NCBI GenBank assembly: GCA_918797485.1
Contig: CAKKNE010000004.1
Span: 620,001-684,000 of the forward strand
Direction of reading: 5' to 3'
DNA: 64,000 nucleotides
Origin: Pelagomonas calceolata
Lineage: Eukaryota
Shown here: positions 1 to 64,000 of the stretch, in pieces
How the letters are laid out: the number at the start of each line of letters is the position of its first letter
Numbering within the stretch: position 1 is the stretch's first letter
Made by a program: the position numbers and the translations under genes
The notes under the pieces: generated by a model
The model's database searches: none
Told to the model about the DNA's origin: nothing
The model's input: the letters and a program-made list of their open reading frames with translations, nothing else

Positions 1-9958: not shown

Positions 9959-10741
9959 ATGTCGCGCACCATCGCTGCGATGCTCGTGCTATCCGGTTGC
10001 ACTGCGCTCAGCCCGACGCTGTCGACGCGGACGCCGTCGACGCGACCGGCCCTCTACTTCCCCGGCGGCGGGCTCTACTACTGGTGGCAAGCGGGCGTCG
10101 TCGAGCGGCTCCAGCGGAGCGACCACGCCGGCCCCGTCTGCGGCGCGAGTGCCGGCGCATTGGCAGCCACGCTCTACAAGTGCGACGTAGATATGGACAG
10201 GGCCCGGGATCTCGCGCTGGAATTGTCGACACCGCTTCTCGATCGGGGCGCCCTTGGATTGATCGGGCGCTGGGGGCCTGTCGTACGAACTTGGTTGGAA
10301 GAACTTTTACCAATGGACGCGTCAGAGCGGTGTTCGGATCTGACGCTGTTGTATTTGAGACGGAACCGCGTGTACTACCGCAGGAAGGTTGCCGAGGAAT
10401 TTATATCGCGCGCGGACGTCATCGACGCGTGCCTCGCGTCGTGCCACGTGCCGTTCGTGCTCGACGGGCGGCCCGAGACGCGATACCTTGGGAGGGGCGC
10501 CATCGACGGCTCGCTGTTTCTACCGAAGCGCGAGCGGCGCGCCGTCGTCAAGGCGCTCGGGTCGGACTACGTGCGCGTCGACTGGAAGGCGGACTTGGGG
10601 AGGCGTGGCCCGGCGCCAGACGGGTTCGTGCTTCCGAAGCGGTCGGAGCTGCGGCCTTGGATCGACCGCGTGGGGCGGCGCGGGTATGCGTGGGCCGAGG
10701 CCGCGCTCGGGCCGGGCGGCGTGCTTGATCGTTCTGTGTAA
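9959..10741 (+). CDS. Patatin-like phospholipase with N-terminal targeting peptide
   Basis: PGGGLYYWWQAG, GASAG nucleophile motif, SCHVPF, IDG. Confidence 0.85.
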   Translation: MSRTIAAMLVLSGCTALSPTLSTRTPSTRPALYFPGGGLYYWWQAGVVERLQRSDHAGPVCGASAGALAATLYKCDVDMDRARDLALELSTPLLDRGALGLIGRWGPVVRTWLEELLPMDASERCSDLTLLYLRRNRVYYRRKVAEEFISRADVIDACLASCHVPFVLDGRPETRYLGRGAIDGSLFLPKRERRAVVKALGSDYVRVDWKADLGRRGPAPDGFVLPKRSELRPWIDRVGRRGYAWAEAALGPGGVLDRSV

Positions 10742-11158
10742 CTGTGTTTTGTCGCGTTTTTTTGAAATACATCCGCGTGGGAGAGAGAGAGAGAGAGTAA
10801 GGAGGGCCCCCCAGGAAGAAACCCGCACGAAGCTAAATAAGTTTCAGTGGTAGCTGCTTTAGCCGCCTTTTGACGACTCTTGGACACAAGTAGCCGTTGT
10901 AAACGACGCCGGCGCCTCGTGTCGTGTCACCTGTGGGCCGCATAAGCATCGATACGGCGAGATAAGGGCCACAAAAAAGCAATCTCCAGCCTGACCTAAA
11001 AAAAGAGATCTCCGCCGAGCGCGAGGGAGCTACGGTCAGAAGCAACGCAACCGTGCCCGCGCGACGCGAACCGCCACGCCAGCCGCCGCCGCCGCGCCGA
11101 AACCCTTACGCGAGCCGCCCCGCGAGCCGCCGCCGCCGCCGAGCAAGCCAACAACGCA

Positions 11159-11899
11159 ATGGAGTGGGAACGCATCGCCGAAGACGACGAGACCAAGGGC
11201 GACGAGTGGGAGGAGGATTCGTATGGGAACCCGTTCCGGTTGCCGCCCGCCGACGTCATTCGGAGTACGTACCAGACGAAACACATTGATTATGGGAGCG
11301 CGCACCCCTCCGTCGAGGGGAAGAAGCGGTCGTTGTGCCTGGCCCCGCCCTTTCCTTTGCTATGGTTACTGCTGGGCTCCATTGCGTTGGTGCGCTTCGG
11401 CGCGCCGACGGCCGCGAAACCGGTCATGCACGCTCCTGAACAAAAGAAGCACCACTCGTCGAGTGAACCGGCCGCACCGCATGCGACCGTCACGCCGGCG
11501 CCCACATTTGCGCCGACGCCGGCGGCCCGGCGCCTCGACGCGAGCGACGACCCGCGAACCGACGACCAGTACGACGACCGCTACTACACGTACGAACCCA
11601 CCAAACGGGAACGGCACCAGGAGCGGAGGAGGCTTTACTTCTTCGGCTGGATCGCGCTCGGCCTCGCCGGCGCGGCGGTCCTCGTCGTCTGCCTCCTGAA
11701 CCTCGGCAAGCTGTTGAGAAGGGACCCCTCAAAACCGTCGAAGCCGGTCACCGAGGCCGAGCCGTTGATGAGGGGCGCGACGGAATACGAGGCCTGCGCC
11801 GCCGTGCCCGCGCGGCGCATGAACTCGGAAGAGATGCTCGCCGAGGAGGCGGCGTTCGTCCGCGAGGATAGGCAGTCGCCGACGCTGTTCACGCTCTGA
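11159..11899 (+). CDS. Hypothetical membrane protein (2 hydrophobic segments)
   Basis: ATG-started 246-aa ORF, coding-like codon use, two TM-like stretches. Confidence 0.6.
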   Translation: MEWERIAEDDETKGDEWEEDSYGNPFRLPPADVIRSTYQTKHIDYGSAHPSVEGKKRSLCLAPPFPLLWLLLGSIALVRFGAPTAAKPVMHAPEQKKHHSSSEPAAPHATVTPAPTFAPTPAARRLDASDDPRTDDQYDDRYYTYEPTKRERHQERRRLYFFGWIALGLAGAAVLVVCLLNLGKLLRRDPSKPSKPVTEAEPLMRGATEYEACAAVPARRMNSEEMLAEEAAFVREDRQSPTLFTL

Positions 11900-11934
11900 G
11901 TAACTACGGCCCTGTGTGATTCCTCGCGGCGGAT

Positions 11935-11958
11935 GCTAGCGGTCTGTAAGACACTAGC
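11935..11958 (+). promoter_or_regulatory. CTAG-bracketed intergenic motif copy
   Basis: GCTAGCGGTCTGTAAGACACTAGC. Confidence 0.7.
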
Positions 11959-12291
11959 AAACCCTGGGGCTTAGAAAAGGCTGCCACCACACGCGTGCGA
12001 GATCTCGCGCGAGCCAGACGTGAGCGTTTCAGGCCGCAGAGACCGCGCCGGCGACGACACCGGTGGCCCTCCCGCGTGTCTCGCTTGCGAGGCCACCAAA
12101 AAACCAGACGCCAAAAAAACTAAGACGCCCGGCGAGCGGTACAGCTCGTCGCGCGCGGCAGGACGAAGAACCCACTCCGTTTAAACCAGCGTCCGAACCG
12201 CGCTCGTCGCCGGCGTAACGCTCGCCCGCGCCGCGCGCCGCGCGCCGCCGCCGCGAAGTCGCCGCACGCGCGTCACGGGTATCGAACGCAG

Positions 12292-12607
12292 GTCGCGCTC
12301 CAGATCGAGCGCCAGGAGTTCATCCAGTCCAAGATTATTGATCGCGTGGCCGACGAGGACGATGATTTGGTGTTCGTCGAGCAGAAGAAGAAGCTCGTCG
12401 TCGACGTCGGACGCGGTGTGGAAATGGACCTTCAGCGTGCCGCCGTCGGCGCGACATCGCCGCGACGCTTTCGCACAGGTGCGCGACAAGGACGACTTAG
12501 ACCTCTACTACAAGACGATCCCCGACTACTTCGAGCAGGACGACGGCCGCAAGTTGACCGAGGTGCCCGACCGCACGTCGACGGACATGATCGAGGGGAC
12601 CTACTAG
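12292..12607 (+). pseudogene. Orphan two-exon 3' gene fragment, anoctamin/TMEM16 C-terminus-like
   Basis: Acceptor AG 12290-12291; VALQIERQEFIQSKIIDRVADEDD; GT-AG intron 12406-12478 joins in frame to VRDKDDLDLYY...GTY*; no upstream coding exons visible. Confidence 0.45.
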
Positions 12608-12636
12608 GACGCTCCCTCTCCCCCGCGTAAAACGCT

Positions 12637-14058
12637 CTATCTCTTACGCGCGACGAGCGGCGCCGGCGCCGACACCCTAGGCCGCAGCGCGAACGTCGCC
12701 ACGACCGGTCGATGGTCCGACGACCGCGTGTCCACCGAGTCGTAGGACGCCAGCGTGAGTTCGGGCGACTTTTTGCGAGAGGACCGCGGGATGTACAGGA
12801 CCCGGTCCGTCCACGACGGCACGCGCATCTTCTTCGACGAGTCGTAGGTCGATGAACGCTGGTCGAACTTGAACGTCGGCGCGAACCGTATTTCACCTTC
12901 AAAAAAGTCGGCGAAGGCCGAACCCTGGGCCTTCCTCCGGACTAGTTGGTCATAGTCGAGCAGAGACGCAAAGTCACCACTCAAAGCGCCCCTTTCAGCC
13001 TCGGCCCTCGGTAAGTCCAAGCGGTAGTTCAGGTCGCCGGCGAAGAGACAACAGTCCACACAATCCAACAGATCGTGCGAACCCCACTGCGAAGGCATCT
13101 GCGGGAGTAGCTCTCTACATATTCTGTGAAAATCCGCATCCCTATCGTTCGCTTTGTGCGCATGGGCGGCTAAGTGCGCACTGATCACTAACAGTTTGGC
13201 ACTGCCCGACGTCTTGTCATACCGCACTTTCAGATCCAAAAACGCGGCCGCGCAACCTTTATTTCTCAACACGTTCCCGATGCCGCAGGCCACGTCTCCG
13301 CACGTACAAGCTTCTACTTTGATAAGTTTCGACCGCTTCCTCTGGAGGATCGTCAGTCGGACGGGTCCTGCTGACTGGTCCGCAACCACAGTATGAGTTT
13401 TCGCGGGGAACTTCTCGGCGAGTAACGCCGTCCAGGCCTCGGCCCGGTGGCCCGGCTGCCTTCGAGGCTTCAGGTCCTCGAGCTCTTGCACACAAATGCA
13501 GACGAGGTCGTGCCGTCTCAATTTTTCTAAGAATTTCGCATCCTTCGAACTGGGGCTCGTCGCGGCCAGGTTCCAGGTGACGCAGGCGACGGTCGCGCAG
13601 GGCGGCGCCAGAGGTTGTTGGATTGTGGCGTTCGTCGTGTTGACTGTCACGTTGACTGGTGCTGAGGCGAAGATCGTTTTGATGCGGTTCGCCGCGGATC
13701 CATTATTCTTGTTCGAGACGAAGCCGTGCAGGCCCGTCAGGTTGGCGAGCTTCTTGCGCACGGGGCGCAGCGAGGGCCGCAGGGAGATGTTTGGCGCACT
13801 CAAGGCCGCGAAACGGTCCCGGAGGCCGTGGAGGCGGCCCGCGGTGGCGTTCGTCGCCGTCGCGTTGGCGTTCGTCGCCGTCGCGTTGGCGGCGTCGGGC
13901 GGCTGCGACGCATTGGTCGCTGCGACGACGGGTGCGGCCGCCGCCGCGGCGTCGCCGCTGGCAGCGTTTGAAGCTGCTGCAGGGCTCGGTGGTGCATCGC
14001 TCACGGCGAAACCGACGGGCAGCAGGAGTGCAAGGATAAGCAGCGTGTTTCGCTGCAT
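12637..14058 (-). CDS. Inositol polyphosphate 5-phosphatase with signal peptide
   Basis: TWNL, VQELE, NKG, FAGDLNYRL, PTFKFD, PSWTDRVLY, SDHRPV motifs. Confidence 0.9.
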   Translation of the reverse strand: MQRNTLLILALLLPVGFAVSDAPPSPAAASNAASGDAAAAAAPVVAATNASQPPDAANATATNANATATNATAGRLHGLRDRFAALSAPNISLRPSLRPVRKKLANLTGLHGFVSNKNNGSAANRIKTIFASAPVNVTVNTTNATIQQPLAPPCATVACVTWNLAATSPSSKDAKFLEKLRRHDLVCICVQELEDLKPRRQPGHRAEAWTALLAEKFPAKTHTVVADQSAGPVRLTILQRKRSKLIKVEACTCGDVACGIGNVLRNKGCAAAFLDLKVRYDKTSGSAKLLVISAHLAAHAHKANDRDADFHRICRELLPQMPSQWGSHDLLDCVDCCLFAGDLNYRLDLPRAEAERGALSGDFASLLDYDQLVRRKAQGSAFADFFEGEIRFAPTFKFDQRSSTYDSSKKMRVPSWTDRVLYIPRSSRKKSPELTLASYDSVDTRSSDHRPVVATFALRPRVSAPAPLVARKR

Positions 14059-14111
14059 CACGCAGCCTGCATTGATTGCTGTGCAGCCGTGTTGCAATGC
14101 TGCAGCTTGAG

Positions 14112-14135
14112 GCTAGTATGTGTCGATACGCTAGC
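14112..14135 (-). promoter_or_regulatory. CTAG-bracketed intergenic motif copy (variant)
   Basis: rc GCTAGCGTATCGACACATACTAGC between divergent genes. Confidence 0.55.
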
Positions 14136-14376
14136 TTCTCTATTTTTTTGCATGTAAAGCGGCTTCATAGGACGCCCAGCTTTGATACTCAGGCTCGCCG
14201 GAGCCGCATTGCTCGAAACGCAACAGCAACTGGCCAGCTGCGGGGTCGCCGCGACCGTACAGGCGCCCACAGGGTGCTGCCAGGAATCTCTGCAAAACCG
14301 CCCGCTGCCGTCGCCGCCCTGCAAACTGGCCCGCCCGCTCGTCGCCCTGATCCTCGGGGCCCACCGCGCCGCGGCC

Positions 14377-15066
14377 ATGGCCGCCTACGACAAGCCGACG
14401 CTCGTCTATTTCAACATCCTGGGGAGAGGCGAGCCGATCCGCATGACCTTTGCCGCGTGTGGTGTGGAGTACGACGAGCAGTCCGTGCCGTATGGGGACA
14501 TGAAGGGCCAGGCCGGTTCAAAGGACTGGCCCTTCGGCCAGGCGCCCGTACTCAGAACTCAAGGGACATCACTCACGCAGATGACCGCAATTATGAGATA
14601 CGTCGCGGCGAAGCACAAGCCCGAGTTGCTCGGCACTACTTTGGAAGATAGGGCGACCGTCGACGCCTTGCTCGAGGGCATTGATGATCTGTACCTGAAG
14701 TACATCGACTGTGTGTATTCGGACCAGCTCTCACCACCAGCTAGGGACGCGCTCTGGGCGAAGCACTTCAATCCCATGACGGCCGCCGAGCGGAACGGCG
14801 GCGGGCACCTGCGTTTTATCGACGGGTTTTTGGAAAGGTCCGGCGGGCCGTTCCTGCTCGGTGAGCGTTGTACAATAGCGGACCTGTTCCTGTACTTCGC
14901 CTTGGAGGCGTTCTCGCGCGACGTGTGCTTCGGAAATAGGCCGGCGCAGATCTATCCAAGATTGGGTGTGTTCCAGGAGGCCGTCGCTGACTTGGACGGC
15001 CTGAAGGAGCGGCTCGCGTCGTCGGCGCGCGCGAGTTTATCATTCAACGGGAACGGGGTCGGGTGA
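14377..15066 (+). CDS. Glutathione S-transferase (sigma/pi-like)
   Basis: LVYFNILGRGEPIR, PFGQAPVL, QMTAIMRYVA, TIADL. Confidence 0.92.
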   Translation: MAAYDKPTLVYFNILGRGEPIRMTFAACGVEYDEQSVPYGDMKGQAGSKDWPFGQAPVLRTQGTSLTQMTAIMRYVAAKHKPELLGTTLEDRATVDALLEGIDDLYLKYIDCVYSDQLSPPARDALWAKHFNPMTAAERNGGGHLRFIDGFLERSGGPFLLGERCTIADLFLYFALEAFSRDVCFGNRPAQIYPRLGVFQEAVADLDGLKERLASSARASLSFNGNGVG

Positions 15067-15247
15067 GGGTCGGCTAAGAGGGCATTTGTTCAAATAACTC
15101 CCTCGCCGGCTCCGACGACCCCATCGCGCCGCTCAAAAGCAGAGCCTCTGTGCCGCTGGCGCGACCCGCACAAATCACAAATCCTCTCGCGCCGCCGATC
15201 CTCCGCGAGCGCGTTGCTACTGACGACCGGTCCCAGGAACACACACA

Positions 15248-15874
15248 ATGGACGGCACGACGACCTGGACGGCAGCGCCCACACAGCCGGGGCTGCCCGC
15301 GAGACCACCCCACGCTGAGAGGACCGATCACCACCGCGACTGTTCGGGCGAATGCTGCCTATGCATCCCTCCCGACGTCGAGTCCGAGCAATGGCTCCTA
15401 GATTGGTTGCCCGTCGGCCGGTTCGACGCGCACGAACGTCCGTCCGCCGAGCTGCTGCAAACGGCGACGCCGCTGCGTGACGGTCTGCTCGCGAATGAGG
15501 TGACCGCCGACATCGAGGCGCCCCGCCTGGCGGACGCCCTCAGTCGCCTGGACGAGCGCCTCGATCGGATGGAGCACCGGGCTCGCGTGTATTTCACGTA
15601 CTTGTTTTTCTTCGCGGTCATGCTATGGTTTAATACGGAGCTAGACAACGGTAATAAGGACTACGGTTGGCTGACGGGGTGGTTGTGGCTGCTCCTCTAC
15701 TACATGGCCTGGAACCGAAACTCGAAGAGGTCCGTCAAGAACTCGTGGATGTGCTGGGGACGGCTCCTCTTGGGCTCCTATGTCATCGTGCCTATAGTTT
15801 GCCTCATCATAGGCTTCCTATTTTTTCTACGGTGGATTGCAGCAGAATCAGAAAAAGCTAAGAAGGGCGACTGA
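15248..15874 (+). CDS. Hypothetical membrane protein (3 TM-like segments)
   Basis: 208-aa ATG ORF with hydrophobic C-terminal half. Confidence 0.55.
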   Translation: MDGTTTWTAAPTQPGLPARPPHAERTDHHRDCSGECCLCIPPDVESEQWLLDWLPVGRFDAHERPSAELLQTATPLRDGLLANEVTADIEAPRLADALSRLDERLDRMEHRARVYFTYLFFFAVMLWFNTELDNGNKDYGWLTGWLWLLLYYMAWNRNSKRSVKNSWMCWGRLLLGSYVIVPIVCLIIGFLFFLRWIAAESEKAKKGD

Positions 15875-16169
15875 CCGTCGTCCCGCGTCCGAGTCCGCCT
15901 CGCCATTCGCCTACTTTTAGCCCCACGTTCGACGGGATTGTTACTTTCTAAGCACGCTATCCTGTCAGTTCGCTCCGCACCGCTCCTCGAAATACCCCGC
16001 ACGCATCCACTCTCGAGTCTCGATATCGCGATCCGCCACGCGCTGCGCATCCTACACATCGATCGACATCGAGGCTGCCTCAGCGTGCGCCCACTGTCAC
16101 GCAACCGAGAGCTCGTAGCTCGGGCAGCCGACCAACCATCAGTGACAGGCGCAAGGCCTCGGTCTGCCC

Positions 16170-17237
16170 ATGGAGCCCCTCAAGGGCGCCACCGTCGAGC
16201 CCATGAGCATAGGCACGCTGGACGAGCTGGACGGGGCGGCATCGGCGCGGCGCCGCCGGCGGTGCCGCGTCGCCGCGGGCGCCTGCGCGCTGCTCTTCAT
16301 GGCGACGCTGGCGCTGCGCGTCGCGGCAGCGAGGAAGCCGGAAGACACGCAAAACATAGACGGGCCCGCCAATTACATGCAGCCGGTCCAGACCGTCGGG
16401 CTCTTCAACCGCGCCACCGGCCGGTGGTTGCGCGTCACCGACCAAGGCGGTGCCGACAGCCCGTCGACGGGCGTGTGGAATCAGGGCTTGACGTGGGAAC
16501 GCTTCGAAATTCGTCCCTTCAATGGGTACGCCGGGCTCTACAACCCGGCGACTAACCGCTGGCTGGCCGTCACCTACCAGGGCGGCGCCAACGCACCGCT
16601 CGAGGGCCCAGTGTTTGATCACGCCGCGGTAGTGTGCCACTTCGTCTTGAGGTTCAATCAAGACGGCACCGTGGGCCTGCAGAACCCGGCGACCGGCCGC
16701 TGGTTGCGCGTCACCGACCAGGGCGGCGCGGACAGCCCCTCGATGGGGCCCTGGCAGAGCGAGTGGCAGTGGGAGCGCTTCGAGCTGCGGCAAGCGGCCA
16801 TTTACATGCAGCCGGTCCAGACCGTCGGGCTCTTCAACCGCGCCACCGGCCGGTGGTTGCGCGTCACCGACCAAGGCGGTGCCGACAGCCCGTCGACGGG
16901 CGTGTGGAATCAGGGCTGGACGTGGGAACGCTTCGAAATTCGTCCCTTCAACGGGTACGTCGGGCTCTACAACCCGACGGCCAACCGCTGGCTGGCCGTC
17001 ACCTACCAGGGCGGCGCCAACGCACCGCTCGAGGGCCCAGTGTTTGATCACGCCGCGGTAGTGTGCCACTTCGTCTTGAGGTTCAATCAAGACGGCACCG
17101 TGGGCCTGCAGAACCCGGCGACCGGCCGCTGGTTGCGCGTCACCGACCAGGGCGGCGCGGACAGCCCCTCGATGGGGCCTTGGCAGAGCAACGGTTTCCC
17201 GTGGCAGTGGGAGCGCTTCGAGCTGCGGCAAGTCTAG
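16170..17237 (+). CDS. Type II membrane protein with two tandem fascin/beta-trefoil-like domains
   Basis: N-terminal TM anchor; 143-aa unit duplicated, each unit with three GLxNxATxRWLxV sub-repeats, two of them ending in WERF. Confidence 0.7.
   Translation: MEPLKGATVEPMSIGTLDELDGAASARRRRRCRVAAGACALLFMATLALRVAAARKPEDTQNIDGPANYMQPVQTVGLFNRATGRWLRVTDQGGADSPSTGVWNQGLTWERFEIRPFNGYAGLYNPATNRWLAVTYQGGANAPLEGPVFDHAAVVCHFVLRFNQDGTVGLQNPATGRWLRVTDQGGADSPSMGPWQSEWQWERFELRQAAIYMQPVQTVGLFNRATGRWLRVTDQGGADSPSTGVWNQGWTWERFEIRPFNGYVGLYNPTANRWLAVTYQGGANAPLEGPVFDHAAVVCHFVLRFNQDGTVGLQNPATGRWLRVTDQGGADSPSMGPWQSNGFPWQWERFELRQV
16374..17232 (+). repeat. Near-identical 429-bp intragenic tandem duplication
   Basis: TACATGCAGCCGGTCCAGACC at 16374 and 16803. 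Confidence 0.95.
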
Positions 17238-17320
17238 AACGCCCCACGCCACCGCCGCGACGATTCTTGCCGCCGGTTCCTTCCCTACCCCTTTCCTTCT
17301 AAGCACACACTCTTACTAAC

Positions 17321-19907
17321 CTACGCCGCCGCCTCGAGCCCGTCCGCCGCGCCCGTAATGGCTCCAACCCGCTCGTCCCTCGCGGCCCATTCACAGGAAG
17401 CGGCGCCGACGCGCGCCGCCACGGACCGCAATAACAACGCCGTCGACGCGCGCTCCTTCGCCGTCGCCGCGTCCATTGATTGAGACAGTGCTAGTGCCGC
17501 GTTTGATAAACCTTCTAACAATTTCTCTTCTCGCTCCAGGCCCTCCGCGTTCAAGTACGCGCGCACGGCCTTGGCCCGGCGGACCCGACACGTTATGACA
17601 TCGTCGGCCCGCTCAGCCAGCGCGCTCCATAGAGTTGCGGACGCTCTATCGGCTCCGGCCGGCGCCTCCGTATCTAAGCGCAAACAGAGCTCATCTAGGA
17701 CTTCGCGAGCGCGTTGCGAGTTGAAGCTTTCATCGGACTCCTCATCGACCAACTCCATAACCCGCAGAATAACATCCAAAATAGCCCCGACCGGTCTCTT
17801 GGACACCATCGACAGATCCAGCAACCGATTAATCGCGACCATGGCCTCCTGCGTCCGCCGCAGCATGCAGCAGCACCTCGAGAGATTTTCCCACAGGCGC
17901 CAATCTTCCGGTCTTGTCGCTACGGCTCTGTCTAAGGCGTTCTTCGCCATGGCCGCCTGGCCGCTCCGCAGTCGACACGCCGCCAAGTTGGCCCATGCAT
18001 CTCCACAGTCCGGCTCGTGCTGGACACATCGAGAAAAAGCCCTCGCTGCTTTCCCTAGCTGCGCCTTTTCATCACTCACATCCGCGAGACGCATGCGACA
18101 GCACCCGAGGTCGAACCAGCTCTGCGACGCCTGCGGCCGTATCTTGACCGTTTCGTCGTACCACGCGCACGCTTCGCTCCACCTCCCCTTGTTCATGTGT
18201 CTTCTAGCTAAGCTTCGGGCGGCGCGCCAGTCGCGACATTCGCTCTTCGTCCAGGCCCGCTCATGGAGGGTAGCGTCGTCCCGCAAGTCGCCCAACGCGC
18301 ATAATAACCGGGGGTGGTCCGGTTTCTGCTCCAGTTCTCTGTTCAGTACTTCCAACGCATCTTCTCGCCTGCCAGCAGCCGCATACAATTCAATGACCAA
18401 ATCCCACTCGTGAATTTTTTTAAACCGTTCGGCTGCTGAGACGAAGGCGCCAAGTCTAGCCATGGCATGAGCCACCTCGCCGTCGAGCTCCCACCGCGAC
18501 GGGTAGTCTACCGTTGACGCGAAGGCGATCCTATCTTGGGGAGACGCGTCGCCCGGCTTTTGCGAGACGTGTTGATTTGCGAGGACCTCAAGTTGTAGAG
18601 CCGCCCGGTCCGCCGAGTAGACGCTGTGGGCCTCGATGCGACACCGCTGGAGTAACGCCGCCGAGTGGACGAGCCAGTCCACCGGGCTTGCGAGAGCGAA
18701 GGCCACATAAGGCCGCATCTGGTCGTTGGTCAAGCCGTCGTCGGGATTCGTATTTCGTACATCTAAGCACAAAGCCAGCGCAACGCAGGACGTGAGCGCG
18801 GCTCTCCGCGGATCCTGGACGTTCGCGCGGCGCTTCTGATCATCAAAAGCCACGTCCTCCAATAGTACGGAGTCTTCATTTAGTTCCGAGGACTCGGGCA
18901 CCGGTACTTTCGTCGTGGTCCCGTCTGATGACGTAGCCTCGGCGACTCGCAGCTGCGGCTTCGAATCGACTTGGAACTTCGTGCGCTTGCCCATTGAACC
19001 TTCCAGCGTTAGATTGAGTTGGGCTATATTTGCAGCCTCGCGGAACCGGACGCGGCCTGCGTGCGATGCGGACGTCAGATCTCGAACCGTCACAGCGACA
19101 GCGTCAACGCGTGAAGGACTCTGGTACCGAACCGCGCCCCGGCTCGTCCAAGAAGTGCTCCGCGAGGCCTATTTCCAGCTCCAGCAAGGCGCGCGTGTCG
19201 GCCGACGCCCCCGCGAGCCAGCGCCGCGCGGCCTCGGCGTGCTTGTTTACACTTTCGATGAACGTGCCACAAACTCTATGCGAGCCCGTCACCAGGCACC
19301 GCGCGTGCAGCGTCTTCGCTCGCACCAACCACCACGACGCCGCGCCGTCGTTGGCCGCCTCGAACAGAGCTAGAGCTAATGTGAGCGCGCCCGGCGCCGC
19401 GACGAAGGGCGACGGCGCGTCGCCGCCCACGTCCAATAATTTAGGAGCGTAGCCCGCGACCAGCTGCAGCGTCTCGTCTGATGGTAAGGGGCCCGAGTAG
19501 TTCGCCTGCTGATAGAGGCGCAGGCAGGCCGCGCCCGCGGCCGTCAGTTCCGCCCTCGCGCGTGCCTGGCCGCCGCGTCGTGTCATCAGCGCTTGGCATC
19601 GGTCAGCAATCGCCGACACCTTCAGAGGCGGCCTCTCTATTACAACTTTGAGTAAAGGGTCTCGGATGACGGCACCGTAGGCGCCTTCGCTGATCTTCGC
19701 GTACCAGCCGCTCGCTACGGAGAGCGCGGCGCCCGCTTCATGAGTGATGCGTCGGCCTTCGAGGCACGCCAGCTCCACCGCGCGGAAGGTTTCTAAATCC
19801 GCGGCCGACGGCTCTGCGACGTCCGCGGCGCTGTCGTCGTCGACGGCCACAGATAGGTCGCCTAATCCGACTCCGAAGAGTTCGTCGTCGGAGGAGGAGT
19901 CCTGCAT
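17321..19907 (-). CDS. TTC27: TTC27/Emw1-like TPR protein; 2 exons (intron 19057-19132)
   Basis: LYQQANYSGP, NLTLEGSMGKRTKFQ, DWLVHSAALLQRCRIE..DRAALQL, multiple TPRs; GT-AG intron joins the two ORFs in frame. Confidence 0.8.
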
Positions 19908-20098
19908 CGCTCCGGGGCCCTTTGTGCAGGTGCTACACTGCAGCACGCTTGCACAGGCGCTGGCAGCGAAGCAGCGGTGTCTCAAAGGTTTTGCACTTGC
20001 TGTGCAGGCTTCCCCGGCTTCTTAATTGATTGAACTATTGCTTCTCGCAAGCGCTTTGCGTTGCGGAGCTGCAAAAATCGCCTGCTTGCTTGCTTGTT

Positions 20099-20122
20099 GC
20101 TAGTGTCTTACTGCACGCTAGC
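20099..20122 (-). promoter_or_regulatory. CTAG-bracketed intergenic motif copy
   Basis: rc GCTAGCGTGCAGTAAGACACTAGC. Confidence 0.7.
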
Positions 20123-20125
20123 TAG

Positions 20126-20599
20126 TTGTCAAAAAAGCCGACGCTCGACGAGCGTTCGACGAGCGACGAGCCGACGGTGGTCACGAAAGCGGCTCTCGGA
20201 GCTTCGGAGTATACAACCCAACGACTCGCGGCCGCCGCCACGAGACCTCTGCTGTCCCCGGGCCGACCATTAAGTTTCAAAGTCGACGCGCCGACGCGCC
20301 CTCGGGCCGGCGGGAGGGCCCGTTCCGGCGTCGTCCGCGCGCCGCCGCGGGCCAGGGCCCGCGCTCAGGGCAAAGCCATTCCGCGCATCTCCTCGCACGG
20401 CCTCGGGGCCTTCATGACTGCGATGAACGTGACCCTACAAGGCTTCGCCGACGTCATCGACGAGACGCAGTTGTCGCTCGAGCTCTACTTTTATGCGAGG
20501 GAATTGAACCGGGCGGACCACATTCAAATGGGCCTTGCGCCGCCCGGCGTCGGCCTGCTGCCGCCGGGCGAAGCAGACGTGTTCGCGGGTCGCGCGTAG
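20126..20599 (+). CDS. Hypothetical ORF or gene fragment (start uncertain)
   Basis: Open frame with globular-looking C-terminus (LGAFMTAMNVTLQGFADVIDE) but no early ATG. Confidence 0.3.
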   Translation: MSKKPTLDERSTSDEPTVVTKAALGASEYTTQRLAAAATRPLLSPGRPLSFKVDAPTRPRAGGRARSGVVRAPPRARARAQGKAIPRISSHGLGAFMTAMNVTLQGFADVIDETQLSLELYFYARELNRADHIQMGLAPPGVGLLPPGEADVFAGRA

Positions 20600-20622
20600 G
20601 TCATATAACACTTAGTACATAT

Positions 20623-22809
20623 CTAAAAGAGCACGACCGTCGCCACCGACAACGTCGCCGCGCGGTCGTCCACATTCGACATCGCGCAGCTCCCGTCAGC
20701 GGCAACTGAGCAGCCCAAGTCATAGGCCGCCCAGATACCACTCTCCTTGCAGGCGCCGCGCGCGGGCGCGCAGTCCTTGCAGGCTCCCTTCATGGGTCTA
20801 GAGAGCGCGCCACACGCGTGCGCGGGAATCTTGGCGGGGACCACTCGCAAATCCACATGAATCGGGTTCAGGACCCAGCACATGTCTCTATCCTCCAATT
20901 TGTCCACCTTCTTCAGGTCCACGACTAACCGCGATCCAGCGCCGGGGATTGTCGTGATCGAACAGGCCGGCGGCCTGCACACTTCGCCTTCGACCTTCAC
21001 CTCCAGCTCCAAGTGCCAGTTCGCCTGATTTGCGGTCTTGGTAACGACGGGCGCTTCCGCGATGACAGCCACACAATTCGAATGCTTGCGGAACTGCAAA
21101 TCCAATTGCAGGTCGCCGGACCCTTGCTCGCCGACGAAGCCCCGTTGTTGCTGTTTATGAGACTTTGATCTTCGAAAGTCGTAGCAGGCCCGCGACGCTT
21201 CGTCCCCCGCGCAGGGGTCTTCGCGCTCCGGTGTCGTCCCCTGGTTCGCCCAGCGCGTCCTTTGAGTGGCGTTCGAGACGAAATCGCCCACATCTAGCGA
21301 TGAAGCAGCTTTTGGTAAGGAAGACACGGCGCAGACCGGGCGGGGGTAGTGGCGGCACTCTCCGTCTCGACAGAGCGTGTCGGCGCACGGTGCGCCACTA
21401 CAAAGTACTGGAGGAGGCAGCGACGCGTGCGACCTCATGTTTAAAGCCGTGCGCCGCCGCTCGCGATGTCTGAGTAGTCGCTCCACATCTGAACGAGGCG
21501 TTTCCGAATTGATGAAGTGCGTTAACGACTCGTTGGCGTACGTGAGCAATCGGTACGCGACTTGATTCCCAACGAGCTCGTGCCCCAACGCCGAGTAGCC
21601 ATGCTCGTACAGGGGCGTCGTCTCCTTCCAGAAGCCTCGGAACGTTTGTGGACTACTCTCGAAGTCCGGCATGTCCCGCGGAAATGAATGAATGCCGTCG
21701 GAACTCCGAGGCCCCTCCTCCGCCGGCACGGCTTCGACGACCTTCTGCCGCTGCAGCCGCGCCTTCTTCTTCGCCTCCGTGCGCTTGTTGAGGAGGCGCC
21801 GCCCATCGCTCACCGTGGTCGCGGCCCGGCGCAAAGGCACGGCCGCGGCCGAGCGATGGGGCTTCTTGCGCTTGCGCTTCCAGGGCCGCTCCTTCTCGAA
21901 CGTCGAGCCGAACGCCGATAGAAATGTCGACGAGAACTTGTGGTAGGCGTCGCCGAAGACGCCGCCCTTCTCTAAAGCCGTCCTCAGGGTAGACGCGTCG
22001 TCGCCTCCATCAAAATCATGAGAAACATACATCAGCGCCGGCCGCTGCCGCATGTTCCAGACCTGGCGCATCTGCACCTCGTGGGAAGCGAGCTCCCTTG
22101 GCGAGACTAGCCGAGCGCTCCGCAGGAGATGCTTGCGGCCCGTGACGTTGGCGTTCCACATCATTTTTGACTGCTTCGAGGGTAGGGCCTCGAGGCCCTC
22201 GGCGAAGGCACCTGATCTGCCCCAGAGGGGGCTCCACTCCCTTACTACGACGTCGACGTCGTCTCCTAGTAATTGATCCAAGCAGAACGCGTCTTCTATG
22301 GACCTCCCGTCGCGCCACCACGCCGTGGACGAGCGTACTTCGAACTGCTCTGATACGGATGCTAGACGTTTCTGCAGCACATGGGGCCAGGCCTCCTTGG
22401 ACCAACTATTCGTGTCGCCTCCTATAGTACCGATAACGAACGGGGTATTGCCGACAAGCGCCTCCGCGAGGCGCTCCCTGAGTAGCAGGTCGTTGTTCGG
22501 CCGTTTGCTCCGCTTGGTCCGCTCCAGCACGCCGGCGTCTCCCTGATAATAGGCGACAAGGCTTTGTAATTCTTTGGAGACTGCTGTGAGCACTTTTCGC
22601 AACTGCGGGAGCACGGTTTGTTCTTCGGCTGCCGAGTACTGCGGGAGTAGAGCCGGTGGCGGCGCGACGGTGGTAGCGTTTCTTTTGCGCAAGTATGCGG
22701 GCGGCCGCGGGCGGTAGTTGCGGTCGCGGTTGCGGTCGCCCCAGGGCAGGTGGAAGCCGAACAGCGCCGCCGCGCGGCGGCAGAGCAGCAGCCCGAGGAG
22801 GCGGCGCAT
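20623..22809 (-). CDS. Secreted Cys-rich hypothetical protein, possibly SGNH-fold-like
   Basis: Signal peptide MRRLLGLLLCRRAAA; VIGTIGG, DVDVVVREW, HxxSALGHELVGNQ. Confidence 0.65.
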   Translation of the reverse strand: MRRLLGLLLCRRAAALFGFHLPWGDRNRDRNYRPRPPAYLRKRNATTVAPPPALLPQYSAAEEQTVLPQLRKVLTAVSKELQSLVAYYQGDAGVLERTKRSKRPNNDLLLRERLAEALVGNTPFVIGTIGGDTNSWSKEAWPHVLQKRLASVSEQFEVRSSTAWWRDGRSIEDAFCLDQLLGDDVDVVVREWSPLWGRSGAFAEGLEALPSKQSKMMWNANVTGRKHLLRSARLVSPRELASHEVQMRQVWNMRQRPALMYVSHDFDGGDDASTLRTALEKGGVFGDAYHKFSSTFLSAFGSTFEKERPWKRKRKKPHRSAAAVPLRRAATTVSDGRRLLNKRTEAKKKARLQRQKVVEAVPAEEGPRSSDGIHSFPRDMPDFESSPQTFRGFWKETTPLYEHGYSALGHELVGNQVAYRLLTYANESLTHFINSETPRSDVERLLRHRERRRTALNMRSHASLPPPVLCSGAPCADTLCRDGECRHYPRPVCAVSSLPKAASSLDVGDFVSNATQRTRWANQGTTPEREDPCAGDEASRACYDFRRSKSHKQQQRGFVGEQGSGDLQLDLQFRKHSNCVAVIAEAPVVTKTANQANWHLELEVKVEGEVCRPPACSITTIPGAGSRLVVDLKKVDKLEDRDMCWVLNPIHVDLRVVPAKIPAHACGALSRPMKGACKDCAPARGACKESGIWAAYDLGCSVAADGSCAMSNVDDRAATLSVATVVLF

Positions 22810-22998
22810 TAGTATCGGGCAGCCCGCCTCGTTACCTGCTGCCGTGGTGCATCGTGTGCGAGACGCTCCAACAATGATCAATTTTTTAGCATCAGTGACG
22901 GGTTTTGTGGCGCTCTGAGGCTGGAGCCCGCCACGGTTGCGCGGGGCACCCGTGCGCCTCAACTACGTGCGACGCAGCCCTGGCGGCCGCTGGAAAAT

Positions 22999-23018
22999 GC
23001 TAGTGTCTCACCGCTATC
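22999..23018 (-). promoter_or_regulatory. Motif copy (short variant)
   Basis: rc GATAGCGGTGAGACACTAGC between divergent genes. Confidence 0.55.
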
Positions 23019-23103
23019 CTCTTTGGCTGGTGGGCTGCCCAAAACGAACTCCCGGCGCCTCCGCCTACGCGCCACGACTCGTCGACAGCAGGCCACCAAG
23101 ACG

Positions 23104-24381
23104 ATGCGGGCCACGCGCGCCCTCCGCAGCGGCACGGAGACGGCGCGGCTCCAGCGGGACACACAACAACAGCAGGAATCTCTGAATGCCCTGCGGGCCC
23201 AGATGCGACAGGAGAAGGAGCGGCGCGACGCGGCGCCCCGTGGTGGCACGCGCTGGGGCTCGGCGGCCGTCAAGAAGGGCGCTTTAGGGAGATCATATGG
23301 GAAGGACGTGCGTAAAAAGCTGGAACAACGGACGGCGAGTGGGCAGGGCCGCGCGGCCGCGAGTCGCCGGGACGGGCGCTTCTGGGACCTGCCGGTGCAG
23401 CGGTGGAGCGTCGCCGACGCGGGGGACTGGCTGGTGTCGCTGGATCTGGCGCAGTACTGTGAGACGTTCGCGAGCAACGAGATTTCTGGGAGGGAACTAC
23501 TGGATCTGGGTCTGGACGATCTCGACTACATGGGCGTCAAGGCGCTGGCGCACCGAAAACGGCTGCTGAAGGGCGTCGCGGAGCTCTGCGCCGCGCACCG
23601 ACGAGGCGCAGTTGCACCACAGGACCCGACCTTCGGGCGAGAAAAACCGCCGGCGCCGCCTTCCAGTAAGGTGCACTGGTCCGCCGTGCCCACTTTACGA
23701 GAGCAGAACCCCGACGCCCCGAACCCGGCACCGCATGCGCCGCAGCGGCTCGCCGACGCGGGAGGGATGTTTTCTTTTGGAAATGCGGAGGCCGAGGTTT
23801 TGGATGAGGCGGCGGAGCGAAAAGCTTTCCAGGAGGCCGTGGCGGCGTGGCGGTCCGGGAACGCGCCGCCGTCGCCGCCTTCACCAGTGAAATGTGGCGG
23901 TTCCTTGCTGGACGGCGAATACGACGAGGCCGCCGAGCAGGCGGCCTTCCAGGAGGCCGTGGCGGCCTGGCGGACGCGCGGCGCGCCTCCAGAGCCTCGC
24001 GAGAAAACGTCGTCGCCGAAAAAACTGAATACCGTCGGCCGGACGGCCAACGACGTCGCCGACGAACTCGCGCGGCAGCTCGACGCCATGAACGCCGAGG
24101 CCGAGGCTTCATTACGACGGCGGCGGCTGGAGGCCGAGGCGTCGCTCGCGGAAGTCGAGCGGCTGCGCGCGGCGGCGAGCGAGCCGCTCGTCCTCGAGAC
24201 CGTTGACTCCGACTCAGACGTCGAGCCCGCGCCGCAGTCCTGCCGCGTCGAACATGTGACCACCGCGCTCGGCTCGAACGGCGCGGACGAGGCGGCATAT
24301 TTCGTGGAATCGGGGAGCGAGTCGAATGACGACGACGCTGCACCTGAATACGTCGTCGACGAGGGGAGCGACACCGAATAA
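23104..24381 (+). CDS. SAM-domain protein
   Basis: WSVADAGDWLVSLDLAQYCETFASNEISGRELLDL...HRKRLL; duplicated DEAAExxAFQEAVAAWR helix. Confidence 0.85.
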   Translation: MRATRALRSGTETARLQRDTQQQQESLNALRAQMRQEKERRDAAPRGGTRWGSAAVKKGALGRSYGKDVRKKLEQRTASGQGRAAASRRDGRFWDLPVQRWSVADAGDWLVSLDLAQYCETFASNEISGRELLDLGLDDLDYMGVKALAHRKRLLKGVAELCAAHRRGAVAPQDPTFGREKPPAPPSSKVHWSAVPTLREQNPDAPNPAPHAPQRLADAGGMFSFGNAEAEVLDEAAERKAFQEAVAAWRSGNAPPSPPSPVKCGGSLLDGEYDEAAEQAAFQEAVAAWRTRGAPPEPREKTSSPKKLNTVGRTANDVADELARQLDAMNAEAEASLRRRRLEAEASLAEVERLRAAASEPLVLETVDSDSDVEPAPQSCRVEHVTTALGSNGADEAAYFVESGSESNDDDAAPEYVVDEGSDTE

Positions 24382-24392
24382 TTTATGACTAC

Positions 24393-25095
24393 TTACCCGC
24401 GCTTGAACTGGAGGAAGACCTCGTTGCAGTTCCACTTCTCCTCGTTCGAACCGATGGCGTCCACCACCGTGTCGAAGTCCATCTTCGTCGCGTCGTACAT
24501 GTTGCGCTCGAACTTGGCACCCACGAAGCGCACGGCCGAGACGCCAACTAATAAATCTTCTGCTTGCACGGCGCCGCTCTTTTGGGCGTTGCCGCCCTCG
24601 ACCAAGTCAAGCACCTTGACGCCTCTTGCAAAATTCGGGTCCAGTTCTTCGAAGACAATACCACACGGCTTCGGGAGGGCGACCTCGTAGACGCCGTCCG
24701 GTAACCTGTGTGAAAATCAATATTTTACGGCACGTTCGTGCTGAATCGCCGCGTCGACCTCCACGCCATCGACGCGACACCTGCTCGATGGCGTGGCAAT
24801 GCCGGTTCATCACCGCTGGACGGAGCCAGCACGGCCGCGTCATCGCCGAGAAATGACTTAGTGAAGAATTCTCGGGTGCACCCGACGCACTGGTTGATTT
24901 CCACACAGCCGGTAACTGCGCGCCGAGGCCATTCGGCGGGGCATATTCGTAGCCCATATAAAATACCTGGCCGAAATTACCACCGTTGTTGAGCATGTCA
25001 CGGCGCGTCATTGGCGCCGTGGTGCCGCGCGCCGGCGGCCGGAAGGCATCTGCGACGGCTGCGAGCGCGACGATGAGTGCTGCGGCCTTGTGCAT
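24393..25095 (-). CDS. Plastid-targeted PDZ-like protein; 2 exons (intron 24706-24916)
   Basis: Leader ...AVADAFRPP; spliced product AQLPDGVYEVALPKPCGIVFEE..GVKVLDLVEGGNAQKSG..FDTVVDAIGS. Confidence 0.75.
24706..24908. mobile_element. Introner element (non-autonomous TIR transposon acting as spliceosomal intron)
   Basis: TIRs CTGTGTGAAAATCAA / TTGATTTCCACACAG; 8-bp TSD CCGGTAAC at 24698-24705 and 24909-24916. Confidence 0.92.
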
Positions 25096-25600
25096 TGTTA
25101 TGTTGCCGCAGTGATCTGTGAAGATTGATAGTTCGCACTGCTTTTGCGTGGCTGTAGGGTGATAGAGCTGTGCTTGTAGTCGGTGCAACTTGGCCAAGCT
25201 AACCTCGCGAGTTCCGTCCGACAATGATCGTGCGTGTCGTGCGCAGCCTTTTGCTCTGTCAAGCTGGCTCAAATGGCAATATGCACGCCCACAGGCTCTC
25301 AAGTAGTCCCACGTGGGTAAACTTAAGTATGTTTATGCTAGCCTGAAAAATATAATTCGGCCCGACGCGAATCGCAGCGTACGACGAGACGCGGCGTGAA
25401 CACTAGCCTTGCGCAGTGCTACAGCCAGCGGCGCCGAAGCGGCGCACCGCTATCGACGGCGCACGCCAAAAAAAGGCTTTCCCCCAAGGGCCACTCAGAG
25501 CAGCCGGCTAAAAAACGGCGCCGCGGGCTCTTCGCAGCGCACAACGCAACGTAAAGTAAACTACGAGGAAACGCCGCCGCGCGAGCCGCAGCGTTCCACC

Positions 25601-27175
25601 ATGCGACTCTTCTTTTTATTAACCTCGCTGGCGCTCACGACCTCTTCTATCTTCAAAAAGCACGACAAAGGCAGCGACCTCCACTACGAGCAGCAGCCCA
25701 AATATCACGTAAGACCGCAGCAGGGCTGGCTCAACGACCCGAACGGGCCCGTCTTCCACGGCGGCAAGTATCATCTCTTCTTTCAACATAATCAAGAGGA
25801 CGCGTCCTGGGGGAATATCGTCTGGGGCCACGCCACGTCGGCCGACTTAGTGCACTGGGAACTTGCGAGTCCAATTCTCACGAAACCGCCTTCTTATGAA
25901 AAAGGTGGGGCCTGGAGTGGATCGATGTTCAAGCGCGGCGATGATATCGTCGCGTTGTACACGTGCACCGACGGCAAGTTCCGGAACGCGCAGTGCGAGG
26001 CTATTGCTGATGACGCTTCATTGTCTTCATTCACTCGTAATGCGAACAACCCCACCATAAAAACACCACCGGAAAACATACCACAGGGCGCCTTCCGCGA
26101 CCCGACGGAGCCCTACCACTTTGTTGGGAGGGACTACACGTTCATCGGCGCGACGGACGCCCGGGGCCCGCGCGGCGTCGTGTTGGCCTACGACCTCGAT
26201 GGCTATGGTTTCAAGGGCCACTTCTACGAAGCGCCGCCCCTGCAACAGTGCCTGGGCTGGCGCGACGGGCCGCGGTGCGCTTCTGTGATGTTGGAGTGCC
26301 CCGACGTCTTCGACCCTGCTACGACACTGAGTGAAGCGACGATTCTCAAGCTGTCGCTCGGTGCCGCTTTACGGAAGGACGTCGTGTTGATCGGCGCCGT
26401 CGAGGGCAACGCCGAAGGCCGGGGCCCGTCGTTTAGAGCGAAGGAACACCGGACGCAGCACCGCTGCGACGGTCCGGAGTATTTGCCAGGTGCTATTACC
26501 TTAGATTGTGGGAGCGCGTATGCCTCAAAATCCTTCACCGACCAGCGAGGCCGGAGAATCTCGTGGTCCTGGCTGCCCGACTACGGCGGCCCGGCGACGC
26601 CGCCAGTTCTAAGGTACAACGGCACGCTGACGCTGCCGCGCGTGTTGACCTTGGAGAAAGGAGAGTTGCGGTCGCGGTTCCTCCCGGAGCTGAAAGAGCT
26701 ACGGATGGCCAAGGACGCGCACCACCTCGCCGACGGTGTGGAGACGAAGCTGCGACACATGGCGGACCAGTCCGAGCTGAGGCTGTGGGTCCCCCAGTCA
26801 GAGCATGCAGTGACCGTATCCTTTAAGAGATACGGTCACGAGTTGCGGGCCAACGTCGCCTGCGCCCGCATGGTCTGCCGCGTCTCTATTGTCACAATAG
26901 CCGACGGCGAGGAGTATAAACCGTGCGAGGCCCTGACCTTCGGGTGGCCGGGCCTCACCGTGCCTCTGATTGTGTATCTGGACGGTTCGTCAGTAGAGTG
27001 GGATCTGGGCGACGGCCGGAGCTCGTGCGCGCACCGCTGGTACGGCGTTACGCCGAGCGAGCACGACGGCGACCTCGCGGTGACCGCGCGCTTCGTCGAT
27101 CAGGTGAGGCTCGAGGCGTGGCGCTTGAAGTCGGCGTGCGAGCCGGCGGAGCACAAGTGGAACAACCAGTTCTAA
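25601..27175 (+). CDS. Secreted GH32 beta-fructofuranosidase/invertase-like
   Basis: Signal peptide; WLNDPNG, WGHA, WSGS, FRDP, ECPD, YASKSF, TLPR. Confidence 0.93.
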   Translation: MRLFFLLTSLALTTSSIFKKHDKGSDLHYEQQPKYHVRPQQGWLNDPNGPVFHGGKYHLFFQHNQEDASWGNIVWGHATSADLVHWELASPILTKPPSYEKGGAWSGSMFKRGDDIVALYTCTDGKFRNAQCEAIADDASLSSFTRNANNPTIKTPPENIPQGAFRDPTEPYHFVGRDYTFIGATDARGPRGVVLAYDLDGYGFKGHFYEAPPLQQCLGWRDGPRCASVMLECPDVFDPATTLSEATILKLSLGAALRKDVVLIGAVEGNAEGRGPSFRAKEHRTQHRCDGPEYLPGAITLDCGSAYASKSFTDQRGRRISWSWLPDYGGPATPPVLRYNGTLTLPRVLTLEKGELRSRFLPELKELRMAKDAHHLADGVETKLRHMADQSELRLWVPQSEHAVTVSFKRYGHELRANVACARMVCRVSIVTIADGEEYKPCEALTFGWPGLTVPLIVYLDGSSVEWDLGDGRSSCAHRWYGVTPSEHDGDLAVTARFVDQVRLEAWRLKSACEPAEHKWNNQF

Positions 27176-27515
27176 CGCCGCGCGCGAGGGGTGTGCTTGT
27201 ATTAACTATATGGTGTGCTGATACTACTATTGTGACGGTGCTCGGACTCGTGGGCGCGGGGCCCGCGGCCGCGCAGGTGCTCGAGACTGGCTCTCACGCG
27301 CTGTGAAGCGGGCGTGAAGCGGCGTTAACCGGCGCGCTGCCCACCTACGCCGCGTAATAGATCCAGACAGACGCTATGCACCGGCTGTGCGACCACTGCG
27401 ATCGGACGCGCGTGTCTCCGGCAGCCACCGCAGCTGGGGCTGCCTCCTCCAGCCTGCCCCCACGCCGTCGACGCGTCGTCTAAGTGAGTGCTCGACCCCG
27501 TGCCGCATCGCATCG

Positions 27516-28388
27516 ATGGGCGGGGGCAGCCGTGCGGGCCATCGCTTGGCGAGGGCAGCCCTGCTGTGTGCCGCCTTTGCCGCCGCGGGCAGCGCGACGC
27601 CTGCGACGGACAACGCGACGCATACGATCGTCGCGACGGTCCTCAACGGGAAATACGCGCCCCTCTTTGAATTGTGGCATCCGCGCTTCGCGGCGGCGAC
27701 GGATGCTAGAGTGGAGCTCGTCGTGGCCTGCCTCGACGACGACGCCGTGGCCGCCGTGCGGCGACTGGACACGCGCGCGAGGACGCTCGAGGCGACCGGA
27801 GGGGCCCACGACGTCGCGGCGGCGCGGCTCGCCAAGGTTCATACGGTCCTGCGCCTCGTGCGCGAGGAGGCCGCGGGATCGAAAAGGCTGGTGATTTATA
27901 GCGACGTCGACGCGTTCTGGCTGCAATCACCAATCTCGCGCCTCCGCCGCATCGAAGCGCCCCTGGCCTTCAGCCGCGACGGCGTGGCGACGGCGGCGGG
28001 CTTTGATGGGAAGCGCGGCTTCGCGCTCTGTGCCGGTTTTTTTGTGGCGCGGCCGACGGAAGCGGCGGCGTCGTTCCTCGACGCGTGGCGGCTCAAAGGC
28101 CGGGGCGGCCGGAGCTCGGACCAGGTCGCCGCGAACGAGCTGTATGACGAGGGTGTCGGGATCATCGCGGACGAGGTCGTCGACCGGTGCCCACGGGGCG
28201 CGGTGCCGGCCGTGTGGCACCCGTACTCGCCGGCGCAAATATCAGGAAAGGTGTTTTTCTGGGGCAGGGTGCTCGCGAAGATCGCGAGCGGCGACGGGGA
28301 CGCGTTCGCCGGGGTCCGGTGCTCGTGGGGCGGGCGGCATAAGGGACGCAACCGGCGCGCGGGCGGGGTTGTGACTGCGCGTCGATGA
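27516..28388 (+). CDS. Nucleotide-diphospho-sugar transferase (GT77-like)
   Basis: Signal anchor; YSDVDAFWL DxD motif, LCAGFF, SDQ..NE. Confidence 0.75.
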   Translation: MGGGSRAGHRLARAALLCAAFAAAGSATPATDNATHTIVATVLNGKYAPLFELWHPRFAAATDARVELVVACLDDDAVAAVRRLDTRARTLEATGGAHDVAAARLAKVHTVLRLVREEAAGSKRLVIYSDVDAFWLQSPISRLRRIEAPLAFSRDGVATAAGFDGKRGFALCAGFFVARPTEAAASFLDAWRLKGRGGRSSDQVAANELYDEGVGIIADEVVDRCPRGAVPAVWHPYSPAQISGKVFFWGRVLAKIASGDGDAFAGVRCSWGGRHKGRNRRAGGVVTARR

Positions 28389-28481
28389 CGTCGTGGGGGA
28401 GGCGGAGGGGTATGTAACGACCCTGTGTGTGCTCCGAAACCCCGTTTTGGCTTCGAGACTTGTGGAGGCGGAAATTCGTGG

Positions 28482-28504
28482 GCTAGCGCCTGTAAGACAC
28501 TAGC
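28482..28504 (+). promoter_or_regulatory. CTAG-bracketed intergenic motif copy
   Basis: GCTAGCGCCTGTAAGACACTAGC. Confidence 0.7.
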
Positions 28505-28559
28505 AAGCAAGCATCCGACTCCTTCACGCGAGCTCTACGCGAGCCCTACGTAGCGAAAT

Positions 28560-29333
28560 ATGGGCGCTCGGCAGAGAAGGCCCTCCGGCGATGAAGCAGA
28601 GCCGGTCTCTCCACTCTCACAACATTTGAGCCCGATTGATCACTCTGGTGATGAAACCTCTGTTAAGGACTTCAGCCTCCGGTTCTCAAAATTCGTGATG
28701 ATGTTTGAGCGAGTCGTGACAGACCTGTACATATTTGTTGCGTTTTTCTTCATTATCCTGCTCATGTTCGCTACGACATTTTACCTTTACCTCGGAACGA
28801 AGACGAGGAGCGACATTGGCTACCACGACGACGGCGAGCCGACTCATTACTCGACATTTCCAAAGACGTTGTTCTCGCTCTATTTACTCGGCTTACTAGG
28901 AGACTTCGACTTGGACACATTTGATAACAGAGCGCTCAGGTTCATTTTGGTGCTTTTTGTGTTCATCGTCGCCGTCGTCCTATTGAATGTGCTCATCGCG
29001 ATTGTGTCAAAATCGCACGATGATATCACGGGAAAGATCGCAGCGGGACTTTTCTACCGGTCGCGCCTCGAATATATCACGGAGACTACTCCGGTCGCGA
29101 GGCTCCTACCATCGTGGCTGCGACGGGAAGAAGACGGGGACTCGATCAAGGAACGACTAAGAGAAGCGCTCGCGCAGCACAAGGACGCCTCCGAGGCGGA
29201 CCATGTCCGCGAGTCGGAAGAACGAACGAAGCAGGAGCTCGCCGACGTCAAGCGAGAGTTGGCCGCGATGGCCGCGACGCAGCAGATAATCCTCGCGAAG
29301 CTGCAGACCATCCTCGATGACAAGCAGCCGTGA
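28560..29333 (+). CDS. Truncated TRP-like cation channel (S5-pore-S6 + coiled coil only)
   Basis: FSKFVMM..DL..F, FSLYLLGLLGDFD, VVLLNVLIAIVSKS; S1-S4 absent. Confidence 0.65.
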   Translation: MGARQRRPSGDEAEPVSPLSQHLSPIDHSGDETSVKDFSLRFSKFVMMFERVVTDLYIFVAFFFIILLMFATTFYLYLGTKTRSDIGYHDDGEPTHYSTFPKTLFSLYLLGLLGDFDLDTFDNRALRFILVLFVFIVAVVLLNVLIAIVSKSHDDITGKIAAGLFYRSRLEYITETTPVARLLPSWLRREEDGDSIKERLREALAQHKDASEADHVRESEERTKQELADVKRELAAMAATQQIILAKLQTILDDKQP

Positions 29334-29394
29334 TAGCGCGCCCGACGCGAACAGCCATCGACCCCGTCGAGAGTAAAAACCAAAACAACTTACT

Positions 29395-30543
29395 TTAGCT
29401 AGCACGCACGCGCTCCCGCTCCAGCAACCGAGCCGCCCTCGCAAAGTCCGGCACGCGCGGCGCGCTCCGCTCGACGGAAGCCTTGTGCCGCGCCGCCGCC
29501 GTCGACGCCAACGCGTCCCGAAAGAGAGGGATGGCGACCAAGAGCCGCGCGACGGTTCCCAGAGTCGAGCCGCCCGCCTTTTTAACACATTTGTCGGCCG
29601 CCTCCGTCGCCTCGTCACCGACGCGCCGCCAGAAATCATATGAAGACGCCGGCGACCGCTCGCCCGAGCGCACTGTTGTAACCCAGGCCCGCGTGACTTG
29701 ACCGTTGCTCGTTTGCAGTCGCAGCGTCGCGGTGAACGAGTCGCGGGGGCACTCGACGCGGTACGCACCCAACGCATCCTGGGAAATGGCACCCACACAA
29801 GCGCCTAGCCTTGCTCTTAAAGCGCCGGCCACGTCATTCGTGGCGACGTCGCACCAGCTCTCGACAGCAGCCTCTCCAATCGAGGAAGGCGCCCACTGCG
29901 GCGCCCTTTTCCCCAATTTAGCCTCTAAATCCGCCTTCCACTCCTTGAGCTTCGTACAATACCCGGGCAATTCACTCAGGTTCCCGCTTCGCGCCTCCAA
30001 TTGTTTGTGTAGTGAAGTAGCCCGCTTCTCGATTTTATCGACCTTCTGCAGCGCGTCCGAGGCCCACGTCCTAGCTTCGTCTCCCACACTTCCAGCAGCA
30101 GTAGCCGCATCAATAATCGCTCGTAATCTACGACCAATAACAGCAGGCGCGGCCCGCCACCACTCTAACGTAGCGCCGTGCTCCCGCAGCAAATCCCTCG
30201 CGGAATCAGAACTGCGCGGCCGCTTCGCCTCCTGGACTACTTCCGAGTCCTCCCGACTCCTCTTTCGCGCGAGGGCTTGTTTTTTTTCGAGGGGCGCCGT
30301 GTCTGACGGTTCGGACATGGAAGGCCGTTGGGAGGCTTCCAGGGCCTTGGCGGCTTTGGCGAGGCGTTTCTCGACTTTCCGCTCGTAGTCTTGGGCGTCT
30401 TTCGCGCTGTCAAAACATTTGGCCTCGATCTGGCGGGCCGCGGCGACCGGGTCCTGGCCGGGCTGCAACATTGATTTTATTCGCTGGGCGATTTTATGGG
30501 TCATGGCTTCCCTTGCGGCCGCGTCTACTCCTTTCGGGGGCAT
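29395..30543 (-). CDS. KIX-like (Med15-type) domain protein
   Basis: REAMTHKIAQRI..AARQIEAKCFDSAKDAQDYERKV resembles KIX_2. Confidence 0.6.
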   Translation of the reverse strand: MPPKGVDAAAREAMTHKIAQRIKSMLQPGQDPVAAARQIEAKCFDSAKDAQDYERKVEKRLAKAAKALEASQRPSMSEPSDTAPLEKKQALARKRSREDSEVVQEAKRPRSSDSARDLLREHGATLEWWRAAPAVIGRRLRAIIDAATAAGSVGDEARTWASDALQKVDKIEKRATSLHKQLEARSGNLSELPGYCTKLKEWKADLEAKLGKRAPQWAPSSIGEAAVESWCDVATNDVAGALRARLGACVGAISQDALGAYRVECPRDSFTATLRLQTSNGQVTRAWVTTVRSGERSPASSYDFWRRVGDEATEAADKCVKKAGGSTLGTVARLLVAIPLFRDALASTAAARHKASVERSAPRVPDFARAARLLERERVRAS

Positions 30544-30722
30544 GGCTGCGCGACGGCGTGCTGTGCAGCGAGGCTGGGGCTGTGTCCTGTACGCAGCGCG
30601 GCGGGGCGCACGGCTCAAGCGAGCGTTGGTGACTGCTGTAATTGGTCGAAAGCTGCACGCAAGACGGGACGCGGTAGAGCAGGGAGCGCTACGCGCCGCG
30701 CTTTGCTGCAAAGACGGGCCAA

Positions 30723-30746
30723 GCTAGCGTCCTGTAAGACACTAGC
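30723..30746 (+). promoter_or_regulatory. CTAG-bracketed intergenic motif copy
   Basis: GCTAGCGTCCTGTAAGACACTAGC. Confidence 0.7.
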
Positions 30747-31106
30747 ACGACAGACAAAGCGTCCTGCGGTGGCCGGAAGAATCAAAGGGGTCAAGGATCG
30801 GTCCGGAGTCGACCTATCCTGCTTTGGTTTCGCGGGCTCGAGCACAATCGAGACTTGCTCCTCATATTTGGTCTCGCAAAAACCGAGGTCGCACCAGCTT
30901 TTGGCACACGTACGCGCATCAGTAGTCGTGACGATACATAAAACTCGGACCGCGAGCACGCGAAACGACGCCGCTGGCGTAACACCACTGTGCTGCTTTT
31001 TCCCTGGAGCAAAAGCTGTAGGCCAAACGCCGACGCGCCACGCGTGAGCGCCGCTTCCACGAGCAATAGTTAGCTGGTGCAAGGCGCGGAACGTCACGCA
31101 CCCTGC

Positions 31107-31517
31107 ATGCGACGCCGGACCTTGAGCCGCGACGAGTCGACGCCGCTGCTCACCATGGTCATTGCTGTCATCGTGGCGGACGCGGCCGTGACGGCCATTG
31201 TGGTGTCGGGAGCGCTGGGCCGAGACGTGTCCTGGGAGGACGTCGCTCGGGTGTGGTTCTACGACTTGATATGGTTCGTACTTACGGACTTATGCAAGAT
31301 ACCCCTGACGATGAGCATCGAGAACCTCTTCCCGCCCGTGCCAGTCACGGAGGCTCCCGTGCCGGACGAATCTGATCATGTGCTCGCGTTCGGGTGTGTC
31401 GATTTGGGCTATGCCTACGTCCGGGACACGAAGGAGAATGTTAGAAGGCGGTCGTCGCGTCGCTCGAGCGTCGACGTCGAGGCGCCGAGCGGCGCGGCGG
31501 CGGAGGGGGTCGTGTAG
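31107..31517 (+). CDS. Short ORF resembling the last two TM helices of a P3A plasma-membrane H+-ATPase (fragment)
   Basis: PLLTMVIAVIVA..TAIVV..VSWEDVARVWFYDLIWFVLTDLCK. Confidence 0.45.
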   Translation: MRRRTLSRDESTPLLTMVIAVIVADAAVTAIVVSGALGRDVSWEDVARVWFYDLIWFVLTDLCKIPLTMSIENLFPPVPVTEAPVPDESDHVLAFGCVDLGYAYVRDTKENVRRRSSRRSSVDVEAPSGAAAEGVV

Positions 31518-31569
31518 GAGTCTCTATCGTATATTTACGGTGGCGCGCGTCGATGGCGTCCTCGTTTGA

Positions 31570-31591
31570 GCTAGCGCCCTGAGACACTAGC
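31570..31591 (+). promoter_or_regulatory. CTAG-bracketed intergenic motif copy
   Basis: GCTAGCGCCCTGAGACACTAGC upstream of cyclophilin. Confidence 0.65.
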
Positions 31592-31724
31592 AAGCTGCCA
31601 AAAGCTCTCCCAGCGGATCGCGGCTCTGAGGCCCCAGTTTTGCTCACATCAGCTGTAGTAGTTGCAAAGCCATCTACCACATAGTAGCCACGCCCAGCCG
31701 CAGCGTTCTCCAGGCAGTTTAACG

Positions 31725-32426
31725 ATGCTCAAGCTCTCACTCCTGATTGCCAGCGCTGCGGCCTTCCAGCCGCGCGCGACGCCCAAGGTGCAGCCGCAGA
31801 CAGTGCGCCAATTCGGCATGCTCGATGGCCTGTTCAAGAAGAGCGAGGCCGACGTGACCGAAACAGTCTACTTCGACATTTCCATCGGCGGCGGCGCGCC
31901 GCAGCGCGTGGAGCTCGGCCTCTACGGCTCGACGACGCCGAAGACCTGCGAGAACTTTAAACAATTGTGCACGGGTAGCAAGGGCTTCGGCTACAAGGGC
32001 TCGCCGTTCCACCGTCCGACGACCGTGTCCGATTCCGTAAACGACGCGTGCGCCGCCCGTTCTGCCATATCATCACGCCGTCGCCGCGGCGCAGGCATCA
32101 TCCCCGGCTTCATGTGCCAGGGCGGCGACTTCACGAACGAGAACGGCACGGGCGGCAAGTCGATCTATGGCGAGAAGTTCGCCGACGAGAATTTTGACTT
32201 AGTACATGGAGGATTTGGGACCTTATCGATGGCGAACGCGGGCCCGAACACCAACGGCAGCCAGTTCTTCATCTGCCTCGACGACACGCCCTGGCTCAAC
32301 GGCAAGCACGTCGTCTTCGGCAAGGTTGTTTCCGGCGCGGAGACGATCCGGGCCATGGCCGCCGTCGGGAGCCAGTCCGGTGCGACGTCGCAGCCCGTCC
32401 GGATTGTGGACTCGGGGTCGTGCTAG
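31725..32426 (+). CDS. Plastid-targeted cyclophilin PPIase; intron 32014-32094
   Basis: ASAAAFQP leader; [58 protein letters not shown]. Confidence 0.95.
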
Positions 32427-32435
32427 GGAGAGATG

Positions 32436-34997
32436 CTAACTAGGCTTATCATCGTCGCCCCCCTCGCTCCACAGGCCTGACAGCGGGTCGTCGGGATTTG
32501 TTGGAGCGTCGAGCTTCGGCACGTTGCGTTGCCGCCCGGCCTCCTCTTCTTCATCTGGGAGTGTTGATTTGACGCCGCCGAGCAGCGACGTCGATTTTGA
32601 TTCGGCGAGCGGGTCGGCCAGCGCCTTCTGCGCGTTTTCTGCCGCACCCGCCACAATCTCGACAAAGTCCGGCAGAAAGCTCCCGAAGAACCGCTCCGAG
32701 AGTAATAGTACAAGATCCAAAACCCGCAAGATGACGTCGCCGGCCGTCGCGTTCTCGGCAATTGCCTCACTCTCGGACTCGACGGCGATGGCGTCGCCCT
32801 CGCTGTCGAGCTTCGAGGCGGCCGTGCCGTTGATGACGCTGCCAGCGTCGTCTACCACAGTATCGTCGACCACGGCCTCCGCCTCCTCTTCCTCGACCTC
32901 GACTTCGAAAGGCGTCGTGTCGAGGACCTCGACCTCTTCTACCACAACCTCGGCCGCGATCTCCTCCTCGTCGTCGTCGTCCGCGGTCATTTCCAGAATA
33001 GCGTCGAGGCTCAGAGTCTCGGGCTCGGGGTCAGGCTCCGACGCCGGCTCGACGACTGAAGGCGCCGCTTCGGGCTCCGGCGCGACGACCGCCGGCTCCA
33101 CCGCCTCGTCGGCTTCGTCGGCGACCGCTTTTCTAGCCGCCTCGACCTCGGCCCGCGCCGCCGCCACCTCCGCCTCGGCGGCGGCGACCTCGGCCGCGAC
33201 GACGTCGGCGACCTCCGATTCCGCTCTAGCAAGCTTCTCCGCCTCTCGTTGTGCGCGCTCGGCCTCCTCCTTCTGTAAACGCGCGGCCTTCTCCTGGGCC
33301 GCTCGTTCCAGCGCCGCGGCGGCCTCCGCCTGGCGCCGCGCCGCCTCCTCCGCGCGCCGTTGTTCGACCTCGGCCGCGGCTTCCGCGTCGGCCTTTCGGC
33401 GACGCTCAGCCTCCTCTGCCCTAGCCTCTTCTTCCAGCCGCAGAGCCTCCTCTTCCGCAGCCTTTTTCGCTTCCGCCGCCGCCTGTAGAGCGTCTTCGTC
33501 CGCCTGGCGCTCGGCAAGTAACTCTTTATCTTCGGCCGACAAAGGCCGTTCTTCCCGAGAGACACCGGCCTCGGCTAAAGCCGCGTCCAACGCCGCCTCC
33601 CTCTTGAGAAGTTCCTCGAGCGCCAAGACCTCGCGCAGCGCGTCGGCAAAAGTTGCGGCCGCCTCGGGCGTCACTATCGACACGACATCAGCGAAGGCGC
33701 CGGCCGAGGCTAACCGCCGATTCCGCAACACATCACTGCCATCGGCCATAAAATTCTCGGAGAAGGTTAAACTATCATCGGCGAGGAACGTGGCCACCGC
33801 GTCCAACTGGTAGCGCAGCTGGTTCGCCCGCGAGTCGTCGATGAGGTTCCAGGCGTCTAGACAACTTTGTACGGCGTCGGCCGCGGCGTCTACTGCTCTA
33901 GCGACGCCGGGCCTTAGGTTGCGCTCGCGCGGCTTCTCAGGTTCAGGCTCCGGCTCCGGTTCAGGCTCCGGCAATGCGACGACCTCCTCGGGCTCGGGCA
34001 GCGCATTCATCGGCGCTTGCTCCAGCCTCTTGGGGGCGAGCTTGTCGAGAGCGGGTCCTATGCCCGGCAATTTCTCTTCAATACGAGCGCCGGGCCGCCG
34101 CTCCGTGAGCTCGCGTCGAGCCTCATACGCGACGTCCTGCAACGACGAGGCGGCCTTGGTCGGCAGGATCTTCCGGGACTGCTCCTTGCGTCGGCGCGCG
34201 TCGGCGGCCCTTAATTGGAGGTTCTCGGGCGTCTCGTCGGGAGGTGCCAAGGTCTTCAGCAACCCCGCATCAAAGGGGTTGATGCCCTCGCTCAGCAGAA
34301 GGGCCGCGTCCGTGAGGGACACGTTTGCTTTCAAAACGTCCTCGGCCGCCGTTAACAGACGCGACGACTCGTATTTTATCTTTCGTTTCGCGTATTCGAC
34401 CAACGCCAAGACCACGGCCTTAGATCTCTCTAACTCCGTCTCAAATCGGACCTGGGCGCCCTCCAGGGCGATCTTCGCCTTCACGGCGACCTCGGAGATG
34501 GTCCTCAGTGTTTCACTCTTGTACTCCCCTTCTAACTCAATACCAAAGGCCTTGAGGACGTCGTCGTCTAGAGCTTCTTTTTGTAATGTTTGCGTTCGTC
34601 CAGCGTCGTCCGTTTCCGAGGCTTCGACGAAGGCCGATTCGACCACGGCTTCTGCTACTCTACGCTGCTCCTCGCTGACGTCGGCGTCGTCGCCCTGGCT
34701 TTCGGCGTCGGCCTTGGCCTTTTGCGCCGCCGCCGTCGTGTTGACGGCGGGCTTGGGCTTGAAGAAGGATTGCATACTGTCCATGAACGATTGCGCTTGC
34801 GGCTTTGCGGGTGCTTCCTCGTCCGTGTCGGTGGCTCGCAGCGCGGTGCGACGCGGCTTGGCGCCATGCTGGTCGATGGCTCGCGCTGCGTTGCGGACCC
34901 TTGGCGTGATGCCGCGCGCTGCCGGCCTCTGCCAAGCTGCTGCAGTGCACAGCAGCAAGGCGAGCGCCGCGCTGCGGCTGCAAGCGCCGCCACGCAT
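32436..34997 (-). CDS. Large acidic coiled-coil protein, probably plastid-targeted
   Basis: Signal + AAAW transit-like leader; long Glu/Ala coiled coil, EP repeats. Confidence 0.7.
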   Translation of the reverse strand: MRGGACSRSAALALLLCTAAAWQRPAARGITPRVRNAARAIDQHGAKPRRTALRATDTDEEAPAKPQAQSFMDSMQSFFKPKPAVNTTAAAQKAKADAESQGDDADVSEEQRRVAEAVVESAFVEASETDDAGRTQTLQKEALDDDVLKAFGIELEGEYKSETLRTISEVAVKAKIALEGAQVRFETELERSKAVVLALVEYAKRKIKYESSRLLTAAEDVLKANVSLTDAALLLSEGINPFDAGLLKTLAPPDETPENLQLRAADARRRKEQSRKILPTKAASSLQDVAYEARRELTERRPGARIEEKLPGIGPALDKLAPKRLEQAPMNALPEPEEVVALPEPEPEPEPEPEKPRERNLRPGVARAVDAAADAVQSCLDAWNLIDDSRANQLRYQLDAVATFLADDSLTFSENFMADGSDVLRNRRLASAGAFADVVSIVTPEAAATFADALREVLALEELLKREAALDAALAEAGVSREERPLSAEDKELLAERQADEDALQAAAEAKKAAEEEALRLEEEARAEEAERRRKADAEAAAEVEQRRAEEAARRQAEAAAALERAAQEKAARLQKEEAERAQREAEKLARAESEVADVVAAEVAAAEAEVAAARAEVEAARKAVADEADEAVEPAVVAPEPEAAPSVVEPASEPDPEPETLSLDAILEMTADDDDEEEIAAEVVVEEVEVLDTTPFEVEVEEEEAEAVVDDTVVDDAGSVINGTAASKLDSEGDAIAVESESEAIAENATAGDVILRVLDLVLLLSERFFGSFLPDFVEIVAGAAENAQKALADPLAESKSTSLLGGVKSTLPDEEEEAGRQRNVPKLDAPTNPDDPLSGLWSEGGDDDKPS

Positions 34998-35098
34998 TGC
35001 AGGCCGCAACCTTGGTGTCAAAACGTATCTGAAACGCAGCGCTGGCTTCGATTGATGCAACCTGGGCGTCAAAGCCAAAATGACTGAGCAAATCCAGA

Positions 35099-35122
35099 GC
35101 TAGCGGCCTGTAAGACACTAGC
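35099..35122 (+). promoter_or_regulatory. CTAG-bracketed intergenic motif copy
   Basis: GCTAGCGGCCTGTAAGACACTAGC between divergent genes. Confidence 0.7.
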
Positions 35123-35432
35123 CAGGGACCCGAAGAACCGTCAAAGCCGTTGTTTTCGCTTCTAGGAAACATACGAAGGGCAGAGACGACGTCCCGGCGA
35201 CCATTCACCGCGCCAGAAATCACGGTGACATTTTGGAGATGCCCTTTGGCAGTCGAATACGCCGCGCGAGCGCACCTGTGGCCCATAATTGCTCGCAGCC
35301 CTCACAGTGCTGCACAGCGACACCGCCCCCTCAATAATTTAGAGCGCTTCGGCACCAGACAGCTCGCTGCACCCCAAACACTGCAGCCAGGCTAAGCTAA
35401 CCCATCGCACGCCGCCGCCGCGCAGCCACGCC

Positions 35433-36038
35433 ATGGCCCTGCTGTGGAGAGGCTACTGCGCAGCGCTACAGCGCCACCCCTTCAAGGTCAAGGCCACGAC
35501 GTCGGGCTGCACCTTCGCCGCGACCGACGCCCTCGCGCAGTCGAGAGACGACAAGCCCTACGACTGGACGGCCACAGCAAGGAACGCGTCCTTCGGCGTG
35601 TTGTGGCTGGGCCCGGCGAACCACCTCTTCTGGGGTAGAACCGTCGGCCTCGAGCGGTGGTTTCCTGGGACCTCTTGGGCGAACGTCTTCAAGCGAGTAG
35701 TGGTCGATCAAGCAACTCTGATGCCGCTGAACATGGCCCTGTTTTTAGCGTGGCCGGCGCTGTGGGCCCGTGACTTGCAGAAGGCGCGGGAGGACGTCGA
35801 GGGGAGCTTCATCGACTCGGTCAGTTTCGCGCTGTGCGTGTGGCCGGTCGTGCACCCGTTTTCTTTCCGATACGTGCCCCTCGAGCACCGCCTGCTCGTG
35901 CTGAACGCGTGCAGCCTGGTGACGTTTTCGTTTGCCACGTTCGTGAAGGGGTCGCAGCCGTGCGACGACGACGTCTGCGATGCGAAGGCGTTGCAGCGAC
36001 GGCGGACGATCGCGGCGGCGGCCGCCGCCGCTGGCTAG
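35433..36038 (+). CDS. Mpv17/PMP22 family membrane protein
   Basis: Y..ALQRHP..KATTSG..DALAQ, VVVDQ..P, WPVVH..FRYVPLEHR. Confidence 0.92.
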   Translation: MALLWRGYCAALQRHPFKVKATTSGCTFAATDALAQSRDDKPYDWTATARNASFGVLWLGPANHLFWGRTVGLERWFPGTSWANVFKRVVVDQATLMPLNMALFLAWPALWARDLQKAREDVEGSFIDSVSFALCVWPVVHPFSFRYVPLEHRLLVLNACSLVTFSFATFVKGSQPCDDDVCDAKALQRRRTIAAAAAAAG

Positions 36039-36426
36039 CTTGTGTAACTTACGTTGTGGTCTTACGCGTCTTCAGACCCCGAGTCGTCGCCGCGGCGGAA
36101 GCGGTCGGCCACGCGGACCACGCGGCGCGTCCGCAGCTTCTCCTCGCTCGCGCGTTGGCTCCATACGCCTCCCCGACCGGTCCCCGAGCAGTACAGCGCC
36201 AGGAAGACTCATCCTGGCGCGGTCCCAAAAAAAGTAAACAGCGCCGACGGCGGGCGCTGGCATTCTGTTTGCGTGTGTTGCGCCTCGCCTCGGGCGTGTA
36301 GAAGGTAACCACCACTGCAGAAGGGCCAAGATGGCAGCCCAATCGAGTGCCAGCGGCTCCGGCAGCGATTCCGCCGATGCGCCAACAAAAAAAAAGAAGC
36401 GCAAAAAACGCAAAAAAAAATAAAGC

Positions 36427-36450
36427 GCTAGCGTCTGTTAAGACACTAGC
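36427..36450 (+). promoter_or_regulatory. CTAG-bracketed intergenic motif copy
   Basis: GCTAGCGTCTGTTAAGACACTAGC upstream of giant mosaic gene. Confidence 0.7.
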
Positions 36451-36646
36451 AAGCAAAAGCCAGGTTTGGCTGGTGGCCTACTGTGCCTTCTGCACAAGTT
36501 CGCCGACGAGCTCGACACGAGCGAGCCACGGACGCCGAGCGACGCTGCGCAGTGTCTGCTGCCCCAAAAAGCAGCAGGAAGTCCACTGAAGGGCAGCAGC
36601 AAGCCCACAAAGGCCACCGCCTCCGCGAGGCACGCGACGGCCGACG

Positions 36647-38899
36647 ATGGGCCGTGGCGCTGCGCGACGCACGGGAGATGTTGGGAGCGGGCCCGGCGGG
36701 ACCAAAGATGCGCACAAGAAGGCCTTGGGGCCCCAAGACGGCGGCGGCGGTCCGTCGACGGTAATTGCTTTGGGTGGAAACGGGTCGGGCTCGTCACATC
36801 CGACGAAGCCCGTCGATCTAGATGCTACTACGAAGAAACGTTACCGTTTACGCCATTTCAAACGTTTGAAAGAACGCAGCAACCGACGTAAGCGTGATCA
36901 AGATGAACGCCTTTTCACTAAAAGTCTGAAGGCGACGGCTACCAACGAAGAGCCGAATCGGAAAGAACGTCGCGAGGGTGTTCAGGGTTTTAAACCGGCC
37001 AAAAAAACAGTAAAATTGAGCGTTCCGCCGCCCAAGCCCGTGATCGTAGATGATGGCTCAAACAAATTTGGCTCTCTTCATGTGGAAACCGAAGTCACAT
37101 CATCTCTTATTTCTAAGACCACAACCGCCTCTACCACTACATCTGTCGAGGAAGACGTTTATTGGTCGCCACGCAAATCTACCGATAAACCAGTTATTTC
37201 CTACAAAGGAGAAGAGCTTGATCCAAAGGATGAACGTGACTCTAAGATTTGCAACGTCGTGCTGCGCGGTAATCACTATATTAATAAACAAGAGCGTCGC
37301 ACGACCTTCGTGGGGGCTCTGAAGACGCACTTCGACGCGCATAAGTCTGGTGATGACGGCCTGTCGAAGAAAGATGTGAACGCCGCGCTCAAGTCCTTTG
37401 CCAAGAAAGATAGAACGGGCAAGTTCCCGAAGCTCGAGGAGCTCGAGGCGCTGTTTGGAGACATGGATCTGAACGGCGCGGGCCGCGTGTCCTACGACGA
37501 GCTGACGGACTTCATCGACGACATCGACGCCGACGACATCGGCGCCGGCCGCAATCGCCGCGGGAAGGGTGCCGGTGGTATCGAAACGATTTACCTAAAA
37601 GAAGATCGTGTTCCTAAATTAGATTACATTTACCGTGAAGACCTACAAGTGACTTATTCTCTAAAATTAGGACGGTTGAAACTGCGGTTGAAACTGCGAT
37701 ATATAATTCAGCAATTGGCCTTCCGTCGTCAACACAAGGTGTCATTGAAGGTGACCCACCTGATGGCTGAGACCTTCAAACGCAACTTGATGTTCCTAAA
37801 CAACATTCCTAACAAAGATGTGGTGGTGTCTCATGGGCTTCTGGCGCTGCCTTCCACTTCCGACTGCGCGGCGACTGCTGCGCCCGGCGAGGCGTCCTTC
37901 GAGGGCCAGCACGCGGCACTTGCGGCGCTGGGCCAGGCCGTGCTCGCGGCGCTGGGCGTGGCGTTCTTCCAGGGCTCGACTCCTATCGATGTCGTCGGGG
38001 GCTACGTCTTCTCGCTGGACGTCCTCGGCGACGCGCTGTCGCTGGACGTGCTGACGAACTCAAATGTGCTTCACAAGACGGGCTTCATGGGCGCGGCGCC
38101 GACGGTGGTCTTCTTGGGTGGTTCGGAGGGACTCAACGCCCTCTTGCTGGACGCGTCGGCGGCCGCGGCGCTCGACGGCGTGTTCAAGGGCCTCTTCGGC
38201 GTCGCTGCGCTTCGCGGGCAACCGGTAGTCGTGGGCGCGGCGCCGGACGTGCCATTGTATAATTCTTCGGACGGCCTAGACGTCTTCTCGGACAACCTCT
38301 GCCAGCGGGCTGGCGGCGCGCGGCTCGTGGGCGCGTTGACGGATTCATTAGATGGGCTACGGACGGCGGGCCTCGCGGCGGCGGCCGCGGACGCGGCGTG
38401 CGTCCAGGGCTCGGCTTCGCTCGACGTCGCGTTGTGTCAGAACTCGCCGCGGGCCGTCGCGCGGCTCGTGGGCGCGTTGACGGATTCATTAGATGGGCTA
38501 CGGACGGCGAGCCTCGCGGTGGCGGTCGCGGACGCGGCGTGCGTCCAGGGCTCGGCTTCGCTCGACGTCGCGTTGTGTCAGAACTCGCCGCGGGCCGTCG
38601 CGCGGCTCGTGGGCGCGTTGACGGATTCATTAGATGGGCTACGGACGGCGGGCCTCGCGGCGGCGGTCGCGGACGCGGCGTGCGCCCAGGGCTCGGCCGC
38701 TCGGCGTCGCGTTGTGTCAGAACTCGCCGCGGGCCGTCGCGCGGCTCGTGGGCGCGTTGACGGATTCATTAGATGGGCTACGGACGGCGGGCCTCGCGGC
38801 GGCGGCCGCGGACGCGGCGTGCCCAGGGCCCGGCTTCGCTCGACGTCGCGTTGTGTCAGAACTCGCCGCGGGCCGTCGCGCGGCTCGTGGGCGCGTTGA
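36647..38899 (+). CDS. 5' part of giant mosaic gene (basic region, EF-hand pair, hydrophobic segment, start of VNTR)
   Basis: ATG 36647; DLNGAGRVSYDEL EF-hand; terminates after two 2-bp deletions in the repeat array. Confidence 0.6.
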   Translation: MGRGAARRTGDVGSGPGGTKDAHKKALGPQDGGGGPSTVIALGGNGSGSSHPTKPVDLDATTKKRYRLRHFKRLKERSNRRKRDQDERLFTKSLKATATNEEPNRKERREGVQGFKPAKKTVKLSVPPPKPVIVDDGSNKFGSLHVETEVTSSLISKTTTASTTTSVEEDVYWSPRKSTDKPVISYKGEELDPKDERDSKICNVVLRGNHYINKQERRTTFVGALKTHFDAHKSGDDGLSKKDVNAALKSFAKKDRTGKFPKLEELEALFGDMDLNGAGRVSYDELTDFIDDIDADDIGAGRNRRGKGAGGIETIYLKEDRVPKLDYIYREDLQVTYSLKLGRLKLRLKLRYIIQQLAFRRQHKVSLKVTHLMAETFKRNLMFLNNIPNKDVVVSHGLLALPSTSDCAATAAPGEASFEGQHAALAALGQAVLAALGVAFFQGSTPIDVVGGYVFSLDVLGDALSLDVLTNSNVLHKTGFMGAAPTVVFLGGSEGLNALLLDASAAAALDGVFKGLFGVAALRGQPVVVGAAPDVPLYNSSDGLDVFSDNLCQRAGGARLVGALTDSLDGLRTAGLAAAAADAACVQGSASLDVALCQNSPRAVARLVGALTDSLDGLRTASLAVAVADAACVQGSASLDVALCQNSPRAVARLVGALTDSLDGLRTAGLAAAVADAACAQGSAARRRVVSELAAGRRAARGRVDGFIRWATDGGPRGGGRGRGVPRARLRSTSRCVRTRRGPSRGSWAR

Positions 38900-40092
38900 C
38901 GGATTCATTAGATGGGCTACGGACGGCGAGCCTCGCGGTGGCGGTCGCGGACGCGGCGTGCGTCCAGGGCTCGGCCGCTCGACGTCGCGTTGTGTCAGAA
39001 CTCGCCGCGGGCCGTCGCGCGGCTCGTGGGCGCGTTGACGGATTCATTAGATGGGCTACGGACGGCGGGCCTCGCGGCGGCGGTCGCGGACGCGGCGTGC
39101 GCCCAGGGCTCGGCCGCTCGACGTCGCGTTGTGTCAGAACTCGCCGCGGGCCGTCGCGCGGCTCGTGGGCGCGTTGACGGATTCATTAGATGGGCTACGG
39201 ACGGCGAGCCTCGCGGTGGCGGTCGCGGACGCGGCGTGCGTCCAGGGCTCGGCTTCGCTCGACGTCGCGTTGTGTCAGAACTCGCCGCGGGCCGTCGCGC
39301 GGCTCGTGGGCGCGTTGACGGATTCATTAGATGGGCTACGGACGGCGGGCCTCGCGGCGGCGGTCGCGGACGCGGCGTGCGTCCAGGGCTCGGCTTCGCT
39401 CGACGTCGCGTTGTGTCAGAACTCGCCGCGGGCCGTCGCGCGGCTCGTGGGCGCGTTGACGGATTCATTAGATGGGCTACGGACGGCGAGCCTCGCGGTG
39501 GCGGTCGCGGACGCGGCGTGCGTCCAGGGCTCGGCTTCGCTCGACGTCGCGTTGTGTCAGAACTCGCCGCGGGCCGTCGCGCGGCTCGTGGGCGCGTTGA
39601 CGGATTCATTAGATGGGCTACGGACGGCGAGCCTCGCGGTGGCGGTCGCGGACGCGGCGTGCGTCCAGGGCTCGGCTTCGCTCGACGTCGCGTTGTGTCA
39701 GAACTCGCCGCGGGCCGTCGCGCGGCTCGTGGGCGCGTTGACGGATTCATTAGATGGGCTACGGACGGCGGGCCTCGCGGCGGCGGTCGCGGACGCGGCG
39801 TGCGCCCAGGGCTCGGCCGCTCGGCGTCGCGTTGTGTCAGAACTCGCCGCGGGCCGTCGCGCGGCTCGTGGGCGCGTTGACGGATTCATTAGATGGGCTA
39901 CGGACGGCGAGCCTCGCGGTGGCGGTCGCGGACGCGGCGTGCGTCCAGGGCTCGGCTTCGCTCGACGTCGCGTTGTGTCAGAACTCGCCGCGGGCCGTCG
40001 CGCGGCTCGTGGGCGCGTTGACGGATTCATTAGATGGGCTACGGACGGCGGGCCTCGCGGCGGCGGTCGCGGACGCGGCGTGCGTCCAGGGC
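38317..40092 (+). repeat. Coding minisatellite: 13 cores, with 12 intervals of 141 bp (x7) or 139 bp (x5)
   Basis: GATGGGCTAC core at 38351, 38492, 38633, 38772, 38911, 39050, 39189, 39330, 39471, 39612, 39753, 39892, 40033. Confidence 0.97.
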
Positions 40093-43000
40093 CCGGAGGC
40101 AGTCTTGTCCGACAATACCTTGTTAGATGAGGCCATGGAGAAACATCGACTCGATAGTATGAAAGAGCAAAAAGTGATACAAATATTGGTCGTTACCGCC
40201 TCGGGCGCGAAGAGGCCCTCTGTTTTTGTGAAGCCGTGGGCGATCGTCGGTGATCTCATGCGCGAGATCCAGCAGAAGATTGGTGGTCCCCTGTCAAAAT
40301 ATCAGTATCTGCAGTCCATCGGCGGCAGACAGATGCACAAAGCCGCTTTGCTCCAGCACTACGACATCCAGAATAATTCTACTGTGGTTTTGTCGGAGCC
40401 CTGGCCTGGGCATCTTCTAGGAGGCTCGTTGTTGTCGTTGAAAGAGCTCATTGACAAGGGCAGCCTAAACGTGGGCGACATCATCGTCTTCAGAGAACAC
40501 AATCACCAAGAGGAAGGCGAACTGCTCGAGAACGGTTGGATCAGGCACGAGGGCACAGTCTACAAGTCGGCGAGCGCGTTCGTGGGGGCGATGCGCGGGC
40601 AATCTTCCAGTGGATATAACTTTCTCTATACGGCTACCGGTACGCCGATCCAGTCGCTCCGCAGCGACCCCTCCGAGAGTAGCTCGAACGACGACGACTT
40701 GCGCAGCGACTCGAACAGCGACGACGAGGCGCCCCCGCAGCCGCCTGGGGACCAGCAGCTCGCGGGCCGGCGGCGGCGCCAGCCAACCGAGCGCTTTGAT
40801 CATCAACAGCAAGAGGGCGAGTATTATGTGAAGCGTGGGCCCGCTGTGGGTGGCGCAGGCGACGGTGACGACGACGTGGTCATGGAGGACGATGACGAGC
40901 AGTCCCAGCCGCAACAAGCTCCGCTCATATCCACACAACCTATAGGTAACAGTAGCTCGAACGGCGACGACTCGAGCAGCGACAGCAGCGAGAAGGCGAC
41001 GCCCTGGATGACCCGCCCTACGGACGACGCCCAAATCCGGCGCAACCAGGCCGAGGCGCGGAGGAAACTAGCTGCTGAGAGGGAACGGTTGAAGAAGAGA
41101 CCTTTAGCGAAGGGCGGATTGTCGTCGGACGGCGGCAGTGCATCAAAGCCCTCTCCGCAGAAGAAGCGCGCGCCGCCGCCGCCTCCTCCTCATGACGCCG
41201 ACATGGAGGACGAAGACGAGCAGCTGCAGCTGCAACGAGCTCTGATCATGTCCAAACAACGTATGGAAGAGGGATTGGTGAAGGACGATGGCAAGCCGGC
41301 GGCGAAGCCGAAGCGCAAGCGCCGCGTGATCGAAGAACTCGACGAAGAGGACGACGGCGGCGCGCTGGAAGGGCTCACATCTCAGCCGTCCCTGCCCGAG
41401 CCACCCTCGAAAAACGATGACGGTCATCCATCTGCGACGGCGGACCACGCGCGGCCCGGCGGTGTACCGCCACCACCTTCTCTCCCACCGGCGAAGCGCT
41501 CGTGCCAATCCTCTTCGCCGACCTCCGGGAATGTCAAAGTGTTCTTCGACGGCGACCTGCCTAGCGAGTCCGTTTTACAGGGACTGAGGGACGCGGGCGT
41601 CAGCATAGTGAATCGGCCGCGCGACGCTACGTATGTCGTGTGCGAGGAGCCGCTACGACTTTCGCTTACGTTTACCGCTGCCAGCTGCATCGTGCATTAT
41701 GCTGTGACTTACGAGTGGGTCCATGCTACCATCCAGGCCGTTCGCCCCGTAGATGCGACGAACTACGTTGTGGACAGCCACGAGCTCGAACAAGAAGTTG
41801 GATTTAATCTCGCCGATAATTTGAGGCGGAACCGTGAGGCGCGGGACCGCTCGGAATTACGCCTGCTTCAGGACTACGCGGTGTGTGTGGATCCGGACTT
41901 TCAGTGGCCACGTGATCTATTGCATGATTTGCAGGAGATGATCGACTGCTCCGACGCGATGCGGCTCGAATTTAGTAATGTGGTCGAATTAGACGGCACC
42001 CTACCGCAAGAAGGAGCCATCATCATCAAAGACGACAGTGGGCTAGTAGATGAGGCGCTTGTGGACGATATCGCGTCCCCAACCACTGTATTAAAGCACC
42101 GGTATCTCTGTGAGTGCCTTCTGAGGAGGGCGTACCCCTGGGAAGAAGTGGCCGAAGCACCAGCACCCGCCGCACCGGACTCGTCCTTTACGAGGCCCGC
42201 GACCATCGATTCCTTGAGGAACAACCCCCTTCCCTTGGAGTCTAGGCATAGGCCGCCAGGTAGCGCTATTGTGCATGGGGACTACGACCTCCTCGAGGTG
42301 CTATGTGCTAAAGCTGCTAATGCCACACCAGCGGAAGTTGTGGCCTGGAAAATTTATGGAAGTTTACGTCTCCAAGACCTCAAAGATCTCCTGGAAGCGA
42401 ACGGCCAGTCCAAGGTCGGCAACGAGGCCTTTGTACTCAGAAAGGTCATTGACGGCGCGGCGCGCGGCGCGCCGGCCATCTGTAGTATCTGTGGGCAAGG
42501 CAAGCCCAAGCCCGTCGAGGGCGAGCTAGGGAGGTGGTGTTGCCCCGGCTACTATGATCAGTCTTTATCTTATACGAGCTGCCCCCAGACCTGGACGGAC
42601 GCGACACTACCTAGAAAGCAGTGGATCGATACAGATAGAGGCTTCGGCGGCCGGGCGAACCCTCCTTCTGTCCCTCTGCCCACGAGCTTCACGCAAGATG
42701 AGGTTAACGACTTCTACGCCAGAGCTGAGACTCGCCCGGTGGCACCGGCCTGGATGAGAGCACAAGTTGAGGAGGCGCTGGCGCCCGCCCCGCGGCAGGG
42801 CGATGCCAACACGCTCGACATGCTAGGCGAGCTCGTCGACCAGTTAAACCCCATGGTGGTGCAGAATTCGAGTGCTGCGGTTCGCCTCAACGTCCACATC
42901 ATGGGGATGAAACTAGTGACGCTCGCGAGATCGGGCGGCGATGGCGACGATCACGAAGAGGAAGGCAAGACTGGCGGAGATCCGAGTCCGCCACCGGCTC

Positions 43001-46000
43001 CACCTGCTCCGCGGGTGCCACTGCCAGAGGACGCTGACAATTGGCCAAAAGCTTTCATTGAACTGCTGCGCGAGAAGAAGGTGAAGTGCACCTTTACGGA
43101 TCCAAATCCCAAGTCAGCACGGCGTTGGTTAGGCGCCAAGTCAGCAAGTGCTGCTCGCTATGATGGGTATATGGGCGCCACCAATATCGGGGATTATTTC
43201 GTCATCTTCGGCGGCAACATGGGTGACCTGCGCAACGATATCGATCATAAATACTGCAAGCTCGACAAATCGGCGCGCGACGCCGCGTGGCTCGAGTTCT
43301 TGGAGTCGGGCGAGGACTTTCAGTCGAAGGCGGCGGCGGCGGCGGCGAGGGCCAAGCCCGGCGCTAAATCGGGCGGCGGCGCCGCCGATGACGCTGATAA
43401 TGAGGACCTGATTGACACGGATACGAACCCTCCGACAGAGCCCCTCGTACTGCCACCTAACTGGAAAGACAGCGTTCGGCGGCGCCCGAACTCTCAGTTG
43501 GAAGCAGCGGTGTGTGCGCTGGATGCCGCCCTCAGGGGCAAGACGAGCTTTACTAAGGAATGGGACCTACTCTTGAAGCATCGCTGTTATTGTTTATATC
43601 AACACGAGGACGATCCAGCTAATAAAGCAGTGAAGAACCTCGAAGTGCCGATCGGTTGGCCGTCATACAAGGGGTTCAGCAAGGACCCAAAGAAGAATAG
43701 ACCTTCCAGCCTGAAGTTGTTGCGCAAATACCTCAAGTATGCACTGCGACTCGCGAAGGAAGGAGGCGAATACTGCCTAGACGGCGCGCAGAGCGAAAGC
43801 AATCGCTGGTGGCCGGAGGAGAGGGAGAAATTTCACGAGGCCATGGCGACGCTCAACATAAAGCGGAGCGGGGGTGCAAAGAACATATTGAAGGACGACT
43901 GCCGCCGGATCGCGGAGAGCATACCCAACAAAACGACTGAGCAGGTCCTTAGGCACGGTGTTGGTTACTTCAGCTCCTTCGATGCGGAAGCGCAAGCTAT
44001 TGAAAAGCTCACTAGAACTGGCGACCCCTACGTGAAGTCCGTCTTGGACACGGACGCCACCGACGCGTCCAAGCTCCTCTTCTGCATCATATCTACAGGC
44101 CGGTGGGTCGACGCCAAACTCATTGAATTGAGACTGTTAAAAGCTGGCCTAGGAGCATCACAAATACTGTGGGTCGTGGGCACCCAGGGAGAAGTGGCCA
44201 AGTACAAGTCGCAATGCTATGGTGAAGTAGTAGTAGGAGGCGGTCTCTCTGCGTCGAGAAACGAAGCTCTAGATCAGGCCCGACGCCGCGGCTGCGTGTG
44301 CGTGCAACTGAGGGACAGTGTTTGTAAGTGCGTGGTAATACAGGAGGGCAGATCGCTAGCTGATTTCCACAAAGGGATAGGTCTGTGGAAAGAGCCAGCG
44401 AGTCTGAAGGCGGCCAACACCGCGGGCTCGAAGAAGGTGGAGGCGACACTGGTGGTCGCGGCCGAGTTGTTGTACAAATTGATGAAAGCGACGGACAAAC
44501 GCTTGGCAGGCTGCTTCCCTGTCCGGAACGAGGGCTTCGCCGCAAGCAAGGAACCGGTGCAGCAGCGGGAACTTGTTGATGAAAGGCTGTTGGTAATCGA
44601 CCCGAAGGACACCGAATTGAAATTCGACGAATCATTGAATTTCAGGGAGGTCGACGAGTTCACGGCGCAGCACTTCAACACTTATGGCGGGATTTGTAGA
44701 TCAAACCGCGTGCTGTGTGTGGGACAAAACGACCAGAAGAAGCGACGTGTGGGGCTAGGATCCTGGGTCACCCCGGAGGGACCTAGTGAAGAGGATAAAC
44801 GGAACGCCATCGATTCACTGCTCAATAAGCATCGCGACTTGTTCCGTGAGAGGATCATCTACAATAGAACAACACGCCCGCACGATAGATATGTGTTGAG
44901 TTGGAAACAAAAGGACGCCTCTCCGGAGCCGAAGGATCAAAATGAGACCATGGAGGACGTGCAGCCCGGCGAGCAGACCAACCCGTCTACACAACTACCG
45001 TTCGACGCCGCGTCTTTGGCGGCCCTGGAATGTCCGCCGGTGCCGGCAGCTATGCGAAAACCGACCCCAAAGGAAAAATTTATACGCTTCGCATTTCTGG
45101 CGCGCGAGACGTTCAAGTGTGAGAACGGCGAAAAAAGCGAGGCTGCCCTGATTTTGCCACACGAAGAAGGCAATTCCCGACAGGAAGGCCAGGTTCGCGT
45201 GCTTTGCGAGTTAGTGAAAGGTAGGTTCACCCACAAGGTGAAGTTCGCATCACGTGCTTCTAAGGAGCAGCTTACTATTTTGGGAGAGGACGATTATGGC
45301 TTCGAATTTATACGGACGAAGGCGCCTGCGATGTACAGAGATATGAAGTGCATTTTTGTGGTGGATCCCAGGGCCAAGGGTGGTTCTTTCAGGCCCCGAT
45401 GTGCCCATGCGAAAGGTTTTGTCACACTCGCCAATGGATGTGCGCGAGGCTTAGAGTGCCCTAATTCTAAAATAGACATCGAACAGCACCACATCACCGC
45501 GCATGAACGCGACTGCCTCTTGGCCCCATCCACAATGCTCATCAACACGGGGTTGCTCGCCAGCGGCATTTGGGGAAGGCAACGACCCTTACACAAGCAG
45601 CTCAACAAGCTCTGGGAGATGATCCAGCATCAACATTCCATTAACGATAAAACCTTTGTCCATCGAAACGAGATCTCGGTTCCAGTTGACACTAAGCAGT
45701 CAGGCGACGCATATGGTGGACATAGTACTCTATGGAATGAACTCAAACCAGGCGGCAAATTATTTAGGCACTTGAAAGAAGCTGTTCCTACTCGTGTACA
45801 TGATCTGCTGCCAGAGGGTCTGCCCAACGACTTCACGACGCGGGGCACGTACTACGAACTCAAGAACGATAGTGAAGAATACTTCCCGTTCTGGGGCCGG
45901 GACACGCTTCTCTATTATGAGCCCAAGTCGAAAAATCAAACGCTGTCCGTCGTTTATGGGAAATGCCCCATAACAGGAGTGGGCGGACGAAAGACGAAGA

Positions 46001-46128
46001 AACAAAATCCTTTTCCCCTTGTGCTACACCACATCACAGTCGATAAAAAGGAATACTTTGTTGGCTTCATCAACGACAGTGTGAACAGGGGCCTCGGCAG
46101 CACCGGCGCCCCGAATCCGTTTGCCTAG
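39754..46128 (+). CDS. 3' part of giant mosaic chromatin/DNA-modification-domain protein (Ubl, RAMA, UIM, 2xBRCT, PADR1, SANT, GT-A, EndoVII-like); alternative start ATG 40135
   Basis: Uninterrupted 2124-codon frame with successive recognisable modules (see findings). Confidence 0.8.
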   Translation: MGYGRRASRRRSRTRRAPRARPLGVALCQNSPRAVARLVGALTDSLDGLRTASLAVAVADAACVQGSASLDVALCQNSPRAVARLVGALTDSLDGLRTAGLAAAVADAACVQGPEAVLSDNTLLDEAMEKHRLDSMKEQKVIQILVVTASGAKRPSVFVKPWAIVGDLMREIQQKIGGPLSKYQYLQSIGGRQMHKAALLQHYDIQNNSTVVLSEPWPGHLLGGSLLSLKELIDKGSLNVGDIIVFREHNHQEEGELLENGWIRHEGTVYKSASAFVGAMRGQSSSGYNFLYTATGTPIQSLRSDPSESSSNDDDLRSDSNSDDEAPPQPPGDQQLAGRRRRQPTERFDHQQQEGEYYVKRGPAVGGAGDGDDDVVMEDDDEQSQPQQAPLISTQPIGNSSSNGDDSSSDSSEKATPWMTRPTDDAQIRRNQAEARRKLAAERERLKKRPLAKGGLSSDGGSASKPSPQKKRAPPPPPPHDADMEDEDEQLQLQRALIMSKQRMEEGLVKDDGKPAAKPKRKRRVIEELDEEDDGGALEGLTSQPSLPEPPSKNDDGHPSATADHARPGGVPPPPSLPPAKRSCQSSSPTSGNVKVFFDGDLPSESVLQGLRDAGVSIVNRPRDATYVVCEEPLRLSLTFTAASCIVHYAVTYEWVHATIQAVRPVDATNYVVDSHELEQEVGFNLADNLRRNREARDRSELRLLQDYAVCVDPDFQWPRDLLHDLQEMIDCSDAMRLEFSNVVELDGTLPQEGAIIIKDDSGLVDEALVDDIASPTTVLKHRYLCECLLRRAYPWEEVAEAPAPAAPDSSFTRPATIDSLRNNPLPLESRHRPPGSAIVHGDYDLLEVLCAKAANATPAEVVAWKIYGSLRLQDLKDLLEANGQSKVGNEAFVLRKVIDGAARGAPAICSICGQGKPKPVEGELGRWCCPGYYDQSLSYTSCPQTWTDATLPRKQWIDTDRGFGGRANPPSVPLPTSFTQDEVNDFYARAETRPVAPAWMRAQVEEALAPAPRQGDANTLDMLGELVDQLNPMVVQNSSAAVRLNVHIMGMKLVTLARSGGDGDDHEEEGKTGGDPSPPPAPPAPRVPLPEDADNWPKAFIELLREKKVKCTFTDPNPKSARRWLGAKSASAARYDGYMGATNIGDYFVIFGGNMGDLRNDIDHKYCKLDKSARDAAWLEFLESGEDFQSKAAAAAARAKPGAKSGGGAADDADNEDLIDTDTNPPTEPLVLPPNWKDSVRRRPNSQLEAAVCALDAALRGKTSFTKEWDLLLKHRCYCLYQHEDDPANKAVKNLEVPIGWPSYKGFSKDPKKNRPSSLKLLRKYLKYALRLAKEGGEYCLDGAQSESNRWWPEEREKFHEAMATLNIKRSGGAKNILKDDCRRIAESIPNKTTEQVLRHGVGYFSSFDAEAQAIEKLTRTGDPYVKSVLDTDATDASKLLFCIISTGRWVDAKLIELRLLKAGLGASQILWVVGTQGEVAKYKSQCYGEVVVGGGLSASRNEALDQARRRGCVCVQLRDSVCKCVVIQEGRSLADFHKGIGLWKEPASLKAANTAGSKKVEATLVVAAELLYKLMKATDKRLAGCFPVRNEGFAASKEPVQQRELVDERLLVIDPKDTELKFDESLNFREVDEFTAQHFNTYGGICRSNRVLCVGQNDQKKRRVGLGSWVTPEGPSEEDKRNAIDSLLNKHRDLFRERIIYNRTTRPHDRYVLSWKQKDASPEPKDQNETMEDVQPGEQTNPSTQLPFDAASLAALECPPVPAAMRKPTPKEKFIRFAFLARETFKCENGEKSEAALILPHEEGNSRQEGQVRVLCELVKGRFTHKVKFASRASKEQLTILGEDDYGFEFIRTKAPAMYRDMKCIFVVDPRAKGGSFRPRCAHAKGFVTLANGCARGLECPNSKIDIEQHHITAHERDCLLAPSTMLINTGLLASGIWGRQRPLHKQLNKLWEMIQHQHSINDKTFVHRNEISVPVDTKQSGDAYGGHSTLWNELKPGGKLFRHLKEAVPTRVHDLLPEGLPNDFTTRGTYYELKNDSEEYFPFWGRDTLLYYEPKSKNQTLSVVYGKCPITGVGGRKTKKQNPFPLVLHHITVDKKEYFVGFINDSVNRGLGSTGAPNPFA

Positions 46129-46145
46129 TTCGCGCCAGCCGTGCG

Positions 46146-46490
46146 TTATATATAGCGGAGGCACGACCGCGGTCCTACTATTAGAGTCGGTATCGCAGAC
46201 ATGTCGACGCTTAGTCGACGCCTACAATTCATTACGTGTGCGAGGCCATGAGTCAGAGACGCCGACGAGGCCATGAGCACACTCGCGGGTCGTGTATTAT
46301 ATATAGCGGAGGCACGACCGCGGTCCTACCATTATCTTTAGTACAACAGACCAGTATGGAGATTACTAGGACGGACTCCCACAGATTTAGTACAACGGCC
46401 CACCGCGGATTTACTACGGACACCGCGGTATTACTATGGATCCATACGGATTTAGTACAACGCGCCGCTGCGAATTTACTACGGACACGT
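46146..46490. repeat. Cluster of short direct repeats downstream of giant ORF
   Basis: 33-bp TTATATATAGCGGAGGCACGACCGCGGTCCTAC at 46146 and 46297; TTTAGTACAAC x3; ATTTACTACGGACAC x2. Confidence 0.85.
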
Positions 46491-46782
46491 GAGCGGCGAG
46501 CACGACGCTCGACGGAGCGGATCGTGCAAGAAGAAAACTTTGGGTTAGATTACCGAGCGTCGGAAGGCCCCCGAGGTCAGGTCGGCGTCCGTGGCCACCA
46601 TCTGCCGAATGGTGGTCGCGTATTAGAGGCGAGCGGTCGGGAACGGATCGGACTGGTTATTGCGACAGGACCGGACTGTTAGGGCCGCCCACGGTTGCTG
46701 TGCGACGCCCCGCGCGGGGGGGCATTTCGCACGTGGCCGTGTTAGTGTAATGTCTATAAGAAGTATTTCTAGTAAGTATTCT

Positions 46783-47025
46783 CTACAGAGATTCATCCTG
46801 CTTCCGGACCAATTCCGTAAGCGCCATGTCGCTCTCGCCTTTATTGCGCACGTAGCCGCTCAGCGCGTACGTCTCCGAGCCGCCCGTGTGCAGGCCCGTG
46901 TTCGGGTCGATCGTGCCGACGTTGATCTGGACCGAGGCCTGGTCCGACGCGCCTATGAGCCGGTTGGTCCAGCTGCACTTCCGCGGGATGTAGAGGTCGA
47001 CGGGCTGGCCCTGGTCGTTCTGCAT
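46783..47025 (-). CDS. RPS21: 40S ribosomal protein S21 (eS21)
   Basis: MQNDQGQPVDLYIPRKCSWTNRLI..D.ASVQINV..YALSGYVRNKGESD. Confidence 0.97.
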   Translation of the reverse strand: MQNDQGQPVDLYIPRKCSWTNRLIGASDQASVQINVGTIDPNTGLHTGGSETYALSGYVRNKGESDMALTELVRKQDESL

Positions 47026-47170
47026 CCTGCTTTCTGTGGTTTTTAGACGGCTCTACGAGCAATGAGTAAGCCTGCGTGAGGGGGCGGCGGGTGACGCGTT
47101 GGCGGTCAGGTAACGCGGCGGCGGTCTTGCGGGTGCTTCATTGCAGCGTTGCATGTCTCTCGGCGGTCGC

Positions 47171-47290
47171 GGCAGCGCTTCGATGGCGTTGGTGCTTCGC
47201 GCGCCGCGGCGGGTCGCCGCGGCGCCTCGCGACAGCGCGTCGATGGCTTTGGTGCTTCGCGCGCCGCGCCGGGTCGCCGCGGCGCCTCGC
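47171..47290. repeat. Two tandem 60-bp GC-rich repeats upstream of RPS21 CDS (possible 5'UTR intron)
   Basis: CGATGGC(G/T)TTGGTGCTTCGCGCGCCGCG(G/C)CGGGTCGCCGCGGCGCCTCGC twice, 60 bp apart. Confidence 0.8.
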
Positions 47291-47718
47291 AGCGCCGCGG
47301 CAGCCGCAGCGATTGCATGTGCCACAATATCTCGCCGCCGCGGCCATTTGATGCGCTGATACTTTGTGAGCCGTTCAAGGAGTAGTAATAAAGTCCCTCG
47401 AAGCCACTCATGTCGTTGATAGGGGACGCAGGCCTGAACAATACGATTTGTTTGTTAATCGCGCAAGCGATGAAAGTTAGCGTAAACACACTAGCCCTAC
47501 GCATTCGATGCCTCCAGACCGCTTCAAGCCTGAGTTACGGCCGCTGAGACGAGTCTCGGGACCCTTACCTCAGGAGAGCGCTCTCGTAACATTACAGCAC
47601 AACTGAACGCGACGGCGCCACAGACGCGCAGACGCACTATTGAACGTGAGAGAAGCAAGCTCAGCAGTCCCAGACGCTGTCGCCGCGGCGTGCTGCAAGC
47701 GGCACCGCAAACGGCACG

Positions 47719-49698
47719 ATGCAGCGGCTCATCGCCGCCCTGCTCCTGGCAGCCACCCACTGCCAGGCCAGCATCATAAAACCGGGCGATAAAAAATACG
47801 TCAGTATCATAAGACCGGGCGACAAGTACTCCCTCGACCCGTCGCGAGACCAATGCACCACTATAATAGTAGGCAAAGACGCGACCGGGGACGGCGGCCC
47901 GCTCACGAGCCACACGAACGACTGCAACGCCTGCGACTTTCGGTTGTCGAAAGTGCCGTCGAAGAAAACTTCCAAGGATGAGAAGAGAGACATTTATCGC
48001 TACAGAGCCGAGTACCCGCGCTACCTCGGTACCGATAAAGGCAAAACGTATGAACAAGTAAAAAAGTACTACGACTGGAAGCACGGGAAAGGCGACTTCA
48101 AGAGCATGGGTACCGTACCATACGATACGGATAGCACCTACGCGTTTATCGACGGCGCGTACGGGATGATGAACAATCAAGATTTGGCGATTGGCGAATC
48201 TACTTGTGGGGCTCGGATCACGGCCTTGCCCGTGTCTGAAGGTGGCCAGGCACTGATGGACGCGCGGGAGCTGTCGCTGATCGCTCTGGAGCGGTGCGCG
48301 ACGGCGCGATGTGCGGTGGAACTGATGGGCGGGCTGGCCGAGGCGCACGGCTTCTACGGAGCCGACGCGACCGCCGGCGAGGCCGGCGAAGCATTAACCG
48401 TGGTCGACAGGGAGGAGGCCTGGGTGTTTCATGTCCTGGCCGATGACACGGGTACTTCAGCAGTGTGGGCGGCGAGAAAAGTACCAGACGCACATGTGGC
48501 GGTCGTCGCGAATCAATTTGTGATCACGACCTTGCCGCCCGAAGAACAAGGATCGCAGTGGCTCGCTTCCGCCAATGTGAAAGACGTGGCGACACGAAGC
48601 GGACTCTGGGACGGCTCCGGGCAGCTCAACTTCCTCGAGGTCTATGGGTTGAGCCACCCCCACCTCTCGACCTACTCCACGCGCAGAGTGTGGCGGGTCT
48701 TCGACGTCGCGGCGCCGTCGAAACGACTCCCCGCGGAAACAGACGAGTGGGCGAGGGACTATCCGTTTTCAGTACCTGTGGAAGGCACTTTAGGAGCAGA
48801 AAAAGTCATGGCTTTACTGAGAGACCACTACGAGGGCACGCCCTACGACATGACCCGAGGCTTGGCGGCCGGGCCGCACGGCGACCCCGCGCGGTGGGAC
48901 ATGGCCGCCACGCCCGACGTTGGATATGCGGCCGCCGACTCGATCACGCTCGAAGAAGCCACGTCCGGGAAATTTGAAAGGGCCATCTCCATGTTCCGGA
49001 CGTCCTATAGCTTCGTCAGTCAATCTCGAGGAAAGAGTAGTGAGTTGCCCTCGATCCTGTGGGTGGCCCAGTACGCGCCGCACTCGGCGTCGTACATCCC
49101 GCTCTACGTCGAGTCGGACGACGTACCGGAAGCTTTGTCGACTGGTAGTCTACATGAAGTCGACCACACGTCGCTGTATTGGCCGGCGGCGATGGTAGGG
49201 AACTGGGCCGGGCGGCTCTATGATGTGGCGTATCCGCTCGTGCAGGCTAGGATCGAGGACATCTCTAGTCATATTCATGAGTCCAGACGCAAGGCGGAGA
49301 AGAGAGCCCTGGAAACGAAGACTCTGGCGGAGCGGACCAAAATCCTCTCGTCCCTGTCAAATGAAACGTCTCATTATGCGTTAGATGAGTGGTGGGCGCT
49401 CTTCTGGGACTTGTGTAGCAAAGTCAAGGACGGCCAGCGCCTCGACGATTTACATGTAGAAAAGTTGAAACCTACCAAAGCTTTTTATCCGCGGCGCTGG
49501 CTCGACGAGATCGGCTACTTCCCTCGTCAAGAGAGTTGGAAGGAGGGCGTGGTCATTTCATTTGATATATTAAAGTACGGCCTGGCCTTTCTGCTCGGCG
49601 CGTTCGCGGCGACGGCGCTACAGCGGCGCAAGCGGCCGCCTTCGCCAGCCCGGGCGCAAGCGACGGATTATGGGGTGGTGAGCGCGGAGATGACGTGA
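47719..49698 (+). CDS. Peptidase C69 (dipeptidase/secernin-like), signal peptide and C-terminal TM
   Basis: CTTIIVGKDATGDG..SHTND Ntn Cys, MNNQDLAIGESTC, IALERCATARCAV, VVANQFVI, ERAIS. Confidence 0.9.
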   Translation: MQRLIAALLLAATHCQASIIKPGDKKYVSIIRPGDKYSLDPSRDQCTTIIVGKDATGDGGPLTSHTNDCNACDFRLSKVPSKKTSKDEKRDIYRYRAEYPRYLGTDKGKTYEQVKKYYDWKHGKGDFKSMGTVPYDTDSTYAFIDGAYGMMNNQDLAIGESTCGARITALPVSEGGQALMDARELSLIALERCATARCAVELMGGLAEAHGFYGADATAGEAGEALTVVDREEAWVFHVLADDTGTSAVWAARKVPDAHVAVVANQFVITTLPPEEQGSQWLASANVKDVATRSGLWDGSGQLNFLEVYGLSHPHLSTYSTRRVWRVFDVAAPSKRLPAETDEWARDYPFSVPVEGTLGAEKVMALLRDHYEGTPYDMTRGLAAGPHGDPARWDMAATPDVGYAAADSITLEEATSGKFERAISMFRTSYSFVSQSRGKSSELPSILWVAQYAPHSASYIPLYVESDDVPEALSTGSLHEVDHTSLYWPAAMVGNWAGRLYDVAYPLVQARIEDISSHIHESRRKAEKRALETKTLAERTKILSSLSNETSHYALDEWWALFWDLCSKVKDGQRLDDLHVEKLKPTKAFYPRRWLDEIGYFPRQESWKEGVVISFDILKYGLAFLLGAFAATALQRRKRPPSPARAQATDYGVVSAEMT

Positions 49699-49756
49699 TC
49701 CATAGAAGCTGTGTAACTCTGTGTACAAATTCTTATTTAACAGACAGTAACTATGT

Positions 49757-50623
49757 TCACTTGCGCCCGTACCTCGCCACGAGGCCCAACTGAGCAAAAG
49801 CCGCGCCAAGTCCTATGACGTTCGGGCCCCATATATAAACGTCGTCGATCACCAGCAACCCGTAACCGATCCATGTGATCGTGTTCACCGTGGAGAATAA
49901 CGTAAAAGCGAGCGGGATGGCCGCCGCGTTTTTTGTTGATATAACTTTTCTGGCCGCCGCGAGGGGCCCGGCGAACATCGCGGGCAGGACGCCGCACCCG
50001 ATGAGACCCACCGTGTGTGCTGCGGCTTCCTGTTCTAGCGCTAATGCAGTGCCGACGGCCAGCGCCGCGACGCTCGACGCGGCGATCACGTAGGGCGCGA
50101 AGGGCGCGTCGGCCGGCTTGTGCTTGTGGAAGGTGTACGTGTAGTACATGCCTAATGATACCGCCGTGATATTTGGTAAAGCTACCGTCGGCGCGCCGAT
50201 TAATACGCCGTACGTCAGCCAGACCGTGCCGTTGGCCACCATGAGCGCATAGGGTGCGACCGAGGCGTCGCCCGTCGTGCCCTTTTGCGCGTAGCCCCGC
50301 ACCGCGGGTAAGGGGCTGACGAAGACGCCCTGGAGGAGCACGGGCGGCACGACGGTGAGGGCTTGGGCGACCTCCGGGCCGACGGTGATTGATCGTTTGT
50401 ATGTTTGTCGGTCGCGGTCCGGTGCCGTCGTGAGGGTCCAGACGCCGCGCATCGACGGCATTGTTAGGGTGGCGCGCCGTGGTGTGGCAGCTCGTAGGGC
50501 TGCGCTGCGCCGTGCTGTGCCGCCGCGCAGGGCTGCGCTCGCGTAATGAGCTGCGTGCGGTGCGCTGGCTGTCGGACGCCGTAGCGCGGCACCAGGCAGT
50601 CGCCGCAAGACGTGGGCCCGCAT
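49757..50623 (-). CDS. SWEET/MtN3 sugar transporter with N-terminal extension
   Basis: SPLP..KGTTGD..PY..NG.VWLTYG..PN; GPLAA..VISTKN..IP..WIGYG..D..IWGPN. Confidence 0.9.
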   Translation of the reverse strand: MRAHVLRRLPGAALRRPTASAPHAAHYASAALRGGTARRSAALRAATPRRATLTMPSMRGVWTLTTAPDRDRQTYKRSITVGPEVAQALTVVPPVLLQGVFVSPLPAVRGYAQKGTTGDASVAPYALMVANGTVWLTYGVLIGAPTVALPNITAVSLGMYYTYTFHKHKPADAPFAPYVIAASSVAALAVGTALALEQEAAAHTVGLIGCGVLPAMFAGPLAAARKVISTKNAAAIPLAFTLFSTVNTITWIGYGLLVIDDVYIWGPNVIGLGAAFAQLGLVARYGRK

Positions 50624-50868
50624 TCGTGATTAGCAGGTACCTGACGAGCTGCAGAGGAGTCGACGACCTTCAGCGTGCGGCTAAAAAAGCGCTTGCAGAG
50701 CCTTTGCAAATGAGGCTGTAGCCTAGTGTGTCTCGACACGATAAGAATTATGCTTTGTAAGACAGCAAGTGCATCGTGCTGGCACTGCTTCTGCTCCGCT
50801 CGCCATTAAGTAAGCCTGTCAGGCAGTGCTCGTAGACCACATCAATCCGCCGCAGCGGTGCAGCAACG

Positions 50869-52173
50869 ATGCGCCGGCTGCTGGCCGCCTGCACACTCAT
50901 CCACAGCGCACTGCCCTTTCAGGCCGCGCCGCGGCGCGCCCCGCAGCGGACGCGACGACGGACGCAGCACAGCGCCACCAGCGCGGACTGGCGCGAACGC
51001 TGCGACGCGGAAGGCGTCGTGAGCTACTACGACTTCGGCGTCCGACTGAAAGAAGACGGCCACGCCGCCACCGCGCCCAGACAAAGCGCTACATCATCCT
51101 TCGCGAAAGCGCTCGACGAAGCGCTGAGAGGCGACAGCACGCATTTACGGGAAGAGCTCGCCAGTGATGTTGTGTGGCAGCACGGTCTTGGGGAAGCGAA
51201 AGGCGCAAAAGCCGCTTTAAAACTTGTGGAGGAAGCCGGGGACTTCTACGACGATCCACGGTTGGACGTCCTCTCATCATCGGACAATGAATTCAGGTGG
51301 CTCGCGAGCGGGACCCAACCGGTCCAATGGTCTCCTAGAGTGCTCGTGCATGGCACTACTACAATAACGCGGCAAGATGGCAAAGTAACGCGCGTTATTG
51401 ACAGGTGGGACTCGTCCCCGACGGACATAGGCCTGCAGCAGGTCGCGCCGAAGTTCTGGGACGTCTTCGACCTGTGGGCCACTCCTGTTGCCGAAACGCC
51501 CTGTGAAGAAGTACTAAATGAGTTCAAGTTCAGTATGGGCCAGGCTCGTTTAGTAAGGTCGCCGGAGCGCTTGTGTCTGGTCTGTTCGCTGGATGACGTC
51601 TCGAACTCGCGGAAGCAGAGAGTGGCCTCAGCTTTACCTGACTTTGTATTTCTCGCGGACACGCGGTCGCCGACGGACGTGATAGCGGCAACCACCACAC
51701 CTTTGTCGGTGTCGATCGAGGCCCTGCCCCGTGTTGATGGAGAGCCTCGAAAACGGAGGGTCACGTGGGCGCTGCCGTTGCCCACAGCTTTAGGTCTCGA
51801 CTTTGCATCACTCCCGGAGCTGCCTCGTAAGGCAGAGTTGAACGATGGCGGGTTGGAGCTCGGCGTGGCCGAGAACCCTTCATTAACATATGCTCTACAG
51901 CCCGCCAAACTCTATGTTTGTGCTTCCTATTCAGGCGATCCACAGGACGCGGCAGCGGCGCCGCTGCGGAAGGCGCTCGCGGAAGCGGCCGTCGCGCAGG
52001 GCCTCTCGTTAGTTCCGGGCGCGAACGGCGGCGCCGCGCCGGCCGTTTTGCGGAAGTGGCGGGCCAAGCTCGGCTACTCCGACGTCGGAGCATTGGCCTA
52101 CGCGATGGAGTCGAACGCGCCCTCGTGGGTTTCAGTGGATGGGAACGAGCTCTGCGTCGAGGTAAGGCAGTAG
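50869..52173 (+). CDS. Plastid-targeted SnoaL-like + SOUL-like domain protein
   Basis: Signal/transit leader; DVVW..VHGTTTI..GKVTRVIDRWD; C-terminal F/YSG..LRKAL..NELCVEV. Confidence 0.55.
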   Translation: MRRLLAACTLIHSALPFQAAPRRAPQRTRRRTQHSATSADWRERCDAEGVVSYYDFGVRLKEDGHAATAPRQSATSSFAKALDEALRGDSTHLREELASDVVWQHGLGEAKGAKAALKLVEEAGDFYDDPRLDVLSSSDNEFRWLASGTQPVQWSPRVLVHGTTTITRQDGKVTRVIDRWDSSPTDIGLQQVAPKFWDVFDLWATPVAETPCEEVLNEFKFSMGQARLVRSPERLCLVCSLDDVSNSRKQRVASALPDFVFLADTRSPTDVIAATTTPLSVSIEALPRVDGEPRKRRVTWALPLPTALGLDFASLPELPRKAELNDGGLELGVAENPSLTYALQPAKLYVCASYSGDPQDAAAAPLRKALAEAAVAQGLSLVPGANGGAAPAVLRKWRAKLGYSDVGALAYAMESNAPSWVSVDGNELCVEVRQ

Positions 52174-52258
52174 TTTCTTTATCTGTTACGGTGTTACGGG
52201 AGGAGATATCCACCGCGCGTCGCCGATTCACAAGACAGTACTAGTAGTTACAGAAGTG

Positions 52259-52687
52259 TTACAGATCGCGCACGGCGAAGGCGGGCGCCTCGCTCCGCAC
52301 CCAAGACAGCAGCGCCGCCTCGTCGGGCCGACCCCGGAAGGTCGACGCGAGCTCTCCGTTCCGGTACAACTGGAACGTCGGTAGTTTCGAGACGGAGTGC
52401 TCGTCGGCCAGGGCCTCGTTGTCGTCGGCGTCGATCCTAAAATAGCGCGGGCCCGCGTGGGCCTCGGCGCACGCCGCGTAGTGCGGGCCGAAGCGGCGGC
52501 AGTGGGGGCACGTCGGTGAGTACCACATGACGAATGCAGGCTTTTCCGACGCGACGACGGTGGCGGCCCACGACTCCGCGTCTACTTCGATCACTCCGCC
52601 CGCGGACTCGCGACTCGCCTCGAAGAAGGCATGACATTGGGTCGTTCGGAGCAGTAGAACGAGCAGTCGTGTGGGGCGGGAAGGCAT
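52259..52687 (-). CDS. Thioredoxin/PDI-like protein with signal peptide
   Basis: WYSPTCPHC, RIDAD..LA..VSKLPTF. Confidence 0.88.
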   Translation of the reverse strand: MPSRPTRLLVLLLRTTQCHAFFEASRESAGGVIEVDAESWAATVVASEKPAFVMWYSPTCPHCRRFGPHYAACAEAHAGPRYFRIDADDNEALADEHSVSKLPTFQLYRNGELASTFRGRPDEAALLSWVRSEAPAFAVRDL

Positions 52688-52954
52688 CGGTACTGGCTGG
52701 TGTCTGTGCAGCCCCCTGATCACAGATGCGGTTCTCACGCGAAGGGCTGCAAAAAAAGCGTCCGTGAGGCTCGCGGAGGCCAGTAATTGACGAAACCGAT
52801 GCGTTCCTGTTGTGCTGGTGGCGTTGGGCTGCTGCCGCATATGCGCTATCCTAGTGTGTTACAACACACTGGCTGATTATTGGCCGCCACTCAGCAAACT
52901 TGAACGCTGTGTTCCTCCATCCATGGGCTGTCGATAGTATCTGAAACAGCTAGC

Positions 52955-54217
52955 ATGCGTCTCGCACTTCTATTGGCTACGGCGTTCGCGCTGCAGCCCC
53001 ACCGCAGACCGCCCACGCGATGCCTGCGACACATTGCTCGCACAGCTACAGATCCTTCTCCGCCGCCGGACACGAGCGCGGCACCAGCCAAACGTCCCTC
53101 ACGGGACCGGAGGCTCGCCTTGGCCGTCGAAGCGCTTGAAACCGGCGCACGAGACGACAAAGATGTCGTCGCCGCGAAGGTCGACGCGCTCCGCCTGAAG
53201 GCCAAGGGCCAGATGCGCACGAAGCTCGACGGTCTGCGCAAGCGCCTCGACGCACTTGGAGCGCCCGCGGCGGCGGGCGCAGCCGCACCGCCACCGGCGC
53301 CGAAACCGTCGCAGAAGCCGGCGCCGAGAGCGCCGCGAACTCCGAAGCCGACTAAGGCGCCGGCGAAGGCCAAGGCGTCGGCAAAAGCGCCGGCAAAAGC
53401 GCCAGCAAAGGCGCCGGCAAAAGCCAAGGCGCCGCGGCCTCGGGCCAAGCAGTCGAACGCAACGAAGGTGCAGAAACGCCAGCCGAAGAAGGCCTCACGG
53501 CCGGCCGTCGTCGCCGGCGCCAGCGTCAAAGGTACGGTCGTGTCCACGACGTCCTACGGCGCCTTCGTGCGGCTCGACGGCGCCAAGGAGAACAGCAAGC
53601 CCGCGTTATTACATGTGTCGGAGATCTCCGACGAGTTGGTTCAGGATGTGGCCAAAACCTTGCCGGTCGGCAGCCGCGTCGAGGCCACCGTTCTGTCGGT
53701 CGACGCGACCAAGGGCTTCCGCGTGGCCCTCTCGACGAAGCGGCAGCGGACGACAAAACCGACGCCCTTCGTCGAAGAAAAGGCGCCCGTCGCGAAGGCC
53801 CTTAAGAATCTTCCCGGCGCGCCGCCGTCCCCGGCGCTGCGCCTCGAGCAGCTCGCCGACGAGCTCTCGCTCGACGACCTGGATCTGTTAATAGAGGCCT
53901 CGCAGAAGAAGAGGAGGCGGAAACGTGCCCCGAAGGTGAAACCGGCGGAGGAGGAGGCGCAACCGGCCGTGCCCGCCGCGACATCGTTAACCGCGGCCTT
54001 CCAGTCGCCGGAGCGCGTCGCGGAGCAGAAGCGCCAGGAGTTCGAGCTGCTGATGCAGGACGTCGTCTACGAGTCCGGCTCGTCGCTGACGGACCTGCGA
54101 TTGCTCGAGGGCCTGCGCGGCAAAAAGAAAAAGGGCCAGTCGGTGTTCGCGACGGGCTTCTGGACGAAGCTCTTCAAGCCGCCGCCGCGGCCGGGCCGGC
54201 CGCCGGCCGAGAAATAA
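52955..54217 (+). CDS. Plastid-targeted S1 RNA-binding domain protein with PAKA repeats
   Basis: VKGTVVSTTSYGAFVRL..LLHVSEISD..VGSRVEATVLSVD..VALS. Confidence 0.82.
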   Translation: MRLALLLATAFALQPHRRPPTRCLRHIARTATDPSPPPDTSAAPAKRPSRDRRLALAVEALETGARDDKDVVAAKVDALRLKAKGQMRTKLDGLRKRLDALGAPAAAGAAAPPPAPKPSQKPAPRAPRTPKPTKAPAKAKASAKAPAKAPAKAPAKAKAPRPRAKQSNATKVQKRQPKKASRPAVVAGASVKGTVVSTTSYGAFVRLDGAKENSKPALLHVSEISDELVQDVAKTLPVGSRVEATVLSVDATKGFRVALSTKRQRTTKPTPFVEEKAPVAKALKNLPGAPPSPALRLEQLADELSLDDLDLLIEASQKKRRRKRAPKVKPAEEEAQPAVPAATSLTAAFQSPERVAEQKRQEFELLMQDVVYESGSSLTDLRLLEGLRGKKKKGQSVFATGFWTKLFKPPPRPGRPPAEK

Positions 54218-54231
54218 ATATGTGTTGATAC

Positions 54232-55990
54232 TTAGAGCGCCCCGCTGATGATCGCGTCGAGCAGCCGCCGCTCGAACTGCAGGTCGCACCCCTCCTCGGC
54301 GTCGGCGTCGGCGCCCGCCAGCGCGCCGCCGAGCTCGCGCTCGACGAGCTCGCGCGCCGCCTGCAGCGCCGCATCTCTGTCTTCATCGTCCGTCGGCAGA
54401 TCAGGAGGTGGCGGCGGCGCTTGCGGTTGCGGTTGCGGCGGGGGCGCTTCTAGCAACTTCGCGGCCGCCGCGTCGATGTTGCCGCCGGTAGCGCGTAAAG
54501 CGTCCTCCGCGGCAGAAACCTCGGCGCCCATGGAGACGAGCGACGCCAGGGCCGTCGGGTCCACCTGTGTGTGGAGGTCGATGAGTACGCCATCGCCGCG
54601 ACGGGACTTGTATACGCGGGCGACGCACCGGCGCGGTTAATTCAGCGATGGCCGCGTCGGCGTCGTTGCGGTGGCGCTTCAGCGCGTCCAACCGCGCCGA
54701 CTCCGACGCCCGCTTGGCGCCCCTTCGCACGCGGCTCAGCGACTCGGCGTCGATCAAAGAGCCGTCAGCGGCGACCTCGCCTGCCATGGCCGCGGGGCGT
54801 GCCCGGTTCGCCGCCAATCGCCCCGCGCGCTCCGTCAGCTCGTTCGCCGCTCGTATAGAGTTGCCCTCGGCTCTCCGTAAAGCGCCGCGGGCGGCGCGCG
54901 GTGAATGGCCCAGTTCCTGCAGCGGCCGGATCGCCGCCTCGGAGTGTTCTAAGGCGACAAGCATAGCGTCGGCGTCGCGGATGCGGTCCGCCGCCTGCTG
55001 GCCGCGCGCGCGCGCCGCGACGCACTCTAGGACCAGCAGTCGCGCGAGCGGCACGAATGCAGCCGGGACCTTTCGTCCCCGTCTCGCCGCATCCACACCG
55101 CGACTCTCATAAACGGCGTCGTAGCGCTTCACAAGCGCCGCCCGCGCGGCCGCCAGGCGCCGCTCGGCGTCGTCCACACTCGACGCGTCGCCGAGCGCGC
55201 AATACGCCCGCACGAGGTCGAGCTGCAGGAACCCCAGGTTCGCAAGGTCGCGGAGCCCGGGACTCGCGGCGACGGCCTTCTGAAACTCCGCGTCGGCCTC
55301 TCGCAGCCACGCCACAGCGTCGACGGCGCGGCTTCCTCCGCTCATTCCATCTCCTAACGCTTGCCGGCCCCGCGCGTGGCAACATAAAGCTCGCACCAGC
55401 GGCGCCCTCGCGGCGTGGTGGACGTCCACGCGTCGCCCGGAGCCGCCGTCGCTTAAAGAAAAGTGCCTATCGCTGGCGAGGACGTCACAGGCCTCGAGGA
55501 CGCGGCGCCGCTCGTTCGCGGCGAGGGCGTCCGGGTCCAGCATGTCCTCCGTTTTAGGAGTACAAGCTACGACGCACCGCAATCCTTCGCCGTTGCGCGT
55601 CGCGTCGGCGGGCCAGCCCTGCTCTTTTAATGATTCCGCGTCCGTGAGCGCTTTACCACCTCCAACGATGCGCACGTGCTGCGTGCGCACGTCATGCCCT
55701 AAAGCCGCGGCGACGGCGGCGCGCGCCACGGCGCCCGGGAGCTCTGTGGATACGCGCACCGAGAAGTTGGTGCCTTGCAAAGTGATGAGTGTCCGTTGCG
55801 CGAGCTTGGCGAGGGCGCTCTGCCTCAGGTCGGCGAGGTGCGCCGCGACGTCCTGTTCCGGAGCTTCCAGCACTCCAGCGTAGGTCTTCGCCAGCGCGTC
55901 CACCTTTGATGCGTCGTCGTAGGGCGGCAGCCAGAGCTTGACCTTGTCTTCTCTTAATTTATCGCGCACCGCGTCGCGTAGACTACTCAT
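54232..55990 (-). CDS. NUB1: NUB1-like (Ubl + UBA) protein; 2 exons (intron 54565-54628)
   Basis: LREDKVKLWLPPY, Ubl-like GGKAL..SLKEQG, LQLDLV, UBA repeats incl. spliced VDPTALASLVSMG..ALRATGGNIDAA. Confidence 0.8.
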
Positions 55991-56199
55991 AGTCCTTGCG
56001 GGAGGAAGACGTCTCCTTTCACCACTTGTCCCTCGAACGTCAGGTCCTCGTCCCTTTTGAGGTCTTGCAGCTCGACGTCGCCCAGCGCCTGGCTCTCGAC
56101 GCGCTGGAGGCGTCTGAGGACGACGTAGGCCGCGCTCCCGATGCCGGCGAGGCACAAGACCGCTAAGATTAGGATGTCGGCGAGGGAGTTGTCGGCCAT
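55987..56199 (-). CDS. 70-aa single-pass membrane protein overlapping NUB1 start (ATGA)
   Basis: ATG start, TM ILILAVLCLAGIGSAAYVVL followed by RR, coding-like codons. Confidence 0.55.
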   Translation of the reverse strand: MADNSLADILILAVLCLAGIGSAAYVVLRRLQRVESQALGDVELQDLKRDEDLTFEGQVVKGDVFLPQGL

Positions 56200-56622
56200 A
56201 TATCGTCGTGTGGAGTGGTGGTGGTGGGTGCGAGCGCTCTGCGGTGGTCAGAGAGCTGTGCGAGGGGCGGTCGCAGCTGTGGCAGTGTGAGAGCTCTGGG
56301 TGTTCAGAGAGTACGGCCGATTTACTGGGGCGCTACGGAACGCTGTTGTTCGCAGAGCGGTGGAAAACCGAGTTTGGCGCTTCTATCAAGCAGGTGCGCT
56401 GCTCTTTTGGATGCGTTCGTGTGGCCAAATTGCTATGTGCTCTTGCTGCCCATCCTCCTGCCGCAGCTCAGGTCGCGGGCGGGCTTCGTCGCGCGGAGGC
56501 ATGGAGGAGCTTGTGACCGGTCTCCCCAGGACGAGAACAAGCAGGCTTCCGCGAAACGCCTTGTAAAACCCGTCTCGAGCAATTCCAAGTTTTTGATTCG
56601 GCTCCTCCGAGCCACGCGGCGC

Positions 56623-57408
56623 ATGCGACCCCAGGCGGCGCATTCGCCGAGACACCGACGCCAGGCCGCCGCCGACCGCCACCGCCGCGGCGAGGCAGCC
56701 GACGACCCAGCACCGGTGTGGTACCACCCACCCTCACCAGAAAGGATGCCCATTGCAAGGGACGATCCGCCGCCGGCGCCGCCGACGACGGACGCCGAGA
56801 CCGACCAGTACTGGGAGGAGAACAAGGGCGACGCTACGACTGACAGTGCCGTCTTCAAAACGGCAAGAGACGAGGCGCCCACCGCGCCCTCGCGGCCGCT
56901 CAAGCGCACGGGGTCCGGCGAGGTTGAGTTCGAGATCGTCGCTAGCCCGCATGCTAAAATTGGCAACGAGGGCCGCAGCGAGGAGCAACGAGAAGCTCTA
57001 CGGAGGGAACACGAACGGTTGTGTGAGCTTGATAGGATTGCGAGGCAACAAAGACTAGAAGCGGAGGCGGAAAGGGATAGGATCGAGGAGGAGCGGCGGC
57101 GGCGAGACGCTGCTAGACCTCTGCACCAGGGCCAGCGGATTACCAATAGGGGCAGGCAGACGCGGCAGCTCGTGTCCGCTCCCGGCGACGCCTTTAGCGA
57201 CGTGCGCGGGCCGCCGCCGCCCGTGCGCCGCGTCGCACCGCCGCCGGCACCGCCGCGGTCGCCCGCCAAAAAAGGCGACGTCGCGTGGCACCTGCACCAG
57301 GCGCTCGAGGCGAGTTTGCAGGAAAATGATAAACTCAAGGCGGAGCTCGCGCGGTACAAGGCGGCCTACGGGGAGCTGCCGCGGGATGGTAGAAGGACGT
57401 ACCGCTAG
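56623..57408 (+). CDS. Hypothetical coiled-coil protein
   Basis: ATG 56623; charged helices; C-terminal LQENDKLKAELARYKAAYGEL. Confidence 0.6.
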   Translation: MRPQAAHSPRHRRQAAADRHRRGEAADDPAPVWYHPPSPERMPIARDDPPPAPPTTDAETDQYWEENKGDATTDSAVFKTARDEAPTAPSRPLKRTGSGEVEFEIVASPHAKIGNEGRSEEQREALRREHERLCELDRIARQQRLEAEAERDRIEEERRRRDAARPLHQGQRITNRGRQTRQLVSAPGDAFSDVRGPPPPVRRVAPPPAPPRSPAKKGDVAWHLHQALEASLQENDKLKAELARYKAAYGELPRDGRRTYR

Positions 57409-57603
57409 CGGACGCCTCGTCGTCGTCACGCCGGCGGGCGCTAGGTCGCTGCGTCGTCGCGCCGCGCGCGGCGCGCGAGAAGGCGCTAGGTCGCCGCTAG
57501 GCGTAATTGTAACGGGAGCGGTTGACGTGCTATCATAGCCGCCGCTGGGGCGGTTTTTTGGATGCAGGGCGCGTCCGAATTCAAACGCAAAAGGGCGCGA
57601 AAC

Positions 57604-57627
57604 TCTAGTGTGTCTACGAGCGCTAGC
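57604..57627 (-). promoter_or_regulatory. Motif copy (variant)
   Basis: rc GCTAGCGCTCGTAGACACACTAGA upstream of methyltransferase gene. Confidence 0.6.
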
Positions 57628-57751
57628 CTCGCCGAGAGCACTGGCAGGCTAAATTGCCGGAGGAGGCAACCGCTTGCTCGCTTCGATCGCGAGGAGTTCG
57701 CCCTTGCCATAGCGCAGCACCTCGTGCGCGCGACACGACTTCCAGATCCAC

Positions 57752-60025
57752 ATGGCAAGATCTGGTGCTGAGCAGCCCGCGCTGCGGGTCTTACATCACG
57801 TCACCGCGCCGTACCGGGGCCGCGGGCAATTCGTTGGCATCGTCGTCAGCGTTGGCCGCGGCACTGTAGACGTGCACTTCCGAGACGGCGACTTCGCGGC
57901 CGGCGTGGACGCGGCGGCGGTGTCGCTGTACACGGGGCGGCGCCCGCGCGCCAGCGCCGGCTTGCCCCTCGCCGAGCGCATGCGTGTGGCTCTTCTGAAT
58001 CAGCCGTCGACGCCTCTCGTTGTCGTGGCGTACGACGACGCCTACGCCGTCGTCAGCGGCCCCGACGGCAACCGCGCGTACCAGCGGGACATGCTACGCG
58101 CGTTCGACGACCACGATTCGTCCGAAGACCAGGCGCCGGCCACGCCGATGGACGATGATGACGATGATGACGAAGACGCGCCCGCGCCGCAACTCGCGCT
58201 CGGCGAGACGGTCATGGTGGGACGCGTCGGGCACGTGGCGACGGTCGAGCAGGTGCCGCGCGCCAGCGATGAAAAAGTGCTGCTGCGCTGGGAGAGCACG
58301 GGCCACTGCGAGGAGGTCGCTCTCTCGGAAGTGGAGAAGCTCTCCGCGGGCCGCTCGTCGCGCCGGTCGGCTCCGCGGGCGCCGGTCGCGACGCCGCGGC
58401 CCTCGCCGCCGGCCGCGCCGCGAAGGCAGGCGCCGCCGGTGCCGCGCGTCACGCCCTCGCCGACACCTGAAGCGGCAGATAGTTCGGACGACGACGCTTC
58501 GTCCGTTCTGGCGCTTCGGCAGTACCAGCCGTTAGCCGATGATACCGGGACTGGTCAAGCCGATGCGCCGTTCGAGGGTTGTTTCTCGGACGACGAGGAT
58601 CCGGCGCCCAAGCGGGCGCGCAAGGACGAGACGGCGGACGACGAAGCCATCGCTGTCGCGCTCGCGGGTGTGTCTTCGGACGACGAGGGCGCCGCGCCGC
58701 CTTCGCAATTGGAGATCCCGAGGAACCTGCGAGACCACCTCAAAGGCGGCCCGAACGACCAAGCTCCGGCGCTCATGCCGCGGGACGACAGCGACGACGA
58801 CCGCGACGGCGAGGCGCCGGCGGCACCGGTGCGGTCGCGCCAGATTGTCGTCGGCGACGACGTGTGGGCGCGGTTCGGAGGCAGGGACGACTTCTACGCC
58901 GCGACGATCACCGCGGTCCGCCCCGACAACACGTACGACCTCATCTACCGGGACGGCGACGAGGAGTCGCGCGTCGCCGCGCCGCTCGTCCTGGCCGTCG
59001 GACTCACGTTCAAGGTGCGGTTCCGCTCGTCTGGAGAGCACCGAGGCACGGTGACGGCCATCGACCGCGTCAACGGCGTGACTCTGGCGTGGCGGCCCGT
59101 TGTGCCGAAGCCCGGCGAAGGCGTTGTCGTCGAGCACGAGACGCGCTCCTTCGACGAGGTCCGCACGGAGGTCATCGAGCGCGCGACGCCCAAGCCGCGC
59201 GGCCCGGTGGCGGCGCCGCCCCCGCCGGAGAAGAGAACGAAGGGCACGCGCGCCGCCCGGCGGCTCATCTTCGACCCGCGCGCGCCGCCGAAGCCTGCGA
59301 ACCCGCGCACGCGGGAGCCGGTCTTCAAGGAGATCTTTGCCGGGACGAAGAGACTCTCGACCGAGCTGCAGACGACCTACGGCTACGCGTGTGAGACGGT
59401 CGACGACATGACGTGGCCCGGCGCGGCGCGGCCGAGCCGGCGCTGCTGCGTGCTGGACTACTCGATCGAGAACGTGGGCTGGGTCGACGGGGCGCATTTT
59501 GCGTTCCCGTGTAGGACGTTTAGCGCCCTGGCGATCGAACATCACCGGCCGTTGGTCGTCCGGGGCCGCCGCGTGCTCGAGGGTTCTTCGATCTCGCCCG
59601 AGGCGCAGAAGGCAAACGCCGTCGTGCGCCACTGCATCGAGCTCATGCGCGAGGCGCGACGCGTCAACCCAGAGTGCGTGCTCATGGCGGAGAATCCCGC
59701 GACGGGCTACCTGCAGCACTTCCAGCCCTGGAAGGACGCGGTCCGCGAGTTCGGGCTCGTGCGCCGCGACGTCACTTACTGCAAGTTCGGCGAGCCGATC
59801 CGGAAGCTGACGTCGTTCTGGAGCGACATCCCGGCGCTCCACCAGGAGGCGGCGGACGACCGCCTCTGCTGCTCCGCGGAGAAGCCCTGCCAGCACTTCG
59901 GGGCGCACGAGTCCGTACAGGGCGACGTCGCCAGCGCCGCGAGCGCGTACCCCCAACGAGTCGCCAACTGGCTCGCGCGGCTCGCGAACGGCGAGATGGA
60001 GTCGCGCGGCGCGCGGCGGCGCTAA
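57752..60025 (+). CDS. Tudor-like domains + C5 cytosine DNA methyltransferase-like domain
   Basis: EIFAGT (motif I), FPCRTFS (IV), MAENP (VI), YCKFG..RKLT (VIII), SAYP (X); N-terminal SH3/Tudor-like barrels. Confidence 0.8.
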   Translation: MARSGAEQPALRVLHHVTAPYRGRGQFVGIVVSVGRGTVDVHFRDGDFAAGVDAAAVSLYTGRRPRASAGLPLAERMRVALLNQPSTPLVVVAYDDAYAVVSGPDGNRAYQRDMLRAFDDHDSSEDQAPATPMDDDDDDDEDAPAPQLALGETVMVGRVGHVATVEQVPRASDEKVLLRWESTGHCEEVALSEVEKLSAGRSSRRSAPRAPVATPRPSPPAAPRRQAPPVPRVTPSPTPEAADSSDDDASSVLALRQYQPLADDTGTGQADAPFEGCFSDDEDPAPKRARKDETADDEAIAVALAGVSSDDEGAAPPSQLEIPRNLRDHLKGGPNDQAPALMPRDDSDDDRDGEAPAAPVRSRQIVVGDDVWARFGGRDDFYAATITAVRPDNTYDLIYRDGDEESRVAAPLVLAVGLTFKVRFRSSGEHRGTVTAIDRVNGVTLAWRPVVPKPGEGVVVEHETRSFDEVRTEVIERATPKPRGPVAAPPPPEKRTKGTRAARRLIFDPRAPPKPANPRTREPVFKEIFAGTKRLSTELQTTYGYACETVDDMTWPGAARPSRRCCVLDYSIENVGWVDGAHFAFPCRTFSALAIEHHRPLVVRGRRVLEGSSISPEAQKANAVVRHCIELMREARRVNPECVLMAENPATGYLQHFQPWKDAVREFGLVRRDVTYCKFGEPIRKLTSFWSDIPALHQEAADDRLCCSAEKPCQHFGAHESVQGDVASAASAYPQRVANWLARLANGEMESRGARRR

Positions 60026-60104
60026 GCTCGCGGTCTGAGTAAGAAGCTATTGTGTGATATCTCTTGCTGGTCTGGTATTGTTAGGCGCTAGGACTCGCTG
60101 GGCA

Positions 60105-60127
60105 GCTAGCGGCTGTAAGACACTAGC
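60105..60127 (+). promoter_or_regulatory. CTAG-bracketed intergenic motif copy
   Basis: GCTAGCGGCTGTAAGACACTAGC upstream of ARM gene. Confidence 0.7.
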
Positions 60128-60188
60128 AATAGCTCAGCCGGCAAGCGAGCGGGCCGTACGCGCTGCGAGTGCAATAATCGCTGGCCTT

Positions 60189-62129
60189 ATGGCGCCCCCA
60201 GATGCACAGAATGGCCACGCGCCCAGCAACGGGGCAACGGAGAGCAATGGGGCACCGGAGCAAGCCACCGCACCCCTAATGCCTCCTGCCGCTGCAGCGC
60301 TGGTAAAAGACGCGCCAGCGCTGCAAACCATCACGAGGGGAGAGCTCATGGACACGCCGCCACCACCACCCCCAGACGCCGACGACGCCGACGCCCGCCC
60401 GCTGGAAGATCACCTCCGCGAGTGCGTCGCCGTCCTCAAGCGCCGCAAGGGCCGCGAGGAGCCGGTGGCGCTGCTGCTCAGGGACTTCTGCGCGGCGCAT
60501 CCTGACCAGCGCCACAAGGTCGTGAAGGCTGGATGTATTGGGCCGCTGATCGGGCTCGTGCGGTCCTCGCGAACCGGCAGCTGCAAGGGCGCCGCCGCTG
60601 CAGCGCTCGCCCAATTAGCGTACGACGACGAGGGCAACCGACAGGCCATCCTGGCATGTGAAGGCGAGAAGCCGTTGGGAGCATTGGTTGTCGACCGCAA
60701 CGCGCCCCCGACGGCGCGAGCTTCTGCGTGCGACTGCCTCGCCAATTTAGCTGCGGGCGCGGCGGACGGCGTCGTGGCCGCGCGATTACACGTCGCGGCG
60801 TTTACAGCTTTAGCGACCGACGACGAGAGCAGTTTTGACGTGAAGGCGTCGGCCGCGCGCGCTTTAGCTAACGCTTTACGGCCGCTGGAAGACGTCGAGG
60901 ACGAGGCGGTGAACCCGTCGCTGTCGCAGTGCGCGCTGGAGCTGCTTGCGAGTGATCATAGGGAGGCCGGCGCTTCATTAGCGCGGGCCCTCGTTTTAGC
61001 GACGGAGCTCGACGAAGGTACGGTCAAAAAGTTGTCTGCTGCATTGGTCGCGGCCATCGATAGCGACGGGGCGATCGGCGCCCTCGCTAATTTACTAGCA
61101 AGGGGCGCCACGGCCGCTCCGAGCGTACTGCCAAAACTCGTCGCGACGCGTTCCCAGGCCTCAATCGTCTGTATCGGCAACTTCGCGCTGAAAGATGCTG
61201 GTGCTGTTGTTGACTGTGGAGCGGTTCCCGTGCTCGCCGACTGTCTAGGAGATGAGGCATTAAGGAGGAGCGCGTGCGCGGCTCTACGGAACGTCGCCGC
61301 GTCGAATCCGGGCGCCGTCGCGCCTTTTAGTGAGGCGCTCGCCCGGGTGTTGGGAGAAGTGCCGAACGAGGCGGCGGGCGCCCTGCAGAATATTGCGATG
61401 GTCCAGCCCGCGGCCGTCGCGACGTATGCCCCGGAACTCGCTGTTGCTTTGAAAGACGCTCCGAGAAAAGCGGCGTGTGCCTTGGCGCACATTGCGGCGA
61501 GAGACCCCGCCGACGTCCCGGTGACGCCGCTGGTCGAAGCGTTGAATAATGCCAAGAGTGCTTCCGCAGCGTGCTGCGCTCTAGCTTGTGTAGCAAGCGA
61601 CACACCTGGCAGAGCGGCTCTGGTGGACGCGAAAGGCGTGCCTTCATTAGTAGCTCTCCTCGAGGACGACGACGCAAAGTGCGCCTGCGCGGCAGCACAT
61701 GTGATAAGGAACCTCGCGTGTGACGATAAGGGACGGAGGGCGCTATTGATCAACGGCGGTGCGGCCGCTCTATCGGCCGCGGGCCTCGAGGGCGACGACG
61801 AGGCGGCGCAGCTCCGCGTGGAAGCTATTGCGAACCTGTGCCTCGGGGACGCCGCGGACCGGACGGCTGTGGTGAATGCGAAATGTATTAGACCCCTCGC
61901 GAAGCGCGCCCACGTGTTGAAGTGCGGTGCCGCGGCGGATGCTTTGGATAGATTGAGTGTGGACGAGGCCGCTTTGGTGAATAAGGCGCGGGCGGCCCTC
62001 ACGCCGAAGAAGGCCACGCCGCGGCGCCTGGGCCCCCGGCGCCTGGGCCCGACGCGGAAGCCCGCGCCCTACCAGTGCGTCTCGCCCGTGCCGCCCGCTT
62101 CTGCGGACGGGCCCGATAGTGTGTTGTGA
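60189..62129 (+). CDS. Armadillo repeat protein
   Basis: GCIGPLIGLV, AAAALAQLA, GAVPVLADCL, GVPSLVALL..AAHVIRNLA. Confidence 0.88.
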   Translation: MAPPDAQNGHAPSNGATESNGAPEQATAPLMPPAAAALVKDAPALQTITRGELMDTPPPPPPDADDADARPLEDHLRECVAVLKRRKGREEPVALLLRDFCAAHPDQRHKVVKAGCIGPLIGLVRSSRTGSCKGAAAAALAQLAYDDEGNRQAILACEGEKPLGALVVDRNAPPTARASACDCLANLAAGAADGVVAARLHVAAFTALATDDESSFDVKASAARALANALRPLEDVEDEAVNPSLSQCALELLASDHREAGASLARALVLATELDEGTVKKLSAALVAAIDSDGAIGALANLLARGATAAPSVLPKLVATRSQASIVCIGNFALKDAGAVVDCGAVPVLADCLGDEALRRSACAALRNVAASNPGAVAPFSEALARVLGEVPNEAAGALQNIAMVQPAAVATYAPELAVALKDAPRKAACALAHIAARDPADVPVTPLVEALNNAKSASAACCALACVASDTPGRAALVDAKGVPSLVALLEDDDAKCACAAAHVIRNLACDDKGRRALLINGGAAALSAAGLEGDDEAAQLRVEAIANLCLGDAADRTAVVNAKCIRPLAKRAHVLKCGAAADALDRLSVDEAALVNKARAALTPKKATPRRLGPRRLGPTRKPAPYQCVSPVPPASADGPDSVL

Positions 62130-62133
62130 TGAA

Positions 62134-63045
62134 CTAACTAACAGTTTTCTTAGGACGCTTCACGAGGCGCTCGAGCTCGTCCAGACCCGGACAAGGCCGC
62201 CTATTTCTAGCAGGGAGCAGCCTCGCCAATGCCAGCGCCACCTGGGCGTTCGGCCTCGCCGGCAACACGGAACGCAGTACGCCGACGTCGCGTTGTGACG
62301 CGAGCCTCGGAATCCATTTGGAAGCGCGCTTGTGCGACCGCGCCACTAGAGCGGCACATATCGCAAGTCGAGCCGCCGGCCACGCCGCAGAGAGCTCCTT
62401 GACCAATGCTTCAGCAGCAGTATCAGAAGAAAACAGGTCCGTCTCGACCAGGACGGGTACCACCACGTTCGCCAGTGTACATGGAGCACAAGTCGCGAGA
62501 AATTCCCGATTGATCTTCCGCTTCCGTTTTTTCTTGGATGAGGAAAACGCCCGCAACACATCATCAACAAGCTTAGCAGAAGCACTCCGTAGACCCTGGA
62601 GGTGCTCAGCTTGCGGCCTCCAGTACGTGGCATCGAAGAACCGCAATAATTCGTCGCAAGCCGCCCGTAACACGCCGTCGGCGGGCAGCTTTTGATGCGT
62701 AATCCCGTGCCGCACGTCGACGAGCCAGGTCGGCAGGCCCGCCTGCTCCGCGAGTGCATTCAACGGTTTTGCATCCCGGCCCGTTTGGCCGACGTCCAAC
62801 GCGCCGTTCACGGCCCTCGTTACCGCAGCCGCGCGCGCGAGCGACGCCGTCTGCGGGTCGAGGTCGTCGATGGCTATGAGTGCGGCCGTCGCCTCGACGG
62901 CGTGGGGCACGTTTCCCCTTAAACGCCACGTCCGGCAGCGGGCCACCGCTCTCATTCGCGGTTCGGGCTGTTGGGCGTAGAGGCCCGCATACACAAGTTG
63001 CCACTCGGCCCAGTCGCGCCAGGGGACGACGCGGGGCAGGGACAT
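62134..63045 (-). CDS. LAS1: LAS1 HEPN pre-rRNA endonuclease
   Basis: VVPWRDWAEW, WRLRGNVPHAVEATA, GLPTWLVDVRHGITHQKLP, YW. Confidence 0.92.
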   Translation of the reverse strand: MSLPRVVPWRDWAEWQLVYAGLYAQQPEPRMRAVARCRTWRLRGNVPHAVEATAALIAIDDLDPQTASLARAAAVTRAVNGALDVGQTGRDAKPLNALAEQAGLPTWLVDVRHGITHQKLPADGVLRAACDELLRFFDATYWRPQAEHLQGLRSASAKLVDDVLRAFSSSKKKRKRKINREFLATCAPCTLANVVVPVLVETDLFSSDTAAEALVKELSAAWPAARLAICAALVARSHKRASKWIPRLASQRDVGVLRSVLPARPNAQVALALARLLPARNRRPCPGLDELERLVKRPKKTVS

Positions 63046-63223
63046 CGGCTGTCTGCAGGGGGCTGGTTGCAGCGGCGCTGGGATTGCGATGAGAGGCGAA
63101 AGTTGGTTGCAGCTTGGCAGCACGGCAGCAGTCGTCAAAATTATTGATTCCTACGACGTGTATGTGATCGTAGCGCGCAAATTGCCGCTGCAAAGAGGCA
63201 TGCAAAGGACAGCTTGCGTGCTT

Positions 63224-63247
63224 GCTAGTGCCTTACATGACGCTAGC
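63224..63247 (-). promoter_or_regulatory. CTAG-bracketed intergenic motif copy
   Basis: rc GCTAGCGTCATGTAAGGCACTAGC between divergent LAS1 and TPR genes. Confidence 0.7.
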
Positions 63248-63365
63248 TCGGCGCTTGCGCGACGCGCTCGGGAGCCAAATGCCGGGCGCGGACAGCCGCA
63301 GCACGCCGTGCGGCAGCCCCCCGGACCGCCGCCGCGCGCGGAAGCGGCAAGAGGGCAGCCGGACC

Positions 63366-64000
63366 ATGGTTGTATGGGCCCGAACCCTCCTGCTGCTCGC
63401 CGTGAGCGCCGCAGCAGAGGACCCCCACCTCGCCCGCCTGCGGCAGGCGGCCCAGCTCCAGAACGACGGCCGCCTTGCCGAAGCCGTCCCCATCTACGAG
63501 GACGTGCTGCGGCAAGTTCCGAACCATCCCGACGCCCTCCATTTGTCGGGCCTCGCGGCTTTGGCGGCCGGCGACGCCGTGAAGGCGAAGGAGTTGGTAG
63601 AACGGGCGTCTTCCTTGAGACCGAACGACCCGACCATGCTGTCGAACCTGGGGGAAGTGTATCGGAGTATTGGCGACGCCCAGACGGGCGTGGCCTTGCT
63701 GAGGAGAGCAGTCGCGATTGCCCCGCAAGACCTCGGTGTCAAGCGCAACTTAATTGCCGTGTTGTGGGACGCGCAGCTCTACGCGGAGTTCTGCCAGGCG
63801 TCCAGAGAATTATTAGAACAGATTGGGGTTTCGCTCGACTCCCCACAACGAGCGGCCGACCCGAACTTCCACTTCGTCGAGCGACGAGCCCGCTTCGACG
63901 TCGCCGACTCGGCCCAGCGCCACCGCTGCCATGGGGCGAGTGATGATGATGCGTTTCGGTGGTTCGAGTATGCTCTAAAAGCCTACCCCGAGGACGCGCG
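63366..64000 (+). CDS. Signal-peptide TPR protein (partial, runs off window)
   Basis: MVVWARTLLLLAVSAAA..GRLAEAVPIYEDVLRQVPNHPDALHLSG..MLSNLGEVYR. Confidence 0.8.
   Translation, partial: MVVWARTLLLLAVSAAAEDPHLARLRQAAQLQNDGRLAEAVPIYEDVLRQVPNHPDALHLSGLAALAAGDAVKAKELVERASSLRPNDPTMLSNLGEVYRSIGDAQTGVALLRRAVAIAPQDLGVKRNLIAVLWDAQLYAEFCQASRELLEQIGVSLDSPQRAADPNFHFVERRARFDVADSAQRHRCHGASDDDAFRWFEYALKAYPEDA

Follow-up and report, generated by a model that had tools for sequence, protein, structure and literature searches.

A multi-copy mosaic gene of Pelagomonas calceolata joining candidate chromatin-reader domains to a predicted pseudo-glycosyltransferase and a putative tandem His-Me finger nuclease

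Few transposons have been recognised in Pelagomonas calceolata, a picoalga abundant in the ocean. In the stretch of its genome analysed here (64,000 nucleotides, the window), the Mpv17 and RPS21 genes enclose some 9.5 kb of reading frame in which domains of very different kinds follow one another. The question raised by this locus is whether such a patchwork is real and, if so, what kind of genetic unit it represents. The locus is laid out as follows (window positions).

35343–36038, + strand: Mpv17/PMP22 host gene, left flank, at single-copy depth (Pfam E 2.4e-11; contig depth at base level as far as 36195)
36050–46780, + strand: repeated unit, approximate, with no TIR or clear TSD
36062–36208, − strand: 3′ part of a small divergent ORF that another copy seems to carry in longer form (from the ORF list)
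36427–36450, + strand: recurrent promoter-like motif, also present upstream of host genes (7 exact occurrences in the window, none in 100 shuffled versions)
36647–38899, + strand: N-terminal ORF, 750 aa, with a basic region, an EF-hand pair and an Ala/Leu-rich segment
38317–40096, + strand: coding VNTR, 12.7 × 141 nt (47 aa)
40138–46128, + strand: C-terminal ORF, 1,996 aa counted from the first ATG past the VNTR
46129–46780, + strand: transcribed non-coding 3′ region, retained in deleted copies
46783–47052, − strand: ribosomal protein S21 (RPS21) gene, right flank, at single-copy depth (translation, depth, and the same gene order in the published table)

The first-pass annotation had described a single intronless gene. 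As assembled, the locus instead has open frames at 36590–38899 and 39754–46128 in different registers. Five of the 12 full anchor-to-anchor VNTR units measure 139 nt rather than 141 nt, each 2 nt short, and the mosaic is therefore split into the 750-aa and 1,996-aa frames; the N-terminal ORF, 94% identical to that of the paralogue P0020 across 687 aa, departs from the family frame within the VNTR. Should the break be genuine, the locus could yield at most the 1,996-aa part, started at its own ATG. No splice joints were seen in polyA reads, at low depth, over 36647–38300 and 40100–46128, and sense expression is low. That the whole is an assembly chimera is scarcely credible. A long, near-perfect VNTR invites such an error and its 2-nt losses may be uncorrected read errors, but an intact P. 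calceolata paralogue of 2,531 aa reads through the VNTR, as do wild copies in frame, so the domain architecture is not a misassembly. The core units number 1, 2 or 4 in other copies, all in frame. Independent assemblies (P0001, P0003, P0008, P0020) have the same domain order in one frame, which together with the paralogue excludes misassembly of the architecture; mismatch-free contigs span 1,530 nt over RAMA–BRCT, and a published gene table also places the gene between Mpv17 and RPS21.

The domain order and coordinates given earlier were correct, and sequence comparison supports the assignment of EF-hand, ubiquitin-like (Ubl-GG), RAMA, tandem BRCT, PADR1 and TAGT/GREB1-type glycosyltransferase domains to the predicted protein. 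Past the VNTR these and further segments are as follows.

40174–40425, + strand: ubiquitin-like domain ending in LLGG (Pfam ubiquitin E 0.13, weak; ubiquitin chains among the PDB matches)
40438–40659, + strand: RAMA domain (Pfam PF18755, E 9.5e-9; 35.6 bits, above the cut-off of 35.2 bits)
41212–41256, + strand: UIM-like helix (motif by eye; Pfam UIM E 0.061 in P0020 only)
41530–42141, + strand: tandem BRCT of Brc1/MDC1/PTIP type (RTT107-type BRCT, Pfam E 0.031, weak; PDB)
42146–42970, + strand: exchangeable cassette carrying a PADR1 zinc domain (42370–42600)
43069–43275, + strand: NPK..ARY..GDL..D module of no known family
43804–43971, + strand: SANT/Myb-like segment (Pfam Myb E 0.23 in P0020 only; no match for the window protein)
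44074–44844, + strand: TAGT/GREB1-type glycosyltransferase domain without the family DD, GD, KEDYD and H..N..GG motifs (predicted pseudo-enzyme)
45049–46125, + strand: C-terminal domain with two homologous HH..N repeats (~45412–45555 and ~45955–46098), a predicted tandem His-Me finger nuclease

The EF-hand pair at 37307–37528 matches Pfam EF-hand_7 with E 1.8e-6 and 28.6 bits, slightly below the cut-off of 30 bits. The GG of the ubiquitin-like domain is kept in all five proteins checked; we take it to lie four residues further on than in ubiquitin, with the arginines absent. The best PDB matches of the BRCT pair are Brc1 (E 6e-4), MDC1 (9e-4) and PTIP (0.016). For PADR1 the Pfam matches are weak (PADR1_N E 0.066, zinc ribbon E 0.11) and the best PDB match is PARP1 (E 0.058); in P0020 and L001 its cassette is swapped for an unrelated one of ~220 aa. 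Library searches with the NPK module gave no meaningful match, and two further TAGT proteins contain weak look-alikes (i-E 0.13 and 0.28).

The glycosyltransferase domain had been read as DNA-glycosyltransferase-like. The family homology holds; an active enzyme does not, since the key motifs are lost. The Pfam TAGT match (E 1.6e-4) is below the curated cut-off, phmmer matches reach E 2e-57, and among the matches listed for the mosaic 144 of 150 fall on this domain, the nearest named relatives being stand-alone Aureococcus proteins. It is a clear homologue of the TAGT/GREB1/base-J glucosyltransferase family (PF20691), 45% identical to a 390-aa stand-alone TAGT (45–48% overall against stand-alone TAGT), and other members are likewise fused, to chromo, MBD or ligase domains. 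In contrast to that family, where among 133 homologues DD is conserved in 131, GD in 125, K-E-D-Y-D in 117–127 and H..N..GG in 112–122, all four motifs are replaced in each of the three mosaic copies aligned (window, P0018, P0020). DD and KEDYD, together present in 117–132 of the 133 homologues, provide metal binding and the catalytic base in GT-A enzymes, and the mosaic domain is predicted to be a pseudo-enzyme. It keeps 21 of 36 conserved positions, and none of these 21 fold residues varies among the three copies, against 36 of 174 others (p 0.016).

What had been noted downstream as a Cys/His cluster and a terminal nuclease-like motif are in fact two repeats of one undescribed domain, also found stand-alone in metagenomes. 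The HH and N of repeat 2 are invariant in 23 of 23 aligned rows (P0016, broken ahead of the motif, was excluded), HH..N is kept in repeat 1 of the window protein, and the motifs persist between mosaic and stand-alone members at ~30% identity. Among seven mosaic copies, residues conserved in the stand-alone family vary at 6 of 39 positions, compared with 80 of 205 elsewhere (p 0.0055). In the model of P0069 (pLDDT 81.7) the HH of each repeat falls within a beta-hairpin and its N in the opening turn of the helix that follows (E338–345, E348–356, H357–365; E162–169, E172–180, H181–191), and the model of the window protein has the same strand–strand–helix order. This placement agrees with the definition of His-Me finger nucleases, in which D/E/H precedes a catalytic His on the first strand and the first helix turn holds an Asn or His (PMC5714182). 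By motif and predicted topology, the domain fits a His-Me finger nuclease.

The nuclease fold is predicted, and the EndoVII-like assignment is rejected. T4 endonuclease VII and Hpy99I, both among 15 weak structural matches, share the predicted hairpin and helix, which carry HH on the first strand and N in the helix's first turn, and a comparison by eye with the T4 sequence finds the G-(7)-N-x-G-L-G spacing of EndoVII-type motifs. Unlike EndoVII, the mosaic has two repeats per chain and lacks the two CxxC zinc pairs and the D-H-D-H residues (DHxH); of the signature the first Cys alone is kept, with HH in place of DH. None of 12 proteins examined had a Pfam match to Endonuclease_7 (PF02945) with E up to 10, and hhalign to Endonuclease VII/T4 gp49 gave a probability of 0.2–0.4%. 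On these sequence comparisons the HH..N domain is a separate, undescribed family.

The mosaic family is multi-copy, with module swaps, patchy exchange and deletion derivatives that retain both ends, and is not a conserved single-copy orthologue. Among the 17 BRCT rows examined, the published table lists at least two EF-hand+Ubl+BRCT genes, one on chromosome 4 and one on chromosome 5, whose neighbours are unrelated. At the left end of the unit (~36050–36200) DNA contig depth, 166–178 in X3 and 480–575 in X2, becomes several-fold higher after 36195 in both DNA runs mapped there, and variant reads in the opposite orientation have a loose end at 36158; at the right end (~46750–46780) base-depth contigs resume at 46747. 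Within the 3′ region lie a 12-nt palindrome (46708–46719) and direct repeats in two pairs, one of 68 nt and one of 60 nt. Five 60-aa windows in a row are identical between P0020 and L001, after which the two differ in patches. Deletions join 37831 to 46088 in frame (an X1 contig; proteins P0019 and P0022), the cassette to 46.25 kb (P0023), 42897 to 44046 (P0003), and, weakly, 40.7 to 46.14 kb (P0007); a further one, 37032 to 37709, is present in both RNA and DNA. Several internal-deletion copies retain both unit ends, some wild copies are broken, and P0019, a short EF-hand form, is a recorded transcript product. Selection has kept the frame open: 12 of 13 indels preserve it (P 1.7e-5) and 0 stops are observed against 14 expected. 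Between two copies dN/dS is 1.21 (0.97–1.56; 1,376 codons) and is near 1 in every segment, linkers changing as fast as domains.

The genes flanking the Mpv17–mosaic pair match consecutive Aureococcus accessions (gene order being deduced from accession numbers), a hint that the mosaic is absent there and a recent arrival; the mosaic gene itself matches a different Aureococcus protein, at only ~1e-17. No empty allele was found in the sequencing runs examined, and no full-length relative beyond the mosaic family among 7,984 scored candidates.

Of the earlier proposal of a cargo-carrying mobile element, the multiple copies, module swaps and internal deletions are observed, and mobility itself would follow by inference. 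In seven segments plus P0020, which leave a few segments of the unit without Pfam assignment, there was no Pfam match to a DDE transposase (E up to 1), a reverse transcriptase or a Rep/helicase ORF of Helitron type. Neither a TIR nor a clear TSD was found at the unit ends, whose best local alignments score only 20, the exact ends being approximate; the sequence TGTAA, part of a 6-nt direct repeat at 36042 and 46745, also follows several stop codons in the window. A Helitron would have a 3′ hairpin with CTRR close behind it, a 5′ TC and an insertion site in AT; here, with the unit ends approximate, the palindrome and CTAG (46769) lie 50 nt apart, and shuffled sequences fold as well as this region (z −1.18). 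Gene-capturing transposons (Helitron, Pack-MULE) have patchwork cargo, deleted copies keeping both ends and, close to the 3′ end, a GC palindrome that varies. The mosaic shares these traits but lacks RepHel, transposase and TIR, and carries its cargo in one selected reading frame. With free-standing homing endonuclease genes and with KolobokP transposons, which have a His-Me nuclease (PMC9587614), it would share such a nuclease as the proposed driver of spread by cutting and recombination; it differs in having no intron or intein host, DDE transposase or long terminal direct repeats, and its predicted nuclease terminates a reader-laden ORF of 2,500–3,200 aa.

The explanation that we tentatively favour is a multi-copy, fast-evolving Pelagomonas cassette whose giant protein would dock on chromatin and cut DNA and which would spread selfishly by break repair. 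In the nucleus, RAMA would direct it to methylated DNA, while BRCT, UIM, PADR1 and SANT would take it to chromatin that is damaged or ubiquitinated; modified bases would be bound by the dead transferase. The terminal tandem His-Me-like domain would cut DNA, copies would reach new sites through homology- or microhomology-led repair rather than a transposase, and a DUB may free the C-terminal part after LLGG. That this amounts to a new kind of eukaryotic selfish element, a ~10.6-kb cassette with no transposase or RT, its tandem His-Me nuclease released by host DUBs and steered to modified or damaged chromatin by exchangeable, in-frame readers captured from the host, among them a DNA-glycosyltransferase that has become a reader, is unlikely.

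A host conflict effector, a eukaryotic type IV-like restriction of viral or mobile DNA engaged in an arms race and multiplied as ordinary duplicates, is a possible though less probable reading; within it, RAMA and the dead transferase may, with similarly limited probability, read methylated or glycosylated bases for the end domain to cut. In architecture only, RAMA and a predicted His-Me domain in one ORF resemble modification-dependent (type IV-like) restriction, and the portions of PMC4738411 drawn on here describe RAMA joined in prokaryotes to restriction nucleases, HNH ones among them, and in eukaryotes to BRCT domains and PARP zinc fingers. Beyond the combinations in those portions of PMC4738411, the mosaic adds, within a single recombining multi-copy gene, Ubl-GG, the EF-hand pair, the VNTR and a dead TAGT. 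A dN/dS of 1 or more with an open frame, the invariant TAGT fold residues, and a host-type promoter motif with low sense expression all suit restriction. Yet the dN/dS interval includes 1, linkers evolve as fast as domains like neutral cargo, 21 of 36 TAGT positions is little above the overall identity, and derivatives with both non-coding ends are not expected from a plain duplicate.

Another reading is a chimeric gene of the host, recently duplicated and having neither nuclease nor mobile activity: a scaffold-like chromatin protein or "gene nursery" product whose amino-acid sequence drifts and whose expressed short EF-hand form may be useful. It is unlikely: dN/dS near 1 throughout, broken wild copies, the frame break, the P0019 transcript and the lack of a mobility hallmark all fit, but a drifting 6-kb frame should have ~14 stops and mostly frameshifting indels, and HH..N is kept in mosaic and stand-alone members at ~30% identity. 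That a giant virus or virophage-like element once integrated here and left this remnant is very improbable. No intron is apparent in the gene, codon use is least host-like at both its ends, and RAMA also occurs in large DNA viruses (PMC4738411). The first-pass annotation's abrupt compositional shifts are overstated for total GC (0.50–0.74 in 500-nt windows, the same range as elsewhere in the window) and hold for GC3, 0.36–0.46 in parts of the N-terminus against 0.69–0.90 in 18 host ORFs. Its suggested viral origin is not supported: four protein scans and one pattern scan of viral contigs, and scans of phage genomes, gave no relative, these scans needing near-exact short peptides so that distant relatives escape; the nearest named transferase relatives are algal, from Aureococcus, and the unit contains no capsid, polymerase or packaging gene.

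If the favoured reading is true, a recombining reader-plus-nuclease cassette would represent selfish spread without a transposase; the alternative would be a eukaryotic modification-dependent defence nuclease. A literature search returned no description of either role for the mosaic gene. The unannotated HH..N tandem domain family, with its stand-alone members, stands under either reading and is directly assayable. So does the predicted natural TAGT/GREB1 pseudo-enzyme, which makes glycosylated or hydroxymethylated bases possible marks in pelagophytes.

The mosaic span (36647–46128) is flanked by the Mpv17 gene and RPS21. The first-pass annotation described it as a single open frame, 36647–46128; we have found two stop-to-stop frames in different registers:

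36590–38899, first stop-to-stop frame
38317–40096, VNTR, 12.7 copies of 141 nt
39754–46128, second stop-to-stop frame

The frames are split because the VNTR, as assembled, has units with 2-nt losses: five of the 12 anchor-to-anchor units are 139 nt long, four through one common 2-nt loss and the fifth through another. Were all units full, the predicted protein would have 3,163 aa. The domains occur in the order originally listed, and their identification stood in part. RAMA scores above its Pfam cut-off; the EF-hand and the TAGT/GREB1-type glycosyltransferase (TAGT) give significant Pfam matches, though below cut-off; the ubiquitin-like domain (Ubl), BRCT and PADR1 have weak Pfam support and are each the best PDB sequence match of their own segment. 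UIM and SANT are matched only in a P. calceolata paralogue, P0020, and the NPK module had no noteworthy match to anything searched.

P0020 (CAH0376129.1; 2,531 aa) reads in a single frame: it begins with the basic N-terminus, crosses four VNTR cores and closes with the same C-terminus, with 94% identity to the window copy in the N-terminal part and 76% over the last 1,078 columns. In the metagenome proteins P0001, P0003 and P0008, the EF-hand is joined to Ubl-RAMA-BRCT-PADR1 via one or two VNTR cores. The same order of joined domains in all four proteins rules out misassembly as the source of the architecture. Among 17 BRCT rows found by search in a published gene table, where coverage runs into chromosome 5, at least two genes combine EF-hand, Ubl and BRCT (PMC9481584, supplement file 4): one on chromosome 4 between Mpv17 and RPS21, the other on chromosome 5 between SPC12 and an SCC2-like gene. 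Together, these sequences and table rows indicate that the mosaic architecture is real and dispersed in the genome. A further gene in that table, Pca_4p06830, also has ubiquitin, BRCT and SANT domains.

The named members of the related protein cluster come from Pelagomonas calceolata. A full-length search, blind to long proteins clustered under short representatives (P0020 being one such case), recovered the mosaic family alone, with one match out of 7,984 candidates scored. RPS21 and the gene preceding Mpv17 match consecutive Aureococcus accessions, and the mosaic gene's Aureococcus match is a different protein (~1e-17). With gene order read from accession numbers only, this hints that the cassette arrived later than the Pelagomonas/Aureococcus split.

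In the polyA RNA run X21 (6% of the run), reads along the ORF are in sense orientation at a depth of 0–15, rising to 54–110, also sense, over the 3′ region; RPS21, in the opposite orientation, reaches 1,054. No splice joint inside the mosaic ORF was listed among these reads. Many of them differ in letters from the window, so they may originate from other copies or another strain. At 47070–47439, a gap of 368 nt in 33 RNA reads has CT..AC ends on the + strand, which makes it a GT-AG intron of the RPS21 5′ UTR region; the intron contains a 60-nt tandem repeat.

Contigs from two DNA runs lie at base depth until 36195 (166–178 and 480–575), and variant contigs then cover 36.5–36.75 kb at depths of 600 and 1,651; base-depth contigs return from 46747. 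Taken as a rough guide only, these depths agree with about four 5′ ends in each genome and with a unit spanning roughly 36.1–46.78 kb. Comparison of the unit ends found no terminal inverted repeat. The copies vary module by module. Where the window has 42146–42970 (PADR1), P0020 and L001, the sequence of another copy, carry an unrelated ~220-aa cassette (L001 1119–1793; P0020 about 1283–1484), and both lack most of 40946–41434. The alternative cassette has no match in Pfam or PHROG and by eye looks like small beta-barrels. At 42442–42500, in the PADR1 segment, 56 expressed reads match with fixed differences and continue into other sequence, which may be the gene from which the PADR1 cassette was taken.

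Deleted copies retain both ends. In the form with the best support, 37831 is fused in frame to 46088; it is seen in a contig from both sides and in 407-aa proteins, of which one is a transcript product. Further deletions run from the alternative cassette to 46.25 kb, from 40.7 to 46.14 kb (a weak, 13-residue match), from 42897 to 44046, out of frame, and from 37032 to 37709, the last present in RNA and DNA. P0020 and L001 match exactly across five 60-residue windows in a row; beyond these they diverge in patches, some matching the window copy. This suggests conversion or recombination among copies or, less probably, short-read chimeras.

Between the window and L001 (1,376 codons), dS is 0.088, dN 0.107 and dN/dS 1.21 (bootstrap 0.97–1.56), by Nei–Gojobori on a single pair, ignoring codon bias and conversion; no segment had an interval entirely below 1. 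Within 42970–46128, 12 of the 13 indels have lengths divisible by three (P 1.7e-5), the thirteenth disrupting L001, and the 1,996-codon frame has no stops against a mean of 14.4 in neutral simulation, where zero was never reached in 300 runs. The reading frame is therefore kept open, while most of its residues evolve without constraint or above the neutral rate.

For the last 692 residues, 144 of 150 relatives among the matches listed align to the transferase. They include stand-alone ~390-aa proteins of Aureococcus and, among 34 proteins scanned, fusions to chromo, MBD or ligase domains; seven of the 34 (P0097, P0098, P0103, P0106, P0137, P0146, P0183) combine a TAGT-type transferase with an ATP-dependent DNA ligase domain. 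Once a length filter had removed 14 of 147 sequences, 133 homologues were aligned; of these, 131 have the second D of SDD and 125 the D of GD, and K-E-D-Y-D is found in 127, 127, 127, 124 and 117, and H..N..GG in 117, 112, 122 and 120. Apart from the E, the window copy, P0020 and a third mosaic copy, P0018, have other residues at every one of these positions. Of 36 positions conserved at 90%, 15 are lost and 21 retained, the latter invariant among the three (p 0.016). The domain is most likely a dead enzyme, and we infer that it may still bind modified bases. GREB1 has been linked to phage TAGT and base-J transferases (PMC7968844).

Elsewhere in the window are several further features:

11935, 20099–20122 (−), 28482, 30723, 35099, 36427, 60105: ~24-nt motif, exact
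5652, 9638, 23010, 31580, 63235: ~24-nt motif, looser forms
326–6016, −, large ankyrin and TPR protein with internal duplications
16146–17237, +, Ricin-B-type lectin protein (E 1.2e-12)
57713–60025, +, ORF with repeated Tudor/agenet-like segments

Many genes have the conserved motif (GCTAGCG, 2–6 nt, TAAGACACTAGC) upstream of them; there are seven exact matches against none in 100 shuffles. Contig depth indicates high genome-wide repetition, and the motif may act as a core promoter element or represent a small interspersed repeat. The lectin gene has a 429-nt tandem duplication (97%). The ORF at 57713–60025 has no Pfam match at E 0.01 and no PDB sequence match; motifs in its end region are reminiscent of a C5 DNA methyltransferase. 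We take the 326–6016 protein's N-terminal part to resemble a RelA/SpoT-like nucleotidyltransferase, a part with no database match. TGTAA is frequent after stop codons (e.g. 8651, 10737, 28413, 36043, 49712; counted without a control), which suggests a UGUAA-type polyadenylation signal in P. calceolata.

We tentatively favour a selfish cassette with a predicted nuclease. The readers would direct the protein to methylated, ubiquitinated or damaged chromatin, mending of the cuts would copy the cassette, and module exchange and deleted forms would follow from repair between copies; the long ORF would have to remain open for the putative nuclease to be reached. A defence nuclease of the host, directed at modified DNA, is somewhat less probable; it would account equally well for the architecture and fast change, with RAMA-HNH fusions described in prokaryotes as a precedent (PMC4738411), but it explains deletions that retain the ends less well. 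That the gene is a drifting chimeric duplicate is improbable: dN/dS near 1 and broken wild copies are consistent with drift, whereas the preserved frame is not.

The original patchwork, mobile-element reading is supported in part, and the gene is real, multi-copy and recombining. Support for a viral remnant was sought and none was found, and a virus-derived origin is very improbable; no transposase, reverse transcriptase or helicase was detected in the cassette, and no empty allele of the insertion site was seen. The full-text literature searched, largely outside subscription journals, held no paper describing the mosaic gene or the terminal domain family. It is doubtful, though conceivable, that the cassette represents a selfish element of a new, transposase-free class; it is a real, undescribed, multi-copy, recombining reader-plus-putative-nuclease gene of P. 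calceolata.

Follow-up and report, generated by a model that had tools for sequence, protein, structure and literature searches.

The Tudor-methylase fusion gene of Pelagomonas calceolata is a transcribed host gene in a fixed chromosomal slot, and the methylase that fills this slot comes in deeply divergent classes that are probably true alleles rather than paralogues. The encoded protein, of 757 amino acids, belongs to allele class A; it ends in a compact C5 methyltransferase domain preceded by small barrels, two of which are, as judged by sequence, of the Tudor type. By the same kind of evidence the methylase is kin to a compact class of phage enzymes (phrog_757-like). Whether the gene is a domesticated, chromatin-tethered methylase whose allelic classes are held in balance by conflict, most plausibly viral, is in our judgement an even call. 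The window referred to throughout is the whole stretch of 64,000 nucleotides that was analysed, and the features discussed are collected in Table 1.

Table 1. Features in and around the fusion gene (positions in the window; aa, residues of the 757-aa protein)
Feature	Position	Strand	Evidence or remark
Left neighbour, 220-aa gene, synteny marker	56746..57408	+	homologues in L084, L088, L089; not swapped
Tudor-methylase fusion gene	57752..60025	+	ORF, sense polyA reads, exact database protein
Barrel 1, Tudor-repeat type	57791..57931 (~aa 14-60)	+	folds, pLDDT ~78; 24 bits, 0/500 shuffles
Possible barrel 2	57965..58105 (~aa 72-118)	+	unfolded in model, pLDDT ~30; 67/500 shuffles
Barrel 3, SH3-like beta barrel	58193..58342 (~aa 148-197)	+	folds, pLDDT ~92; Tudor profile 335/500 shuffles
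Disordered Pro-rich and acidic linker	58343..58837	+	pLDDT <50
Basic KRAR stretch in linker	aa 287-290	+	sequence
UIM/MIU-like segment in linker	aa 293-309	+	acidic-alanine motif recurring in family
Barrel 4, Tudor_5/Agenet/53BP1-like	58838..58996 (aa 363-415)	+	folds; 67 bits, 0/500 shuffles
Barrel 5, tandem partner of barrel 4	58997..59185 (aa 416-478)	+	folds, pLDDT ~75-80; 21/500 shuffles
Compact C5 methyltransferase domain	59312..60019 (aa 521-756)	+	profile, model, fold search, alignment
FAG motif	59336-59344 (aa 529-531)	+	sequence
PC motif	59507-59512 (aa 586-587)	+	sequence
ENP motif	59690-59698 (aa 647-649)	+	sequence
YCxFGxxxRKxT motif	59777-59812 (aa 676-687)	+	sequence
YP motif	59948-59953 (aa 733-734)	+	sequence
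Predicted zinc ligands C677, C707, C713, H719	within 59312..60019	+	conservation in alignment
Short 3' motif common to A, B, C loci	60036..60059	+	DNA alignment of six loci
Right neighbour, armadillo-repeat (ARM) gene, synteny marker	60192..62129	+	Pfam Arm E 1.3e-13

The gene and its chromosomal setting

The gene lies on a gene-dense eukaryotic chromosome (G+C ~63%), and the exact 757-aa protein is on record in NCBI/UniRef, encoded on a 5.3-Mb contig. In four polyA RNA runs, all from one sample, sense-strand reads extend along the gene at a depth of 0-41 per bin; no splice joints were found in these runs and no intron was seen. Low RNA depth in two GC-rich bins was not counted as intron evidence.

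A metagenome scan confirmed six loci out of 155 pattern matches, and these six contigs supply all of the locus context used here. In all six, the methylase occupies the same slot amid ordinary host genes. The ARM gene follows directly after the methylase in L084-L088, and the left neighbour is 95% identical in L084, 98% over 48 aa in L088 and 75% in L089. Both neighbours are conserved (dN/dS 0.07-0.13), and the left one (dN/dS 0.07) is strongly expressed; the flanking genes other than ARM are presumably Las1, SWEET, UBL and TPR genes. Class-specific sequence stops at the short 3' motif just past the stop codon, which is, from the aligned DNA, the likely right edge of an exchanged tract about one gene long. 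The domestication proposed in the original prediction holds in the sense that the gene gives polyA transcripts, lies amid ordinary host genes and is found in the same slot in 6/6 related loci.

Several other settings were rejected. No terminal repeats were seen at the window or at the six metagenome loci, and transposon or retrotransposon cargo was set aside for want of such repeats, mobility genes and multiple insertion sites. An endogenous giant-virus element was likewise set aside, as the neighbours are conserved, expressed host-type genes and a block of viral genes is absent. Repeats in the last 10 kb of the window proved to be GC-rich chance matches. Among the matches listed from DNA runs of the same organism, the methylase part was not found a second time at 80% likeness.

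The catalytic domain

The prediction of a C5 methylase joined to Tudor-like barrels was confirmed as an observation by the ORF, its motifs, profile matches and fold. A Rossmann-type C5 methyltransferase fold, the absence of which had been set beforehand as grounds for refutation, is present: in a fold search with the model of aa 521-756, the top 18 VIA ranks were all C5 methyltransferases (Z 10.2-14.6), and Foldseek against such enzymes gave E ~1e-6. The model reached a pLDDT of ~94 when built from a 79-row alignment that included viral homologues, as opposed to 38.5 for a single-sequence model; the ESM Atlas feature score was 0.95. DNMT3A (VIA Z 14.6, rmsd 3.9, 200 aligned) and DNMT3B were the top fold matches yet are only 10-16% identical, and their Z lies ~1.3 above that of M.HhaI (Z 13.3, rmsd 3.3, 198 aligned). 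The best viral fold matches, to an unnamed protein of 210 aa (TMt 0.79) and to the Tetraselmis virus 1 methylase, are partly circular because viral rows shaped the model.

Kinship with phage enzymes emerged from profiles. One built from 67 non-redundant viral relatives drawn from 80 loci, with the query left out, matched the ORF at E 2.4e-11, its sole match among the six-frame pieces of the window. Bacillus phage 'C5 methylase I' proteins, which belong to phrog_757, were found by tblastn over 92% of the domain (~26% identity, E 7e-6), and the PHROG profile was matched by two of seven family members (best E 6e-5), with the window protein itself unmatched. A profile of alignment A1 matched M.HhaI at E 6e-4. 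A profile-profile comparison was set aside as circular, the query being present in both alignments. As a single query, the domain had no match in Pfam, PHROGs or PDB sequences, and the window protein had none over the cut-off for Pfam PF00145, a profile that did match a phage relative (E 3e-8) but gave P0201 an E of only 0.34. Viral and metagenome contigs scanned with the single query gave no matches; a prokaryotic genome scan confirmed none of 160 pattern matches, a viral scan with alignment A3 confirmed one of 36 (a stand-alone viral-type member), and a plasmid scan gave one weak match (E 0.07). A related ENP domain ends the retroelement-like polyprotein P0203 (E 1e-4, one of five matches among 7990 candidates scored), which by its motifs is reverse-transcriptase-like, and another, 30% identical, lies inside P0155, a protein of 850 aa whose N-terminus is different. 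The phage members of the class sit amid DNA-metabolism and other methylase genes; no fixed partner gene was seen among the viral neighbours in the 62 of 83 extracted ORFs that were scanned. The viral profile, the phrog_757 relatives and the weak retroelement polyprotein match together uphold the idea of a foreign-type methylase from phages or mobile elements. A tree of 44 rows, made by a quick method with 23 of the 67 viral rows and without DNMT1-6, recovers the allele classes but, with its long branches meeting, cannot name the donor.

Conservation is concentrated in the catalytic and putative zinc-binding residues. Every covering row has G531, C587, E647-N648-P649, Y676-C677, K685, T687, C707 and C713; the catalytic cysteine is present in 17/17 covering eukaryotic rows, and ENP in all 18 eukaryotic and all 61 viral rows. 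H719 is kept in 18/18 eukaryotic rows, which are not independent of one another. This conservation makes C677, C707, C713 and H719 the predicted zinc site, so that the C-C-C-H cluster originally noted stands with this membership, while C706 and H715 vary. The motifs had also been described as intact. All five are present, but where motif VIII should have its arginines the protein appears to have K685 and T687.

This last departure bears on whether the enzyme works. K685-x-T687 stands where the consensus QxRxR is expected (PMC4802922) in 79/79 aligned rows, the register being that of the sequence only, and in Dnmt3a the R200K substitution nearly abolished activity (PMC4802922). Since these arginines appear to be replaced by lysine and threonine, methylase activity can only be predicted; we consider it fairly likely from the sequence that the protein methylates DNA. 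A catalytically dead or altered enzyme, one that reads chromatin and binds or flips DNA, or that modifies RNA or an already modified base, is quite unlikely. It would agree with the K-x-T replacement, with AC in place of PC in class B (4/17 rows), with the very short DNA-recognition region and with the poor predictability of orphan DNMT substrates (Sarre et al. 2025, PMC12344493). Weighing against it, neither the SAM motif nor the catalytic Cys, the Glu or the cysteines of the zinc site change across 41-49% identity and across the viral class, and that entire class, whose phage members have the genomic company described above, carries the same K-x-T, while Arg684, adjoining K685, is invariant in 18/18 eukaryotic rows. 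No tested enzyme of the compact K-x-T class was found in the literature searched. A SymbioLINE orphan enzyme expressed in yeast gave no methylation, a result that its authors called inconclusive (PMC5890265).

Reader barrels and linker

Barrels 1 and 4 are, by sequence comparison, of the Tudor type: a Tudor-repeat profile, made from 300 of 1209 stramenopile repeats picked with barrel 4 as seed, scores these two barrels, and no others, above every one of 500 shuffles. Barrel 4 is behind most of the 150 matches listed, which are stramenopile Tudor-repeat proteins scoring as Tudor_5, Agenet and 53BP1 families; its relatives form a repeat expanded in stramenopiles, with up to 33 matched stretches per protein. 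Barrels 2, 3 and 5 had no clear match to this profile, and their ESM leads reached 0.82 at best; barrels 3 and 5 nonetheless fold, barrel 2 does not, and barrel 5 is kept in classes A-E. Where three to four SH3/Tudor-like barrels had been predicted, four do fold, but Tudor identity is supported only for barrels 1 and 4, and a further candidate (barrel 2) does not fold. The fusion of the methylase to Tudor-type barrels is itself corroborated by the stramenopile matches and by the profile. A viral Tudor fold was also matched (rmsd 1.0 over 53 columns, barrel unspecified).

The barrel 4 of class B resembles the 53BP1 Tudor weakly (E 0.84), keeping W, Y(F), D and Y opposite residues of the methyl-lysine aromatic cage of 53BP1. 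In class A, the candidate cage positions hold F375, Y382, Y399 and D401, but also D403.

Within the linker, the KRAR stretch is a possible nuclear signal. A short acidic-alanine helix motif occurs in seven of nine family sequences, in one to three copies each, and to this extent the UIM-like helix of the original prediction is retained; the UIM in Pfam gave no match, and the model has no helix at this segment. That such acidic helices bind ubiquitin is a guess.

Allelic classes of the methylase

The methylases fall into class A (the window and L084), class B (L085), class C (L086-L088), class D (L089) and class E (P0084, context unseen). Pairwise identity among classes A, B, C and E is 41-49%, while the neighbours in the five loci other than L089 are ~80-98% identical. 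Beside A, B and C the ARM gene keeps an identity of 87-91%, its dS being ~0.6 in every pair tested, and the five flank haplotypes are roughly equidistant. L089 comes from a more distant genome, with flanks 75-79% identical, and the methylase shares a class across that split: class D is 70% identical to C, and the L089 methylase piece, at 73% identity to class C and 54% to class A, matches C more closely than A and C match each other.

To offset the high GC3 of the methylase gene (0.87), G-C changes were counted at fourfold sites. Between classes, such changes were found at 17 of 48 sites in the methylase and 55 of 348 in the flanks (p 0.002). Within classes the relation was reversed. In class A, the whole gene had changes at 9 of 333 G-C fourfold sites, against 143 of 820 in six flanking genes (p 1e-13); in class C, the figures were 18/148 against 21/60 for all fourfold sites (p 3e-4) and 5/130 against 7/38 for G-C fourfold sites only (p 0.006). 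Deep classes, shallow variation within them and sharing between lineages are together what long-term balancing selection leaves behind when alleles are exchanged by recombination. The junction from class C to the ARM gene occurs in three contigs, each with a different spacer, and is thus unlikely to be a single misassembly.

The gene is not uniformly intact. Breaks occur in four of six loci, some of which may be assembly errors: near the end in L085, in the linker in L086, as a large deletion and a frameshift in L088, and as a frameshift and truncation in L089, the truncation being found also in the members examined of cluster P0124. Further broken copies are P0006-P0008 and P0084. In classes A, B and C, frames are open from barrel to methylase. 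The dN/dS within classes is 0.37-0.61, compared with 0.07-0.18 in the flanks, and these high values, with four of six loci broken, also fit relaxed selection or assembly error. Such hypervariability, together with exchange between lineages and occasional breakage, suggests a conflict gene rather than part of a conserved pathway, and the additional epigenetic pathway once proposed, as a stable housekeeping function, stays hypothetical. The earlier interpretation survives in part, with its foreign type, Tudor fusion and domestication; the allelic structure formed no part of it.

The main rival to balanced alleles, although unlikely, is a small family of paralogues, with either several classes kept elsewhere in each genome and converted into the slot beside the ARM gene, or an ancestral tandem array from which different members were lost. 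Two DNA runs of the same organism contain, at ~0.7 of the depth of neighbouring contigs, a contig of 1096 bp that shares ~80% identity with the N-terminal barrels; such a contig would be expected of such a family, as would the mosaic of L085, with an A-type N-terminus and a B-type C-terminus, and the five orphan DNMTs listed for Aureococcus (PMC12344493 Table S1). Classes B and C are ~60% identical in DNA, and neither would show in the DNA-run search with its 80% cut-off. The window, L084 and L089 nevertheless each have just one methylase in the slot and no leftover piece of a different class, and low divergence within classes on equidistant backgrounds still requires exchange between lineages even if the classes are paralogues.

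Deep shared classes with shallow internal variation are also typical of incompatibility and drive loci, and the pattern seen here could be read in that way. The locus, selfish or concerned with self/non-self, would then have its role in mating or meiosis, as an epigenetic factor of compatibility or drive, and not in defence against viruses. Meiosis genes have been reported in a pelagophyte (PMC9481584). This reading is very unlikely: a linked hypervariable partner is absent, both neighbours being conserved, the swapped tract is only about one gene long, and expression was found in all four RNA runs of the one sample. As for the possibility that a mobile element or virus once inserted here and is now decaying neutrally, the broken copies (L089, cluster P0124, P0006-P0008, P0084) and high dN/dS are what it would leave, but the gene is expressed, no element ends or mobility genes were seen nearby, the frames from barrel to methylase are open in A, B and C with invariant catalytic and zinc residues, and the slot is retained in the more distant genome; this explanation was already disfavoured and is scarcely credible.

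A proposed mechanism

If the classes are balanced alleles of a working enzyme, the protein would be imported into the nucleus, where the Tudor pair adjoining the enzyme would bind methyl-lysine and, with acidic helices that may bind ubiquitin, would tether it to nucleosomes. SAM would be bound at FAG, and a flipped cytosine, held by E647, would be attacked by C587, with the CCCH zinc site shaping the very short recognition region. Each class would write a different sequence mark; rare classes would be favoured, and alleles would cross lineages by homologous recombination in the flanks. Through the chromatin tether, host DNA would be marked and incoming naked viral DNA would not, and such host-only marking could serve self/non-self discrimination or protection from virus-encoded nucleases.

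That viruses drive the diversity of methylase alleles is put forward tentatively. Taken to its full extent, the idea would give a self-marking system like restriction-modification, in which a virus-derived, Tudor-tethered methylase writes an allele-specific host mark and viruses balance the specificities for longer than species last, a scheme that we regard as doubtful. No direct sign of a virus link was seen for the methylase locus. In AaV, modified bases are mostly adenines, and a chlorovirus degrades the DNA of its host by its own restriction enzymes (PMC12700378); in Amoebidium, giant-virus insertions are silenced by 5mC (PMC11244446). The chlorovirus and Amoebidium cases concern organisms other than that of the window.

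Novelty and significance

Surveys of DNMTs are based on PF00145, which misses this methylase, so the class may be absent from them. The 2011 survey by Iyer, Abhiman and Aravind may list Aureococcus-specific methylases and may bear on novelty. The fusion and the allelic methylase classes are undescribed in the literature searched, a body consisting partly of abstracts and exclusive of bioRxiv supplements, figure images and subscription papers. Neither is described in the available parts of PMC12344493, PMC9998398, PMC3145265, PMC5890265, PMC9481584 or the EpiLTR preprint, and no pelagophyte genus is named in the 12 of 23 Hoguin 2023 supplement files searched. The search found no paper joining Pelagomonas to a DNA methyltransferase or DNMT, and none on ENP versus ENV in motif VI of cytosine methyltransferases.

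As a rule, the orphan DNMTs of eukaryotes lack added domains and are silent passengers in the genome, whereas this one is expressed and joined to predicted chromatin readers. Deep methylase versions in one slot across lineages would amount to balancing selection on an epigenetic writer, and a single gene with three to five natural versions offers a test of host-virus conflict over methylation specificity in marine picoplankton. It is also a way into the function of the compact phage enzymes that have K-x-T in motif VIII, a large class still uncharacterised.

Comparison with known systems

The closest relatives, the phrog_757 class (e.g., Bacillus phage Hobo gp142, AXQ66900.1), share FAG/PC/ENP, YC..G...KxT, three conserved cysteines and a length of ~220 aa, but are stand-alone viral proteins without readers that place the fourth predicted zinc ligand differently, whereas the window methylase is fused to barrels and predicted to be nuclear. 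The Tetraselmis virus 1 methylase has a similar fold. Among eukaryotic families, DNMT1/CMT/DIM2 are defined by BAH (and RFTS) domains and a long recognition region (PMC12344493), and were rejected as there is no BAH/RFTS Pfam match and the methylase domain has only ~235 aa. DNMT5 was rejected because its C-terminal SNF2 ATPase, lost in some lineages, is absent and the ORF ends after the methylase, and DNMT2/DNMT6, which have no companion domains (PMC12344493, PMC9998398), because the window protein carries barrels. For the PWWP domain often present in ChloroDNMT, a green-lineage clade, the window protein had no Pfam match. In place of the ENV and QxRxR of DNMT3 it has ENP and K-x-T; these motifs speak against DNMT3, to which the protein might nonetheless belong by descent.

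The window methylase fits the category of 'orphan DNMTs', which are likewise lineage-restricted and foreign-derived (Sarre et al. 2025, PMC12344493). In that study, orphans are described as generally without companion domains, and the one from Acanthamoeba as unexpressed, in contrast to the expressed window gene with its four or five barrels and its hypervariable alleles. Retrotransposon DNMTs include SymbioDIRS-Dnmt3 and SymbioLINE-Dnmt (PMC5890265), with which polyprotein P0203 compares in ending in a related ENP domain, and EpiLTRs, in which a DNMT is paired with a chromodomain (bioRxiv 10.64898/2026.05.21.726589); the window locus differs from these in having no reverse transcriptase, repeats or multicopy spread and in being one fixed host locus.

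Catalytic domains have been joined to histone-mark readers independently in ChloroDNMT (PWWP), plant CMT (chromo) and animal DNMT3 (PWWP/ADD) (PMC12344493). The window methylase differs from reader-fused methylases in catalytic class and in type of reader. Another reader-fused methylase is the bacterial-derived 4mC enzyme of Adineta, which carries a chromodomain. We know of no balanced allelic classes for CMT, DNMT3, ChloroDNMT or the Adineta enzyme. In bacterial restriction-modification loci, divergent methylases do replace one another at a single syntenic position through recombination in the flanking sequence, a comparable case of allelic replacement. The system described here differs from them in being eukaryotic and predicted to be chromatin-tethered, in having no nuclease partner seen, and in that the entire domain differs between classes, not only the recognition domain.

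A CTAG-ended motif upstream of the armadillo-repeat gene

The armadillo-repeat gene to the right of the Tudor-methylase fusion gene is preceded by a 21-bp CTAG-ended motif, both in the window and in four related metagenome loci, and the window holds one further copy; the chance expectation is 0. Depth and loose ends show that it has many copies genome-wide, and the motif is likely a dispersed promoter element.

Features of the window and of related loci
Feature	Location	Remarks
21-bp motif	window 60106-60126; second copy 28483-28503	CTAG at each end
Same motif, related loci	L084 11420; L086 1811; L087 993; L088 1519	
Three C5 methylase genes, side by side	phage Hobo (L001) 1450-4188	adjoin DNA polymerase
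2124-aa ORF region	window 36647-46128	array of tandem repeats around 38.7-40.1 kb, within or before the ORF
TPR and ankyrin protein, 1703 aa	window 326-5437	
Second N-terminal-barrel sequence	contig 4 of X1; contig 19 of X2	matches window 57781-58369

Variation and surroundings of the methylase gene

At position 59221 the window carries C and three DNA sequencing runs (X1, X2 and X8) carry A, a silent difference at codon position 3. The same organism also holds a second sequence that shares about 80% identity with the N-terminal barrels and has a different spacer. The immediate upstream neighbour, a 220-aa gene (56746-57408) without a match in a Pfam search, is conserved (dN/dS 0.07) and strongly expressed. 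In the related locus L088 (1-700), the methylase linker abuts the upstream gene directly, with well over 1 kb deleted; this is either a null allele or a misassembly.

Elsewhere in the window, the region of the 2124-aa ORF looks foreign or composite; GC is lowered to 0.53-0.60 at 40-46 kb, with a GC3 of 0.66. The TPR/ankyrin protein has what look, by eye, like two copies of the stramenopile Tudor repeat of the fusion protein.

The compact methylase in other architectures

In phage Hobo, the compact class is the middle gene of the three C5 methylases. An 850-aa protein (P0155/P0200/P0201), probably eukaryotic, carries the compact methylase at 30% identity in an architecture different from the Tudor-methylase fusion. 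In the P0203 cluster (37 members), a compact ENP methylase lies at the end of a retroelement-like polyprotein, and this cluster may represent a DNMT-carrying retrotransposon family separate from the described DNMT3-type families.
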